Assembly (NCBI GenBank): GCA_965221125.1
Contig: CBDCRW010000006.1
Location: 672,001 to 736,000, forward strand
Source of the DNA: Alphaproteobacteria bacterium
GTDB lineage: Bacteria; Pseudomonadota; Alphaproteobacteria; UBA828
DNA: 64,000 nucleotides
Direction: 5' to 3'
Of the stretch, positions 1 to 64,000 are shown piece after piece. The position numbers and the translations under genes were made by a program. Every line of letters starts with the position of its first letter. The first letter of the stretch is position 1. Below the pieces are notes generated by a model. The model made no database searches. It had not been told where the DNA came from and saw nothing but the letters and a program-made list of their open reading frames with translations.

Positions 1-827
1 CGCACGCGGTTGCCCTCGATCCGCGACTTGTTGGTGAAGTTGAAGAGGAAGCCGTGGTCGCGGTCGCCGGCGGAGCGGTTGTCGAACACGCGGAGGCGGT
101 CCGAGTACATCAGCGCGTAGCCCACGTGGTTGCCGCGGGAGACGTTGCCGCTCACCTCGCTGTCGTGGGTGTACATGTAGTGGATGGCGAAGCGGAGGTC
201 GCTGAAGCTGTTGCCCCGGAACGCGTTCTTGCGGCTGGTGGTGACGAAGATGCCGTCGCGGCCGTAGCGCACGGTGTTGCCTTCCACCACCGAGCCCCTG
301 GCCGCCCAGAGGTGGATGCCGTTGCCGCGCTCGCTCATGCGCAAGTCGCGGTTGCCGATGACCTCGTTGCCGCGCACCAGCGCGTCGCGCGCGCCGTGGA
401 GGTAGATGCCGAAGAGGTTGTTTTCCAGCCGGTTGCCCTCGATGAGCGCGCCGCTCGCCGGCTTGTCGAGGAAGATGCCGGCGTCGGTCTCGGCGAGGCT
501 CGTGCCGGAGTTGCGGACGGTGAGGCCGCGCACGGTGACGTCCGGCGCGGCGACGCTCAAGACCCGGCCCGCGCCGCCGCCGTCGAGGATGGCGCCGGGC
601 GCGCCCTCCAGGGTGAGCGTGCGTTCGATGGCGACGGGCCCTGGATAGACGCCAGGCGCCAGCCTCACCACCGCGTCGGCAGGCGCGGCATCCAGCGCCG
701 CCTGCAGCGTGCCTTCCCCCGGAGAAACCTCGATGACCGCGGCAGACGCGGCGCGCACCCCCGGAGCCGCGGCGGCGAGGATCGCCACCGCCGCGCCGAG
801 GGCGAGCGCCGCGCGCCGCAGGCGCAT
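1..827 (-). CDS. nosD: Nitrous oxide reductase maturation protein NosD (3' end outside window)
   Basis: Translated by hand (not in the ORF track): signal peptide [11 protein letters not shown]..., then beta-helix motifs RGNGIHLW, GRDGIF, LRFAIHYMY, GYALMYS. Its ATG overlaps the nosZ stop (ATGA). Confidence 0.95.
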   Translation of the reverse strand, partial: MRLRRAALALGAAVAILAAAAPGVRAASAAVIEVSPGEGTLQAALDAAPADAVVRLAPGVYPGPVAIERTLTLEGAPGAILDGGGAGRVLSVAAPDVTVRGLTVRNSGTSLAETDAGIFLDKPASGALIEGNRLENNLFGIYLHGARDALVRGNEVIGNRDLRMSERGNGIHLWAARGSVVEGNTVRYGRDGIFVTTSRKNAFRGNSFSDLRFAIHYMYTHDSEVSGNVSRGNHVGYALMYSDRLRVFDNRSAGDRDHGFLFNFTNKSRIEGNRV

Positions 828-2758
828 CAGGCGGACTTCGGCTTCACGAACATACGCCCGCGCATCTCCATGTGCAGCGCATGACAGAACCACTGGCAGT
901 AGAACCAGTGGACGCCCGGCCGGTCCGCGGTGAAGGTCACGGACGCGGTCGCCTGCGGCGCCACCTCCATGGCCACGCCGTAGTTGGACAGGGTCCAGCC
1001 GTGGCTGAGGTCGTCCACGTCGTCCTGGTTGGTGATGTAGACGGTGACCTCGTCGCCCTCGTTCACCTCGAAGGTCTCGAGGCTGAAGGCCGGCGCGATC
1101 GAGTACATGTAGACCCGCACCTTGTTGCCGTCGCGGATGACATCCTCGCCCCAGTCGAGATCGACGCCATCCTTCGCCGCCTGCTGGCGCGCCTCCTCCC
1201 AGGTCGGGTCCTCGCGGTCCCAGATCTGGTTCGGGTTCACCTTGGAGCGGTGGACGATGATGCAGTCGTGGGGCTCGGAGAAGGTCGGGCCGTCATGCAC
1301 CAGCTCCATGCTGTCGCCGGAGATGTCGATGAGCTGCTCGCATTCGGGCTTGAGCGGGCCCACGTTGATGAAGCGGTCCTTCGAGAACTTGTTCAGCGAG
1401 ACGAGCCACTTGCCGTCCGCCTCCTTGGTCTCGCCCATCGACGTGTGGTTGTGGCCGGGCTGGTAGTGCACGTCGATCTTCTCGACGATCGGGTCCACAT
1501 CCTCGCCGTTGTACTGGCGGATGGCGGCGTCCATGTTCCACTTGCAGACCTGGCTGTCGAGGAAGATCGTGGTGAAGCAGTTGCCCTTGCCGTCGTAGGC
1601 GGTGTGCAGCGGCCCGAGGCCCAGCTCCGGCTCGGCCACGATCACGTCGCGCGGCGCGATCTTGTCCTCGAACAGGTCGTCGAGGCGGCGCACGTCGATG
1701 ACCGAGACGGTGGGGGACAGCTTGCCGTTGATGACGATGTGGTGGCCGTCGGGCGCGGTGTTGACGCCGTGCGGGCTGGTGGAGATCGGGATGTAGCGCG
1801 TGTACGGCGAGCCCTTGCGGCCGTCGAGCACCTTGACGCCCTGGTGCATGGTGTAGTCGCCGTCCTTCACCCCCTGCTCGATGCGGGCGATGTTGAAGAC
1901 GACGGCCCAGTCCTGCTCGGCGGCGGTCATCTCTTCGAGGTTCATGCCCATCTCGGAGTTGTAGCAGGTCGAGACCGCGTACTTGCCCTGGTAGTCGGCA
2001 TCGACGTTGTCGAGGTTGCCGTCGACGATCACCTGCCAGGCGACCTCCATGCTGTCGCCGTCGAGCGCCGTGAAGATGGCGATGTACTGAGACGGGTCGT
2101 TGAGCACGGAGCCGTCGTTGGGCAGCGGGATCTCGTGCTCGCCGTTGCAGAACACGTAGCCGGTGCGCGGGTATTTTTGGGGGCGCAGGCCGTGGATGTC
2201 GTTGGCGTTCGGGATCTCCACGATCTTGTCGACCTTCATCACGTCGCAGCGGATGCGGGCGACGCGCGTGTTCGCCTTGTCGTTGATCCAGACGTAGCGC
2301 CCGTCGTAGGTGCCGTCGGTGAACGACATGTGCGGGTGGTGCGCATCGCCGTTGGTGTAGATGCCGCCGCGGGATTCGAGGAACTTCCGGGTCTCGGGCG
2401 TGAGCCCTTCCGTCATGATCCTGCGGCTCTCGTTGGTGACGCCCCAGCCGGTGGCGCTGCAGCGGTTGAACACCGGGATGCGGAGAAGCTCGCGCATGGA
2501 GGGCACGCCGAAGACGCGCACCTCGCCGGCCTGGCCGGACGACCAGAAGCCGTAGTACTCGTCGAGCTGACCCGGCCCCACGAAGGCCGAGCCCGCCTCG
2601 GTGGCGGCCTTTGCCTTGCGCGGCGGGTCTGCCGGCGTGACCCCGGCCACGCCGGCCGCGACCACGCCGCCGACGGTGGCGATCTTGGCCGTGCTGCCGA
2701 TCAGATCGCGTCGTGTGACGCCGGTCTTCTCCGGCGCATCGTGTTTCTTCTTCGACAT
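827..2758 (-). CDS. nosZ: Nitrous oxide reductase, clade I (Tat-exported)
   Basis: Tat signal TRRDLIG, CuZ histidine motifs (DAHHPH, GPLHT, PGHNH, EPHD) and CuA motif [12 protein letters not shown]. Start taken at MSKKKHD, inside the over-extended ORF 827..3913. Confidence 0.98.
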
Positions 2759-2781
2759 GGTTCTCTCCTCTTTGCTTGGCA

Positions 2782-5043
2782 TCAGGGACTCGTCGTGGTG
2801 CCGGTTGGGCCCGCCGGTGCTGCAGGCGGAACGGTGATGTTCGCGGACGCCCGCGCGCGCCGGCGCTCGCGCCGCAGGCGGCGCTGGATCATGGGCGGGC
2901 AGCGGTGCTCGTCGTGGTAGAGCTGCTGGCAGTGCAGGCAGTAGAGGCACTCGTTCTGGTTGATGTGCCCGTCGGGGTGGATCGCCTGCACCATGCATTC
3001 CTGGGCGCAGCGGTGGCAGGGCGCGCCGCACTCCTTGTGGCGGCGCAGCCACTCCATGATCCTGATCTTGCCGGGGATCGCGAGCGCAGCGCCCAGCGGG
3101 CAGAGGTAGCGGCAGAAGAAGCGCTCGATGAAGAGCCCGGTGGCGAGCAGCACGCCGGCCCAGGCCACGAACGGCCAGTCGTGGGCGAAGCGCAGGATCA
3201 CCGTGGTCTTGAAGGGCTCGACCTCCGCCAGGCGCTCGGCGAAGGCGAGGTCGTGCAGGGAGATGCCGAAGATGCCGATGAAGATCACGTACTTCACCGG
3301 CCAGAGCCGCTCGTGCAGGCCCCAGGGGAGCGTCACCTGCGGCACGCGCGCGAGCCGCGCCGCCTTGTTGAGCAGCTCCTGCAGCGCGCCGAAGGGGCAG
3401 AGCCAGCCGCAGAACACGCCCCGGCCCCAGAAGATCAGCGCCATCGCCGTGCCGCACCAGAGCAGGAAGATCAGCGGGTCCATCAGGAAGTAGGACCAGC
3501 GGAACTCGGTGATGAGCGCGTTGCCGAAGGTGAGCACGTTCACCACCGAGAGCTGGGCCTGGGCGAAGCCGCCGAGCCAGGCGACGATGAAGAGGAGGAA
3601 GCCGACGCGCACGGCGGTCGCCAGCTTCGGCCGGCGCGCGAACCAGTCCTGGAAGAAGAAGATGAGCGTGAGCGCGATGAGGGCGGCGGCCAGCACCGCC
3701 ACGTCGACGAGCCGGTCCTCCCAGATGCGCCGCCAGAGCTCGGGCGCGGCCTCCGGCTCGGCGAAGGCGTCGGCGGCTGCGGTCTCCGCCACCTGCGGCG
3801 GCGCGGGCAGCGGCTTCAGGTAGCGCGCGGGCAGGGTGTAGGAGAGCTCGTAGAGCAGGAAATCCTTGTCGAGCGCGCCGATCGCGCGCTGCACCAGGAG
3901 CTGGAGCGTCCACGGTGCTGCGGGGTCGAACGCGGCGTCGGCCGGCACGACGAAGAGGGCGACCTCGGCGAAGGGCTGCGCGAGGTCCGCCGCCACCTCG
4001 CCGAGCAGCTTGTAGTTGCGGTCGCGGAAGCGGACGCTGCCGTCACCCTGGGCGAGCTGGATACGGTCGAAGATGCCGCCCCGCACGAAGCCCGAGCCGC
4101 GGAAGGAGTAGAGGCCGTTGGCGGCGATCAGCAGTGCGTGCTGGCCGGGCTCCAGGCGGGCGAGGAGGTTCCCGTACTCGGCATCGCCCAGCAGGCTGCG
4201 GCCGATGACGGGCGCGCTCACCAGCGCCGCGTAGAGGTCGATGAAGCGCTCCTCCGGGTCCTCGCTCTCGGGCCGGGCGGCGGCCTTCTCCTTGCCTGCA
4301 GCGGCGAAGCCGGTGGTGACGTCGCCCACGCTGAGGCTGAGCCGGCGCACGGAGCCGTCGCCGATCAGCGTCATCCAGTCGTCCACGCCCTCCTGCGCGG
4401 TGTCGATCTCGCCCCGGCGCGGCGCCTCCAGCGCGTGGCCCGCACCGAGACCGGCGAGGCCGAGCGCGCGCGCCATCTTCACCGTGGCGTGGCGGATCGC
4501 GTCGTCGATGACCAGGATCGTGACCGTGGCGCCCGCGATGATGTCGAGCGAGCGGTCGCCGGAATCGCGCTCCTCAAGAAACTCGGCCACGTTGCGCCCG
4601 ACATAGCCGGCGATGAAGCTCTTCACCTTCCGCTCGGGGATGCCGATGAGCACGATGGGCTCGTGGTGCTCGTGCAGATGGGCGCCGGTGATCGTGCCCT
4701 CGGTATCGAGCCCGATGAGGAGGTGGATGGGCTTGCCCGAATAGCCCACCGCGCCCACGACATCGGTGTTGAGAAAGACGTGGCCCACAGGCGTGGAGCC
4801 TTCGAGCGCCTGCGCCCTGGGCGGCGTGCCCTCGACCGGGCCGAAGCGGTCGGCGCCCGGCACCAGGTCGCCGGGGTCGACCGTGGCGAGCGCGCTGCCG
4901 AGTTCGACGGCGGCGCGGGCGGTGTGCCCGGCGCCCGCGAGGAGCAGCGCGAGCAGCAGCAGACACGCGCCGGCGATGCCGATGCGGATGGCACGCGCCG
5001 ACGCGCTGCGCTGAGCAGCGCCTGGTACGGAAACCGCTGTCAT
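2782..5043 (-). CDS. nosR: NosR membrane FMN/Fe-S protein
   Basis: FMN-binding motif DIIAGATVT, transmembrane helices, CGWLCP and CRYLCP motifs, two C-terminal ferredoxin motifs. Start is uncertain (5043, 5103 or 5130); 5043 fits the FNR-box spacing best. Confidence 0.95.
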
Positions 5044-5134
5044 GGCTGATGCGTCAAGACGGGCGCGCGCCGCCTCCTCGAATACGCCGACGGACTCGAG
5101 CATCGACAGTCTGAAGCGCGCATGCGCCAACGCC

Positions 5135-5148
5135 TTGATCTACGTCAA
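5135..5148. promoter_or_regulatory. FNR/NnrR/DNR-type binding box upstream of nosR
   Basis: TTGAT-ctac-GTCAA, one mismatch to the TTGAT-N4-ATCAA consensus, upstream of the nos operon. Confidence 0.85.
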
Positions 5149-5240
5149 TTGGGGGACTTGACCGGGTTCGTTGCCCGCCTCCGGTGCCACAGCTAGGATG
5201 CCGCGCTTTGGCTCAGGAAGCCGGCGGGGAGGGCACGAAC

Positions 5241-6122
5241 ATGGCTAACGGCGGCACCAGGGTGGCGTTTCTCGGGCTCGGCGTCATGGGGTTCCCCATG
5301 GCGGGGCATCTCGCGAAGGCGGGGCACGAGGTCACCGTCTACAACAGGACCGGGGCCAGGACCGCGCAGTGGACCGAGGCCAACGAGGGCCGCGCCGCGC
5401 CCACGCCTGCCGCCGCCGCCCGGGGCGCGGAGATGGTCTTTGCCTGCGTCGGCGCCGACGACGATCTGCGCGAAGTCGTCTACGGCGACGACGGCGCGCT
5501 CGCCGGCATGGCGGAAGGGGCCATCTTCATCGACAACACGACCGATTCCGCCGTGGTCGCCCGCGAGGTCCATGCCGCCGCCAGGGAGCGTGGCGTGGGC
5601 TTCCTCGATGCGCCGGTCTCGGGCGGGCAGGCCGGGGCCGAGAACGGCGTGCTGACCGTGATGGTGGGCGGCGACGACGCCGACTTCGCCCGCGCCCGGC
5701 CGGTGATCGACGCGTATGCGCGCAACGTCACCCACATGGGGCCGGCGGGGAACGGGCAGCTCACCAAGATGGTGAACCAGATCTGCATCGCCGGCGTCGT
5801 TCAGGGGCTCGCGGAGGCGCTCAACTTCGCCCAGCGCGCGGGGCTGGACGGAGAGACGGTGCTCGACGTCATCTCCAAGGGCGCGGCGCAGTCCTGGCAG
5901 ATGGAGAACCGGGGGTCGACCATGCTGCGGGGCGAGTTCGAGTTCGGCTTCGCCGTCGACTGGATGCGCAAGGATCTGAGCCTCTGCTTCGAGGAGGGCA
6001 AGAAGAACGGCGCGCTGCTGCCGATGTCGATGCTGGTGGACCAGTTCTACGCGCACGTGCAACAGCGCGGCGGCAACCGCTGGGACACCTCCAGCCTGAT
6101 CCAGCTGCTGCAGAAGATGTAG
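5241..6122 (+). CDS. NAD(P)-dependent beta-hydroxyacid dehydrogenase (3-hydroxyisobutyrate dehydrogenase/tartronate semialdehyde reductase family)
   Basis: GLGVMG Rossmann motif, DAPVSGG and KMVNQ motifs. Confidence 0.9.
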   Translation: MANGGTRVAFLGLGVMGFPMAGHLAKAGHEVTVYNRTGARTAQWTEANEGRAAPTPAAAARGAEMVFACVGADDDLREVVYGDDGALAGMAEGAIFIDNTTDSAVVAREVHAAARERGVGFLDAPVSGGQAGAENGVLTVMVGGDDADFARARPVIDAYARNVTHMGPAGNGQLTKMVNQICIAGVVQGLAEALNFAQRAGLDGETVLDVISKGAAQSWQMENRGSTMLRGEFEFGFAVDWMRKDLSLCFEEGKKNGALLPMSMLVDQFYAHVQQRGGNRWDTSSLIQLLQKM

Positions 6123-6179
6123 GCCGCGCCCGCTGGCGCTCGATTGAAGAGTGGCCTGCGATAACGGGCGGTCGCCGGC

Positions 6180-9965
<3,786 letters not shown>

Positions 9966-9990
9966 GCCCTGCCCCGGTGGCCCGCCTCAC

Positions 9991-10021
9991 AAAAACACCC
10001 GCCGCGGCTTTGCCGGGCGGG
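9991..10021 (-). terminator. Intrinsic terminator-like hairpin in the metH leader
   Basis: Minus strand CCCGCCCGGC-AAA-GCCGCGGCGGG-TGTTTTT, between the aptamer and the metH start. Confidence 0.6.
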
Positions 10022-10027
10022 CCCCAA

Positions 10028-10080
10028 CGCTTTAGCCGCATTTGTAAAGCGCCCGCAAGCTGTCGCTCAAATCGGCGCTG
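10028..10080 (-). ncRNA. SAM-II riboswitch aptamer
   Basis: Minus strand GCGCCGATTTG...TTGCGGGCGC...AAATGCGGCTAAAG matches the SAM-II pseudoknot pattern (GAUUU, UUGC, AAAU, GCUAAA) and lies directly upstream of metH. Confidence 0.85.
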
Positions 10081-10086
10081 TGGAGC

Positions 10087-10115
10087 TTTATCTAGAAGTC
10101 GCGTGATTCTGTCAA
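10087..10115 (-). promoter_or_regulatory. Sigma70-type promoter for the riboswitch-metH transcript
   Basis: TTGACA-17 bp-GATAAA, ending just before the aptamer. Confidence 0.55.
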
Positions 10116-10150
10116 GAGAATGAAGGTATCGGGCCGATGCGCCCCTGACG

Positions 10151-10187
10151 CTTGGACCGTTCCCGTTTTACACGGAAACGGTCCAAG
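10151..10187. repeat. Near-perfect palindrome/hairpin, possibly the terminator of the ABC ATPase operon
   Basis: CTTGGACCGTTCCCGT-tttac-ACGGAAACGGTCCAAG. Confidence 0.6.
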
Positions 10188-10297
10188 AATCTTTCGCTCA
10201 CGGCGGCCGGCCTTTAGCCGGCGCCTCCGCGAGGGCGCCGCATTCGCGGCGGGCCGCTGTCGCGGCCTAGCGCGCGTCCGTCGAAGTCGGACGCGCG

Positions 10298-11371
10298 CTA
10301 ACGGGCCGAGCGGATGAGCGCGCCGGTCTCGCCGTGGAAGAGGTGGCAGCGGTCGGGATCGAGCGCGAGCCGCACCGGCTCGCCAAGGTTGAACTGGGGC
10401 TGGCCCGGCGCCTGCACCTTGAGAATGCGCTCGCCCGCGCTGACATCGACGATGGTGAAGGCGCCGAGCGGCTCGACCTCGTAGATGCTTGCTTCGACCC
10501 CGCCGTTGGCGCCGGCAGAGCCGATGCCGATGTCCTCGGGCCGCACCGCAAGCGCCGCGGGACCCGCCCCGTCGGCGCCGTCCAGCGACACCGCGAGCGG
10601 CACGTCGCTCCCCTCGAAGCGGCCGCCCTGCGCGAGCGTGCCGTCGATGAAGTTCATCGGCGGGGAGCCGATCAGCTCGGCGACGTAGCGGCTGTTGGGC
10701 AGGTTGTAGATCTCGGCCGGCGTGCCGATCTGGCGGATTTCGCCGGCCTCCATCACGGCGATGCGATCGGCGATCGACATCGCCTCTTCCTGGTCGTGGG
10801 TGACGTAGACGATGGTGTGGTGCAATTCGCGCTGCAGGCGCTTCAGCTCGACGCGCATCTCCTCGCGCAGGCGCGCATCGAGGGCTGCGATCGGCTCGTC
10901 CATGAGGAAGGCCGCCGGGTCCCGCACCAGGGCGCGGCCGATGGCGACGCGCTGGCGCTCGCCGCCGCTCAGGTGCGCCGGCAGCTTGTCGAGCAGCGGC
11001 GTGATGTGGAGCGTCTCCGCTACCTGGCCCACGCGTTCCATGACCGCGGCCTTCTCCAGCTTCCGCTCCACCAGCGGGAAGGCGAGGTTCTGGCCGGCGG
11101 TCATGTGCGGGAAGAGCGCCAGATTCTGGAACACCATGGCGAGGTTGCGCTCCTTCGGCCCCTGATCGCTGACCGCCGCGCCGCCGATGGTGATCTCGCC
11201 CTCGTCGGGCGCCACCAGCCCGAGCAGCAGGCGGAGGATCGTGGTCTTGCCCGAGCTCGGCGGGCCGAAGATGCAGAAGAACTCGTTGTCGTCCACGACG
11301 AGGTCGATGTCCTTCACGGCGACGGTCTTGCCGTAGAACTTGCTCGCGTTGCTCAGTTCGAGCCGTGCCAT
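10298..11371 (-). CDS. Carbohydrate-type ABC transporter ATP-binding subunit (MalK/UgpC-like)
   Basis: Walker A GPPSSGKT, LSGGERQ signature, DEP, C-terminal TOBE domain. Confidence 0.92.
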   Translation of the reverse strand: MARLELSNASKFYGKTVAVKDIDLVVDDNEFFCIFGPPSSGKTTILRLLLGLVAPDEGEITIGGAAVSDQGPKERNLAMVFQNLALFPHMTAGQNLAFPLVERKLEKAAVMERVGQVAETLHITPLLDKLPAHLSGGERQRVAIGRALVRDPAAFLMDEPIAALDARLREEMRVELKRLQRELHHTIVYVTHDQEEAMSIADRIAVMEAGEIRQIGTPAEIYNLPNSRYVAELIGSPPMNFIDGTLAQGGRFEGSDVPLAVSLDGADGAGPAALAVRPEDIGIGSAGANGGVEASIYEVEPLGAFTIVDVSAGERILKVQAPGQPQFNLGEPVRLALDPDRCHLFHGETGALIRSAR

Positions 11372-11387
11372 TGGTGCGGGGTCCGGG

Positions 11388-12491
11388 TCAGGCGAGGCCG
11401 AGGGCCACGCCGGTCTCCGCGTCGAACAGGTGGCACTTGCCGGGCGGCAGCACCGCCTTGACCGGGGCGCCCAGCTCGATCCCGTAGTGCTTGCCCTTGG
11501 CGATCTTCATCCGGCGCTCGCCGGCGGCGAGGTGGACGATGGTGCGCGGGCCGATGGGCTCGACGAAGGTGACGGTCGCCTCGATGCCGGGGCCGGTGTG
11601 GCCCGACGGCTCGATGTCGAGGTCCTCCGGCCGGGCGCCGAAGATCAGCGCCGCATCGCGCGCCGCCCCGCAGCGCCGCTTGAGCTCGCCGTCTTCCACC
11701 GCCGCCGTGCCGCCTTCGCCGAAATCAAGCGCGTAACTTCCGTCCCCGCCGGCGAGCGTGCACGGCACCAGGTTCATGCTGGGGCTGCCCATGAAGTTGG
11801 CGACGAAGACGTTGCGCGGCTCGTTGTAGACCTCGATGGGCGAGCCGTACTGCTGCAACACGCCGAGGTCCATCACGGCGATCCTGTCCGCGAGGCTCAT
11901 CGCCTCGATCTGGTCGTGGGTGACATAGACCATGGTCTGCTGGAACTGGTGCTGCAGGTGCTTGAGCTCGGTCCGCATGAAGGCGCGGAAGGCGGCGTCG
12001 AGATTGCTCAGCGGCTCGTCCAGGAGGAAAATCTCCGGCTCGGTGATGGCCGAGCGGCCGATGGCGACCTTCTGCAGCTCGTTGACGCTGAGCTTCGCGG
12101 TGGGCCAGTCGAGCCGATCTTCGAGGCGCATGAGCTGGGCCATGGCGGCGACGCGGCGCTCGACGTCCTCCTTGGGCAGGCCGCGCACCTGCAGGCCGAA
12201 CGCCAGGTTCTTGCGCACCGTGAGGTGGGTGAAGATGGCGTAGTTCTGGAACACGAAGCCCACCTTGCGCCGGTTGGGCGGCACCTGCTGCATGTCGCGG
12301 CCATCGAACAGGATCTGCCCCTCCGACGGCGTCTCGATGCCGGCGATCATGTTCATCGTCGTGGTCTTGCCGCAGCCCGACGGGCCCAGCAGGGCCACGA
12401 ACTCCTTGTCCCTGATCTCGAGATCGAGGGAGGCGACGGCGGTGAGGTCGCCGAAGCGCTTGGTCAGGCCCGCGAGGGTGATAGACGCCAT
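11388..12491 (-). CDS. Carbohydrate-type ABC transporter ATP-binding subunit with a degenerate signature
   Basis: GPSGCGKT; signature LSVNELQ instead of LSGGQ; DEPLSNLD; TOBE domain. Confidence 0.92.
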   Translation of the reverse strand: MASITLAGLTKRFGDLTAVASLDLEIRDKEFVALLGPSGCGKTTTMNMIAGIETPSEGQILFDGRDMQQVPPNRRKVGFVFQNYAIFTHLTVRKNLAFGLQVRGLPKEDVERRVAAMAQLMRLEDRLDWPTAKLSVNELQKVAIGRSAITEPEIFLLDEPLSNLDAAFRAFMRTELKHLQHQFQQTMVYVTHDQIEAMSLADRIAVMDLGVLQQYGSPIEVYNEPRNVFVANFMGSPSMNLVPCTLAGGDGSYALDFGEGGTAAVEDGELKRRCGAARDAALIFGARPEDLDIEPSGHTGPGIEATVTFVEPIGPRTIVHLAAGERRMKIAKGKHYGIELGAPVKAVLPPGKCHLFDAETGVALGLA

Positions 12492-12500
12492 GGTTCGCGC

Positions 12501-13649
12501 CTAGTGGCGGCCCCGCGCCTCGATGGTCCAGATATCGACCAGGGTGTCGCCGCGCACGCAGTGGTAGTGGTCGTAGAGGTTCACGGTGGGGTCGCAGTGC
12601 GGCACGATGCATTCGAGGGCCGCGCCGATGGCGAGGCGTTCGTTGGCGCTGGCGAAGACGATGCGCCCGTGCTCGTCGCCGAAGAACTTGTAGTGGGCGC
12701 CGATGGGCACGCCGGTGTGGAAGCGCGGCAGCGGCCCGTCGGTGGCGAAGCACTTGAGGCCGGCATCCATGGTGGCGCTTCCGTCATGGCTCGCCGAGAC
12801 CACCGTGGCGCGGACGAAGAGCGCCGGCTCGAAGCGCCAGTCGCCGCCGCCGCGCGCTTGGACGTCGAGGTACTCGACGTCCATGACCGCGTAGGAGCCG
12901 ACCTGGAGCTCGGTCATCAGCCCGATCTCCGGGTCGATGTCGTGGGTGCCGGTGCCGGCGCCGGTGACGATGGGCACCGCGATGCCCTTCTCGACGAGGC
13001 TGTCGCGGGCGTCCCGAAGCGGCGCGAGATTGTCGTGGGAGGAGGTGCGGCGGTCGCCGAAATCCTCGATGTGCTGGACGTGCCCGGCGTAGCCCTGAAT
13101 CCCGCAAAAGCGCAGGCTCGCGCTCGCGTCCGCCGCCTCCGCCATGGCCACCGCCGTCGCCGCGTCGCGGGTGCCGGTGCGGTGCAGGCCGACATCCACG
13201 TCGACCACCACGTCGAGCACGAAGCCGGACGCCGCAGCGGCGGCCTCGAGGGCGCGCAGGTTGTCCATGTCGTCCGCCGTCACCATGAGCGACTCGTTGG
13301 CCTGGCGGAGCGCCATGAGGCGGTCGATCTTGGCCGGCGCCACGACCGGCGAGGTGATGAGCAGCCCGTCGATCCCGCCCGCCGCCAGCGCCTCCGCCTC
13401 GCCGAGCGTGGCACAGCAGATGCCGAGCGCGCCGGCGTCGAGTTGGCGGCGCGCGATCTGCACGCTCTTGTGCGTCTTCGCGTGGGGGCGGATGGCGACG
13501 CCCTGCTCCGCCGCGTAGGCCGCCATGGCGGCGATGTTGCGCTCCATCGCGTCGAGATCGAGCACCAGGGCCGGCGTGATGAGCCGGGCCCGCGCATCGC
13601 GCTCGCCGATCAGAGATTGGTTCGGCCCAAGAGTCTCCGATGCCGTCAT
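12501..13649 (-). CDS. DSD1 family PLP enzyme (D-threonine aldolase/D-serine dehydratase/3-hydroxy-D-aspartate aldolase-like)
   Basis: TPALVLD, RPHAKTHK (PLP lysine), GDEHG and PHCDPTVNL motifs. Confidence 0.9.
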   Translation of the reverse strand: MTASETLGPNQSLIGERDARARLITPALVLDLDAMERNIAAMAAYAAEQGVAIRPHAKTHKSVQIARRQLDAGALGICCATLGEAEALAAGGIDGLLITSPVVAPAKIDRLMALRQANESLMVTADDMDNLRALEAAAAASGFVLDVVVDVDVGLHRTGTRDAATAVAMAEAADASASLRFCGIQGYAGHVQHIEDFGDRRTSSHDNLAPLRDARDSLVEKGIAVPIVTGAGTGTHDIDPEIGLMTELQVGSYAVMDVEYLDVQARGGGDWRFEPALFVRATVVSASHDGSATMDAGLKCFATDGPLPRFHTGVPIGAHYKFFGDEHGRIVFASANERLAIGAALECIVPHCDPTVNLYDHYHCVRGDTLVDIWTIEARGRH

Positions 13650-13789
13650 CCTCGCCCCCGTCGCCACGTCCTGTTCCCGCCGCCCACGAGGAGCGGCGCG
13701 AAATCTGCGCGCGTATCATCCGCATACCGGCACGCCCTGCCAATAGGATATGTTGGGCATGAACGGGACCGAGCGGTGGGAGAGCACGC

Positions 13790-14779
13790 ATGAAGGTGGT
13801 GATTACGGGTGGGCTGGGCTTCCTCGGGCAGAGGCTCGCGCTGGCGCTGCTGGAGCGGGATACGCTGACCGGCGCATCCGGCGGGCAGGAGCGGATCGAC
13901 GAGCTGATCCTCTTCGACGCTGCCGTGCCCGACCGGCCGCCGCCGGGCCTGGATGACGCGCGGGTCTCCCTCGTCGCGGGCGATGTCTCCGATGGGGAGA
14001 CGGTGCGAGGGCTGATCGCGGGCGACTCGCTCTCGGTCTTCCACTTCGCCTCGGTGGTGAGCGCCGGCGCCGAGCAGGACTTCGACCTGGCGCTTAGCGT
14101 GAACCTCACCGGCGGGCTCAACGTGCTCGAAGCCTGCCGCGCGGCGCCGGGGCTGCCGCACCTCGTCTTCACCAGCAGCATCGCGGTCTACGGCGGCAGC
14201 GCGCTGCCGGGAACCATCTCGGACGAGACCAAGATCACGCCGCAGGGGACCTATGGCGTGACCAAGGTGATCAACGAGCACCTGGTGGCGGACTACACCC
14301 GCAAGGGCTGGCTGGACGGGCGCGGCGGCAGGCCGCCCACGGTGATCGTGCGGCCAGGCAAGCCCAACAAGGCGGCCTCCGGCTTCGCCAGCGGGCTCTT
14401 CCGCGAGCCGCTCGCCGGCGTGGACCACGAGCTTCCGGTGAGCCGGGAGACGCGCATCGTGCTCGGCGGCTACCGCACCATCGTGGACAGCCTGGTCGCG
14501 CTCCACGAGGTGCCGGGCGACGCCCTCGGCGACGACCGCACCATCAACCTGCCGTCGTTCTCGGCGACGGCGGGGGAGATGGTGGCGGCGCTGGAGCGCG
14601 TCGGCGCAGGACGCCAGCTCGGCGCCGTCATCGACGCGCCCGATGAGGCGGTGCAGCGGCTCGTGGGCTCCTGGCCGGGCTACGCCAAGGCCGAGCGCGC
14701 CGCGGCCCTCGACCTGCCCGTCAACCCGCCGCTCGACGAGGTGGTGCGCCAGTACATCGAGGACTACGTGGAGGGGTAG
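13790..14779 (+). CDS. NAD-dependent epimerase/dehydratase family, D-erythronate dehydrogenase (DenD)-like
   Basis: TGGLGFLG, VVSAGAEQDFDL, YGVTK and VRPGKPNKAASGF motifs. Confidence 0.8.
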   Translation: MKVVITGGLGFLGQRLALALLERDTLTGASGGQERIDELILFDAAVPDRPPPGLDDARVSLVAGDVSDGETVRGLIAGDSLSVFHFASVVSAGAEQDFDLALSVNLTGGLNVLEACRAAPGLPHLVFTSSIAVYGGSALPGTISDETKITPQGTYGVTKVINEHLVADYTRKGWLDGRGGRPPTVIVRPGKPNKAASGFASGLFREPLAGVDHELPVSRETRIVLGGYRTIVDSLVALHEVPGDALGDDRTINLPSFSATAGEMVAALERVGAGRQLGAVIDAPDEAVQRLVGSWPGYAKAERAAALDLPVNPPLDEVVRQYIEDYVEG

Positions 14780-14820
14780 AGCGCCGCGCCTTGCTACGCC
14801 CCTCAAGCCCGATGGGTTCG

Positions 14821-14883
14821 CTAAGCGGCCGCAAGCAGGTCGTCCACCCGCGTGCCGTGCCAGCCTTCTTCGCGCTTGCTCCA
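14821..14883 (-). repeat. Displaced copy of the 3' end of the class IV aminotransferase gene (direct repeat of 16041-16103)
   Basis: 54/63 nt identical, with a 39/40 core. Encodes WSKREEGWHGTRVDDLLAAA* versus WSKREEGWHGTRVGDLLQAA*. Confidence 0.92.
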
Positions 14884-16040
14884 CTGGAACGGCTCAATGC
14901 CAGCCCAAGCGTCGCTCCAGATGCACTAATTTGATATGGAATCATATTCTGTCATACAAATACCATAAGCGGTAAGACCTGTAGAGCCGGGCCTCGTACT
15001 TGCACTTCGCTGAGGTCCAGTACAACGTTCTCTGTGCTTTGTAGGTTGTGGAATAGGTCTTGTAGCTTTTCTGGCTCCATTAGTGCAAAACCATAGTTTT
15101 CGAATGAGCTCATTCTCTCGCCTTGATCGATGACTCTTGTCACTTTCCGAGAATTCGAACGCTATTCTTGTGAAGCTCACTAAGAGTGAGATCTCGCAGA
15201 TTCTCCGTTCGAAGTGTCACGACCGCTGTAACATTGCTGGGTGCAGTGCAACGCAAAATTACGTTAGATATCGGCGTGCGCTTACGATCTCTGTCGAGCG
15301 CATTACGAATGTTTTCTAGCGGACCATCATTCTGACTCTTCCTCTTCGCGGCGGCTCCCTTATTGCGCGCTCCGCCAGTTGCCACTGGAGCCGCTGTATG
15401 TGAAACTGAGCGCATATTTCCCATAATATTCACTGCATCTATGTAATCGATCATCGAATCTATAGCATTTTTTCCAGAGTGCCAGCAATCTCGATCAGTG
15501 CCCCAGGTTCTACCTTCTTTGCATCTTCAAGATTTTCAATATCAACAATGTAGCCAGCGTCTTTTCGTAATCTATCATATAGCAGGATTGCAACCGATGC
15601 CTCCGTGTGAGATCGTGAGCTTCTCTCCACTGATCGTTCCGTACCTTCGCGAGTACCCTGAGCGTAAAGCTCACCAGACAAATCGAAGAATTGACTAAAC
15701 AAATGGCTGAAGCCAAATTTTATGCCTCCTTCTGCTTCCGCCGTCGTAGACTTGGATTCTTCACGTGTCACTTCGGTTCCGAATGACAGCCCTCCTTCAA
15801 TTGCTGCTGCAAACGACACCAGCATTGGTATATCAAGGTAAATGGGGTGTATCAGTCGCATTTGTACGGTCACTCCAATAGCCATAAATGGGTCCGCAAG
15901 CCATAACGCTGTAGACACGCGGGCGAAGCACCCTTGGCGCATTGTGCCAACTAAAATACCTATCTCAACGAAATTGTCGAGCTGAAGCTGCGCTTCAACT
16001 ACACTCCGAGCAACGGAATTCGCTTAGGCTTGATCGGTCG
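14884..16040. mobile_element. Low-GC single-gene islet bounded by 63-bp direct repeats
   Basis: Abrupt drop in GC between the two repeat copies; no integrase or transposase inside. Confidence 0.7.
14952..15861 (-). pseudogene. Doubly frameshifted hypothetical gene (tentatively DUF6414-like), about 303 aa if repaired
   Basis: ORF pieces 15460-15861, 15140-15454 and 14952-15143 join into one frame by adding one A in each of two A-runs (15468-15473 and 15144-15146). GGAG RBS before MRLIHPIYLD. Confidence 0.7.
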
Positions 16041-16940
16041 TTAGGCGGCTTGAAGAAGATCGCCCACCCGCGTGCCGTGCCAGCCCTCTTCGCGCTTGCT
16101 CCAGTAGCGGGACTGGACGCGGCTGGTGACGAGGCCGGCGTGGCCGTTGCCGATGGGCCTGTCGCCGAGGCGCACCACCGGCATGACGCCGCCGGCCGTC
16201 GTGCTGGCGAAGAGCTCGTCGGCCTCGCCCAGCTCCGCGGGCTCCACCCTGCGGTACGAGAAGGGGATGCCTTCCTCGTCGCAGAGCTCGGCCACGGCGC
16301 GGCGCGTGATCCCCTCCAGCACGTTGGTCTCGGGCGTCGCCACCGCGCCGTCGCGTACGACGAAGATGTTGTAGCCCGGCCCCTCGGTGAGCGAGCCGTC
16401 GGCGCCCACCAGGAGCGCATCGTCGCAGCCGTGGTCGTAGGCCTCGAAGCGGGCCTGCACGAAGTCCGCCCGGTTGTAGTTCTTGTAGCGGGCGTCGATG
16501 GCCTTCGACGAGACGCGCTCGACGCCGCTGAGGTAGAGCGCGGCGCCGTTGCGGCATTTCTCCTCGCCCCAGATCCAGGCGTAGGGCGTGGCGTAGGCCA
16601 CGAATTCGGGCGCGCCCAGGCGGGGGTCGCGGGTCTGGCTCTGGATCACGCCGCGGGTGAGCTGGATCTTCACGTAGCAGTCGTCCTGCCCCGTCCGCGC
16701 CACGCACTCGGCGAGGATGCGGCGCATCTCGTCGGCGCTGTAGGGGTTCTCCAGCCGGAAGCCTGCGCAGGAGCGCGCGAAGCGCTCGAGATGCTCGTCG
16801 AGCATGAAGAACCAGCCGGCCCAGGTCGAGGTCACGTCGTAGACCGTGTCGCCCCAGACGAAGCCGGCATCGAAGATCGACATCTTGGCGTCCTCGGGCG
16901 AGACGTACTCGCCGCCGATGAACACGCATCCTTCGCTCAT
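16041..16940 (-). CDS. Class IV (fold type IV) PLP aminotransferase
   Basis: DAGFVWGDTVYDV, HLERF, KNYN (PLP lysine), EGPGYNIF, LEGITR and STTAGG motifs. Confidence 0.92.
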   Translation of the reverse strand: MSEGCVFIGGEYVSPEDAKMSIFDAGFVWGDTVYDVTSTWAGWFFMLDEHLERFARSCAGFRLENPYSADEMRRILAECVARTGQDDCYVKIQLTRGVIQSQTRDPRLGAPEFVAYATPYAWIWGEEKCRNGAALYLSGVERVSSKAIDARYKNYNRADFVQARFEAYDHGCDDALLVGADGSLTEGPGYNIFVVRDGAVATPETNVLEGITRRAVAELCDEEGIPFSYRRVEPAELGEADELFASTTAGGVMPVVRLGDRPIGNGHAGLVTSRVQSRYWSKREEGWHGTRVGDLLQAA

Positions 16941-16951
16941 CGTTCTCTCCC

Positions 16952-17791
16952 TCACGTTTTCTTGGCCAGCGCGTCGAAGGCCAGCAGGCGGTCGAGCAGC
17001 GCCGGCATCCGATCCAGCGGCACCATATTGGGGCCGTCCGACGGCGCCTCGTCCGGCGCCGGGTGTGTCTCCATGAAGACCGCGGCGACGCCCACCGCCA
17101 CCGCCGCCCGCGCGAGGACCGGCACGAACTCCCGCTGCCCGCCGCTCGACGCCCCGTGGCCGCCCGGCTGCTGCACCGAATGGGTCGCGTCGAACACCAC
17201 GGGGCAGCCGGTCTCCGCCAGCTGCGGCAGGCTCCGCATGTCGGAGACCAGCGTATTGTAGCCGAAGCTCGCGCCCCGCTCGCACACCAGCACCCGGCGG
17301 TTGCCGGCGTCCGTGATCTTCGCCACGACGTGGCGCATGTCCCAGGGTGCCAGGAACTGCCCCTTCTTCACGTTGATCGCCTTGCCGGTGGCCGCCGCCG
17401 CCAGCAGCAGGTCGGTCTGGCGGCAGAGGAAGGCCGGGATCTGCAGCACGTCCACCGCCTCCGCCACCGCCGCGCACTGCTCCGGCAGGTGCACGTCGGT
17501 CAGCACCGGGCAGCCGTGGGCCTCCCGCACCGCTTCAAGGATCGCAAGGCCCCCGTCCATGCCGATGCCGCGCGGGCTTGCGGCCGAGGTGCGGTTGGCC
17601 TTGTCGAAGGAGCTCTTGTAGACGAACGGCATGCCCCGCGCCGCGGTCATCGCAACGAGCGTCTCCGAGATCCTGAGCGCGTGGTCGCGCCCTTCGATCG
17701 CGCAGGGGCCGGCGATCAGCGCAAGCGGCAGCGCGTTGCCCACCTCGAAGGAGCCGATCGTCACCCGGCCTGAGGCGGGCGCCTCGCTCAC
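16952..17791 (-). CDS. kdsA: 3-deoxy-D-manno-octulosonate 8-phosphate synthase
   Basis: [31 protein letters not shown] and DATHSVQ motifs. Confidence 0.97.
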
Positions 17792-17809
17792 GTCGCCCTC
17801 ATTTCGCGC

Positions 17810-19444
<1,635 letters not shown>

Positions 19445-19566
19445 CTACCTTATCAAACGCGCCCGAGTCGCCACCACCCGTTCGCAGAAAATATGGGTGG
19501 CTCCTACGCGCCGTGTCACTCGCCGCGGCCTAGAGGCCCGGATCGCCGTTGGAAGGGCGCGCCGCG

Positions 19567-19941
19567 TCACTCCGCGCGGGGGGCGGTCGGGCCGTCGTCG
19601 CCGGGGAGTTCCAGCGGCTCGATATCGGTCGGCAGGTCGAGCTCGCCCGGCAGCACGAGGGGTTCGGCCTCAAGGGCCAGCGGGTCTTCCTCCACCGTAT
19701 CCAGCACCGACTCCCGGTCGGACCAGCTGCCGGAGAGGATGGCGAGCACCAGGCTCAGGATCATGAACGCCGCCGCCAGCCCCGCCGTCGCACGCGTCAG
19801 CAGGTTCGCCGTGCCGCGCGCCGAGAACATCGCGCCGGGACCGCCGATACCGAGCGCACCGCCCTCGCTGCGCTGGAGCAGCACGAGGCCGATCATCGCG
19901 ATTGCGATGATGATCAGGACCACGAGCAGGATCGTTTCCAC
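19567..19941 (-). CDS. secG: Preprotein translocase subunit SecG
   Basis: Two transmembrane helices with LLQRSEGGALG and ANLLTRAT; lies between tpiA and pyrG. Confidence 0.93.
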   Translation of the reverse strand: METILLVVLIIIAIAMIGLVLLQRSEGGALGIGGPGAMFSARGTANLLTRATAGLAAAFMILSLVLAILSGSWSDRESVLDTVEEDPLALEAEPLVLPGELDLPTDIEPLELPGDDGPTAPRAE

Positions 19942-19972
19942 CGCCGCTCCTTACCACTCTGTCCGGACGGGC

Positions 19973-20740
19973 TCAGCGGCACGCCCGGCAAATCTGCCAG
20001 AACGCGTCCGCAGAAAGGCTGGCTCCGCCGACCAGCACGCCTTCGACCCCCGGCGCGGCCAGGATGTCGCCTGCGTTCCGCGCCGTGACGGAGCCGCCAT
20101 ATAGCACGCGGAGCGCCGCTCCGCTCCCTGAAATTTGCCGCTCCCATGCGGCCCGCACTTGCCCGTGTGCCGCCCCGATATCGGCCGGGCCCGGCGTGCG
20201 GCCGCTGCCGATGGCCCAGACGGGCTCGTAGGCGATCGCGGTGTTCTCGGGCGTGGCGCCGGCGGGGAGCGATCCCTCGACCTGGCGGCCGATCACGGCG
20301 AGCGCGCGGCCCGCATCCCGGTCGGCCGCGCTCTCGCCCACGCAGACGATGGCGGTAAGTCCCGCCGCATGGGCCGCGGCGGCCTTGCCCGCGACCCATT
20401 CGTTGCTCTCGCCGTGGCTCGCGCGCCGCTCCGAATGGCCGACGATGACGTAGGCGCAGCCGGCGTCGGCGAGCATCGCAGCGCTCACGTCGCCGGTGTG
20501 GGCGCCCTCCGCCGAGACGTGGCAGTCCTGCCCGCCGAGCGCGATCCGCGTGCCCGCGAACACCGCCCGGAGCGCGAAGAGCAGCGTCGCCGGCGGGCAC
20601 ACGACGATATCGCCGCCGCAGTCGCCGGCAGTTGCGTGGGTTGCGAGCGCACCGGCGCGCGCGAGCCCATCGGCATGCAAGCCGTTCATCTTCCAGTTCG
20701 CGACGAGGAGCGGCCGGCGGGGCTGGGACTCGGGCGCCAT
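19973..20740 (-). CDS. tpiA: Triosephosphate isomerase
   Basis: ANWKMN, GHSERR, AYEPVWAIG, YGGSV and LVGGASL motifs. Confidence 0.97.
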   Translation of the reverse strand: MAPESQPRRPLLVANWKMNGLHADGLARAGALATHATAGDCGGDIVVCPPATLLFALRAVFAGTRIALGGQDCHVSAEGAHTGDVSAAMLADAGCAYVIVGHSERRASHGESNEWVAGKAAAAHAAGLTAIVCVGESAADRDAGRALAVIGRQVEGSLPAGATPENTAIAYEPVWAIGSGRTPGPADIGAAHGQVRAAWERQISGSGAALRVLYGGSVTARNAGDILAAPGVEGVLVGGASLSADAFWQICRACR

Positions 20741-20998
20741 GGGAGCAATGTGGGTCGTGGATGGGCGTGTCTCGACGCGCGCGCGGGCATCCGCTGCGGA
20801 CGAGAGCCCAAGCTCTAGCACGGGCCGCGGCCCCGGACCAGAATTGTGGGGCCGGCAAGGGAACGGCGACGGGCCGCGGTCCCACTGCCCGGGCCGCAGG
20901 TTGCGTGTTGCCCGGTATGCACGGCCGCTCCTATTATCCGCCGCAACGCGCGCGCCGGAGCGGCGTGGGCGCGCCTCCACCACTGGGCAGGACCCGCG

Positions 20999-22903
20999 AT
21001 GCTGCAATCCATGCGCCAGGCCACCAAGTCATGGGCGGCCCGCGGCGTCATCATCATCCTGGCGCTGAGCTTCGGCGCCTTCGGCATCAACGACGTGTTC
21101 ACCGGCGGCAGCCGCTCCGCGGTGGCGACCGTGGGCGACGTCGACGTGCCGACGATCCTGTTCGACCGGCAGTTCCAGCGCGCCCTGCAGCGCGAGCGGG
21201 AGCGCTCCGGCCGCCCCGACCTGACCCGCGACGAGGCCCACCGTGCCGGCCTTACGGGGCAGGTGCTCAACCTGCTCGTGCGCGAGTACCTGCTGGACGC
21301 CGAGGCCAGCAGGCTCGGCCTGCGGGCGGCCGACGCGAGCGTGATGCAGGAGCTCGAGAGTTCGCCGGCCTTCAGCAACGAGCAGGGGCGGTTCGACCCC
21401 GAGCTCTACGATCTGGTGCTCGAGCGCAACAACATGACGCGGGCCGAGTACGAGGACCTGATCCGCGTCGACATCCTCCGCAGCCAGCTCCTGAACGCGG
21501 TCGGCGGCGAGCGCAACGTGCCGGAAGCGCTGATCGAGGCCGTCCACCGCTACCGCGCGGAGGAGCGCAGCGCGCGAGTCGCGCTGGTCTCCGCCCGCGG
21601 CATGACTGGTCTCACGGAGCCGGACGAGGCCGCGCTCAGCGAATACTACGAGGCGAACACGGCGTCCTTCATGGCGCCCGAGCGGCGCACCGCGGTGATC
21701 GTGCAGCTCACGCCGGAGGCCATGGTCTCGGAGATCGAGCTGAGCGACGAAGACGTCTACGCCGAGTACGAGGCACGGATCGACGAGTTCGACATGCCGG
21801 AGCAGCGCTCGGTGGTCCAGATCAACGCCCAGGACGAGGCGCTGATTCGGGAGGGCGCGCAGAGGCTGGCGGAGGGCGAGCTGTTCGACGTCGTGGCGGA
21901 CGACCTCAAGGGCCGCGGCGCGAGCGTGCTGCCGATCCCCGACTTCAGGGCCGACGGCCCGCTCAGGAGCGCGAGCGAGGCGGTGTTCGGCCTTGCCGAA
22001 GGCTCGGTCAGCGATCCGGTGCAGACCGCGTTCGGCTGGCATCTCTTCAAGGTCGACGACGTGAAGCCGGCGCGGCGCCTGAGCTTCGAGGAGGTGAAGC
22101 AGTCGCTGCACGACGAGATGGCGCTCGACCTGGCCGGCGCGGGCCTGTTCCGCCTCTCCACGGTGTTAGAAGACGAGCTCGGCGGCGGTGCCTCGCTGGA
22201 GCAGGGAGCCGCGGCGGTGGGCGTCGAGCCGATCGTTCTCAGCGGCGTCACCCGGAACGGGCTCGACCGGAGCGGGGCCCTGGCCCTCGGCGAGCTGAGC
22301 GAGCGGGACGACATCATCGCGCTCCTGTTCCAGACGGCGGAAGGCCGGGAATCGCACCTCACCGAGCTCAACGACGGGAGCTTCGTCATCCTGCGGGTGG
22401 ACGATGTGGCGGAGTCCGCGCCGCGGCCCCTGGAGGAGGTGCGGGGCGAGGTGCGGTCCGCGCTCATGCGCGAGGCGGAGAGGGAAGCGGCCGAGCGCGT
22501 GGCGAACGCGCTGGCCGACCGGGTGAGGGAAGGCGAAGACCTCGCCCGCGCGGCCCGCGATGCGGGCTTCGCCGTGACCACGCTCGACAACGTGCGGCGC
22601 GACGGGCAGGGCGCCGGGGCGGACGCATCCTTCGCGCTGATACGGGGGCTGTTCGAGGCGGACGAAGGCGAGCGCGAGCCCATCGTCGCGGCAACGGCGG
22701 GCGGATGGGGCGTCGCGGTGCTCACCGGGGTCAACGACGCCGGCCGGGGCGCGACGGGCGAGGAGCGCGACCGGCTGCGCGACCAGCTCACGCGCGCGTG
22801 GCGCGGCGACCTCACGGAAGCCTACCGCGCGGCGCTCTACGGCAGGCACGAAATCTCGGTGAACGAAGGCACGCTGTCCGCCCTGTTCAGCCAGCAGAAT
22901 TAG
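20999..22903 (+). CDS. ppiD: PpiD-like periplasmic chaperone (SurA N-terminal domain plus parvulin-like domain)
   Basis: N-terminal membrane anchor MLQSMR...LSFGAFG, VSDPVQTAFGWHL parvulin motif, divergent from tpiA. Confidence 0.85.
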   Translation: MLQSMRQATKSWAARGVIIILALSFGAFGINDVFTGGSRSAVATVGDVDVPTILFDRQFQRALQRERERSGRPDLTRDEAHRAGLTGQVLNLLVREYLLDAEASRLGLRAADASVMQELESSPAFSNEQGRFDPELYDLVLERNNMTRAEYEDLIRVDILRSQLLNAVGGERNVPEALIEAVHRYRAEERSARVALVSARGMTGLTEPDEAALSEYYEANTASFMAPERRTAVIVQLTPEAMVSEIELSDEDVYAEYEARIDEFDMPEQRSVVQINAQDEALIREGAQRLAEGELFDVVADDLKGRGASVLPIPDFRADGPLRSASEAVFGLAEGSVSDPVQTAFGWHLFKVDDVKPARRLSFEEVKQSLHDEMALDLAGAGLFRLSTVLEDELGGGASLEQGAAAVGVEPIVLSGVTRNGLDRSGALALGELSERDDIIALLFQTAEGRESHLTELNDGSFVILRVDDVAESAPRPLEEVRGEVRSALMREAEREAAERVANALADRVREGEDLARAARDAGFAVTTLDNVRRDGQGAGADASFALIRGLFEADEGEREPIVAATAGGWGVAVLTGVNDAGRGATGEERDRLRDQLTRAWRGDLTEAYRAALYGRHEISVNEGTLSALFSQQN

Positions 22904-23525
22904 CGGGAGGCCGGCGCGCGATCACGAGCCGGACGACATCGTCGATCAGAAAGCGGTTCTCGACCAGCGTGAGGCCGGCAGGCTCGACGTGGCGATGCGG
23001 CTCGCGGTCGAAGCCCGCGCCGTAGGCCCAGCGCACCCAGGGCGCCCACAGACCCATGACCAGGCGCCGCACGGGCCGCCTGGACCACGTGTAGTCGAGC
23101 AGGCGGATCTCGCCGCCGGGCTTCAGGATGCGCCCGAGCTCGGCGAGCGCCGCCTGCTGCTGATCGGGCCCGAGGACGCAGAAGACGAAGCTCGCGACCA
23201 CGGCGTCGAAGCGCGAATCGGGGAAGGCGGTTTGCAGCACGTCCATCGCCGCGAGCGGGACGGTGCTGCCGAGCCCGTCGCGCCGAGCGCGCGCCTGCGC
23301 GAGCATCGCCTGCGAGAGATCGATGCCGACCACCTCCGCGCCGTCCGGGTAGTAGGGGATGTTGCGGCCGGTCCCGACGCCGGCATCCAGGATGCGCCCG
23401 CCCAGCCCAGCGAACAGCGTGCCCCGGATCGGTGCATAGCGCTTTCGCTCGAAGGAGCCGTCGAGCAGGTCGTACCAGGGCGCGATCCGCCGGTAGACCG
23501 CGCGCGCGTCGCCGCCGGCGCTCAT
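22887..23525 (-). CDS. Class I SAM-dependent methyltransferase
   Basis: YRRIAPWYD, ILDAGVGTG and RILKPGG motifs. Confidence 0.88.
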   Translation of the reverse strand: MSAGGDARAVYRRIAPWYDLLDGSFERKRYAPIRGTLFAGLGGRILDAGVGTGRNIPYYPDGAEVVGIDLSQAMLAQARARRDGLGSTVPLAAMDVLQTAFPDSRFDAVVASFVFCVLGPDQQQAALAELGRILKPGGEIRLLDYTWSRRPVRRLVMGLWAPWVRWAYGAGFDREPHRHVEPAGLTLVENRFLIDDVVRLVIARRPPANSAG

Positions 23526-23538
23526 GGCGAAAGAGTGT

Positions 23539-23663
23539 CCCCACCTCCCCTGTCCCCCGCCAAAGGGCGGAGGGGGAACGCAAGCCACGCCGGTCTTTTC
23601 TCCCTCTCCGCCCCTGAGGGATACCAAGAGGTCGGAGGAGAGGGTGGGGGAGAGGTGAGGGTG
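23539..23663. repeat. REP/MITE-like C-rich/G-rich palindromic intergenic element, copy 1
   Basis: Inverse-oriented homolog of 54698-54807, sharing an exact 22-mer AGGGCGGAGGGGGAACGCAAGC. Confidence 0.75.
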
Positions 23664-23720
23664 TCTTTCATGGCATCAACCTGCACGCGCTACTGTTCAG
23701 CCGCGGGCGCGCAACTCTTG

Positions 23721-23770
23721 GTATTCGCGCGCAAGTATGCGCGACGTATTCGCGCGCAGGTGTGCGCGAC
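23721..23770. repeat. 25-bp tandem duplication
   Basis: GTATTCGCGCGCAAGTATGCGCGAC / GTATTCGCGCGCAGGTGTGCGCGAC (23/25 identical). Confidence 0.85.
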
Positions 23771-23937
23771 CCGCACCATGGTGCGGTGCACGGGGCGGGC
23801 GGGTGGGGGCAGGCTCTGCGGATGCAGCGCGCAGACCATCGTCCTTCAGGGAACGCCGGGCCGGAGCGGCGCCGGGGAGCCGGCTCTTCGCCGGGCGCGC
23901 ATCCAGCGGGCTCCTGCAGCCGCCGGCACCGGCCGGC

Positions 23938-24028
23938 TTGTGCCACCTTGTGCCACCTTGTGCCACTTTGTGCCACTTTGTGCCGCCCGTTTCGTGCCAC
24001 CTTGTGCCACTTTGTGCCACCTTGTGCC
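23938..24028. repeat. 10-bp tandem repeat array (TTGTGCCACY, about 9 units in two blocks)
   Basis: Directly visible TTGTGCCACC/TTGTGCCACT units in intergenic DNA. Confidence 0.95.
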
Positions 24029-24083
24029 GGCGTATGCCGGAATATGCCGCTTTAAAGCCCTTTCCGTGAAAAACGGACGCGGG

Positions 24084-25208
24084 CTAGACCCGCAGGCCGG
24101 CCTGGCGCATCAGCGGCAGCACCTTCTCGCCGAAGTATTTCAGCTCCTCGTGGTAGTCGAGCCACGAGAGGATGAAGCCCTCGATGCCGATGTCGGCAAT
24201 GGCGAGCATCTTGTCGACCACCTGCTCCGGCGTGCCCACCAGCGGGTAGCCGCCCCAGCCGGCGATGAAGCGCTCGCCCATGGCGCGAAGCTCCTCCTTG
24301 TTCGCGCCGTACGAATAGTTCTCGCCCAGCATCAGCTCGATGATGGTGTTGGTGGCGCCCCAGTCGCCCTCGTCCACGATGCGGCGATAGAGCGCCTGCG
24401 CCTCCTCCTCGGTATCGCGGCAGCACACCAGGCCGTAGCTCATGACGCCGCAGCGGCGCCCGTGCGCCGCGGCCCGCGCGCGGATGTCCGTCACGATCTC
24501 TGCCGCGTTCTCCATCGTCGTGATGGAGAGGAAGTTGAAGTCGGCGAGCTTGGCGGAGAACTCGCGCCCGGCGGGGGACGAGCCCGCGTTGATGACGACC
24601 GGGTGCGGCTGCTGGAGCGGCTTCGGCGCCAGGAATCCCTGGTTGACCCTGTAGTACGCGCCCTCGTGGTCGAAGTCGTCCTCGGACCAGAGGCGCTTGA
24701 CGATGGAGAGCCATTCGTCCGCCATGACGTAGCGCTCGTCATGCGCGAGCTGCTCCATGCCGAACATCTCGATCTCCGGCTTGAACCAGCCGCAGACGAC
24801 GTTCAGCCCGAAGCGCCCGCTGGAGATGTTGTCGATGGTGGCCGCCTGCTTGGCGGCGAAGATGGGATGCACCGTCGGCACGTGGGAGGTGGCGAAGACC
24901 ATGATGTCCTGCGTGTGGCAGGCCATCGCGGCGGCCCAGGTGTAGACCTCCAGGTTGTTCCCGTTGAACTGGGTCGTACCGCCGAAGTGGCGCCAGCGGC
25001 CCACCGGCACCAGCAGCTCGAAGCCGAGCCTGTCCGCGAGCTGGCTGATCTTCACGCTGTGCTCGTAGGTGGGCTCGAACGTGGTCTCGGCGTGCGTGAT
25101 CGTGCAGCCGTTGGAGCAGTTCTGCCCGAACACGCCGAGCTTGAAGCGGTTCTCGTTGAAGACCGGCACGTTGCGTGCGCGCCAGTCGGCCGCGTCGTCA
25201 GGATGCAT
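24084..25208 (-). CDS. LLM-class flavin-dependent monooxygenase (luciferase-like)
   Basis: FKLGVFG, PVGRWRHFGG, GRFGLNVVCGW, NAGSS and LVGTPEQV motifs. Confidence 0.9.
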   Translation of the reverse strand: MHPDDAADWRARNVPVFNENRFKLGVFGQNCSNGCTITHAETTFEPTYEHSVKISQLADRLGFELLVPVGRWRHFGGTTQFNGNNLEVYTWAAAMACHTQDIMVFATSHVPTVHPIFAAKQAATIDNISSGRFGLNVVCGWFKPEIEMFGMEQLAHDERYVMADEWLSIVKRLWSEDDFDHEGAYYRVNQGFLAPKPLQQPHPVVINAGSSPAGREFSAKLADFNFLSITTMENAAEIVTDIRARAAAHGRRCGVMSYGLVCCRDTEEEAQALYRRIVDEGDWGATNTIIELMLGENYSYGANKEELRAMGERFIAGWGGYPLVGTPEQVVDKMLAIADIGIEGFILSWLDYHEELKYFGEKVLPLMRQAGLRV

Positions 25209-25366
25209 GGTGGTCCCTCGGGTGAATTGCGCCGCGTACCTGTAGCCGGGCCGGAGGGTGTGTCAACGGCGCGCAACTGCGTGCGGCCGGAAAGGGCCGC
25301 GCAGACCATGACATCGGTGAGAATTCCAGGCTAGTCTCCGCGCCAACCAAGCCAGAGGAGGTCGCG

Positions 25367-26269
25367 ATGGCCAAGAAGGAAATCTTCGTCGGAATCGGCG
25401 TGGACGTCGATTCGGTGGCGGGGCAGATCGGCTCCTACGCCGGCGGCGATTCGCCGAGCGACATTTCGCGGGGCGTGTTCGCCTCCGAGGTCGGAACCCC
25501 TCGCATGCTCCAGCTCTTCGACCGGATGGGCATTCAGACCAGCTGGTTCATCCCCGGCCACTCGATCGAGACCTTCCCCAAGGAGATGAAGGCGGTCGCG
25601 GCGGCCGGGCACGAGATCGGAATGCACGGATACACGCACGAGAACCCGATCGCGATGACGCCCGAGCAGGAGGCGGACGTCCTCGACAAGAGCCTGGAGC
25701 TGGTGACCAAGCTCTACGGCAAGGCGCCCACGGGCTACGTGGCGCCCTGGTGGGAGATGAGCGCGTACACGCCGCACTTGCTGATGGAGCGCGGCATCAA
25801 GTACGACCACAGCCAGATGCACCACGACTTCGAGCCCTATTGGATGCGGATCAACGAGGAGTGGACGTTGATCGACTACTCCAAGCCGGCGAAGTCGTGG
25901 ATGAAGCCGATGAAGAAGGGCACCACCTTCCCCATCGTGCAGATTCCGGGCAGCTGGTACCTCGACGACCTGCCGCCGATGATGTTCATGAAGAAGGTGC
26001 CGAACTCCGGCGGCTGGACCAACCCGCGCGACATCGAGGACTGGTGGCGCGATCAGTTCGACTGGGTCTATCGCGAGATGGACTACGCGGTCTACACGCT
26101 CACCATCCACCCCGACATCTCGGGCCGGCCGCAGACGCTGCTGATGCTGGAGCGGATCATCGGCCACATCAGCGCCCACGAAGGGGTGATCTGGGCGACC
26201 TTCGACGAGATCGCCGACGACTTCATCAAGCGCCGGCCCTTCAAGGGCAAGCGGCAACGGAAGAGGTAA
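25367..26269 (+). CDS. Polysaccharide deacetylase family (H. pylori PgdA/PuuE-like CE4 hydrolase)
   Basis: [33 protein letters not shown] and TIHPD motifs. Confidence 0.88.
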
Positions 26270-26284
26270 CGGCGCAGGCCTCCG

Positions 26285-26647
26285 ATGTGCGCGCTCTGCG
26301 GCGTGTTCACCGACGGCCCGCATTGGACCGAGGCAGGCACCGATGCGGGCCGGCGCGCGGCAGCGCCCACCGGCCGGGAACGCCAGCTGGACCGCACGCG
26401 CCGGCTCGCGCTGCTCAACCGCGTGCTCTCGGCCTACGGCTGCGCGGCGGACGACTGGGCGGGCGCGCACTACATGGTGCATCGGGCGAGCGGCGGCGCC
26501 ACCGAGATGGCGACCGACCTGCCGGGGCTCTGGCTCGCGGTCGAGGGGCTGACCGGCCGCGCGCCCGACCCTTTGGACCCCGCCCTGGTCGCGCAGCTTG
26601 AGGACGCGCCGCCCGGTGGGCCGAAGCGCCCCCGACAGCGGGCGTAA
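26285..26647 (+). CDS. Small hypothetical protein with N-terminal CxxC...HW (putative metal-binding)
   Basis: Begins MCALCG...HW; tightly spaced between the deacetylase and COG0523 genes. Confidence 0.7.
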   Translation: MCALCGVFTDGPHWTEAGTDAGRRAAAPTGRERQLDRTRRLALLNRVLSAYGCAADDWAGAHYMVHRASGGATEMATDLPGLWLAVEGLTGRAPDPLDPALVAQLEDAPPGGPKRPRQRA

Positions 26648-26652
26648 GGCCG

Positions 26653-27708
26653 ATGGCGACCTACACGCGGCTCACGCCGGTCATCGTCGTCACCGGGTTC
26701 CTCGGCAGCGGCAAGACGACGCTGCTCAACCACATGCTGCGCCATTCCTCGCTTGCTGACGCCGCGGTGCTGGTCAACGAGTTCGGCGCCGTCGGCCTCG
26801 ACCACTTCCTGGTGGAGGCGATGGACGAGAACACGGTGCTGCTGGAGAGCGGCTGCCTCTGCTGCACCATCCGGGGCGATCTCAAGGACTCGATCCTGGC
26901 ACTCAACAGCCGGCGCGCGCGGGGCGAGATCCCGCCCTACCGCCGGCTGATCGTCGAGACCACGGGCCTCGCCGACCCCGCCCCGATCCTCTACACGCTG
27001 AGCGCTGATACGGTGCTGAAGCACCACTACCGCCTGGGCTCGGTGATCACGACGGTGGACGGCGTGAACGGGCTCAGGCAGCTCAAGCGGCATCCCGAAT
27101 CGGTCAAGCAGGCGACGGTCGCGGACCGGATCGTGCTGACCAAGCCCGATATCGCCGACGCCGACACCCTCGCCCGGCTTCGCGCCAAGCTGACCCGGCT
27201 CAACCGGACGGCCGAGCTGATCACCGCCGTGAACGGCGCGGTGGACGTGCCCCGCCTGCTCCGCGCCGACATCTACGACGTGCGCACCAAGGGCGCCGAG
27301 GTGCGCCGCTGGCTCGCGGCCGAGGCCGAGAAGGACGCGGCGGAGGATGGCGCTCACGCTCACGGGCACGACGTCTCCCGCCACGACGCGCATATCCACT
27401 CCTTCACGCTGAGCTTCGAGGGCGCGCTCGACTGGACCGCCTTCGGCATCTGGCTGACCATGCTGCTGCACACCCACGGCGAGAACGTGCTGCGGGTGAA
27501 GGGCATCCTCAACGTCGCCGGCGCGCCCGCCCCGGTGGTGGTCAACGGCGTGCAGCACGTGGTCCACCCGCCCATCCATCTCGCCGCCTGGCCGGGCGAG
27601 GACCGCCGCTCGCACATCGTCTTCATCGTCGACGGCCTCGCGCAGGCGGACATCGAGCGCTCGCTCGCCGCCTTCAACGGCATCGCGGCCCCGGCCCAGG
27701 CCGCCTGA
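26653..27708 (+). CDS. CobW/COG0523 metallochaperone GTPase
   Basis: GFLGSGKT, NEFG, GCLCC, ETTGLADP, a His-rich linker and RVKG. Confidence 0.93.
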   Translation: MATYTRLTPVIVVTGFLGSGKTTLLNHMLRHSSLADAAVLVNEFGAVGLDHFLVEAMDENTVLLESGCLCCTIRGDLKDSILALNSRRARGEIPPYRRLIVETTGLADPAPILYTLSADTVLKHHYRLGSVITTVDGVNGLRQLKRHPESVKQATVADRIVLTKPDIADADTLARLRAKLTRLNRTAELITAVNGAVDVPRLLRADIYDVRTKGAEVRRWLAAEAEKDAAEDGAHAHGHDVSRHDAHIHSFTLSFEGALDWTAFGIWLTMLLHTHGENVLRVKGILNVAGAPAPVVVNGVQHVVHPPIHLAAWPGEDRRSHIVFIVDGLAQADIERSLAAFNGIAAPAQAA

Positions 27709-27718
27709 GGAGTTCAAC

Positions 27719-28663
27719 ATGACCGACAAGATTGCCATCGTCGGCACCGGCCTGGTCGGCAGCGCCTGGGCGATCGTCTTCGCCCGCGCGGGCCATCAAG
27801 TCGCGCTCTACGACGGGACGGAGGGCCAGTGCGAGGCCGCGCTCGCGCGCATCGAGACCAACCTCGAAGCGCTGGAGGGCCACGGGCTGATCGACGATCC
27901 CGCCGCGGCGCGGGCGCGCATCTCCATCGCCGCAGGCCTGGCGCACGCGCTGGACGGCGCGACCCACGCGCAGGAGAGCGTGTTCGAGCGCGCCGACGTG
28001 AAGCGCGCGGTCTACGAGCAGATCGACGGGATCGCCGGGCCGGAGCTGGTCGTGGCGTCGTCCTCCTCGGGCATTCCCGCCTCCACCTTCACGGAGGGCT
28101 TGGCCATCGGCCCGCGCTGCCTGATCGCCCATCCCATCAACCCGCCCTACGTGATCCCGCTGGTCGAGATCGTGCCCGCGCCCTGGACCGAGGAAGAGAC
28201 GGTGACGCGCTGCTGGGCGCTGATGGAGGCGGCGGGCATGGAGCCGGTGAGGCTCACGCGGGAGATCGACGGCTTCATCGCCAACCGGCTGCAGGCGGCG
28301 CTCTTATGGGAGGCCTTCCGTCTGCTGGAAGGCGGCTATGCCACGGCGAAGGACATCGACACGACGATCTCGGCGGGCCTCGGCCGGCGCTGGTCCTTCA
28401 TCGGCCCGTTCGAGACCATCGACCTGAATGCGCCGGGCGGCTTGGCCGACTTCTGCGCGCGCCTCGGCGACGGCTTCTACGAGTTCATCAAGCAGAGCGA
28501 GCCGGCGCAGCCCTGGTCGGACGAGGTGGTCGCCAAGGCCCACGAGGAGCAGCGCGGCCGCCTGCCCATGTCAGAGCACGGCGAACGACAGGCGTGGCGC
28601 GACCGGCGCCTCATGGGCCTCGCGGCGCACCTGCGGGACGCGGGGCGAGATATCGGGGATTGA
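27719..28663 (+). CDS. 3-hydroxyacyl-CoA dehydrogenase family (lambda-crystallin/L-gulonate 3-dehydrogenase-like)
   Basis: GTGLVG, QESVFE, HPINPP, GFIANRLQ and GPFETIDLNAPGG motifs. Confidence 0.88.
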   Translation: MTDKIAIVGTGLVGSAWAIVFARAGHQVALYDGTEGQCEAALARIETNLEALEGHGLIDDPAAARARISIAAGLAHALDGATHAQESVFERADVKRAVYEQIDGIAGPELVVASSSSGIPASTFTEGLAIGPRCLIAHPINPPYVIPLVEIVPAPWTEEETVTRCWALMEAAGMEPVRLTREIDGFIANRLQAALLWEAFRLLEGGYATAKDIDTTISAGLGRRWSFIGPFETIDLNAPGGLADFCARLGDGFYEFIKQSEPAQPWSDEVVAKAHEEQRGRLPMSEHGERQAWRDRRLMGLAAHLRDAGRDIGD

Positions 28664-28687
28664 GCGGGTGGCTCCGCCCGCCGGCCC

Positions 28688-29533
28688 TCAGTAGCGATAC
28701 CCGGTCAGCGCCTCGCTCAACTCCCACAGGCGTCGCGCGGTCTCCTCGTCGCGCGAGACGAGCGAGCTGGTGGCCTCGCGGCTCTTGTCGAAGTAGCGGC
28801 CAGAGACGCCTTCGACATCGGCGCTGGTCGCGACGTGAACGCTGGTGCGCGCGCCGGCCTCCACGTCGATGGCGGAGAAGCGCATGATGGTCTTCAGTAT
28901 CGTCACGAATAGCCAGCCGTTGTTCTGCCCGAATTTGCTGGCAACGAAGCCGGGGTGCAGGCAATTGGCGGAGACCGGCGTCCCCTCAAGCAGCGCCGCG
29001 AGGCGATAGGTGAAGAGGACGTTGGCGAGCTTGCTCTGCGCGTAGGCCGTCCAGCCCCTATAGCGCCGCGTGCCCTGCGGGTCTTCGAGGTCCATCCGCC
29101 CGCTGCGGTGGGCCTCGGAGGCGACGTTGACGATGCGGCCCGCGGCGCTCGCCTTCAGGCTCTCCAGCAGGAGCCCCGTCAGCAGAAAGTAGCCGAGATG
29201 GTTGAGGGCGAAGGTCATCTCGATCCCGTCCGCGCTCTCGCGCCGGCCGGTGAACATGGCGCCGACGTTGTTGACCAGAACGTCGATCGCCGCGCGGCCG
29301 CCGGTGAGGCGCTCGGCCAGCGCCCTGATCTCGTCCTGGCTGGAGAGGTCCGCCTGCTCGAAGCGCACGCGGTCGTTGCGCGACGAGCGCTGGATCGCCT
29401 TGCAGACCTCCGCGCCCTTGGCCGCGTTGCGCCCGACGAGGACGACCTCGGCGCCCCGCTCGGCCAGCGCCCGCGCCGTGACGCGGCCGATGCCGTCCGT
29501 GGCGCCGGTGACGACACAGAGCTTGCCTTCCAT
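28688..29533 (-). CDS. Short-chain dehydrogenase/reductase (retinol dehydrogenase-like)
   Basis: TGATDGIG, NNVG, YAQSK and HPG motifs. Confidence 0.92.
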   Translation of the reverse strand: MEGKLCVVTGATDGIGRVTARALAERGAEVVLVGRNAAKGAEVCKAIQRSSRNDRVRFEQADLSSQDEIRALAERLTGGRAAIDVLVNNVGAMFTGRRESADGIEMTFALNHLGYFLLTGLLLESLKASAAGRIVNVASEAHRSGRMDLEDPQGTRRYRGWTAYAQSKLANVLFTYRLAALLEGTPVSANCLHPGFVASKFGQNNGWLFVTILKTIMRFSAIDVEAGARTSVHVATSADVEGVSGRYFDKSREATSSLVSRDEETARRLWELSEALTGYRY

Positions 29534-29595
29534 GGCTCGCCTCCCCCTCCACCGTCCCTGCCGTTCTCTGCAGCTTGGCAGCCGGTGGCGGCGGG

Positions 29596-30333
29596 TCAAG
29601 CGTCCCGCGCAGCCGAGGCGTCCGGAGACGGCGACGGCACTCGATATGCGAGCGCGGCCGCGAACCGGGCTTCGCCCAGGTCCAGGAGCCGCCACTCGTC
29701 CGACGGCGCATGGGGGAAGCGGAACGAACCCGACCGCGCGCCTTCCAGCATCGACGGAGGAATCTCGAACCGGGACGGGTTCAGCGAGAAGCCGGCGCCG
29801 GTAGCCTTGATCAGCGCCTCCTTCATGCTCCAGAGCCGATAGAAGAGTTCGACCTTGTCGCAGCCCGCAGCGAGTGCCAGCGAGCGCCGTTCCGCAGGTC
29901 CATAGACCAGGCTGCCGATACCCTCGAGATCGCGCGTGGATTCGCGCTCCTCCACGTCGACGCCGAGCCGCTCGTCCGCCGCGAAGGCCATCAGGCCGTG
30001 CGTGCCGCTGTGGCTGACGTTGAAGCCGACGGCCGCGCGCTGCCCGTCCACCAAGGCGAAGGGCTTGCCGTGCTCCAGATAGCCGAAGGCGAGCCGGCGA
30101 TTGGCGCAGCCCAGCCGCTCCGAGAGTGTGACGCGTAGCGCGGCCCGGCAAAGCACGAACTGCCGCCGGGCTCGCACCGAGAGAAACCGGCCCGAGCGCG
30201 CTCGTTCCTCGCCGTCCAGTAGCAGGAACGCGCGCGCCTCGCGCTCCTCATCCGGCGCGAGGTCCACGTGGAGGATGCTGACGGCGTCGATTTGCCGCCA
30301 CGGCCGCCACCACCGAGCTCCTGTCATCGCCAT
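29596..30333 (-). CDS. Sfp-type 4'-phosphopantetheinyl transferase
   Basis: HGKP, FNVSHS, GVDVE and WSMKEALIKA motifs. Confidence 0.92.
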   Translation of the reverse strand: MAMTGARWWRPWRQIDAVSILHVDLAPDEEREARAFLLLDGEERARSGRFLSVRARRQFVLCRAALRVTLSERLGCANRRLAFGYLEHGKPFALVDGQRAAVGFNVSHSGTHGLMAFAADERLGVDVEERESTRDLEGIGSLVYGPAERRSLALAAGCDKVELFYRLWSMKEALIKATGAGFSLNPSRFEIPPSMLEGARSGSFRFPHAPSDEWRLLDLGEARFAAALAYRVPSPSPDASAARDA

Positions 30334-30894
30334 TGCCCAGCACGCATTCCTCGCCGCGGTCGCCGCTGCGACCAGGGCCGGGCGCCCCGCATCGTTCGTA
30401 TGCTTTAATAGTTGTGTATCAACTTCGGTAAGAGTCGGGAACGCCCATAACGAACGCTGCGATCGGATCTTGTGGTGAGCTTGGATATCGAGCGGATCAC
30501 ATCGGCATGCGAAGTCATCGCGGAACAGCCCGTTGCCCGTAGTGCACGCGCGAACAAATTATTGCACCGCAACGATAGCCCTCGAGCTTGGTCCCGGCGC
30601 CGATTCGGCGAGATTTGACATGCGCTCCGAAACGCTCGCCGACAATGCCCTGGCGATCGAGCGATCGTGTTTTCCACAAACTGACGGACGAAATTGTGAA
30701 CACGTTGCCGAACGACGCTGCTCGATGGGCCGTGCTAACTGTCAGGAACTTCGATGCGGACACGAAATTCGAATAAAATCCTTCGATCTCATTACCGATA
30801 TTGCGCATGCATCAATTGATATGCCACAAAATCTGTCTCACCAGAGCCGTAAGGGAATATTTACAATTGGATCACAAAAGTATACCACACTGGC

Positions 30895-31815
30895 ATGAGC
30901 AACCGTGGGCCATATCGCATTCCGCCGACGAGCGTCCTGGTGGCCTTCGAGAGTGCCGCTCGACACGGCAACTTTTCGCGCGCCGCTCGTGAGCTGCGCA
31001 CGTCGCAATCCGCCATCAGCCGGCACATTGCCAGCCTGGAGCGGCAACTTTCGACTCGGCTGTTCGACCGGTCGCGGACCGGCGTGAGCCTGACCGATGC
31101 CGGGAATCGCTATCGCGATGCCGTCGCCATCGGTCTCGGCGCCATTCACGCCGGCGCTGCAGAGGTCGCGGAGTTATCGACCGACGAACGGGTCGAGCTG
31201 GTGATCGCGTGTTCCGACGAAGCCTCGCATCTCTTCCTGATGCCGCGTTACGGCGCGCTCCAAAAGGCGCTCGGGGAACGAGTCCATGTACGCGTGCTCA
31301 CATATCAGCACGATATACAGTACTTGCCGCCGGTTCCGCGTGCCGATGTCATCCTCAGCTGGGACTCGATGGATGCTGCCGTCGGCGACCGCGTGGCTGT
31401 CATCGACGAAGAGGTGAGGCCCCTTTGCTCTCCAGGCTACGCCGCCTTGCATGCCAATGCGTTGAACGGGCCTTCGACGGGCTGGGGCGGGCTCACGTTT
31501 CTCCGTGTTTCGCGTCCCGACGAGGGCTGGGCGTCGTGGGAGGATTGGTTCGATGTCTTTGGACACCCGGACACTCCCCCCAGATATCTCGGGTACGACA
31601 ACTACACATACTCGCTGGAGGCTGCGGCTGCCGGGCACGGGATTACGATCGGCTGGCGATACTTCATAGAACGCTATCTTGAGTCCGGAGCGTTGGTCGC
31701 GCTCACCGACGGATTTCTGAAGACGGAGAATTGTTTGTACGCCGTGGTTACCGAAAAAGGAAGGCAACGAAACATCGCACGCAAGTGTCTCACCTTTTTC
31801 GAACAGTGCGCGTAA
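30895..31815 (+). CDS. LysR-family regulator (GcvA-like)
   Basis: FESAARHGNFSRAAREL..SQSAISRHI..LE...LFDR helix-turn-helix; lower GC than the flanking genes. Confidence 0.92.
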   Translation: MSNRGPYRIPPTSVLVAFESAARHGNFSRAARELRTSQSAISRHIASLERQLSTRLFDRSRTGVSLTDAGNRYRDAVAIGLGAIHAGAAEVAELSTDERVELVIACSDEASHLFLMPRYGALQKALGERVHVRVLTYQHDIQYLPPVPRADVILSWDSMDAAVGDRVAVIDEEVRPLCSPGYAALHANALNGPSTGWGGLTFLRVSRPDEGWASWEDWFDVFGHPDTPPRYLGYDNYTYSLEAAAAGHGITIGWRYFIERYLESGALVALTDGFLKTENCLYAVVTEKGRQRNIARKCLTFFEQCA

Positions 31816-32640
31816 CGACGCGATGACGATCATTTCGAGGTGGTTGAGATAACCAAATTTTGAATTTGTTTGAGATACTTTTGAACATGCCATTGAGGTT
31901 TTGAATCCTAAAGGTGCGGCACTGGGCCATTTCCAATTCCCAAAAGTGAAGATATCCAAGCCAAAATTACCGGGGCCAACATTTGGCTCATATCGGTATA
32001 CAGAATATCGAACGGTGTGTGTTGACACTTGCAAGCGGACCATAAGGACAACAGGTCGTATCTTTTGAAGCGATTGAGGAAATTCGCGCAACCCCTTTAC
32101 CGCCGTACGAATCCCAAGTGCGGTTGCAGGCGACATGGCGGCAGGCTCGGGCATCCTCATCGCCGCTCCAGCAAAGATGTGCCACTTCGTAACCGTGCTG
32201 GATTTGGGCTCGATTGCTCCGACCAATGCGGGGCAACTGCAGTCCAGTCGAATTCGGCCGGTCCAGAAATGAGCAGCAAGAGAGAACAAGCGACGACTCG
32301 CTCGCAGCGAACCTTATGAGAGCAGATTCTGGGTTGAACAAAAATGTGATTAGCACCCTCTTCGCAGGGCTGCTAAACTTTGTTGGCGGTGGTATGAAGC
32401 GCATCGTGCACTACGCCACGTCAAATCGATGACACCACAATAGCCCGGCACACGTCGGTAAAGTAGTGACGGGCGCTCCCGCCGAACGCGGTTGCAGGGA
32501 CTCCGAAACGACCGGTCGGCCTCCACATCACCGTGCACCCGACTCGGACGCCGGGCGCGGCGGATTGTCGTCAGGCTGCCGGAGGCGAGGAGGCAGGCTC
32601 CCGCCGGGTCAGCGCGGATGAGCGGCCCGAAGCGGTGCGC

Positions 32641-33066
32641 TCAGCTCGGCGAGGCGCCGTGGATGCGGCCCAGCAGCGGGCTCTGATGCCAGCAGACCTG
32701 CCGCCAGACCCCGTCGCCGTGGTACCAGGTCTGGGTAAAGCCCATGAAGCGCTGACGGAAGCCCGAGTCGCGCGGCTTGCCGCGAAAGGTCGAGAAGCCG
32801 CTGACATGGCCGGTGGTTCCCCACACTCTGACGTTGAGTTCCCGCGGGATCCACTTGAAATGCTCCCACAGCCCGTCGCCACCCGCGTGGAAGTCGATAT
32901 GATCCTTGAACTCCCCCAGCGTCATCCGCCAGGGATAGTCCTCGTCGAGGATTTCGGCGCCGTCGTCGAAGGCGCTCCAGAAGGCGTCGAGGTCGCCCTC
33001 GTTGAGCCCGCGCGCCCAAGCGTGAAAGGCAGCCTCCAATCCCTCCGGCGTGGCATCCTGCGTCAT
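32641..33066 (-). CDS. NTF2/SnoaL-like small protein
   Basis: 141 aa; W..GLNEGDLDA at the N-terminus and W..V.WHQS at the C-terminus; GGAGG RBS. Confidence 0.7.
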   Translation of the reverse strand: MTQDATPEGLEAAFHAWARGLNEGDLDAFWSAFDDGAEILDEDYPWRMTLGEFKDHIDFHAGGDGLWEHFKWIPRELNVRVWGTTGHVSGFSTFRGKPRDSGFRQRFMGFTQTWYHGDGVWRQVCWHQSPLLGRIHGASPS

Positions 33067-33201
33067 CGTTCCCCTCCTCCGGCCGTGTGGCGTCCGTGTC
33101 CGTTCACCGCATCATATCCCCTGGAGAAGCGCCATCGCACGGGCGATCATCACCCTTCCCGCCCTCTGCGGCGGTCCGCAGCCTGACGACGGCGTGTCCT
33201 C

Positions 33202-33810
33202 ATGACCAGGGAAAAACGGGTCGTCTTCACCGTCGGGCACTCCAACCATTCGCTGGAGACCTTCCTGGCGCTGCTGCTGCAACACGGCGTCACCGCGCTC
33301 GCCGACGTGCGCTCGGCCCCCTATAGCCGCTTCAATCCGCAGTTCAACCGCAAGGCCCTCGACGCGAGCCTGGAGGCGGTCGGCATCAGGTACGTGTTCA
33401 TGGGGCGTGCGCTCGGCGGACGACCGGACGATCCCTCCTGCTACGAGGACGGACGCGTTCGCTACGACCGCCTGGCCGGGACGCCCCTCTTTCGCGAGGG
33501 CCTCGAGCGGATCGTGGACGGCGCGGGACGCGAGCGCATCGCGCTGATGTGCGCGGAGAAGGAGCCGCTGGACTGCCACCGCACGATCCTGGTCGGCCGC
33601 AGCCTGGCGGAGCGTGGCGTTGCCGTGGCGCACATCCTCGCCGACGGCGCGCTCGAGCCGCACGACGAGACGATGGGCCGGCTGCTGGACTCGGCGGGAC
33701 TGCCCCGGCAGGACCTCCTGCAATCGCGCGAGCAACTGATCGAGGACGCCCTCGCCCACCGGGAGAGGCGGATCGCCCACGCCGGCAAGCCCGCCACGCC
33801 GCGTCGATGA
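33202..33810 (+). CDS. DUF488 family protein
   Basis: FTVGHSN, DVRSAPYS, LGGR and LMCAE....CHR motifs. Confidence 0.88.
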   Translation: MTREKRVVFTVGHSNHSLETFLALLLQHGVTALADVRSAPYSRFNPQFNRKALDASLEAVGIRYVFMGRALGGRPDDPSCYEDGRVRYDRLAGTPLFREGLERIVDGAGRERIALMCAEKEPLDCHRTILVGRSLAERGVAVAHILADGALEPHDETMGRLLDSAGLPRQDLLQSREQLIEDALAHRERRIAHAGKPATPRR

Positions 33811-33849
33811 CGGCGGGACGATGCTTTTCCGGCTCGGCGGCCGGGGCGC

Positions 33850-33878
33850 TTGCAGGGCGCAGTGCACACTCCTATTGT
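33850..33878 (+). promoter_or_regulatory. Sigma70 promoter of tRNA-Gly
   Basis: TTGCAG-17 bp-TATTGT, about 10 nt before the tRNA. Confidence 0.6.
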
Positions 33879-33888
33879 TTTCGTGTGA

Positions 33889-33962
33889 GCGGGTGTAGCT
33901 CAATGGCAGAGCAGAAGCTTCCCAAGCTTACGACGAGGGTTCGATTCCCTTCACCCGCTCCA
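33889..33962 (+). tRNA. tRNA-Gly (anticodon CCC)
   Basis: Acceptor stem GCGGGTG/CACCCGC, anticodon loop TTCCCAA, T-loop GTTCGATTC, encoded CCA. Confidence 0.97.
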
Positions 33963-34010
33963 TGCCGCGCCCGGCCTGCGTAGCCAGCCCGCCCAGCGGC
34001 TGAGGACGCG

Positions 34011-35216
34011 ATGTCCGACCGCTCCCGCATTCTCTTCATCAACGTCGGGCACGGCCTCGACCACCTCTTCCTGCTGCTCTACCCCACGGTGGTGCTCACC
34101 CTCGAAGGGGTGTTCGGCCGCTCCTACGGCGAGCTTCTCTCGCTCGCGGTCCCCGGCTTCATCGCCTTTGCCGCGGGCACGCTGCCGGCCGGCTGGCTGG
34201 GCGATCGCTGGAGCCGGCCCGGGATGCTCGCGATCTTCTTCGTCGGCATCGGTGCTTCGGCCATCCTCACTGGCTTCGCCCGCACGCCGTTCGAGCTTGC
34301 GGTCGGTCTCACCTTGATCGGCCTGTTCGCGTCGATCTATCACCCGGTCGGCATCGCCATGCTGGTCGAGGGGCGCAGCAAGGTGGGCAAGCTGCTCGGC
34401 GTCAACGGCGTGGCCGGGAACCTCGGCCTCGCGGCGGCGGCGATCGTCGCGGCGTCGCTCAGCGATGCGATCAGCTGGCGCGCGGCGTTCATCGTGCCGG
34501 GCGCGTTCACGCTGATGATCGGCATCTGGTTCATCGCGGCCTGCCGGCAATGGCACAACAGCGGGGCGGAATCGACCCGGCCCTCGCTCGGCAGGAGCTG
34601 GGGGCGGCCGTCCGGCACCCTTCTGCGTCTGGTGCTCGTGATCGGCGTGGCGACGGCGCTCACCGGGCTCACCTTCCAGACCACGACCATCGCGCTGCCG
34701 AAACTGTTCGACGACGGGCTGGCCGGAATCGCCGACGGCGCGCTCGGCGTCGGCGCGCTGGTCTCCCTGGTCATCGCCATCGCCGCCTTCGCCCAAATCG
34801 GAGTCGGCTGGCTGATCGACCGCTACCCGGCGAAGCCGGTCTGGATCGCCGTGCTCTTCGCCCAGGCGCCGCTGATCGCCGCCGCCGGCGTGCTGGCGGG
34901 CCACGGGCTGATCGTCGTGGCACTCGCCATGATGATGGTCGTGGTCGGCGAGATCCCGATTCAGGACGCGCTCGTCACGCGGTACACGGCCGAGAAGTGG
35001 CGCGCGCGAATCTTCGGCATCAAGTTCCTGCTGGGCCTTGGCGCGAGCGCCGTGGCAGCACCGCTGGTGGCGGGCCTGCACGGCATCTCCGGCGGCTTCC
35101 TCTGGCTCTTCGTCGGGCTCGGCGGCTCGGCGGCGCTGGTCGGCATCATCGCCTTCTGGCTGCCGGGAAGCGCGGCCGGCGCGCCGCAGCAGGCGGCGGC
35201 CAAGGTCGGGGCCTGA
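34011..35216 (+). CDS. MFS transporter
   Basis: About 12 hydrophobic segments; GWLGDRWSR and GWLIDRY motif A; YHPVG. Confidence 0.9.
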   Translation: MSDRSRILFINVGHGLDHLFLLLYPTVVLTLEGVFGRSYGELLSLAVPGFIAFAAGTLPAGWLGDRWSRPGMLAIFFVGIGASAILTGFARTPFELAVGLTLIGLFASIYHPVGIAMLVEGRSKVGKLLGVNGVAGNLGLAAAAIVAASLSDAISWRAAFIVPGAFTLMIGIWFIAACRQWHNSGAESTRPSLGRSWGRPSGTLLRLVLVIGVATALTGLTFQTTTIALPKLFDDGLAGIADGALGVGALVSLVIAIAAFAQIGVGWLIDRYPAKPVWIAVLFAQAPLIAAAGVLAGHGLIVVALAMMMVVVGEIPIQDALVTRYTAEKWRARIFGIKFLLGLGASAVAAPLVAGLHGISGGFLWLFVGLGGSAALVGIIAFWLPGSAAGAPQQAAAKVGA

Positions 35217-35366
35217 AGCGGCGGAATTCATGTCCGCTTTGCTGTTGCGTTCCGTGCGCTGCCCTATGCTAAGCTCGCATCCACGACGTACACATGCGGC
35301 CGGCGCGGCTCCCCGCCCGCCGGAAGCAGGACGGCCCTCGAACCAAACGCAATGGGAGGCGGCTCG

Positions 35367-36767
35367 ATGGAGTGGTTTCACAAGAGGAAGCAGACGAAGA
35401 AGCAGAAGTTCGACGAGGAGATGAAGGCCAAGGGGGGTATCGTCGACCCGTTGAACCCGTCGCGGCGCGGCTTCATGTCGATGGCCGGCACCGCCGCCAT
35501 CGGCGCGATGGGCGTGGCCGGAGCCAACACCCTGGTCGCGCTCAACAACGGCGCCAAGGCCGACGGCGAGCCGATCCCGGTGGGTGCAATGCTGCCCTTC
35601 ACCGGTTGGGGCGCGGACGATGCGCGGAACTTCGAGGCCGCCATCACGCTCGCGGTCGAGGAGATCAACGAATACGGCGGCGTCCTGGGCCGGCCTATCG
35701 AGGTCCACTACGAGGACACCAAGGAGATCACCGCCGAGACCGTGACCTCGGCGGCGCGGCGCCTGATCGACCGGCACGAGGTGCATGCCATCGTCAACGG
35801 CTACAACACGCTGTCGGTCCGGGCCGAGTACGACACCATTGCGGATGCAGGGATTCCCTACATCCACGACAACACCCAGTACGGTCACCAGTTCGCGGTC
35901 AAGGACAACTTCGACCGCTACTATTGCATCTTCCAGGACGACCCGTCCGAGTACTACTACGGCTCGGGCCTGATCTACTTCCTGGACGAGCTCGAGAAGC
36001 GCGGCAAGTGGAAGCGGCCCAACAACAGGTTTGTGCTCTTCTCGGGCAGCATCGACTACGCGACCACCATCGCGGCCGCCGTGCGCGACACGGCCCCGCA
36101 GTTCGGCTGGGAGCTCGCGATCGACGACGTCGTGACCCAGCCCGTCGATGACTGGGGCCCGGCCCTGGTGCGCGCGCGCGAGGCCGACCCCGCCATCATT
36201 GCGGCGACCCACGGCTTCCCGAGCGATCAGACCGGCCTGGTGACGGGCTTCGCCGAGAACCCGACCAACAGCCTGCTCTACGTGCAGTACGCGCTGCAGC
36301 TGCGGGCCTTCCTCGACATCGTCAAGGAGACCGGCGAGGGCGTGTTCTGCTCGACCACGATCGGCACCCTGCAGGACGAGATCGGCAACGCCTTTACCAA
36401 GAAGATCCGCGATCGCTGGGGTCAGGACATGAGCCCGTCGGTCGGCGGACAGGTCTACGACTCGTACTACCTGTGGGCGATCGCGGCCGCCCGTGCCGGC
36501 GGCACAGGCGTGCCCTACGACGGCATCGAGCAGAACAGGAAGGTGTGTCACTTCCTCCGCGAATCGATCTATCGCGGCGTGGTGGGCACCATCCGGTTCA
36601 TGTGGGGTCAGGCGGCAACGCCTTATCCGGCGGAGACCAACGATCCGTCGCTAGGCATGCCCACGATCATGATGCAGTGTCAGGACTGGACCAAGGACGT
36701 GGTCTACGTCGGGCCGTCGCCCTACGACACGGCGGACTGGCTGAACCCGCCGTGGCTCACCAGCTAG
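35367..36767 (+). CDS. HAAT/Liv-family ABC substrate-binding protein with Tat signal
   Basis: SRRGFM twin-arginine motif; EEINEYGGVLGRPIE; first gene of a liv-type operon. Confidence 0.88.
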   Translation: MEWFHKRKQTKKQKFDEEMKAKGGIVDPLNPSRRGFMSMAGTAAIGAMGVAGANTLVALNNGAKADGEPIPVGAMLPFTGWGADDARNFEAAITLAVEEINEYGGVLGRPIEVHYEDTKEITAETVTSAARRLIDRHEVHAIVNGYNTLSVRAEYDTIADAGIPYIHDNTQYGHQFAVKDNFDRYYCIFQDDPSEYYYGSGLIYFLDELEKRGKWKRPNNRFVLFSGSIDYATTIAAAVRDTAPQFGWELAIDDVVTQPVDDWGPALVRAREADPAIIAATHGFPSDQTGLVTGFAENPTNSLLYVQYALQLRAFLDIVKETGEGVFCSTTIGTLQDEIGNAFTKKIRDRWGQDMSPSVGGQVYDSYYLWAIAAARAGGTGVPYDGIEQNRKVCHFLRESIYRGVVGTIRFMWGQAATPYPAETNDPSLGMPTIMMQCQDWTKDVVYVGPSPYDTADWLNPPWLTS

Positions 36768-36805
36768 GAACGGTCACCCCGAATACATAGAACACGGTTC
36801 AGGCA

Positions 36806-37612
36806 ATGGATTCGGGGGAACATGCACCGCTGCTGGCGTGCCGGAATGTCTTCAAGTATTTCGGCGCGCTGGCAGCGGTAAACGACTTCGATCTCGACGT
36901 TTACGCGGGGGACGTGGTCGGCATCGGCGGCCCGAACGGCGCCGGCAAGACCACCTTCCTCGACGTCATTTCCGGCATCAACTCCGCGACCAGCGGCGAG
37001 ATCAATCTGGAGGGGCGGGACATCTCGCGGGTTCGCCCCGATCTCATCTGCCATCGGGGCATGGCGCGGACCTTTCAGCTCAACGCCGGCTTTGATTCGC
37101 TCACGATCCGCGAGAACGTGCTGATCGGCTCGGCCTTCGGGCTCGGCGATCATGGCGTTCCGGCGGTGACCTTCTCGCGGGCCATGCGGGAGCGCGTGGA
37201 CCGTGCGCTTGAGCTGTGCCGGCTAACAGACCGCGCGCATGCGGTGGCCCGCGACGTGCCCGTGCTCGAGCGCAAGCTGCTGATGCTGGCAAGCGCAGTC
37301 GCGACCGAGCCCACGCTCCTCCTCATCGACGAGCCAGTGGGCGGACTCAACCCGCACGAGGTCGACGACGTGATGGAGATCGTCCTCGGCCTCGCCGCCG
37401 AGGGCATGACGATCATCCTGATCGAGCACGTGATGCGTTTCCTGCTGCAGGTCTCGACGCGGGTCGTCATCATGCACCACGGCGAGAAGATCTATGAGGG
37501 CGACACGCAGGGGCTGCTGAGCGATCGGCGCGTCGTCGAGGTCTACCTCGGCGAAGGCACGGCAGATCGCCTGCAGCACATGCTGGCGGATCGGGCGGGC
37601 GCCAATGGCTGA
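36806..37612 (+). CDS. Liv-type ABC ATP-binding protein (LivG-like)
   Basis: GPNGAGKT, ARTFQ, DEP and IEH motifs. Confidence 0.92.
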   Translation: MDSGEHAPLLACRNVFKYFGALAAVNDFDLDVYAGDVVGIGGPNGAGKTTFLDVISGINSATSGEINLEGRDISRVRPDLICHRGMARTFQLNAGFDSLTIRENVLIGSAFGLGDHGVPAVTFSRAMRERVDRALELCRLTDRAHAVARDVPVLERKLLMLASAVATEPTLLLIDEPVGGLNPHEVDDVMEIVLGLAAEGMTIILIEHVMRFLLQVSTRVVIMHHGEKIYEGDTQGLLSDRRVVEVYLGEGTADRLQHMLADRAGANG

Positions 37613-38321
37613 GGCGCTCCTCTCCGTTCAGAACCTGTACGCGGGGTACGAGGGACAGAGCGTCCTCAGGGACGTCTCCTTCGATGTGCCCGAAGGCGGG
37701 CTCATCACGATGCTCGGCCCCAACGGGCACGGCAAGACCACGCTGCTGCGCTGCATCGCCGGACTGCTCCGGCCGAGTGGCGGCCAGATCGAGTTCGCGG
37801 GACGGCGGATCGAAGGCGCCGAGGCGGAGACGGTGGTCGGGCTCGGCGTCGTCCTGATCCCCCAGGGCGACATGCTGTTCCCCGACATGAGCGTCTACGA
37901 CAACCTCAAGATGGGCGCCTACCTGCCCCGGGTGCGCAGGACCTTCGAGCAGGAGGTCGAGAGAATCTACGAAATCCTGCCCCGGCTGAAGGAGCGCACG
38001 ACGCAGCTCGCGCGCACGCTTTCCGGCGGCGAGCGCCGCATGCTGGCCATCGGCCGCGGCCTGCTGGCGGGCGGGCGCATCCTGATGATCGACGAGCCCT
38101 CGCTTGGCCTCGCGCCCATCGTCATCGACCAGATCTACGAGATCATCACGGACCTCAAGGAATCGGGCCGCACGATCCTGCTGGTGGAGGAGAACGCCAG
38201 CCGGATCATCGACCTCGCCGACCGCATCCACCTTCTCGATACCGGCCAGATCGTCTGGGCCGGCGACGGGGAGGAGCTTCACAATAACCAGCAGATCCTC
38301 GAGACCTATCTCGGCGGCTGA
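37605..38321 (+). CDS. Liv-type ABC ATP-binding protein (LivF-like)
   Basis: GPNGHGKT, LSGGE and DEPSLGLAP motifs. Confidence 0.92.
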   Translation: MAEALLSVQNLYAGYEGQSVLRDVSFDVPEGGLITMLGPNGHGKTTLLRCIAGLLRPSGGQIEFAGRRIEGAEAETVVGLGVVLIPQGDMLFPDMSVYDNLKMGAYLPRVRRTFEQEVERIYEILPRLKERTTQLARTLSGGERRMLAIGRGLLAGGRILMIDEPSLGLAPIVIDQIYEIITDLKESGRTILLVEENASRIIDLADRIHLLDTGQIVWAGDGEELHNNQQILETYLGG

Positions 38322-38339
38322 CGGTATCGGGTACGCACA

Positions 38340-39233
38340 GTGAACTTCTTCGTCCAGATCATCGTCAGCGGACTGACCTTCGGCGCCATGTATGCGCTGG
38401 CGGCCGTGGGGCTCGCGCTCGTCTGGGGCGCGTTCAACATGCTCAACATGGCCCACGGCATCATCATGACGCTCGGCGCCTATTTCGTGCTCGTCTGGGC
38501 CGAAGGCTGGGGATTGCCGCTCTGGTTCGCGGGCCCCTTTGCCTTCCTCGCAGGCGGCCTGTTCGGCGCCGGGGTCTACTTCGTCTCCGCCCACTGGATG
38601 CTGCGGCAGAGGAACTTCGAGGTCACGATCATCATCGCGACCTTCGGCCTCGGCATGGCGCTGGAGGCCGGCTTGATGAAGATCCTGCGCGAGTGGTTCC
38701 ACGCCTCGCCCTACGCGCAGCCGCTCTCCATGGGCGCCGATTCGTTCCTCATCGGCGATGTCCCGGTCAGCTACCAGCGCCTCATCATCTGGGCCGTCGC
38801 TGTGGTGCTGATCGTCCTCGTCGCGCTCTTCCTCACGCGCACGACCATGGGCCGCGCCATCCGGGCGACAGCGCAGAACCGCGACGCCGCAAGGCTCATG
38901 GGCGTGAAGGTGAAGCGCGTCTACGTCATCGTGCTGGCGCTCGCCAGCGCGCTGGCGGGCGTCGCCGGCATCATGCTGAGCTCGTTCCGGGACGTCGTGC
39001 CGCTCATGGGCCAGACGCCCATGCTGAAGGCGTTCATCGTGATCGTGCTGGCGGGCCTCGGCAACATGACCGGCGCGCTCTATGCCGCGCTTCTGATCGG
39101 CATGGTGGAAGCGGCGGTGAAGGTGCTTGTGGCCGACAAGTGGGGCTTCCTCGCCATGCTCGTCGTGGTGGTGATCGCGATCATCTGGCGCCCGGCCGGC
39201 CTCTTCGGCAAGCACCAGATCGCGCGGCAGTGA
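38340..39233 (+). CDS. Liv-type ABC permease (LivH-like)
   Basis: YALAAVGLALVWG, LNMAHG, GRAIRA and RPAGLFG motifs. Confidence 0.92.
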   Translation: MNFFVQIIVSGLTFGAMYALAAVGLALVWGAFNMLNMAHGIIMTLGAYFVLVWAEGWGLPLWFAGPFAFLAGGLFGAGVYFVSAHWMLRQRNFEVTIIIATFGLGMALEAGLMKILREWFHASPYAQPLSMGADSFLIGDVPVSYQRLIIWAVAVVLIVLVALFLTRTTMGRAIRATAQNRDAARLMGVKVKRVYVIVLALASALAGVAGIMLSSFRDVVPLMGQTPMLKAFIVIVLAGLGNMTGALYAALLIGMVEAAVKVLVADKWGFLAMLVVVVIAIIWRPAGLFGKHQIARQ

Positions 39234-39243
39234 AGGCGACGAG

Positions 39244-40302
39244 ATGAAGACCCGCGATTACGTCATCTTCGCCATTCTGCTGGCGGTGGCTGCGGCATTC
39301 CCCTTCATGGGGGTGCCGCGCTACATCATCGCGAGCACGTTGCTGCTCTTCTGCTACGCGACCGTGGTCAGCCAGTGGAACCTGGTGTTCGGCATCGCCG
39401 GCATCTTCTCGCTGGCGCAGCTTGCGATCTTCGCCTTCGGCGCCTACTCGACGGCATTGATGGGCCGCTACCTGGACTGGAGCCTGTGGCCCACGTTCCC
39501 CATTGCGGGCGCCGCGGGCGTCATTTTCAGCATCTTCATCGGCCTCGCGTGCTTGCGGATGCGCGGCATCTACGTGGCCCTGCTGACACTGGCCATCTCG
39601 CAGACCATGTTCGTGCTGATCCAGACCGATTCAGACTGCAGCGAGCTGAACAAGGCGATCAACCCGTCGACCTGCGTGGCCTTCACCGGCGGCCCGCAGG
39701 GGCTTGGCGACTTCGGCACTTTCGGCTGGCGCGAGGTGCTGGGCGGGCGCAACTGGATGATGGGCGACTACTACACGATGCTGGGCCTCCTTATCGTGGC
39801 GCTGGTCTTCACGGTGGCGATGACGCAGAGCCGCATCGGCCTCGCCTTCAAGGCGCTCCGCGACAACGAGGAGCTTGCCACCTCGCGCGGGGTCAGCGTC
39901 TTCAAGTACCAGCTCATCGTCTTCGCGGCCTCGGCCTTCCTGACCTCCATGGCCGGCGCCTTCTACGCCGCCCACTTCGGCTCGGTCGGCACGAACCTCG
40001 TCTCCTTCCCGCTGCTGCTCTTCCTGATCTCGATGCTGGTCGTCGGCGGTATCGGACGCACCTGGGGGCCGCTGCTCGGCGCCGGATTGCTGATGGTGGC
40101 GGACGAGTTCTTCAAGGAGTTCTCCGACCTGCGCAATATCGGCCTTGGGCTGGTGGTCCTGCTCTTCATGATCTTCCTGCCCGAGGGCGTCGCCGGCGCG
40201 ATCGAATCGGTCTGCAAGCGCATCCAGCGAATCGCCTTGGTCCAACGCATCGAACGGCAGTTGGCCGGGGCGCTTAGACGAGACTCGGCCGCGCCCAAAT
40301 AG
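39244..40302 (+). CDS. Liv-type ABC permease (LivM-like)
   Basis: WNLVFG.AG.FSL, LRMRGIY, ALRDNE and GPLLGA motifs. Confidence 0.92.
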   Translation: MKTRDYVIFAILLAVAAAFPFMGVPRYIIASTLLLFCYATVVSQWNLVFGIAGIFSLAQLAIFAFGAYSTALMGRYLDWSLWPTFPIAGAAGVIFSIFIGLACLRMRGIYVALLTLAISQTMFVLIQTDSDCSELNKAINPSTCVAFTGGPQGLGDFGTFGWREVLGGRNWMMGDYYTMLGLLIVALVFTVAMTQSRIGLAFKALRDNEELATSRGVSVFKYQLIVFAASAFLTSMAGAFYAAHFGSVGTNLVSFPLLLFLISMLVVGGIGRTWGPLLGAGLLMVADEFFKEFSDLRNIGLGLVVLLFMIFLPEGVAGAIESVCKRIQRIALVQRIERQLAGALRRDSAAPK

Positions 40303-40323
40303 CCTCGCCGCGGAACGGACGCG

Positions 40324-42000
40324 ATGACGCGCCGACCACACCGCGCACACACCGCCGTCAGCATTCTGGCCTCGCTCCTATGGGCCGGCGGCCTCGCCGC
40401 CGCCGGGAGCGCCGGCGCGGACGATCCGCAAGCGCCGCGCTTCGTCGATGTCGCCGTCGAAGCAGGCGTGGAGCACGCATACACCGGCGATTGGATCCAC
40501 TATGTGGGCGGCGGTGTCGCCGCCTTCGATTGCGACGCGGACGGCGATCCCGACCTCTTCCTCGCGGGCGGCGCGTCGCCGTCCACGCTCCATCGCAACG
40601 AGAGCCAGCCGGGTACGCCCCGCTTCTCCGCAGTGGAAGGCAGCGCGCTCGCCGAGACCGGCGCGACCGGCGCCTATCCGCTGGATGTCGACGGCGATGG
40701 CGTGATGGACCTCGCCGTGCTGCGGCAAGGCGCGAACAGGCTCTACCGCGGGCTCGGCGACTGCCGCTTCGCCGATGCCGGCGCGGCCTGGGGCGTGGAC
40801 GGCGGCGACGGCTGGACCACCGCCTTCAGCGCCGCCTGGGAAGGCGGCAACTGGCTGCCGACGCTCGCCTTCGGCAACTACGTCGACCGCGACATGTGGA
40901 ACGCCATGCACCTGCCCTTCGGCGACTCGGCCACCGGCGCTGGGCCGACGGCGGCGTGTCCGGACAACGTCCTGTTCCGCCCGGCCGGCCCGGATGCGGC
41001 GACCTACGCGCCCGCGATCGTGCTCAGCCCCGGCCACTGCCCGCTCTCGATGCTGTTCACCGACTGGAGCCGCGCAGGCCGGCCAGATCTACTGGTCAGC
41101 AACGACCGCTTCTATCACGAGGACACGGGCGAGGAGCAGCTCTGGCACCTCGGCGCCGAGCACCTGGGCGCCCGGCCCAGGCTCTACGGGCGCGCCGACG
41201 GGTGGCAGCGCCTTCGCATCTGGGGCATGGGGATCGCCAGCCACGACGTCACTGGCGACGGGCTGCCGGACTACTTCCTCTCGAACATGGGAGCGAACCG
41301 GCTGCGCACGCTGGCGCCCGGCAGCACCGGCAAGCCCGACTTCCGCGAGGTCGCCTTCGACCACGGCGTCGAGGCCACGCGCCCCCATGCGGGCGATGAC
41401 GAGCGGCCGTCCACGGCGTGGCATTCGCAGTTCGCCGACGTGAACAACGACGGCTGGATCGACCTCTTCGTCGCCAAGGGCAACGTGGAGGAGATGGAGG
41501 AGGCCGCGGCGGACGATCCGAACAACCTGCTGCTGGGCGGCCCCGGCGGGCGGTTTCGCGAAGCCTCGGTGGAGGCGGGCGCGGCCAGCATGCGCCGCAG
41601 CCGGGGCGGCGCGGTAGTCGACCTCGATCTCGATGGCCTGCTCGACATCGTCGTCGTGAACCGCGTGGCCAATGTCGAGATCCTGCACAACCGGAGCCGC
41701 GACATGGGCCACTGGCTCCAGCTCAAGCTGCGGCAGGAGGGCGCCAACCGGAACGCCGTCGGCGCCTGGATCGAGGTGCGCGCCCGAGGCCGCGTCCAGC
41801 GCCACGAGGTCGTGGTGGGCGGCGGCCACGTGAGCGGACAGGCGGGATGGATTCACGTGGGCCTGGGGCCGGCCGAGAGCGCCCAGGTTCGCGTGCAATG
41901 GCCGGACGGCGCCTGGAGCCCGTGGCAGCCGAGCGCCGCCAATCGCTTCCTGCTGATCGAGCGCGGGCGTACACTGGCCGCCGTGAGCCCGACCGGGTAG
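40324..42000 (+). CDS. Secreted FG-GAP repeat protein with ASPIC/UnbV domain (CRTAC1 family)
   Basis: Signal peptide, repeated DxDxDGxxD motifs, C-terminal NRNAVGA...HVGLG...VQWPDG. Confidence 0.88.
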   Translation: MTRRPHRAHTAVSILASLLWAGGLAAAGSAGADDPQAPRFVDVAVEAGVEHAYTGDWIHYVGGGVAAFDCDADGDPDLFLAGGASPSTLHRNESQPGTPRFSAVEGSALAETGATGAYPLDVDGDGVMDLAVLRQGANRLYRGLGDCRFADAGAAWGVDGGDGWTTAFSAAWEGGNWLPTLAFGNYVDRDMWNAMHLPFGDSATGAGPTAACPDNVLFRPAGPDAATYAPAIVLSPGHCPLSMLFTDWSRAGRPDLLVSNDRFYHEDTGEEQLWHLGAEHLGARPRLYGRADGWQRLRIWGMGIASHDVTGDGLPDYFLSNMGANRLRTLAPGSTGKPDFREVAFDHGVEATRPHAGDDERPSTAWHSQFADVNNDGWIDLFVAKGNVEEMEEAAADDPNNLLLGGPGGRFREASVEAGAASMRRSRGGAVVDLDLDGLLDIVVVNRVANVEILHNRSRDMGHWLQLKLRQEGANRNAVGAWIEVRARGRVQRHEVVVGGGHVSGQAGWIHVGLGPAESAQVRVQWPDGAWSPWQPSAANRFLLIERGRTLAAVSPTG

Positions 42001-42004
42001 CGGC

Positions 42005-42970
42005 ATGGACGACTGGATCGCGCGCAAGGACCTGATCGAGGCGCCGCGCCTCAAGGCGCTGTCGCGGCGCTCCGACCTCCTGGGCTGGCTCCAGACGCTG
42101 AGCCAGCTCGGCGCGGCGGGGCTCACGGGCTACGCGATCCACGCGCTCTGGGGCAGCTGGTGGGCAGCGCCGGTGTTCGTGGCCCACGGCATCATCCTCT
42201 GGGGCTTCTGCTACGCGGGCCAGCACGAGCTCGGGCATTGGACGGTCTTCCGCAGCCGGGCGCTCAACGACGCCTTCGGCCATATCGCGAGCTTTCCGCG
42301 CTTCTATGCCCACAACTATCAGCGCTTCTTCCATTTTGCTCATCACCGGCACACCAAGGTGGCCGGGCGAGACCCCGAACTGCTGGTGCAGAAGCCGTGG
42401 ACGCTCGTGGGCTATCTCAGCTTCGTGGCCGGCCCGGCACTCTGGATCGCCCAGGTCCGCAATGTCGTGGAGCACGCCGTCGGCCACGCGCCCGAGCCCT
42501 TCCTCCGGGAAAAGGAGCGGCGCATCGTGATCCGCGAGGCGCGGCTCTACCTGCTGGGCTATGCGGCCGTCGTGGCCCTCTCGGTCTATTTCGAAAGCTG
42601 GATTGCGCTCATCTGCATCTGGGGGCCGATGGTGCTGACGACGGCCTTCTACCGCCTCTACGTCGCGGCCGAGCACCACGGGCTCCCCAACGGTCGCGGC
42701 GTGATCGGGAGCACGCGCACGACCCGTGCCGGGCCGCTCCTGCGCTGGCTGATGTGGCAGATGCCCTACCACACCGAGCACCATCTCTTCCCCGGCGTGC
42801 CCTTTCACAAGCTGGGCGCGCTGAACCGGGAGCTGCGCGAGCGCACCGATTCCAAGCTCGCCGGAGTCAACGAGGTGGCACCCGGCTACATCGCCGTGAA
42901 CCTCGCGCTCCTCGCCATGCTGCGCCGTGGCGAAGACCCCACCGACCTCGCCGAGGCGGCGCGGGCGTAG
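42005..42970 (+). CDS. Membrane fatty-acid desaturase/hydroxylase family protein
   Basis: His boxes HELGH, HFAHHRH and YHTEHH. Confidence 0.88.
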   Translation: MDDWIARKDLIEAPRLKALSRRSDLLGWLQTLSQLGAAGLTGYAIHALWGSWWAAPVFVAHGIILWGFCYAGQHELGHWTVFRSRALNDAFGHIASFPRFYAHNYQRFFHFAHHRHTKVAGRDPELLVQKPWTLVGYLSFVAGPALWIAQVRNVVEHAVGHAPEPFLREKERRIVIREARLYLLGYAAVVALSVYFESWIALICIWGPMVLTTAFYRLYVAAEHHGLPNGRGVIGSTRTTRAGPLLRWLMWQMPYHTEHHLFPGVPFHKLGALNRELRERTDSKLAGVNEVAPGYIAVNLALLAMLRRGEDPTDLAEAARA

Positions 42971-43169
42971 GAACCATAGATGACCTTACTCGTTGCCGCG
43001 CCTGGAAGGACAAGATTCGACGCCGACGGGCATGTGGAATGGCGGTGCCAAATTGTTGTTGCCCAACGCGAGTGCTTCGGAACGCGTGGCCGAACAGCCA
43101 CAGTGAGACTGAGCGCGAAGCCGCCTATGTCCTGGAACCAACGACCATCGTGATCGCGGAGAAGATGCG

Positions 43170-44003
43170 TTGAGTTCCAAGATACGCCTGCATAGGTGCT
43201 GCCCCAGCTGCGACACCAACAATTCAGGCGAGCCTGTACTCTCGTACTCGTGGCGCGATTGGGTGCTGCGCCGCTGCAGAAATTGCCGGTTGGTTTACTT
43301 GGAGAATCCCCCGGATTATTCGGCTCTTGAAACGGATTTTGCATGGGAGAAGAATTTTAGAGAGCGCGAAGTCCGCATGCGCAAGGAGTATCCCGTCGCG
43401 CTGGGCGTGTCGCGCCTTTGGAAGACGATTCGCCGCCACCTCCTGCCCAAGCCGGACAAGCTGACAGCACGCTTGCAAAACCTGGTGCCGCCCGGTCGGG
43501 TAATCGACGTCGGCTGCGGCGATGGCGGCCGGGTATCTGCCCTGCCACGGCAGTATGAGGTCATCGGCATCGAGATTTCGCTGGCGCTCGCGCGAGAGGC
43601 CGGAGCGCGACTCGCCAGCCGCAAGGGTAAGGTCGTCAACATGCCGGCAGTCGAGGGCCTCGCCAGCATCGAGCCGGGGACGGCGTCCGGTATCATCATG
43701 CGTTCGTTTCTCGAACACGAGCACCAGCCTGGGGCGCTCTTGGCTGAGGTGGCGCGCGTCCTGCGGCATGACGGCGTGGCCATCATAAAGGTGCCAAATT
43801 ACGCGAGCGTGAATCGGCGGATCATGGGCTCTCGCTGGTGTGGGTTTCGCTTTCCCGGCCACGTGAACTACTTTACGCCCGCAAGTCTGAAAGCGATGGT
43901 CGAAGCAGGCGGATTGACAACGGTCAGTTTTGGATTGTTCGATCGTTTTCCATTGAGCGACAATATGTGGATGGCGGTGCGTAAGAGCAGGACGGCTGGA
44001 TAG
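43170..44003 (+). CDS. Class I SAM-dependent methyltransferase with N-terminal CxxC..CxxC
   Basis: CPSC...CRNC, IDVGCGDG, LEH, VPN and HVNYF motifs; lower GC than its neighbours. Confidence 0.85.
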   Translation: MSSKIRLHRCCPSCDTNNSGEPVLSYSWRDWVLRRCRNCRLVYLENPPDYSALETDFAWEKNFREREVRMRKEYPVALGVSRLWKTIRRHLLPKPDKLTARLQNLVPPGRVIDVGCGDGGRVSALPRQYEVIGIEISLALAREAGARLASRKGKVVNMPAVEGLASIEPGTASGIIMRSFLEHEHQPGALLAEVARVLRHDGVAIIKVPNYASVNRRIMGSRWCGFRFPGHVNYFTPASLKAMVEAGGLTTVSFGLFDRFPLSDNMWMAVRKSRTAG

Positions 44004-44130
44004 TCGTGCGGTCTCCTTTGTTCGCGATTGCTGGTCGACAGAGCCGCGCAAAGCGGACCGGACCGAACGGATGCGAATTGACGACTCGCCGGGCCGCAGA
44101 AGACTGTCTTGGCGGCAGGGAGAGAGGCCG

Positions 44131-45903
44131 ATGGACGGCGTCCAGCTCGCGATCCTGAACAAGCGCTTCGAGGCCATCTGCCGCAAGATGGCCAACACGC
44201 TGTTCCGCACCGGGCGCTCCGGCGTGCTCAACACGGCGCGCGACTTCTCCTGCTGCATCGTCACCGCCGACTGCGACCTGCTGGCGACCGCCGAAAGCCT
44301 GCCGATCCACGTGCTGAGCGGGCCCGACCTGATGGCGGCCTCGATGAAGGCGTTCCACCCCGAGCTCGCGCGAGGCGACGCCTATCTCCACAACTCGCCC
44401 TATCACGGCTGCTCGCACCCGGCCGATCACACGATCCTGGTGCCGGTGATCGACGACGGCGGCCGGCACCGCTTCACCGTCGTCGCCAAGGCGCACCAGG
44501 CCGATTGCGGCAACTCCATCGCCACCACCTATCACGGCTCCGCGCGCGACGTGTACGAGGAGGGCGCGCTGATCTTCCCCGCCGTGCAGGTGCAACGGGG
44601 CTACGAGACCATCGAGGATATCGTCCGCATGTGCCGCATGCGCATCCGCGTGCCGGATCAGTGGTGGGGCGATTTTCTCGCCATGCTGGGCGCGGCGCGG
44701 GTGGGCGAGCGGGAGCTTCTGGCGCTCGCCGGAGAGACGGGCTGGGAGACGCTGGACCGCTTCGCGGCCGAGTGGTTCGACTACAGCGAGCGGCGCATGA
44801 TCGACGCGCTCGAAGGCCTGCCCGCCGGCAGCCTTACGGTCGCCAGCACCCACGACCCGATTCCGGGCGCGCCGGATGGCGTGACGGTGAAGGTCGCCGT
44901 GCGCGTCGACCCGGCAGACGCGCGGATCGAGGTCGACCTGCGGGACAATCCCGATTCCCTTCCCTTCGGCCTCAACATGAGCGAGGCCTGCGCGCGCACG
45001 TCGGCGATGGTCGGCATCTTCAACGCGCTGCCCCACACCGTGCCGCCCAACGCCGGCGCCTTCCGCCGCATCGGCGTGAAGCTCCGGCGGGGCTGCGTCG
45101 TCGGCATCCCGGAGCACCCGACGTCGTGCTCGGTCGCGACCACCAACGTCGCCGACCACATCGCCAACGGCGTGCAGCGCGCGATCGCGGAGCTCGGCGA
45201 CGGCCACGGCATGGCTGAAGTCGGCGGCGTGATCCCGCCGAGCTGCGGCGTGATATCCGGCACAGACCCGCGCAGCGGCGAGCGCTTCGTGAACCAGATA
45301 TTTCTGGGCTTCGGCGCGGGCGCGGCGGCGCCCGAAACCGACGCCTGGATCACCATCGCCCACGTCGGCAACGCCGGCCTCTGCTACCAGGATTCCATCG
45401 AGGTCGACGAGATGGTCTTCCCCATCACCGTGAAGGGGCGGCACTTCATCACCGACAGCGGCGGCGCCGGGCGCCAGCGGGGCGGGGCCGGCGCCTTCGT
45501 CGAGTTCGGGCCGGTCGACGGCTGCGAACTGGAGGTGGGCTACGTCAGCAATGGCGCGGTCAACCCGGCCAACGGCGCGCGCGGCGGCGGCACGGGCGCG
45601 CTCGCCCGCCAGTACCGGCGCAAGCACAATGGGGAGCTGGAAGCGCTTGCCGCCTGCGCCCAGGTGACGGTGGCGCCGGGCGAGACCATGGTCTCCATCT
45701 CCGCAGGCGGGGGCGGCTACGCGGAGCCTCGCGCCCGCGCGCCGGAGCGCGTGGCCCACGACGTGCGCGAGCGCTGGGTCTCGCCGGAGGTTGCCCGCGA
45801 TGTCTTCCGCGTGGCCCTCGACGGGGACGGCAACGTGGACGAGGCCGGGACACACCGGCTGAGGGGCGCTGCCGCTCCCCCGGCACGGGACGCGGCGGAA
45901 TGA
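44131..45903 (+). CDS. Hydantoinase B/oxoprolinase family protein
   Basis: ARDFSC, NSPYHGCSH, AHQADCG, YEEG, SGGAGRQRGG and GGGGY motifs. Confidence 0.92.
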   Translation: MDGVQLAILNKRFEAICRKMANTLFRTGRSGVLNTARDFSCCIVTADCDLLATAESLPIHVLSGPDLMAASMKAFHPELARGDAYLHNSPYHGCSHPADHTILVPVIDDGGRHRFTVVAKAHQADCGNSIATTYHGSARDVYEEGALIFPAVQVQRGYETIEDIVRMCRMRIRVPDQWWGDFLAMLGAARVGERELLALAGETGWETLDRFAAEWFDYSERRMIDALEGLPAGSLTVASTHDPIPGAPDGVTVKVAVRVDPADARIEVDLRDNPDSLPFGLNMSEACARTSAMVGIFNALPHTVPPNAGAFRRIGVKLRRGCVVGIPEHPTSCSVATTNVADHIANGVQRAIAELGDGHGMAEVGGVIPPSCGVISGTDPRSGERFVNQIFLGFGAGAAAPETDAWITIAHVGNAGLCYQDSIEVDEMVFPITVKGRHFITDSGGAGRQRGGAGAFVEFGPVDGCELEVGYVSNGAVNPANGARGGGTGALARQYRRKHNGELEALAACAQVTVAPGETMVSISAGGGGYAEPRARAPERVAHDVRERWVSPEVARDVFRVALDGDGNVDEAGTHRLRGAAAPPARDAAE

Positions 45904-45931
45904 GCCGGATTTCAGGAACGGGAGGTCGAGG

Positions 45932-46336
45932 ATGAAGGTGGAGGGCGCCTGCTTCTGCGGGCAGATCACCTACGAGGCGGATCTCGATACCGACCGCATC
46001 GTCATCTGCAACTGCACGGACTGCCAGTCGCTCTCGGGCTCGGCCTTCCGCACGGTCGCGTTCACGAAGGAGGACGCCTTCACCCTGCTCTCGGGCGAGA
46101 TGAAGGTCTACGTGAAGATCGCGGATAGCGGCAACCGGCGCCAGCAGGGCTTTTGCGGGACCTGCGGCTCACCCATCTACGCGACCTCGGACCCGGCGGG
46201 GCCGTTCTATGGCATCCGTGTGGGCACTATCAAGCAGCGCGACGAGCTGGTGCCGAAGGTCCACATCTACAACCGCTCGAAGCAGCACTGGCTTGACCGG
46301 ATCCCCTCGCTCCCCACCATCGAGGAGATGCCTTAG
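45932..46336 (+). CDS. GFA/CENP-V family Zn-binding protein
   Basis: GACFCG, CNCTDCQ and FCGTCGS motifs. Confidence 0.9.
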   Translation: MKVEGACFCGQITYEADLDTDRIVICNCTDCQSLSGSAFRTVAFTKEDAFTLLSGEMKVYVKIADSGNRRQQGFCGTCGSPIYATSDPAGPFYGIRVGTIKQRDELVPKVHIYNRSKQHWLDRIPSLPTIEEMP

Positions 46337-46346
46337 CCCGGAGCCC

Positions 46347-47723
46347 TTAGCCGAGGAATCGCTCGTCGACCACCGTGAGCGCGGCGTCGAGCGCGTCCGT
46401 GGCGGTGTCGATCTCGTCGTGTGTGATGGTGAAGGGCGGGCCGAGCTTGATCGTGTTGGGCGAGAAGCCGCCCATGAAGACGCCGCGCTTCGCGTTCTCG
46501 GCCGCGACGATGGCGTTGGGATGCTGGCCGAGATCGCCGGTGAAGGGGGAGTAGCGGTCCTCCGGCACGATGGGCGCGCCGTTCCCGTTCACCAGATCGA
46601 CCGTGTAGAAGAGCCCACGTCCGGACACGCGCCCGACCGACGGGTGCTTCTCCTTCAGCCCGTCGAGCCGGTCCTTCAGGTAGGCGCCGCGCTGGCGCAC
46701 CTGCTGCATGATGTCGTGGGCCAGCAGGTACTCGAGGTTGCCGACGACGGTGGCGCAGACCAGGGGGTGGCCGTCCCACGTGCTGCCGGTCCACCATCTG
46801 GCTTTCTCGAAGTAATCGGCGATCGGCGCGCTCGCGATCACGGCGCCGACCGGCAGCGCCGAGCCGTTGATGCCCTTGCCCGCAGCCATCAGGTCGGGCT
46901 TGACCCCCGGCCAGTGCATGTAGCCGAACCACTCGCCGAGGCGCCCGAAGCCGGTGATCACCTCGTCGGCGATCCAGAGGAAGCCGTACTTGTCGCAGAG
47001 CGCGCGCAGGCCCGGCATGTAGTCCGCATGGGGGAAGGTCCCGCCCGCGCCCAGCATGGGCTCGGCGATGACCGCGGCGACGTTCTCGGCGCCGATGGCG
47101 CGCACGATGTGCTCCGTCGCCTCAAGCGAGGGGAGCCGCCCCTCCCCCGCCCAGTCTTCGTGCTCGGGCGGCGGGATCGGGATGTAGCCGTGCGGCGGGT
47201 AGCCCGGCACGTCGGCCACGTCGCCGAAGCCGGTATCGGTCGAGATGTTGTTGCGGTAGCCCCGCATCATGGTGGAGCCCACGGTCATGCCGTGGAAGGA
47301 GTGGGCCTGGCTCAGGATGACGCTGCGGCCCGTGTAGAGCCGCGCCATCATGATGCAGCTCTCCACCGCCTCGGTGCCCGACGGCAGGATGCGGAGGCGG
47401 CCCGCCCAGCCCTCGTTGCCGAGGATGTCCGCGATCACCAGCTTCGCGGCGCGGGCGCGGTACTCGTTCGCCATCGTGTAGGTGACGTGGCCGTAGCGCT
47501 CCATCGCCTCGGTGAGCGCGCCGTGGATCGCCGGGTGCCGGTGGCCCAGGTTGTCGGAGATCAGCTGGCTCATGAAGTCGAGCAGACGCGTGCCGTCGGC
47601 GAGCACGAGGTAGTTGCCCTCGGTGGCGTCGACGCCGGTGAAGCTGTGCTCGTCCTCCGCCTGCAGCCCGTGCAGGTAGTAGGCGCGGTCCCAGCGTTCC
47701 AGCTCGTCCCAGTCGCGTGTCAT
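46347..47723 (-). CDS. Class III PLP aminotransferase
   Basis: SGTEAVE, SFHG, IADEVITGFGRLG and GKGI motifs. Confidence 0.92.
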   Translation of the reverse strand: MTRDWDELERWDRAYYLHGLQAEDEHSFTGVDATEGNYLVLADGTRLLDFMSQLISDNLGHRHPAIHGALTEAMERYGHVTYTMANEYRARAAKLVIADILGNEGWAGRLRILPSGTEAVESCIMMARLYTGRSVILSQAHSFHGMTVGSTMMRGYRNNISTDTGFGDVADVPGYPPHGYIPIPPPEHEDWAGEGRLPSLEATEHIVRAIGAENVAAVIAEPMLGAGGTFPHADYMPGLRALCDKYGFLWIADEVITGFGRLGEWFGYMHWPGVKPDLMAAGKGINGSALPVGAVIASAPIADYFEKARWWTGSTWDGHPLVCATVVGNLEYLLAHDIMQQVRQRGAYLKDRLDGLKEKHPSVGRVSGRGLFYTVDLVNGNGAPIVPEDRYSPFTGDLGQHPNAIVAAENAKRGVFMGGFSPNTIKLGPPFTITHDEIDTATDALDAALTVVDERFLG

Positions 47724-47907
47724 GGCGCCCTCCCCCGGCCGGTCGCGCAACGGTGCCAGATTACCCGACCGGGCGGGATCGCCCTACACGGCTGCCGGGC
47801 ATTGGCCGGAATTGATCCTGGGATCGGGTTATTCAATATATCATTGGCGCGGGTTCATCGTCGGCCGAGACGCCGGCGCCGCGACAGGTTCCACCGCGTA
47901 CCGTCAG

Positions 47908-50109
47908 GTGACGTCCGTGATTCGAAATCTTGCCGCCGAGCTTCGCGCGGACATCCTGTCGGGGAAGGTCACGCCGGCGCTGTCGGCGGGTTTCACCTCG
48001 GGCCTCGGGCTGCTGGCCGCCCAGGTCGCCTTCGGAACCTTCATCTTCTCCGGCCCGCTGGCTCCCTACACGTCGCAGGGCGTGGGCCTGGTGCTGTTCG
48101 GAAACTTCGCCGCCTGTCTGCTCATCGCGCTTTCGAGCGGCTTTCGCGGCGCGATTTCAGGTCTGTCGCCCGCGCTCGTGATCGGGATGGCCGTCATCGG
48201 CTCCACCATGGCGGCCGAAGGCGAGGCGCTGTTCGTCACCACCGCGGCCGCGCTGATCATCGCCGCAGTCGCCACGGGCGCGTTCTGCCTCATGATCGGC
48301 CAGTTTCGTCTCGCCAACGTGGTGCGCTTCATTCCCTACCCCGTTGCGGGCGGGTTCGTCGCGGGAATCGGCGGCGCCGTCTGCATCGCGGCGCTCTCCA
48401 TGATGGGGGTCGATCCGCACTGGGCGGCGGTTCCGTCGTACTTCGACCCCGACGAGCTGTGGAAGTGGGCGCCGGGCACGGCCTACGGGCTGGCCCTCTA
48501 CCTGTCGATGAGGCGCTGGCGGCATCCGCTGATCCTGCCGGTGAGCGTCGTGGTCTTCGTCGGCGCGAGCCATCTCGCACTCTTCGCCCTCGGCATCAGC
48601 GGCGAGGAGGCGAGAGCTGCGGGGCTGCTGTTCACGAGCACGGTGGAGGACAGCCTGTGGCCGGCCCTATCGCCGGCCGACCTCGCGCACGTGGACTGGT
48701 CGGCGATGGCCGGGCGGGTCCCCGACATGCTGACGCTGATCCTGGTCGCCCTCATCTGCGTCGTCATGAACATCGCGGGCCTGGAGCTTGCGGTGAACAG
48801 CGAGTTCGACTGGGACCGGGAGTTCAGGGCCAAGGGCTTCGCGACCGTGATCTCCGGCCTGGGCGGCGGCACGGTGTCGACCCTGGTTGTGCCCGCCTCG
48901 CTGCGCAGCAAGCTGTTCGGCGCGACGACGCGGCTTACCGGCGTGATCGCCGCCCTCGTCATCGGCATCGCTCTGCTCCTGGGCGACGGGATGCTGGAGC
49001 TGGTGCCGGCGCCGCTCGTCGGCGGCATGCTGGTCTTTGCCGGCGCCGGCATGCTGGACGAAGGGCTGGTGAAGAGCTGGAAGCGCCTGCCCCGGCAGGA
49101 GTACGGCATCATCCTGCTGATCTTCGCGATCATCATAGGGCTCGGGCTGCTCGAGGGCGTAGCCGCCGGCATCGCGGCGACGCTCGTGCTCTTCGTCGTG
49201 CGCCTCGGCCGCGTGGACTCGGTCGAGGCGCGGTTCACCCTGCGCGAGCGCCAGAGCAACAAGGCACGGCCTGTCACCGATCACGCCATCCTGCTGGCGG
49301 AGGGTGACCGGGTGCTGGCCTATCGGCTGCGCGGCTACATCTTCTTCGGCAGCGTCGTCCCGCTGGCCAACCAGCTGCGCCAGACGCTGAGCGGTTCCTC
49401 GCCGCCGGCCTGCCTGATGCTGGACTTCGGCGGTGTCTCCGGCTTCGACTTCTCTGCGGTGAGCGTGCTCGGCCGGTTCCTGCAACGGGCCGACGCTGCC
49501 GGCGTTCGAGTGGTTCTGTGCGGAGTCTCCGAGCCGCTGCGGATGGGACTTGAGCGGACCCTGCCGTCAGCCGCGTTCTCCGAATTGCTGATGGAGCCCA
49601 ACGCGGATCGCGCGCTCGAGCGCTGCGAGGACATCGTCATCGCGGCCTGGAGAGCGGACGTGGACGCGGCGGGAGAGCGGCGCAAGGAAATACTGGAGCA
49701 CGCCGGCGAAGACATCGAGCGCTACCTGGACCGGCAGATCCAATTTGAGGACCTGATTGCGGACTTGCGAGAGTGGCTGCATCCGCGCGACTACGCCGCG
49801 GGCCAGCCCCTCGCCGGGCAGGATGCGCCGGACGAAGGCCTGCAGCTGCTGCTTTCCGGCCGGGCCTCGGCGTTCGACGATGCGGGCGCCAGGCTCTATC
49901 AGCTCGGGCCGGGCGATGCGGTGTGGCCGGCGGACGCGCTCGATTCGAACGCGAGCAGCGTGGTTGCCGACCGGCCCTGCCGGACCCTGGCGCTGGCGCC
50001 CGACACCCGGCGCTGGCTGGAATCGCAGCAAGAACAGCTCGCGTTCCGGCTCTATCGCTACCTGCTCTCCAGGCGCTTCGAGGCCGAGCCCGAAGATCGC
50101 TCCCTGTGA
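47908..50109 (+). CDS. SulP/SLC26 anion transporter with STAS domain and degenerate cNMP-binding domain
   Basis: RFIPYPV..GF..GIG, many transmembrane helices, STAS motif LRGYIFFG...DFSA, C-terminal cNMP-like domain. Start uncertain (GTG at 47908 or 47917). Confidence 0.88.
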   Translation: MTSVIRNLAAELRADILSGKVTPALSAGFTSGLGLLAAQVAFGTFIFSGPLAPYTSQGVGLVLFGNFAACLLIALSSGFRGAISGLSPALVIGMAVIGSTMAAEGEALFVTTAAALIIAAVATGAFCLMIGQFRLANVVRFIPYPVAGGFVAGIGGAVCIAALSMMGVDPHWAAVPSYFDPDELWKWAPGTAYGLALYLSMRRWRHPLILPVSVVVFVGASHLALFALGISGEEARAAGLLFTSTVEDSLWPALSPADLAHVDWSAMAGRVPDMLTLILVALICVVMNIAGLELAVNSEFDWDREFRAKGFATVISGLGGGTVSTLVVPASLRSKLFGATTRLTGVIAALVIGIALLLGDGMLELVPAPLVGGMLVFAGAGMLDEGLVKSWKRLPRQEYGIILLIFAIIIGLGLLEGVAAGIAATLVLFVVRLGRVDSVEARFTLRERQSNKARPVTDHAILLAEGDRVLAYRLRGYIFFGSVVPLANQLRQTLSGSSPPACLMLDFGGVSGFDFSAVSVLGRFLQRADAAGVRVVLCGVSEPLRMGLERTLPSAAFSELLMEPNADRALERCEDIVIAAWRADVDAAGERRKEILEHAGEDIERYLDRQIQFEDLIADLREWLHPRDYAAGQPLAGQDAPDEGLQLLLSGRASAFDDAGARLYQLGPGDAVWPADALDSNASSVVADRPCRTLALAPDTRRWLESQQEQLAFRLYRYLLSRRFEAEPEDRSL

Positions 50110-50169
50110 CCACCGGCCGGCACCAGGCTTTCAACTGCACGTCGTTCATGCGTTGAGCAGCAACGCTTT

Positions 50170-50478
50170 GTGGTGACGCACCCGTTTCATCCTCTTCTCG
50201 GACGTGAGTTCGAACTGATCGAGACCACGTCGATGCTTGGGGTGGGGCTGGTCCATTACACGGCTGACGACGGGACGCTGCGCACGATTCGTCAGGCTTT
50301 TACCAGCGTTGCAGCGGTGGATCCGTTTGCGCGGGTAGCGGCGGGCCGGTCGGCGTTCCGTGTCTCGGATCTGCTGACGTTGTCGGCGTTGCTGGATGGC
50401 TTGGGCGGCGGCGAGAGGGTTGGAAAGGAGGCGGCCGGCGGCGCGAGCGGTGTCAAGGAGATTTTGCCGCATGTGTAA
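50170..50478 (+). CDS. DUF5372-like small protein (5' end predicted to be completed only on the circular form)
   Basis: VTHPFHPL.G.EF and DPF....GRS.FR..DLL.L motifs; the frame is open back to the element end at 50128; no RBS before the GTG at 50170. Confidence 0.75.
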   Translation: MVTHPFHPLLGREFELIETTSMLGVGLVHYTADDGTLRTIRQAFTSVAAVDPFARVAAGRSAFRVSDLLTLSALLDGLGGGERVGKEAAGGASGVKEILPHV

Positions 50479-50660
50479 GAGCGTTTTTGTCCATACCTGG
50501 CGGTCGGAGGTTGTCGTATGGACTGGAAGGGCGGTCATGATCGACCAATATACACGGTATTTCGGCCTGTTTTCGTCGATATGGGGCAAGAAAGGGTTTG
50601 ATGCGATGCCAGGGGTGTGCATAAATATACTTACATTCCTCCGCCGCCGGAGCCCACGCA

Positions 50661-51122
50661 ATGGCCAGACGCCCCGCCGACGCCAAGACCCGCTCCCTCA
50701 AGGAGCACGGCTGCCTCAACCCGAACGCGGAGACGGTGCGCGACGAGCTGTTCCTGTCCAACGCGTTCTTCGACCCGCGCGACCTGGTCCAGGTCAGGTA
50801 CGAGATGCTGCGCCGTGTGCGCGAGGACGGCGTGCCGGTGAGCCACGCCGCGGCCAGCTTCGGCGTCTCGCGGCCCACCTGGTACCAGGCGCAGCGCGCC
50901 TACGATGCGGGCGGGCTGCCGGGCCTGCTGCCGGAGAAGCCGGGACCCCGCCGACGCCACAAGCTCAGCGACGAGGTGGTCGAGGCGCTGCTCGCGGCGA
51001 AGAGCGAACAGCCGGAGTTGACCGCCGCCGCGCTGGTCGATCTGGTGCGCGCGCGCTTTGGCATCACCATCCATCGCCGCAGCATCGGCCGCATGCTCGC
51101 GCAGGTAAAAAAAAGCCGATGA
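50661..51122 (+). CDS. Helix-turn-helix DNA-binding protein (transposase N-terminus-like, no catalytic domain)
   Basis: FFDPRDLVQVRYEMLR, AAASFGVSRPTWY, GLPGLLPEKPGPR and IHRRSI motifs. Confidence 0.85.
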   Translation: MARRPADAKTRSLKEHGCLNPNAETVRDELFLSNAFFDPRDLVQVRYEMLRRVREDGVPVSHAAASFGVSRPTWYQAQRAYDAGGLPGLLPEKPGPRRRHKLSDEVVEALLAAKSEQPELTAAALVDLVRARFGITIHRRSIGRMLAQVKKSR

Positions 51123-51421
51123 AGTGCCGGCCGCCGCTCGCCGGGCTGCTCCCGCTGGAACATTCCGCCTATGGGGACGGCTACGAGCGGCTGCGCCGTC
51201 ATGCGGTCGAGCCCGGCACAGAGCACAACCGTCACGGGCTTGCCGTGGTGGCGTTGCGCGGCGTCGCGGCCTGGCTGCACGCCGTGGCCGAGTTGCCCGC
51301 CCCGCCGGCCGCCGTTTGCGCCGGCGCCTCGACCGAGCCGCTGCCCGGCGGGGTCGAGAAGTCGCTGATCGACATTCTTCTCGCGATGCTCAAGGGCCAT
51401 ATGGAAGGAGAGTTGGCATGA
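51119..51421 (+). CDS. Small hypothetical protein (100 aa) of the element
   Basis: ATGA overlaps with both the HTH gene and the recombinase gene; MKCRPP...YERLRRHA...GLAVV.LRGVAAWL. Confidence 0.7.
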   Translation: MKCRPPLAGLLPLEHSAYGDGYERLRRHAVEPGTEHNRHGLAVVALRGVAAWLHAVAELPAPPAAVCAGASTEPLPGGVEKSLIDILLAMLKGHMEGELA

Positions 51422-53493
51422 GCACTGCCTATCAGAAGGTGAGCGCGAACCACCTGAGCCGCGATGCTTACCTGTACGTGCGTCAGTCCACCGTGCGCCA
51501 GGTGTTCGAACATGGCGAGAGCACGCGCCGCCAGTACGCGCTGCGCGAGCGGGCCGTGGCCCTGGGCTGGCCGACCGAGAACGTCGTCGTGATCGATTGC
51601 GATCAGGGCCTGTCCGGCGCCGACAAGGACCGCGAAGGCTTCCAGCGTCTGGTCGCCGACGTCAGCTTGGGCCGGGCCGGGATCGTGCTCGGGCTCGAGG
51701 TGTCAAGGCTCGCGCGCAATTCCACCGAGTGGCATCGGCTGGTCGAGATCTGTGACCTGAGCGAGACGCTGATCCTCGACGAGGACGGCCTCTACAATCC
51801 AGGAGACTTCAACGACAGGCTCCTGCTCGGGCTCAAAGGGACCATGTCGGAAGCGGAGCTGCACATGATGCGCGCCCGGCTGCGCGGTGGGACGCTGAAC
51901 GCGGCCAAGCGTGGGGAGTTGAAGTTGCCGCTGCCGGTGGGACTGGTCTATGACCCGCTCGGCAACGTGGTGCTCGACCCCGACGAACAAGTGCAGCATA
52001 GCCTGCGCCTGTTCTTCGATACCTTCACCCGGCTCGGCTCGGCTAATGCCACGGTCAAGTATTTCAGGGCCGAGAACCTGCTTTTCCCCTACCGTCCTCT
52101 CCACGGGCCGCACAAGGGCGAGCTGCATTGGAAGCCGCTGAGGTTCGCGCGGGCACTGCGAGTGCTGCGCAATCCGCGATACGCCGGCGCTTACGCGTAC
52201 GGGCGCAGCCGCAGCCGGCGGCGTCCCGGCGGCGGTGTCGAGACCCAACGTCTGCCACGTGAGGAATGGATGGTGGAGCTGCGCGATGCGCACCCGGGCT
52301 ACATCACCTGGGAGCGGTTCGAACAGAACGAGAGCCAGCTTCGCGACAACAATGCTGCCCGAGCGCGCGGCGCGGAGCGCCGCCCTCCCCCACGCGAGGG
52401 GCCGGCACTGCTGCAGGGACTGGCTGTCTGCGGCGTGTGCGGCCGGAGCATGGGGGTGCGCTACTACAAGCAAAAATCAAAGGAGCTGCACCCCTACTAC
52501 CTGTGCAGCCATGAAGGTGCGCAGACGGCGAGCGCCTGGTGTCAGAGCATCCCCGGCGCTGCCATCGACCGCGCGGTCGGCGAGTTGCTGGTGGAGCTGA
52601 TGACGCCGTTGACGCTGGAGGTGGCGTTGCAGGTGCAGGACGAACTCACCGCGCGCGCCGAGGAGGCCGATCTGTGGCGCGCTCAGCGAGTGCAGCGCGC
52701 CCGCGAGGAAGCGGACCTGGCGCGGCAGAGGTTCATGCAGACCCATCCCGACAACCGGATAGTAGCCGACGTGCTGGAGGCGGAGTGGAACGCGAAGCTT
52801 CGGACGCTGGACGAGGCGCAGCGAGAGCTCGAGCGCAGCCGCGCGGATCCGGGCCAGGGGTTGGACGAAGGGCAACGCAAGCGAATCCTCGCGCTGGCCA
52901 GCGACTTCCCCCGCCTGTGGAACGATCCTGCGACGCCGCACCGCGAGCGCAAGCGGATGGCGCGGCTGCTGATCGAGGACGTGACGCTGACCAGGGCCAC
53001 GCGGAGCCTGGGGGTGCGTCTGCGCGGCGGCGCGACCCGCCAGCTCACCTGGGCGCCGGATCCTCTCGGATGTGAGACCTTCAAGACCAAGGCCGAGATC
53101 GTCGCCGAGGTCGACAGCCTGTTGAACGACCACAACTATGGCGAGATCGCCAAAATCCTCAACGAGCGCGGATACCGAAGCGGTTACGGCCACGCCTTTA
53201 CCCCGAAGTTGGTGGGGGTGCTGCGAGCGAACTACGCTCTCAAGCCACGCTATGAACGGCTGCGCGATCGCGGGCTGTTGACGGTCAACGAGGCCGCCGA
53301 GCGCCTCGCGGTCTCCGTCGGCACAGTCAACCAATGGCGCAAGGCCGGGCTCTTGCGCGGACACGCCTACACCGGCGGATCCGACTACTTGTACGAGATT
53401 CCCGACCCTCCGCCGACCAAACAACCGGGGCGAAAGCTGTCTCTGCGCAAACCGAGCTGCAACCTTGCCCCCACAGGAATAGATGAGGTGTAG
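51418..53493 (+). CDS. Large serine recombinase (resolvase + recombinase + Zn ribbon + coiled coil + C-terminal HTH), 691 aa
   Basis: YVRQST (catalytic Ser), DQGLSG, EVSRLAR, NPRYAG, CGVCG...YYLC...C; GAAGGAG RBS before the ATG at 51418. Confidence 0.95.
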   Translation: MSTAYQKVSANHLSRDAYLYVRQSTVRQVFEHGESTRRQYALRERAVALGWPTENVVVIDCDQGLSGADKDREGFQRLVADVSLGRAGIVLGLEVSRLARNSTEWHRLVEICDLSETLILDEDGLYNPGDFNDRLLLGLKGTMSEAELHMMRARLRGGTLNAAKRGELKLPLPVGLVYDPLGNVVLDPDEQVQHSLRLFFDTFTRLGSANATVKYFRAENLLFPYRPLHGPHKGELHWKPLRFARALRVLRNPRYAGAYAYGRSRSRRRPGGGVETQRLPREEWMVELRDAHPGYITWERFEQNESQLRDNNAARARGAERRPPPREGPALLQGLAVCGVCGRSMGVRYYKQKSKELHPYYLCSHEGAQTASAWCQSIPGAAIDRAVGELLVELMTPLTLEVALQVQDELTARAEEADLWRAQRVQRAREEADLARQRFMQTHPDNRIVADVLEAEWNAKLRTLDEAQRELERSRADPGQGLDEGQRKRILALASDFPRLWNDPATPHRERKRMARLLIEDVTLTRATRSLGVRLRGGATRQLTWAPDPLGCETFKTKAEIVAEVDSLLNDHNYGEIAKILNERGYRSGYGHAFTPKLVGVLRANYALKPRYERLRDRGLLTVNEAAERLAVSVGTVNQWRKAGLLRGHAYTGGSDYLYEIPDPPPTKQPGRKLSLRKPSCNLAPTGIDEV

Positions 53494-53614
53494 TATGAAG
53501 CGTACTCTCGGTTCCCGAGCGGATATTCCGTCACGGTTTGACCGCCGGGGCCGGCTGCCTATCATGCGCGCCGTCCGGGCGCAGCCCGCGGCAGAGCAAT
53601 GAGGAGATCAGGGA

Positions 53615-54670
53615 ATGGCGAAGGGTAAGGCGGTCGTCGTCGGCGGCCTCGGTATGATCGGGCGCAACATCATCCAGGCACTCGAGGCCGAAGGCGGGTG
53701 GGACATCGTCGGGCTGTCGCGCAGGCCGGCGAACTTCGAGACCGGGGCCACCTTCATCTCCGTCGACCTGCTGGACGAGGGCCAAGCGAGGGAGAAGCTC
53801 GCGAGCCTCACCGACGTCACCCACATCTTCTATGCCGGCCTCTCCGGCGGCGTCGAGGCCGAGAACGTCGAGGGCAACCTCGCGCTCGTGGTCAACTCCG
53901 TCGGCGTGATCGAGCCCGTCTCGCCCACGCTGGAGCGCGTGATCCTGGTGCAGGGCGGCAAGTACTACGGCGTCCACCTGGGCCCGCACAAGACGCCGTC
54001 GAAGGAGACCGACCCGCGCCACCTGCCGCCCAACTTCTATTACAACCAGCAGGATTTCATCACCGACCTGCAGCAGGGCAAGTCCTGGCACTACACCATG
54101 CTGCGGCCCGAGGCCGTGGTCGGCTTCGCCGAGGGTATCCCGCTCAACACCGCCTCGCTCGTCGCGGTCTATGCCTCCGTGTGCAAGGAGATGGACGTGC
54201 CGCTGAACTATCCGGGGCCGGAGGCGGCGTTCACGGCCTTCAACAAGTTCGTCGACGCCAGGCTGCTCGGCCGCTGCGCCGCCTGGGCGGCGCAGAACCC
54301 CGCCTGCGCCGGCGAGGCCTTCAACGTGACCAACGCGTCAGGCATGCGCTGGTGCAACCTGTGGCCGCTCTTCACCGCGTATTTCGGCTGCCGGCCGGGG
54401 GTGCTGGTGCCGATGAAGCTCGCGGACTTCATGGCCGACAAGGGCCCGGTGTGGGACGAGATCGCGCGCAAGCACCAGCTCAAGGGCATGGCGTTCTCGG
54501 ACCTCGGCGACTGGGGCTTCGCCGACTGGAACTTCGGCCGAACCTGGGACACCATCCTGGAGGACACCAAGCGGCTCCAGTACGGCTTCACCGAAGCCAT
54601 CGACACCGACCAGAACTTCATCGAGATTTTCGACGACATGCGCGCCGCCCGGGTCATCCCGGCGGGCTGA
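53615..54670 (+). CDS. Atypical SDR, PRISE (progesterone 5-beta-reductase/iridoid synthase-like) family
   Basis: GGLGMIG, GLSRR, DVTHIFY, GGKYY and PNFYY motifs. Confidence 0.85.
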   Translation: MAKGKAVVVGGLGMIGRNIIQALEAEGGWDIVGLSRRPANFETGATFISVDLLDEGQAREKLASLTDVTHIFYAGLSGGVEAENVEGNLALVVNSVGVIEPVSPTLERVILVQGGKYYGVHLGPHKTPSKETDPRHLPPNFYYNQQDFITDLQQGKSWHYTMLRPEAVVGFAEGIPLNTASLVAVYASVCKEMDVPLNYPGPEAAFTAFNKFVDARLLGRCAAWAAQNPACAGEAFNVTNASGMRWCNLWPLFTAYFGCRPGVLVPMKLADFMADKGPVWDEIARKHQLKGMAFSDLGDWGFADWNFGRTWDTILEDTKRLQYGFTEAIDTDQNFIEIFDDMRAARVIPAG

Positions 54671-54697
54671 GCTGTAAGGCCAGCGCCGGCGTCACCG

Positions 54698-54807
54698 CCC
54701 CCACCTCACCCCGGCCCTCTCCTCCCCAGGGAGGAGAGGGAGAACGGGTGGCGCCGCTTGCGTTCCCCCTCCGCCCTCCGGGGGGAGGGGGACAGGGGGA
54801 GGTGGGG
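54698..54807. repeat. REP/MITE-like palindromic intergenic element, copy 2
   Basis: Lies between convergent genes; termini CCCCACCTC...GAGGTGGGG with two internal hairpins; homologous to 23539-23663. Confidence 0.8.
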
Positions 54808-55686
54808 TCAGCCCTTGAAGCGGGGCTCCGGCAAGCCGGTGCAGCCCGTGCCGGTGACGGCGAATATGCTGCCGGCCTGCTCCTGGCCCGCGAGCGCCTC
54901 CTCGCTCAGGTTGAATGAGGCGCCGGTGACGTAGAGCACGTCGAGGTCCGCCCCGCCGAACATCGGGCAGGTCACCTGCTGGAAGGGCATGTCCACCGTG
55001 CGGTCGAGCGTGCCGTCCGGCGCGAAGCGGGCGACGCACCAGCCGTTCCAGCGGGCGTTCCAGACATAGCCTTCCGAGTCCACGGTGGAGCCGTCGGGGA
55101 TGCCGGGCGCGCTGCCGGGGCCCGCGAAGACGCGCTTGTTGGAGATCGCGCCGCTGGCGGTGTCGAGGTCGTAGGCCCAGATCACGTCCTGGTCGAGATC
55201 GGCGAAGTACATGGTGCCGCCGTCGGGGCTGAAGGCGATGGAGTTGGAGACGACGATGCCGGTCTCCTGCTTGTGCAGGCTGAGGTCGTGGTCGAGCCGG
55301 TAGAGCGAGCCGAGCGGGCGGCCCACCATGCCGTCGTCCATGCTGCCGGCCCAGAAGCGGCCTTGCCGGTCGCAGCGGCCGTCGTTCATGCGGCTGTCCG
55401 GCGTGTCCTGCTCGACCTCGTGGATGGTCTTGACCGCGCCGGTCTCGGGATCGAAGAAGCGGAAGCCGCCGTAGAAGGCGACCACCATGCCGCCCCCTTC
55501 GCGCAGCACCAGCGAGCCCGGCTGTTCGTCCACCGGCACCTGCTTGTACTCGCCGGTCTGCGGCGCGAGCCAGCTGATCGACTGGCCCTTGATGTCGAGC
55601 CAGTAGAGCCGCTGGTCGACGGGGCACCAGACCGGGCTCTCGCCGAGCTGGTCCCGGCAATCGAGCACGCACGCGACCTCTGCCAT
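54808..55686 (-). CDS. SMP-30/gluconolactonase/LRE family protein
   Basis: LGESPVW, RMNDG, SNSIAFSPD and PDGSTVD motifs. Confidence 0.93.
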   Translation of the reverse strand: MAEVACVLDCRDQLGESPVWCPVDQRLYWLDIKGQSISWLAPQTGEYKQVPVDEQPGSLVLREGGGMVVAFYGGFRFFDPETGAVKTIHEVEQDTPDSRMNDGRCDRQGRFWAGSMDDGMVGRPLGSLYRLDHDLSLHKQETGIVVSNSIAFSPDGGTMYFADLDQDVIWAYDLDTASGAISNKRVFAGPGSAPGIPDGSTVDSEGYVWNARWNGWCVARFAPDGTLDRTVDMPFQQVTCPMFGGADLDVLYVTGASFNLSEEALAGQEQAGSIFAVTGTGCTGLPEPRFKG

Positions 55687-55714
55687 GACGTTCGCTCCCG
55701 CTGGGCTGCCGGGC

Positions 55715-55789
55715 TGGTGGGCGCTGCTGGATTTGAACCAGCGACCCCCGCCGTGTGAAGACGGTGCTCTCCCGCTGAGCTAAGCGCCC
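55715..55789 (-). tRNA. tRNA-Val (anticodon CAC)
   Basis: Minus strand: acceptor stem GGGCGCT/AGCGCCC, anticodon loop TTCACAC, GGTTCAAATCC, encoded CCA. Confidence 0.96.
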
Positions 55790-55801
55790 GCCCGGCAGGC
55801 G

Positions 55802-55830
55802 ATTAGAAGAATCGCGCCGGCCGCTGTCAA
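55802..55830 (-). promoter_or_regulatory. Sigma70 promoter of tRNA-Val
   Basis: TTGACA-17 bp-TCTAAT on the minus strand. Confidence 0.65.
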
Positions 55831-55912
55831 GGCGCGAGACTACCCTTGGCCGGCGTTTCCCGATATTGAAGGCGCCGTGCCACGAACACCGTGCAGCACC
55901 AGGGAAGACGCA

Positions 55913-58612
55913 ATGGACGATCGATTCGATTTCGACCGGGTGGCCCGCGTGCCGGCGGAGGCCGACAACGTCGCCATCGCGACGCGGCGGCTGGAGGCCG
56001 GCACCCGCGTTGCCGACGGCGGTGGCGAATTCCGCCTGCCCCACACGGTCCTCGAAGGGCATCGCTTCGTCCGCGTGCCGACTCGCGAGGGCGCGCAGCT
56101 CACCTCCTGGGGTCTGCCCTTCGGCATCGCGACCCGCGCGCTCAAGCCGGGCGAGTACGTCTGCAACGAGAGAATCCTCGCCGCGCTCGGGGCACGCGAC
56201 ATCGACTTCGCTCTGCCGGAGAGCGCCAACTTCGTGGACACCATCGAGAGGTACACGCTGGACGACGCGACGTACACGCCCGGCGCGCAGGTCGCGCCTG
56301 CCGCCAACGCGGCGACCTTCGACGGCTTCCGCCGCCCCGGCGGGCGCGGCGTCGGCACCCGGAACTTCGTGGTGGTGATCGCCACCACCTCGCGCGCCAA
56401 CGGCTTCGTCCGCGCGGTGGCGGAGCGCGCCGCAGCCAAGGCGCCTGCCGGGATCGACGGCGTGGTGGCGGTGACCCATACCGAGGGCGGCGGCAGCGGG
56501 CGGCCCAACAATCTCGGCCACGTGATGCGCGTGCTCGCGGGATTCGTCGTGCACCCCAACGTGGGCGCGGTGCTCGCGGCCGACGACGGCACGGGCGCCT
56601 ACGGCAACGACGACCTGCGGCGGTTCATGGCCGAGCGCGGCGACCCGCTCGACCACGTGCCACACGCCTTCTTCCGCATCGGGCGCGGGTTCGAGGACGA
56701 GGTCGCGCGCGCGAGCGCGCTGATCGAGGGCTGGCTGCCCGAGGTCGCCGCCGCCCGGCGCACGTCGGAGCCGGCCGGCGAACTCCGCCTCGCGCTGCAG
56801 TGCGGCGGCTCGGACGCGTTCTCCGGCGTCTCCGGCAACGCGCTCGCCGGCTGGGTGGCGAAGGAGGTGATCCGCCACGGCGGCGCCGCGAACCTGGCCG
56901 AGACCGACGAGCTCATCGGCGCCGAGCCCTACGTGCTGGAGAACGTGCGCGATGCCGCGACCGCCCGCGCCTTCCTGGACAAGATCGAGAACTTCAAGCG
57001 CTACGCCGCGCACCACGGCGCCACGGCGGAGGGCAACCCCACGGGCGGGAACAACTTTCGCGGGCTCTACAACATCGCGCTCAAGTCGCTGGGGGCCGCG
57101 CGCAAGAAGGCGCCGGAGGTCCGGCTCGACCACGTCATCGACTACGGCGCGCCCATGCGCGAGCCCGGCTACTACTTCATGGACAGCCCCGGCAACGACC
57201 TGGAGAGCATCGCGGGCCAGGTGGCGGCGGGCTCCAACCTCATCCTGTTCATCACGGGCAACGGCTCGATCACCAACTTCCCCTTCGTGCCGACGCTCAA
57301 GTTCGTGACCACCACCGGCCGCTTCGAGCTGCTGGCGAACGAGATGGACGTGAACGCCGGCCGCTACAACGACGGCATGGAGATGGATGCGCTCGGCGCC
57401 GAGACCTTCGAGCTGGCCCTCGACATCGCGTCGGGCCAGCGCAGCAAGGGCGAGCTTGCGGGCCACGCCCAGGTCTCGGTCTGGCGCGACTGGCCGCGCA
57501 CGGGCGCGGACGGGCTGGAGGAGATTGCGCGCCGGCCAGCGCCCAAAGGCAGCCCGCTGCCGGTGCGGGACGCCCCGCCGCTCGACCTCGCCTTCGATGC
57601 GCTGGTCACCGGCGACGGCGTCGCGGCGGATCAGGTCGCCCTGGTGATGCCGACGAGTCTTTGCTCGGGCCAGGTCGCGCGCCTGATCGCGGACGAGCTT
57701 GATGCGAACCCGCCGCCCTGGAGCGACGTTTCGCGCTTCGTGGCCCTGGTGCACACCGAGGGCTGCGGCTCCGCCAACGGCGCCGGGCTCTACCTCGACA
57801 CGCTTACCGGCCACCTAGCGCACCGCAGCGTGCGCCACGCGGTGCTGCTGGAGCACGGCTGCGAGATGACCCACAACGACGCGGTCCGCAACCACCTCGC
57901 GGCGCGGGGCGTCGCGGCGGAGCGCTTCGGCTGGGCGAGCGTGCAGCTCGATGGCGGAATCGCCAGCGTGCAGGCCAAGGTGACGCGGCAGCTCGAAGAG
58001 ATGGCGGCGGACCGTGCCGCGGCGGAACCTGAGAGGCGGCGCGTCGGCGCTGACGAGCTGCGCCTCGCCCTCGTCGCCGATGGCTCGCTGGCGCGCGCGG
58101 TGGGAGAGGCTCTAGGCCGGCTGGCAACGGGCCTCGTCGCGGCCGGCGCCACCGTGGTCGTGCCCGACAGCGGGGGGCTGTTGGGCAACGACGGGTTCCG
58201 GCACGCGGTCTTTGCGGGCGGCACGGTGCCCCGCGCCTCGCTTGCCTTCGGCCACCCGGCGGCGCACGCGGGCTTTCACGTCATGGAGACCCCGACGGAG
58301 AACGCCGTGGAAGCGTTCGCCGGGCTGGGGGCGACCGGCGCGGACCTGATGCTCTGCCATATCGGGAACACTCCGCTGCAGGGGCACCCGATGCTGCCGC
58401 TGGTGCAGGTGACGGCCGACGCCGATGTCGCCGGCGTGTACGGAGACGATCTCGACCGGGTCGTTGCGCTGGAGCGCGGCATCGACGCGACCGTGGCCGA
58501 TCTCGCGGCGCTCGTGGCGGACGTGGCCTCCGGCCGCTACCGGCCGGCGCTCTGGTCGCGCGGGGTCACCGAGTTCCAGCTCACCCGCGGCCGCCTCGGC
58601 CTCTCGATGTAG
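55913..58612 (+). CDS. Extended UxaA/GarD family dehydratase (SAF domain + dehydratase domain + second degenerate copy), 899 aa
   Basis: DNVAIA SAF domain, GVGTRN, HTEG, QCGGSD and GNPTGGN; a second HTEGCG...LEHGCE block in the C-terminal third. Confidence 0.88.
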   Translation: MDDRFDFDRVARVPAEADNVAIATRRLEAGTRVADGGGEFRLPHTVLEGHRFVRVPTREGAQLTSWGLPFGIATRALKPGEYVCNERILAALGARDIDFALPESANFVDTIERYTLDDATYTPGAQVAPAANAATFDGFRRPGGRGVGTRNFVVVIATTSRANGFVRAVAERAAAKAPAGIDGVVAVTHTEGGGSGRPNNLGHVMRVLAGFVVHPNVGAVLAADDGTGAYGNDDLRRFMAERGDPLDHVPHAFFRIGRGFEDEVARASALIEGWLPEVAAARRTSEPAGELRLALQCGGSDAFSGVSGNALAGWVAKEVIRHGGAANLAETDELIGAEPYVLENVRDAATARAFLDKIENFKRYAAHHGATAEGNPTGGNNFRGLYNIALKSLGAARKKAPEVRLDHVIDYGAPMREPGYYFMDSPGNDLESIAGQVAAGSNLILFITGNGSITNFPFVPTLKFVTTTGRFELLANEMDVNAGRYNDGMEMDALGAETFELALDIASGQRSKGELAGHAQVSVWRDWPRTGADGLEEIARRPAPKGSPLPVRDAPPLDLAFDALVTGDGVAADQVALVMPTSLCSGQVARLIADELDANPPPWSDVSRFVALVHTEGCGSANGAGLYLDTLTGHLAHRSVRHAVLLEHGCEMTHNDAVRNHLAARGVAAERFGWASVQLDGGIASVQAKVTRQLEEMAADRAAAEPERRRVGADELRLALVADGSLARAVGEALGRLATGLVAAGATVVVPDSGGLLGNDGFRHAVFAGGTVPRASLAFGHPAAHAGFHVMETPTENAVEAFAGLGATGADLMLCHIGNTPLQGHPMLPLVQVTADADVAGVYGDDLDRVVALERGIDATVADLAALVADVASGRYRPALWSRGVTEFQLTRGRLGLSM

Positions 58613-58631
58613 CGGCCGGGGGAGGACGCGG

Positions 58632-60242
58632 ATGCCGGACCCCGCGCCGCTCGAAGGCCGCTACGACTACATCGTCGTGGGCGCGGGCACCGCCGGCTGC
58701 GTGCTCGCGAACCGCCTCACCGAAGACCCCGGAACCCGCGTCCTCCTGCTGGAGGCCGGCCGCAGCGACAACTACCACTGGGTGCACATCCCGGTGGGCT
58801 ATCTCTACTGCATCGGCAACCCCCGCACCGACTGGATGATGAAGACGGCGCCGGAGGCGGGCCTCAACGGACGCAGCCTCGTCTACCCGCGCGGCAAGGT
58901 GCTGGGCGGGTGCACGGCGGTCAACGGCATGATCTACATGCGGGGCCAGGCGGCGGACTACGATCACTGGCGCCAGCTCGGCAACCTTGGCTGGGGCTGG
59001 GACGACGTGCTGCCCTACTTCCTGAAGTCCGAGGACCACTACGCCGGGGCGACGCCGATGCACGGCACCGGCGGCGGCTGGAAGGTGACCACGCAGCGGC
59101 TGCGCTGGGAGATCCTGGAAGCCGTGCAGGAGGCCGCGAAGGAGTTCGGCATCCAACCCCGCGTGGACTTCAACGACGGCAACAACGAGGGCTCGGGCTT
59201 CTTCGAGGTGAACCAGCGCAAGGGCGTGCGCTGGACCACGGCGAGCGGGTTCCTGAAGCCCGCGATGAAGCGGCCCAACCTGCGCGTGATCCTGGAGGCC
59301 GAGACCGAGCGGCTGATCCTCGAAGGGCGCGCGGTGAAGGGACTGGTCTATCGCCGCAAGGGGGCGCGGCACGAGGCGCGCGCCGACGGCGAGGTGCTGC
59401 TGGCCGCAGGCGCGATCAACTCACCCAAAATCCTGGAGCTTTCCGGCATCGGCCAGCCCGCGCGGCTCGCCGGCCTCGGCATCGCGGTGGCGCACGAAAG
59501 CCCCGGCGTCGGCGAGAACCTGATGGACCACCTGCAGATCCGCACGGTCTTCGGCGTGCGGAACGCGCGGACGCTCAACACGCTCGCGAACAGTTTCTGG
59601 GGCAAGGCCGGCATCGTCCTCGAATACGCGCTCAGGCGGAGCGGGCCGATGTCCATGGCGCCGAGCCAGTTCGGCATGTTCACGAAGTCGGATCCGGCGC
59701 TCGCCACGCCTGACCTGGAGTACCACGTGCAGCCGCTCTCCACCGACCGGCTGGGCGATCCGCTCCACCCCTACCCCGCCATCACGATGTCGGTCTGCAA
59801 CCTGCGCCCCGAGAGCCGGGGGAGCTGCCACGTGACCACCACGGACCTCGACGCGCAGCCCGAGATCAAGCCGAACTACCTCTCCACGGCGCACGACCGC
59901 CGCATCGCCGTCGAGTCCGTGCACCAGGTCCGCCGCATCATGACGGCGGAGGCCCTGAAGCCCTACGCGCCAACGGAGCTGCTGCCCGGCCCGGAGGTTC
60001 GTTCCGACGACGAGCTGGTCAAAGAAGTCGGCAACATCGCGACGACGATCTTTCACCCGACGGGGACATGCAAGATGGGCCAGGACCCGGACGCCGTGGT
60101 GGATGCAGCGCTGCGCGTGCACGGGCTGAAGGGGCTCAGGGTCGTCGACGCCTCGGTCATGCCCCGGATCACGTCGGGCAACACCGCGTCCCCCGTCATC
60201 ATGATCGCGGAGAAGGCCGCGGACATGATCCGCGGGCGGTAG
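58632..60242 (+). CDS. GMC-family oxidoreductase (choline dehydrogenase-like)
   Basis: GAGTAG, PRGKVLGG, AGAINSP, FHPTGTC and SGNT motifs. Confidence 0.93.
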   Translation: MPDPAPLEGRYDYIVVGAGTAGCVLANRLTEDPGTRVLLLEAGRSDNYHWVHIPVGYLYCIGNPRTDWMMKTAPEAGLNGRSLVYPRGKVLGGCTAVNGMIYMRGQAADYDHWRQLGNLGWGWDDVLPYFLKSEDHYAGATPMHGTGGGWKVTTQRLRWEILEAVQEAAKEFGIQPRVDFNDGNNEGSGFFEVNQRKGVRWTTASGFLKPAMKRPNLRVILEAETERLILEGRAVKGLVYRRKGARHEARADGEVLLAAGAINSPKILELSGIGQPARLAGLGIAVAHESPGVGENLMDHLQIRTVFGVRNARTLNTLANSFWGKAGIVLEYALRRSGPMSMAPSQFGMFTKSDPALATPDLEYHVQPLSTDRLGDPLHPYPAITMSVCNLRPESRGSCHVTTTDLDAQPEIKPNYLSTAHDRRIAVESVHQVRRIMTAEALKPYAPTELLPGPEVRSDDELVKEVGNIATTIFHPTGTCKMGQDPDAVVDAALRVHGLKGLRVVDASVMPRITSGNTASPVIMIAEKAADMIRGR

Positions 60243-60462
60243 AGTCTGGAGCTGGCGGAGGGCCGCCGATGCCGCCGCCTGCGATAAGCACGCGCACCGC
60301 CTGCGTCCGCTCACCGGACGTCGGCGCGGACTGGCCGTTTTCCGTCGCAATTCCGATAGTGCGGCCGATCCCGCGTGCGACCCTTGCCCCCGGAACGTGC
60401 GGCCGGGGACAAACGGCGATAGATTCCGAGCCGGACGGCAGGGGTCAGACGGCAGCGAGACC

Positions 60463-61998
60463 ATGACGAAGCGAAGCGGACGCCGGGGCGGCGGGCGCGC
60501 GGCACGGCGTGCGGAGCGGACCGGTGGCAAGATCGAGCACCTGCGCTACATCACGCGTGACATCCCCGCGGTCGACCTGCTCAGCGAGGAGGGACTGGCG
60601 CTGGTCGAGGAGAACGCGGACACGATCCTCGAGGAGATCGGGATCGATTTTCGCGAGGACGAGGAGTCGCTGGTGCTCTTCAGGGAGGCCGGCGCGGACA
60701 TCGACAGCGAGCGGGTGCGCTTCCCGCGCGGGCTCGCGCGCCACCTGGTCTCGACCGCACCAGCGTCCTTCACCCAGATCGCGCGCAACCCTGAGCGCTC
60801 GGTGGAGATGGGCGGGCGCAACCTCGTCTTCGCGCCGGTCTACGGGCCCCCCTTCATCTACGACATCGAGAAGGGCCGCCGCTACGCCCAGCTCGAAGAC
60901 TTCGAGAACATCGTCAAGCTCGCCTACATGACGCCGTCGATGCACCACTCGGGCGGCACGGTGTGCGAGCCGGTGGACGTGCCGGTGAACAAGCGCCACC
61001 TCGACATGGTCTACGCGCACATGCGCTATTCCGACAAGCCGTTCATGGGCTCGGTCACGCATCCCGAGCGCGCGGCGGACTCGGTCGAGATGGCGAAGAT
61101 CCTCTTCGGCGCGGACGTCGTCGACACCCAGGCGGTGATGGTGAGCCTGATCAACGCCAACTCGCCGATGACCTTTGACGCCACCATGCTGGGCGCGCTC
61201 AAGGTCTACGCGCGCGCGAACCAGGGCCTGCTGGTCACGCCCTTCATCCTGGCTGGCGCGATGGCGCCAGTCTCGCTGGCCGGCACGATGGCGCAGACGC
61301 TGGCGGAGGCCATGGCGGGCATGGCGCTGGTGCAGCTCTGCCGGCCGGGGGCGCCGGTGATCTTCGGCAGCTTCCTGAGTTCGATGTCGATGCAGACCGG
61401 CGCGCCCACCTTCGGCACGCCGGAGGCGACGCTCGCCATCTTCGGCCTTGCCGCGCTGGCGCGCAGGCTCGGCGTCCCCTTCCGCAGCGGCGGGTCGCTC
61501 ACGGCGTCGAAGCTGCCCGACGCGCAGGCGGCTTACGAGAGCGCCCAGACCCTGCTGCCGACCGTCCTCGCCGGCACCAACTTCGTGCTGCATGGCGCGG
61601 GCTGGCTGGAAGGCGGACTCGCCAGCGGCTACGAGAAGTTCATTCTGGACGCCGACCAGATGGGCATGATGCAGGTGCTGGCGGCCGGCTACGACCTTTC
61701 CGCCAACGGCCAGGCGATGGACGCGATCCGCGAAGTGGGGCCCGGCAGCCACTACCTCGGCTGCGCGCATACGCAGGCGAACTTCGAGACCGCCTTCTAC
61801 CGCTCCGCGGTCGCCGACAATTCGAGCTACGAGCAGTGGCAGGCCGACGGCTCCAAGGACGCGACGCAGCGGGCGCACGACCTCTACAAGTCGATGCTGG
61901 CCGAGTACGAGGCGCCGCCCATCGACCCCGGCATCGACGAGGCGCTCAGGGAGTTCATCGCGAAGAAGAAGGCGTCAATGCCCGACGCCTTCGCGTGA
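60463..61998 (+). CDS. Trimethylamine methyltransferase (MttB) superfamily, non-pyrrolysine member (glycine-betaine methyltransferase-like)
   Basis: LEEIGIDF, PVYGPPF, CEPVDVP, NANSP, GAPTFGTPE, ASKLPDAQA and HGAGWLEGG motifs; no in-frame TAG. Confidence 0.92.
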   Translation: MTKRSGRRGGGRAARRAERTGGKIEHLRYITRDIPAVDLLSEEGLALVEENADTILEEIGIDFREDEESLVLFREAGADIDSERVRFPRGLARHLVSTAPASFTQIARNPERSVEMGGRNLVFAPVYGPPFIYDIEKGRRYAQLEDFENIVKLAYMTPSMHHSGGTVCEPVDVPVNKRHLDMVYAHMRYSDKPFMGSVTHPERAADSVEMAKILFGADVVDTQAVMVSLINANSPMTFDATMLGALKVYARANQGLLVTPFILAGAMAPVSLAGTMAQTLAEAMAGMALVQLCRPGAPVIFGSFLSSMSMQTGAPTFGTPEATLAIFGLAALARRLGVPFRSGGSLTASKLPDAQAAYESAQTLLPTVLAGTNFVLHGAGWLEGGLASGYEKFILDADQMGMMQVLAAGYDLSANGQAMDAIREVGPGSHYLGCAHTQANFETAFYRSAVADNSSYEQWQADGSKDATQRAHDLYKSMLAEYEAPPIDPGIDEALREFIAKKKASMPDAFA

Positions 61999-61999
61999 G

Positions 62000-63991
62000 T
62001 TAGCGGCGTCTCCGCCGCCTGCTCTGCCGGCGGGCGGCCGATGCGTCCTCCGCGGCGGGGAGCGTGACGTGCTGCGGCAGGTGGACGTAGTCCGCCGTGC
62101 CGTGGGGGATCGCCATGGCGTCGACGAAGTGGCGCTGGAAGGCGGGCTCGACGGCGGTCTCCACCTTCTCGATGCCGCGCACCACGGTCTCGATCTCCTC
62201 GCGCGCCGCGCTGTCGAGCAGCGCGATCAGCGCGCCAGTGCCGGCGGCGTTGCCCGCCGCACTCACCTTGTCGAGCGGGCAATCCGGGATCATGCCGAGG
62301 ACCATGGCGTAGAGCGGGTCGATATGGCTGCCGAAGGCGCCGGTCAGCACGACGCGGTCGACGCTCGCGATCTCGAAGCGGTCCATAAGCAGGCGCGCGC
62401 CCGCCATGAGCGCCGCCTTGGCCAGCTGGATCGCGCGCACGTCGTTCTGGTGGATGCAGATCTCGGGCGCGCCGGGATGGAGCACGTAGCGGAAGGTCCG
62501 TCCCTCCTCCACGACGCGCGCGGTCCTGGCCCGGGCGGCGCCGGCGATGGTGCCATCGGCGAGCAGGATGCCGGCGAGGTACATCTCGGCCAGCGCCTCG
62601 ATGATGCCCGAGCCGCAGATGCCGGTGGCGGCGGTCGCCTCGGCAAAGCCCTCCTCGTCGGACCAGAGGTCGCAGCCGATGACCCTGACCCTGGCCTCCA
62701 GCGTGTCTGGGTCGATGCGGACGCGCTCGATGGCGCCGGGTGCCGCACGCTGGCCCGCCACGATCTGCGCGCCCTCGAAGGCCGGGCCGGTGGGCGAGGA
62801 CGCGGCCAGCAGGCGCTCCCCGTTGCCGAGCACGATCTCGGCATTGGTGCCGACGTCGACGATCAGCACCGTTTCGTCCGAGCGGTGCGGCGCTTCGGAG
62901 AGCACGACGCCGGCCGCGTCCGCCCCCACGTGGCCCGCCACGCAGGGCAGCGCGTAGACCCGGCCGCCGGGGTTGATGTCGAGGTCGAGATCGCTGGCCC
63001 GCAGGTTGAGCCCGTCCGACCGCGCGAGGGCAAAGGGGGCGCCGCCCAGCTCGGTCGGGTCGATGCCGAGCAGCAGGTGGTGCATGATGGGGTTGCCGAC
63101 GAAGGCGGCGTCGAGAATGTCGCCACGCTCGATGCCCGCCTCGCCCGCGACCGCGCCGATCAGCGCGTTCACCGCGCCGCGCACGGCCTCGGTCAGCTCC
63201 GCCTCGCCGCCGGGGTTCATCATGACGTAGGAGACCCGGCTCATCAGGTCCTCGCCGAAGCGGATCTGCGGGTTCATGCGGCCCGCCGAGGCGACCACCG
63301 CGCCGCTCGAAAGCGCCGCCAGGTGGCAGGCGATGGTGGTGGAGCCGACGTCGAAGGCGGCGCCGAAAGCCCGGTCGCGGAAGCCGGGCCAGACGGCGAC
63401 GATGCGTGCGGCCCCGTGGACGGCGACCGTCACCGACCATTCGCCCGCGCGGAGCGCGCGCTGCAGGCCCTGCAGGACGTGCAGGTCGCACGCGAGGTCG
63501 CCCAGCCCCCACTGCTCGCCAAGCGCATCCGCGAGGCGTTCGAAGTCGCCGCGCGGGTTGTGCATGTCGGGCTCGGCGACCTCGACGTAGTGGAGCCGGA
63601 TCGCGGGGTCGGTGGTGTAGTCCCGCGCCTCGGCACGCTTGCGCACGACCTGCTTGTGGACCTGGCTCTCGGGCGGCACGTCGATGACGAGATCGCCCTG
63701 GATCAGCGCCGAGCAGCCGAGCCGGCGGCCCTCGGCGAGCGTGCGGCGGGCGGCGTAGCGCGCCTCCCTCTCGCCTGCCGGGCTCAGATGCTCGGGCGCG
63801 CTCTCGATCCCGAACTTGGCGAAGTGGCCCGCGCCGGCCTCCACCTGGCAGCGGCCGCAGAGGCCCCGCCCCCCGCACACCGAATCGAGATCGACATCGA
63901 GCTGCCGCGCGGCATCGAGGACCGAGGTGCCGGTGGGGAACCGCCCGCGCTTGCCGGACGGGGTGAAGACGACGAAGGCGGCGTCGCTCAT
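62000..63991 (-). CDS. Reductive activator of corrinoid proteins (RACo/RamA-like; 2Fe-2S + ASKHA domain)
   Basis: CGGRGLCGRC...RLGC ferredoxin motif, DVGSTT, DVGTNAE, GPAFEG, GICGSG and GAFG. Confidence 0.92.
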   Translation of the reverse strand: MSDAAFVVFTPSGKRGRFPTGTSVLDAARQLDVDLDSVCGGRGLCGRCQVEAGAGHFAKFGIESAPEHLSPAGEREARYAARRTLAEGRRLGCSALIQGDLVIDVPPESQVHKQVVRKRAEARDYTTDPAIRLHYVEVAEPDMHNPRGDFERLADALGEQWGLGDLACDLHVLQGLQRALRAGEWSVTVAVHGAARIVAVWPGFRDRAFGAAFDVGSTTIACHLAALSSGAVVASAGRMNPQIRFGEDLMSRVSYVMMNPGGEAELTEAVRGAVNALIGAVAGEAGIERGDILDAAFVGNPIMHHLLLGIDPTELGGAPFALARSDGLNLRASDLDLDINPGGRVYALPCVAGHVGADAAGVVLSEAPHRSDETVLIVDVGTNAEIVLGNGERLLAASSPTGPAFEGAQIVAGQRAAPGAIERVRIDPDTLEARVRVIGCDLWSDEEGFAEATAATGICGSGIIEALAEMYLAGILLADGTIAGAARARTARVVEEGRTFRYVLHPGAPEICIHQNDVRAIQLAKAALMAGARLLMDRFEIASVDRVVLTGAFGSHIDPLYAMVLGMIPDCPLDKVSAAGNAAGTGALIALLDSAAREEIETVVRGIEKVETAVEPAFQRHFVDAMAIPHGTADYVHLPQHVTLPAAEDASAARRQSRRRRRR

Positions 63992-64000
63992 GCCGTCACG

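Follow-up and report, generated by a model that had tools for sequence, protein, structure and literature searches.

Introduction

Can the recombination that moves a transposon also decide whether one of its genes is whole? The question is raised by a mobile element in a stretch of 64,000 nucleotides of alphaproteobacterial DNA (contig CBDCRW010000006.1, positions 672,001 to 736,000; the window), which an original prediction had described as a serine-recombinase element whose first gene is completed only by excision. Serine integrases are prized for genome engineering because the direction of their reaction is set by a small cofactor, and to our knowledge it is poorly understood how serine-recombinase transposons avoid futile excision and re-insertion. 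We consider it fairly probable that the split gene, a member of the DUF5372 family, encodes a directionality cofactor that is made or not made according to the topology of the element.

Boundaries of the element and its insertion sites

The ends of the element are CG dinucleotides at 50118-50119 and 53509-53510, as located by comparing identical copies within the genome, by the break-points of contigs and by an empty site that a sister genome retains. The genome carries three copies at three distinct insertion sites, each with CG at either end; both other copies are 100% identical to the window copy from about 50116 to 53510, and the flanks stop matching just beyond CGGCACCAG... at the left end and ...GTACTCTCG at the right end. 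Contigs from three public runs break off at the same places, ending at 50118 on the left (X1, X6) and at 53510 or 53507 on the right (X1, X5, X6). When the element was deleted in silico and one CG was kept, open frames of 1001 aa and 670 aa were restored at the two other insertion sites; the 670-aa frame contains relaxase-like motifs. An empty-site test was possible for an 84% identical element (G008) by means of two uninterrupted paralogous sites in genome G009, which align with both the left and the right flank of G008 and overlap by exactly 2 nt (AC).

The original prediction had placed the crossover at a GC common to 50127-50128 and 53500-53501, around which 10 of 15 positions are symmetric, a count that is arithmetically correct for the joined string it proposed. 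However, identity between the genomic copies does not stop at the GC but extends 9 bp further on each side, to the CG ends; the break-points at 50118 and 53507/53510 disagree with it; and in the relatives described below the matching flanking dinucleotides lie 13 nt outside the repeat core, in agreement with the 2-nt overlap of the empty site. The string that had been proposed for the empty site consists of element sequence. A GC core, with a 3373-bp circle and a junction frame of 118 aa, is thus virtually impossible, and the corrected size is 3393 bp for the integrated element and 3391 bp for the circle.

The flanks are highly varied among insertions, with a bias toward conserved motifs in genes of other mobile elements. 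The same 2-bp dinucleotide at both ends, its single copy in the empty site and the many different target sites are features of transposons of the Tn4451/Tn5397 kind. The element is best explained as a small transposon that a large serine recombinase (LSR) mobilises and integrates by a 2-bp staggered exchange, which would account for the same dinucleotide flanking both ends.

Table 1. Coordinates of the parts of the element in the window
Feature	Position	Strand	Remarks
Left crossover dinucleotide CG	50118..50119	+	Copies diverge outside; loose contig ends X1, X6; one CG copy is the target's
5' extension of DUF5372 frame	50119..50172	+	18 open codons, no Shine-Dalgarno (SD) sequence
Left arm of recombination site	50120..50140	+	11 nt, then inverted-repeat core TCAACTGCAC
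DUF5372 domain ORF (VTHPFHP... to stop)	50173..50478	+	Pfam PF17342
Promoter-like site TTGATG-N17-ATAAAT	50598..50626	+	Upstream of HTH gene; conservation
HTH protein	50661..51122	+	HTH_32/HTH_23, like N-terminal DNA-binding part of IS630/IS481 transposases
100-aa ORF	51119..51421	+	No family; ATGA overlap with both neighbours
Large serine recombinase, 691 aa	51418..53493	+	Pfam, NCBIfam
Outward SD GAGG(TG) and ATG	53485..53497	+	1 nt past recombinase stop
Right arm of recombination site	53488..53508	+	GTGTAGT core, then ATG and 11 nt
Right crossover dinucleotide CG	53509..53510	+	Copy divergence, contig break-points

Gene content

The recombinase consists of catalytic and recombinase domains, a zinc ribbon with an inserted coiled coil, and an additional C-terminal HTH_17/excisionase-like domain. 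Its catalytic domain matches PF00239 (E = 2.6e-20, residues 17-167) with an R22-Q23-S24 motif that is invariant, S24 included, among 15 sequences, and it also matches PF07508 and PF13408; in the fold model, strands cover 336-379 and 519-544, and two long helices span 397-441 and 447-475. With an N-terminal resolvase domain, a recombinase domain and a zinc ribbon with coiled coil, the protein is a large serine recombinase. Members of the IS607 family are small serine recombinases with an N-terminal HTH and without recombinase or zinc-ribbon domains; assignment to that family was rejected, as the catalytic domain is N-terminal here, the protein has 691 aa and both of those domains are present. 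Upstream, the stop of the HTH gene overlaps the next start (ATGA), which belongs to a 100-aa ORF that keeps its position in relatives and has no match in Pfam, NCBIfam or PHROGs. Across 12 aligned elements, the promoter-like site ahead of the HTH gene keeps TTGA and ATAA without exception, and a conserved GGAG precedes the ATG of the gene; the site is absent from the list of a simple promoter scan, and we infer its promoter function from this conservation.

At the left end, the frame is open into the DUF5372 ORF, as predicted, and the ORF matches PF17342 with E = 4.4e-21 (75.2 bits against a gathering cut-off of 25), profile positions 1-77 corresponding to residues 2-78 when numbered from GTG 50170. 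In all, 242 DUF5372 homologues were found. GTG 50170 is the only in-frame start-type codon within 50119..50172, and the ORF has no ribosome-binding site of its own, there being no SD-like 4-mer before either GTG 50170 or GTG 50173. The extension is disordered in the structure model, and its 32 nt lack the codon periodicity of the domain (entropy 1.41/1.37/1.34 vs 0.67/0.69/1.16); it appears to behave as a free linker, and it is its openness and whole-codon length that argue for its translation. The right end also reads as predicted, with GAGGTG (53485-53490), the recombinase stop TAG (53491-53493), a T and an outward ATG (53495-53497).

A gene completed by joining the ends

When the ends are joined through one CG, the GAGG and ATG at 53485-53497 come into frame with the DUF5372 ORF to give a junction ORF of 124 codons, made up of 5 codons from 53495-53509 followed by 50119-50475, with the att core between codons 5 and 6. 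The in-frame junction thus survives the correction of the boundaries, since the shift from the junction originally predicted is 18 nt (six codons), while its length changes from the 118 aa then proposed. That DUF5372 would be part of a four-gene operon closed in the circle is retained, but not its place as first gene; it is better read as the last, because in the circle it follows the recombinase gene at coupling distance. DUF5372 is separated from the HTH gene by the conserved promoter-like site, and the 55-nt left end contains none. In the integrated element the body of DUF5372 has no promoter, SD or conserved start of its own, whereas with the ends joined, in an excised circle or a head-to-tail tandem, it would become the last, translationally coupled gene of an operon with the order promoter, HTH, ORF3, LSR and DUF5372.

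We compared 28 elements from several phyla, which are related to one another and whose right ends were located by motif alone. The end geometry is XX-N11-TCAACTGCAC on the left and SD-ATG-N11-XX on the right, where XX is the end dinucleotide. In 21 of 28 elements, the dinucleotide lying 55 nt ahead of the codon for the first conserved DUF5372 residue (V or I of VTHPFHP; the V codon) is identical to that lying 11 nt past the right-end start codon, and 5 more (26/28) agree when a 3-nt shift of the left-end offset is allowed; four of these five have a repeat core that had itself moved by 3 nt, and in the fifth (L031) the V codon had been placed 3 nt off. Only L041 and L043 (2/28) have mismatched ends, and eight different end dinucleotides occur among the relatives. 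An ACTGCAC core is common to both arms across the 28 elements, and in the window the two arms mirror each other at 12 of 21 positions.

The junction frame is free of stops in every relative (28/28), as the original prediction would have it for homologous elements, against 4/28 for each of the other frames; in the left part alone the counts are 28/28 vs 8/28 and 20/28. This property is not independent for each element, because the symmetric 11-2-11 geometry entails it. The only indels that intact copies show between repeat core and domain are of +3 or -3 nt. The recombinase stop falls from -4 to +8 of the ATG in 22 of 28 elements, in varying frames, so the right-end start motif is not recombinase coding sequence.

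The joined form itself occurs in nature. Among 33 pattern matches, two metagenome contigs (L106 and L109) carry joined ends, in the order LSR 3' end, junction and complete DUF5372 ORF (102/103 aa), and in L109 the codon at the V position is ATC. Both contigs are short and may originate in tandems or another kind of replicon instead of free circles. No circle junction was seen for the genome of the window in assembled contigs, which cannot reveal rare forms. These two natural contigs and the comparative evidence bear out the heart of the original prediction, that the att core lies inside a gene whose SD and start are at the other end and which is whole only in the joined form.

Is the split gene an ordinary gene?

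An alternative that we consider unlikely is that DUF5372 is an ordinary gene which starts in the integrated state at the domain GTG (50170/50173) or at a non-canonical codon, the right-end SD-ATG being kept only as a recombinase-binding arm or as a coupling or termination context and the junction ORF being a by-product of the symmetric site. The Pfam domain does begin at that GTG, gene callers mostly give 101-aa proteins from it, the extension lacks coding periodicity, and the in-frame property is set by geometry. The codon is GTG in 18 of 28 elements, window included, and some SD-less initiation could occur there in the integrated state if transcription reads in; three relatives (L031, L035 and L049) have an in-frame internal ATG. 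However, the same codon is GTC, GTA, GTT or ATC in the other 10/28, and in 7/28 the left end contains no ATG, GTG or TTG at all. By contrast, the right-end start codon is ATG in 26/28 and GTG in 2/28, and an SD-like 4-mer lies at -14..-5 of it in all 28, against 1/28 for the internal candidate starts. The right-arm positions of the start codon (CAT) are conserved in 28, 28 and 26 of 28 elements and those of the SD (CTC) in 28, 26 and 27, whereas their left-arm mirrors reach only 24, 24 and 23 and 18, 15 and 13, respectively. Part of this conservation may serve DNA binding, as the SD and ATG overlap the recombinase-binding arm. The stop-free junction frame, the restriction of indels to whole codons and the lack of a promoter-like site in the left end also speak against an ordinary gene, and DUF5372 is probably expressed only from the joined form.

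There is also a slim chance that the gene is truly split but that what matters biologically is joining in a head-to-tail tandem or in a stably maintained episome, and not in a transient transposition circle. In both metagenome contigs the assembly followed the joined path as its main path, and in some IS families tandem junctions drive expression. However, neither the 21 genomes of the genus, several of which carry at least three copies, nor viral contigs yielded a joined form, and Pfam recognises no replication function among the four genes.

Predicted complex with the recombinase

In complex prediction, DUF5372 and the LSR reached an ipSAE of 0.75 over three runs (0.74-0.77), while the best of 3 controls gave 0.00; at least 69% of contacts agreed between runs and the partner pLDDT was at least 66. 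Among solved complexes, 58 of 80 attained the ipSAE mark, as did 2 of 110 mismatched pairs; these counts are approximate here, where own alignments were used. The predicted interface on the LSR comprises residues 337-342, 394-413, 482-518 and 532-542, which the fold model assigns to strands of the zinc ribbon and to those ends of the coiled coil that lie next to the domain, and it takes in 15 of the 19 invariant DUF5372 columns. DUF5372 is thus predicted to bind at the zinc-domain/coiled-coil junction, where directionality factors bind. In the part of PMC12286644 concerned with such factors, verified recombination directionality factors (RDFs) are predicted to bind at the DBD2-CC junction, although pull-down predictions of this kind give false positives (6/9 integrases verified), and an excerpt of PMC5814800 reports the zinc-domain/coiled-coil junction as an RDF site.

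DUF5372 would therefore clamp this junction, and it is because the predicted clamp lies where RDFs act that we read it as a directionality cofactor that probably affects the direction of the reaction. A canonical RDF stimulates excision and would be needed in the integrated state, where DUF5372 is headless; the effect of DUF5372 may therefore run in either direction, and we would guess that it promotes integration of the circle or locks it in. It is possible, though doubtful, that the element is a self-sensing directionality switch, in which a gene present solely in the joined state reports topology and DUF5372 is a 'reverse RDF'. Excision would then fall to the LSR by itself, perhaps aided by ORF2 or ORF3; in the circle, recombinase-coupled DUF5372 would be made and would clamp the zinc-domain/coiled-coil hinge, turning the enzyme into an integrase or blocking re-excision and re-entry into the donor site; and integration would behead the gene and so reset the system.

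Comparison with known systems

Among small proteins predicted on the DBD2/coiled-coil junction of an LSR, DUF5372 resembles the RDFs phiC31 gp3, SPbeta SprB and Bxb1 gp47. Unlike them, it has no sequence or fold relation to this group (Foldseek gave 0 matches at E <= 0.001), no phage match was found for it, and whereas RDFs are made when excision is wanted, DUF5372 would be made after excision.

Tn4451/Tn4453 (TnpX) and Tn5397 (TndX) likewise use an LSR as transposase, with a 2-bp crossover, the same dinucleotide at both ends and many targets, and they form a circular intermediate whose joint alters expression, as is proposed here. In Tn4451 the joint forms a promoter for tnpX (Lyras and Rood 2000, as cited in PMC13023037), whereas here it completes a coding sequence, with SD and ATG at one end and the body at the other, and the gated gene encodes an accessory protein rather than the recombinase. 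The present element is also a 3.4-kb four-gene unit without cargo, and the LSRs are only distantly related. Junction- or circle-specific promoters that give state-specific expression when ends join are described for ICEclc (Pcirc) and ICEKp1 (P3'end) in the Discussion of PMC13023037; there too a regulatory unit forms only on joining, but it is an integrase promoter that is assembled or repositioned, rather than an ORF for a predicted recombinase partner. [quoted passage not shown] As in those elements, the att core here lies within one of the element's own genes; unlike those tyrosine integrases, the serine recombinase stays whole and it is DUF5372, a putative cofactor gene of bacteria, that is interrupted after codon 5, so that its translation signals are parted from its body.

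If the cofactor reading is true, the element would gate a recombinase-binding cofactor by having the recombination site divide its gene, and this would be a protein-level counterpart, in compact form, to IS junction promoters and to the integrase genes that archaeal viruses split. The reading would give DUF5372 a first function, account for the inconsistent starts from gene callers (81, 101, longer) and supply an LSR and cofactor that already form a state-dependent pair, with sites that are short and defined; the self-sensing switch would add a new route to one-way transposition by a reversible recombinase.

The family is widespread, being represented in 524 plasmid records and among the genomes of several phyla, yet it is undescribed in searchable papers: no paper on DUF5372-recombinase elements was found, and neither 'DUF5372' nor 'NGRIS-4' gave a literature match. 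The same four-gene order occurs in three annotated plasmid records (Burkholderia, Rhodococcus and Aromatoleum), while just two of the four genes are annotated in the K84 record; recombinase identity to the window copy is 50-56% among the matches listed. The resemblance to an NGR234 element that the original prediction had suggested holds for the family, and the rhizobial plasmid pNGR234a carries three copies plus one fragment that follow this end geometry, with TT...TT ends, a GTG or ATG start at the right end and GTC as the V codon.

Gene content of the element

The element carries four genes, all on one strand, and the genes for the helix-turn-helix (HTH) protein, ORF3 and the large serine recombinase (LSR) follow one another with successive ATGA overlaps. 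At the right end the sequence reads GAGGTG, TAG (the recombinase stop codon), T and ATG, and the frame entering the left end is open through into DUF5372; the gene set, the order of the right end and the open left-end frame are all as the original prediction described them.

Features of the element, with coordinates in the window
Feature	Coordinates	Length	Remarks
Whole element	50118-53510		four genes
DUF5372 ORF			left part of the element, same strand as the other three genes; Pfam 75.2 bits
HTH protein	50661-51122	153 aa	resembles the DNA-binding N-terminal portion of IS630/IS481 transposases
ORF3	51119-51421	100 aa	without family
Large serine recombinase	51418-53493	691 aa	resolvase, recombinase and zinc-ribbon domains

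The Pfam DUF5372 profile (positions 1-77) aligned to residues 2-78 as numbered from GTG 50170, and the domain start in the window's own copy is a GTG. DUF5372 was present in only 4 of 401 genomes in a class-wide Pfam scan, and nothing similar to DUF5372 or ORF3 was found in PHROGs or phage records. Gene callers place the DUF5372 start inconsistently (protein P0010 and the listing of its homologues). The window's own call of 81 aa starts from an internal Met, a 101-aa form results when the codon of the first conserved residue (the V of VTHPFHP) is read as M, and longer calls extend into the flanks, which fits a gene without a start of its own. The recombinase has an additional C-terminal HTH_17 or excisionase-type DNA-binding domain at 53275-53380 (residues ~620-654); extra C-terminal structure of some LSRs is reported to be able to occupy the site of the recombination directionality factor (RDF) (PMC12286644).

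Boundaries and insertion sites

The original prediction placed the crossover at a GC at 50127 and 53500, giving a circle of 3373 bp. However, the genome has three copies of the element that are 100% identical, and their flanks part just beyond CGGCACCAG... at the left end and ...GTACTCTCG at the right end. Homology therefore does not stop at that GC but continues 9 bp outward of it on both sides, and the left and right ends alike carry CG. Contigs from public runs (Logan) stop or fork at 50118 (X1 and X6) and at 53510 or 53507 (X1, X5 and X6). When the two other copies were excised in silico with one CG left behind, their insertion sites were spanned by open reading frames of 1001 and 670 aa, the shorter of which includes a relaxase-like ...LDPQLHTHAVV... 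stretch. In the sister genome G008, an element 84% identical to that of the window has AC on both flanks. Two uninterrupted paralogous sites in another sister genome, G009, match the left flank of the G008 element to 594 and its right flank from 592, these alignments overlapping by exactly two bases, AC. Taken together, the copies, the contig ends, the in silico removal and the G008/G009 overlap show that the element measures 3393 bp and that its 2-bp crossover is duplicated; a circle of 3391 bp would result, and the "empty site" sequence proposed originally is wrong given these boundaries.

An empty site for the window copy was not found among relatives, its left and right flanks mapping to different places. 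These flanks (49300-50105 and 53534-54300) lie on separate contigs or at distant places in every same-genus genome having both, which suggests a rearrangement there or recombination between copies. The target of the G008 and G009 elements is a multi-copy gene (L116 173-1093 in G009; the flanks of L017-L023) whose protein has repeated, zinc-ribbon-like ...R..AAG.C..CG...C..C... modules, and the insertion point is in its ...YAER|VAAG... stretch. Antisense insertions into conserved motifs within the genes of other mobile elements recur at loci L054, L061-L063, L031, L032, L068, L033, L034 and L002/L003, the last two being in the genome's own sequence. The ...YDNA.AES... stretch of an IS3-type transposase is hit in L054, L061-L063, L031 and L032; further targets are ...NGK.ERF..., IS21 IstA ...DKAKVE..., IS66 TnpB ...AKRLE..., relaxase ...LDPQLHTH... 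and a helicase-like ORF, family names having been assigned by eye from translated flanks and adjacent annotation and not by profile search. Judged by these sites, the element seems to parasitise other mobile DNA.

Relatives and geometry of the ends

A tblastn search with the recombinase matched 524 plasmid records, 402 of them at 80% coverage or more; the main genera are Rhizobium, Sinorhizobium and Bradyrhizobium, and Burkholderia, Rhodococcus and Streptomyces are represented too. The annotation of plasmids from Burkholderia, Rhodococcus and Aromatoleum shows the four-gene order, which pAtK84c has as well. A scan with a single genome for each species yielded 39 loci spanning Alpha- and Gammaproteobacteria, Chloroflexota, Nitrospinaceae, Thermodesulfobacteriota, Acidobacteriota and Actinomycetota; elements in genomes of the window's own genus are 76-85% identical to that of the window.

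All left ends have in common a crossover dinucleotide (XX), 11 nt, and TCAACTGCAC or a variant of it, with the V codon of VTHPFHP 42 nt downstream of the start of the TCAACTGCAC core. All right ends, found by motif alone in 28 loci, have a Shine-Dalgarno (SD)-like GAGG, the repeat core GTGnAGT, ATG, 11 nt and XX. The dinucleotide is equal at both ends in 21 of the 28 loci directly and in 5 further loci after a 3-nt shift of the left-end offset (the core itself had moved by 3 nt in L061-63 and L033, and in L031 the V codon had been set 3 nt off); it is unequal in two, L041 and L043. Eight variants occur (CG, TC, CT, TG, TT, AG, AC and AT), and two entire contigs, L053 (3333 bp) and L070 (3325 bp), start and finish exactly at TT...TT. 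The ends of L041 and L043 are TT/CG and CT/CG and those of sister copies CT/CT, in a genome with at least six copies (including L039, L042, L044 and L056) whose left-end dinucleotide is CG, TT or CT. These mismatched ends may come from exchange between copies, or from tolerance of mismatched cores.

A reading frame completed at the junction

When the ends are joined through one CG, a 124-codon ORF runs from ATG 53495 through five right-end codons and then from 50119 onward, with DUF5372 in frame. The 118-aa junction ORF of the original prediction was also in frame because its junction differs from the corrected one by 18 nt; the proposal of a gene with its SD and start codon at the right end and its body at the left end is supported in substance, with its coordinates corrected. 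We made counts on 28 two-ended elements (the window's, four from the same genus, four from plasmids and 19 loci from the species scan), leaving out extra copies of one element and copies with a single end. The stretch that begins at the start codon and reaches the V codon comprises 22-24 codons, and this junction frame, suggested earlier as a check on homologues, is without a stop in 28 of 28; the other two frames are each stop-free in 4, one of them containing the conserved TGA of ATGAA. When only the left part is counted, the junction frame is stop-free in 28/28 versus 8/28 and 20/28. The right-end start is ATG in 26 elements and GTG in two, and every one has an SD-like 4-mer at -14..-5. By the same rule such a 4-mer accompanies 1 of the 28 in-frame ATG, GTG or TTG codons within the left ends; seven elements have no possible start codon anywhere in the left end, and the first conserved residue is encoded by GTG in 18 elements and by GTC, GTA, GTT or ATC in 10.

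The mirrored arms have GGA (positions 1-3) and ACTGCAC (15-21) in common. The right arm is near-invariant at the start codon, positions 12-14 (28, 28 and 26 of 28, against 24, 24 and 23 in the left arm), and at the SD, positions 22-24 (28, 26 and 27, against 18, 15 and 13), an asymmetry of the kind that translation signals superimposed on a binding site would produce. In 22 of the 28, the recombinase stop is at -4, +1 (ATGA) or +8 from the ATG, and because these positions are in different frames the right-end motif is not recombinase coding sequence; the spacing is typical of coupled genes. For L021 two rules for locating this stop conflict (-52 versus no stop before the element's end). Length changes between core and domain in intact copies are -3 or +3 nt, with ±1 changes confined to L058 and L067, both of which have a near-identical, unshifted sibling. 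Codon periodicity is absent from the 32 nt ahead of the domain (entropy 1.41/1.37/1.34 versus 0.67/0.69/1.16 in the domain), which have a pLDDT below 50 in the fold model, and this stretch is a free and probably disordered linker, the argument for its translation being solely its openness and whole-codon length. This lack of periodicity and the GTG at the domain start of the window's own copy speak against the split-gene reading. The in-frame junction is itself a consequence of the 11-2-11 symmetry and does not count independently for each element; the elements are also kin.

The joined form in natural DNA

Metagenome contigs were scanned with a degenerate pattern in which the right-end motif lies 24 nt ahead of the left-end motif. 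The strict pattern gave no matches in these contigs and the relaxed pattern gave 33, of which two are real and 31 unrelated; a rough estimate of the number expected by chance is also about 33. Contig L109 encodes recombinase residues 7-691, a junction with central TT and a complete 103-aa DUF5372 ORF with ATC at the V position, and contig L106 has the 3' end of the recombinase gene followed by the junction and an intact ORF of 102 aa. The joined form thus occurs in nature, and because both contigs are short, a circle, a tandem or an episome would look alike. Among the unrelated matches, 13 of the 31 are two repeated sequences (11 contigs and 2 contigs), and one AT-rich sequence common to L082, L084, L086, L087, L093, L097, L098, L105 and L108 fits the pattern by chance. 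The same or a near-identical pattern had no matches in viral contigs or within the genus (21 genomes), and no circle joint for this genome was seen in assembled Logan contigs of the public runs.

Predicted structure and possible role of DUF5372

DUF5372 is modelled as a small beta-barrel (about residues 20-60 of the 119-aa query) with a helix (pLDDT 63.5). Foldseek returned no PDB match at E <= 0.001, and the top rows below significance were small beta-barrels of the KOW/SH3 kind. Co-folded with the recombinase, with a 15-sequence alignment for each protein, it gave a complex score of 0.75 over three runs (0.74-0.77) versus 0.00 in all three controls, with at least 69% of predicted contacts common to the runs and a partner pLDDT of at least 66. 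Of 80 solved complexes 58 reach the score mark, as do 2 of 110 mismatched pairs; these counts apply only approximately here, the prediction having used our own alignments. Predicted contacts involve recombinase residues 337-342, 394-413, 482-518 and 532-542, which in the fold model correspond to zinc-ribbon strands and to the domain-proximal ends of a long helical hairpin (397-475), and 15 of the 19 invariant columns of DUF5372, including THPFHP and GRSAFRV.

Verified directionality factors of any fold have been predicted to bind at the DBD2/coiled-coil junction, in predicted pull-downs that also yielded false positives (PMC12286644), and the same LSR region has been reported for phiC31 gp3 (PMC5814800). 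Because the predicted interface matches this reported binding region, we infer that DUF5372 may be an RDF-like cofactor. A classical RDF is required for excision, hence in the integrated state, in which DUF5372 is headless, so that DUF5372 might either favour or lock integration of the circle, or act in some other way after excision.

Comparison with known systems

Junction-dependent expression through promoters has been described for the Tn4451 circle (via PMC13023037) and for ICEclc and ICEKp1 (PMC13023037). [quoted passage not shown] The present element would unite junction-dependent expression with an att-split gene, in a bacterial serine-recombinase transposon in which the split gene is the predicted partner of the recombinase. 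A literature search covering few subscription journals found no publication on the DUF5372-recombinase element family. The split-gene hypothesis is sharp, broadly conserved and testable by simple constructs.

Transcription signals and flanking sequence

Scanning for sigma-70 promoters gave none within the element. The gap between DUF5372 and the HTH gene contains TTGA...N...ATAA and a GGAG ahead of the ATG, invariant in 12 aligned elements, and this conservation points to a putative promoter-like site. Given this site upstream of the HTH gene and the coupled spacing to the recombinase stop, the joined form would read promoter, HTH, ORF3, recombinase, DUF5372, with DUF5372 last. The T-run past the DUF5372 stop is unconvincing as a terminator (fold z-score -0.34). 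At that stop (50474-50490) the sequence is TGTAAGA, three variable bases and TTTT(T), with TGTAAG and TTTT invariant in the 12 aligned elements. Upstream of the element, a 795-aa ORF ends with a TGA stop at 50107-50109, in the DUF5372 frame and three codons ahead of the element; read-through of this TGA would fuse the ORF to DUF5372, in what is probably a chance arrangement.
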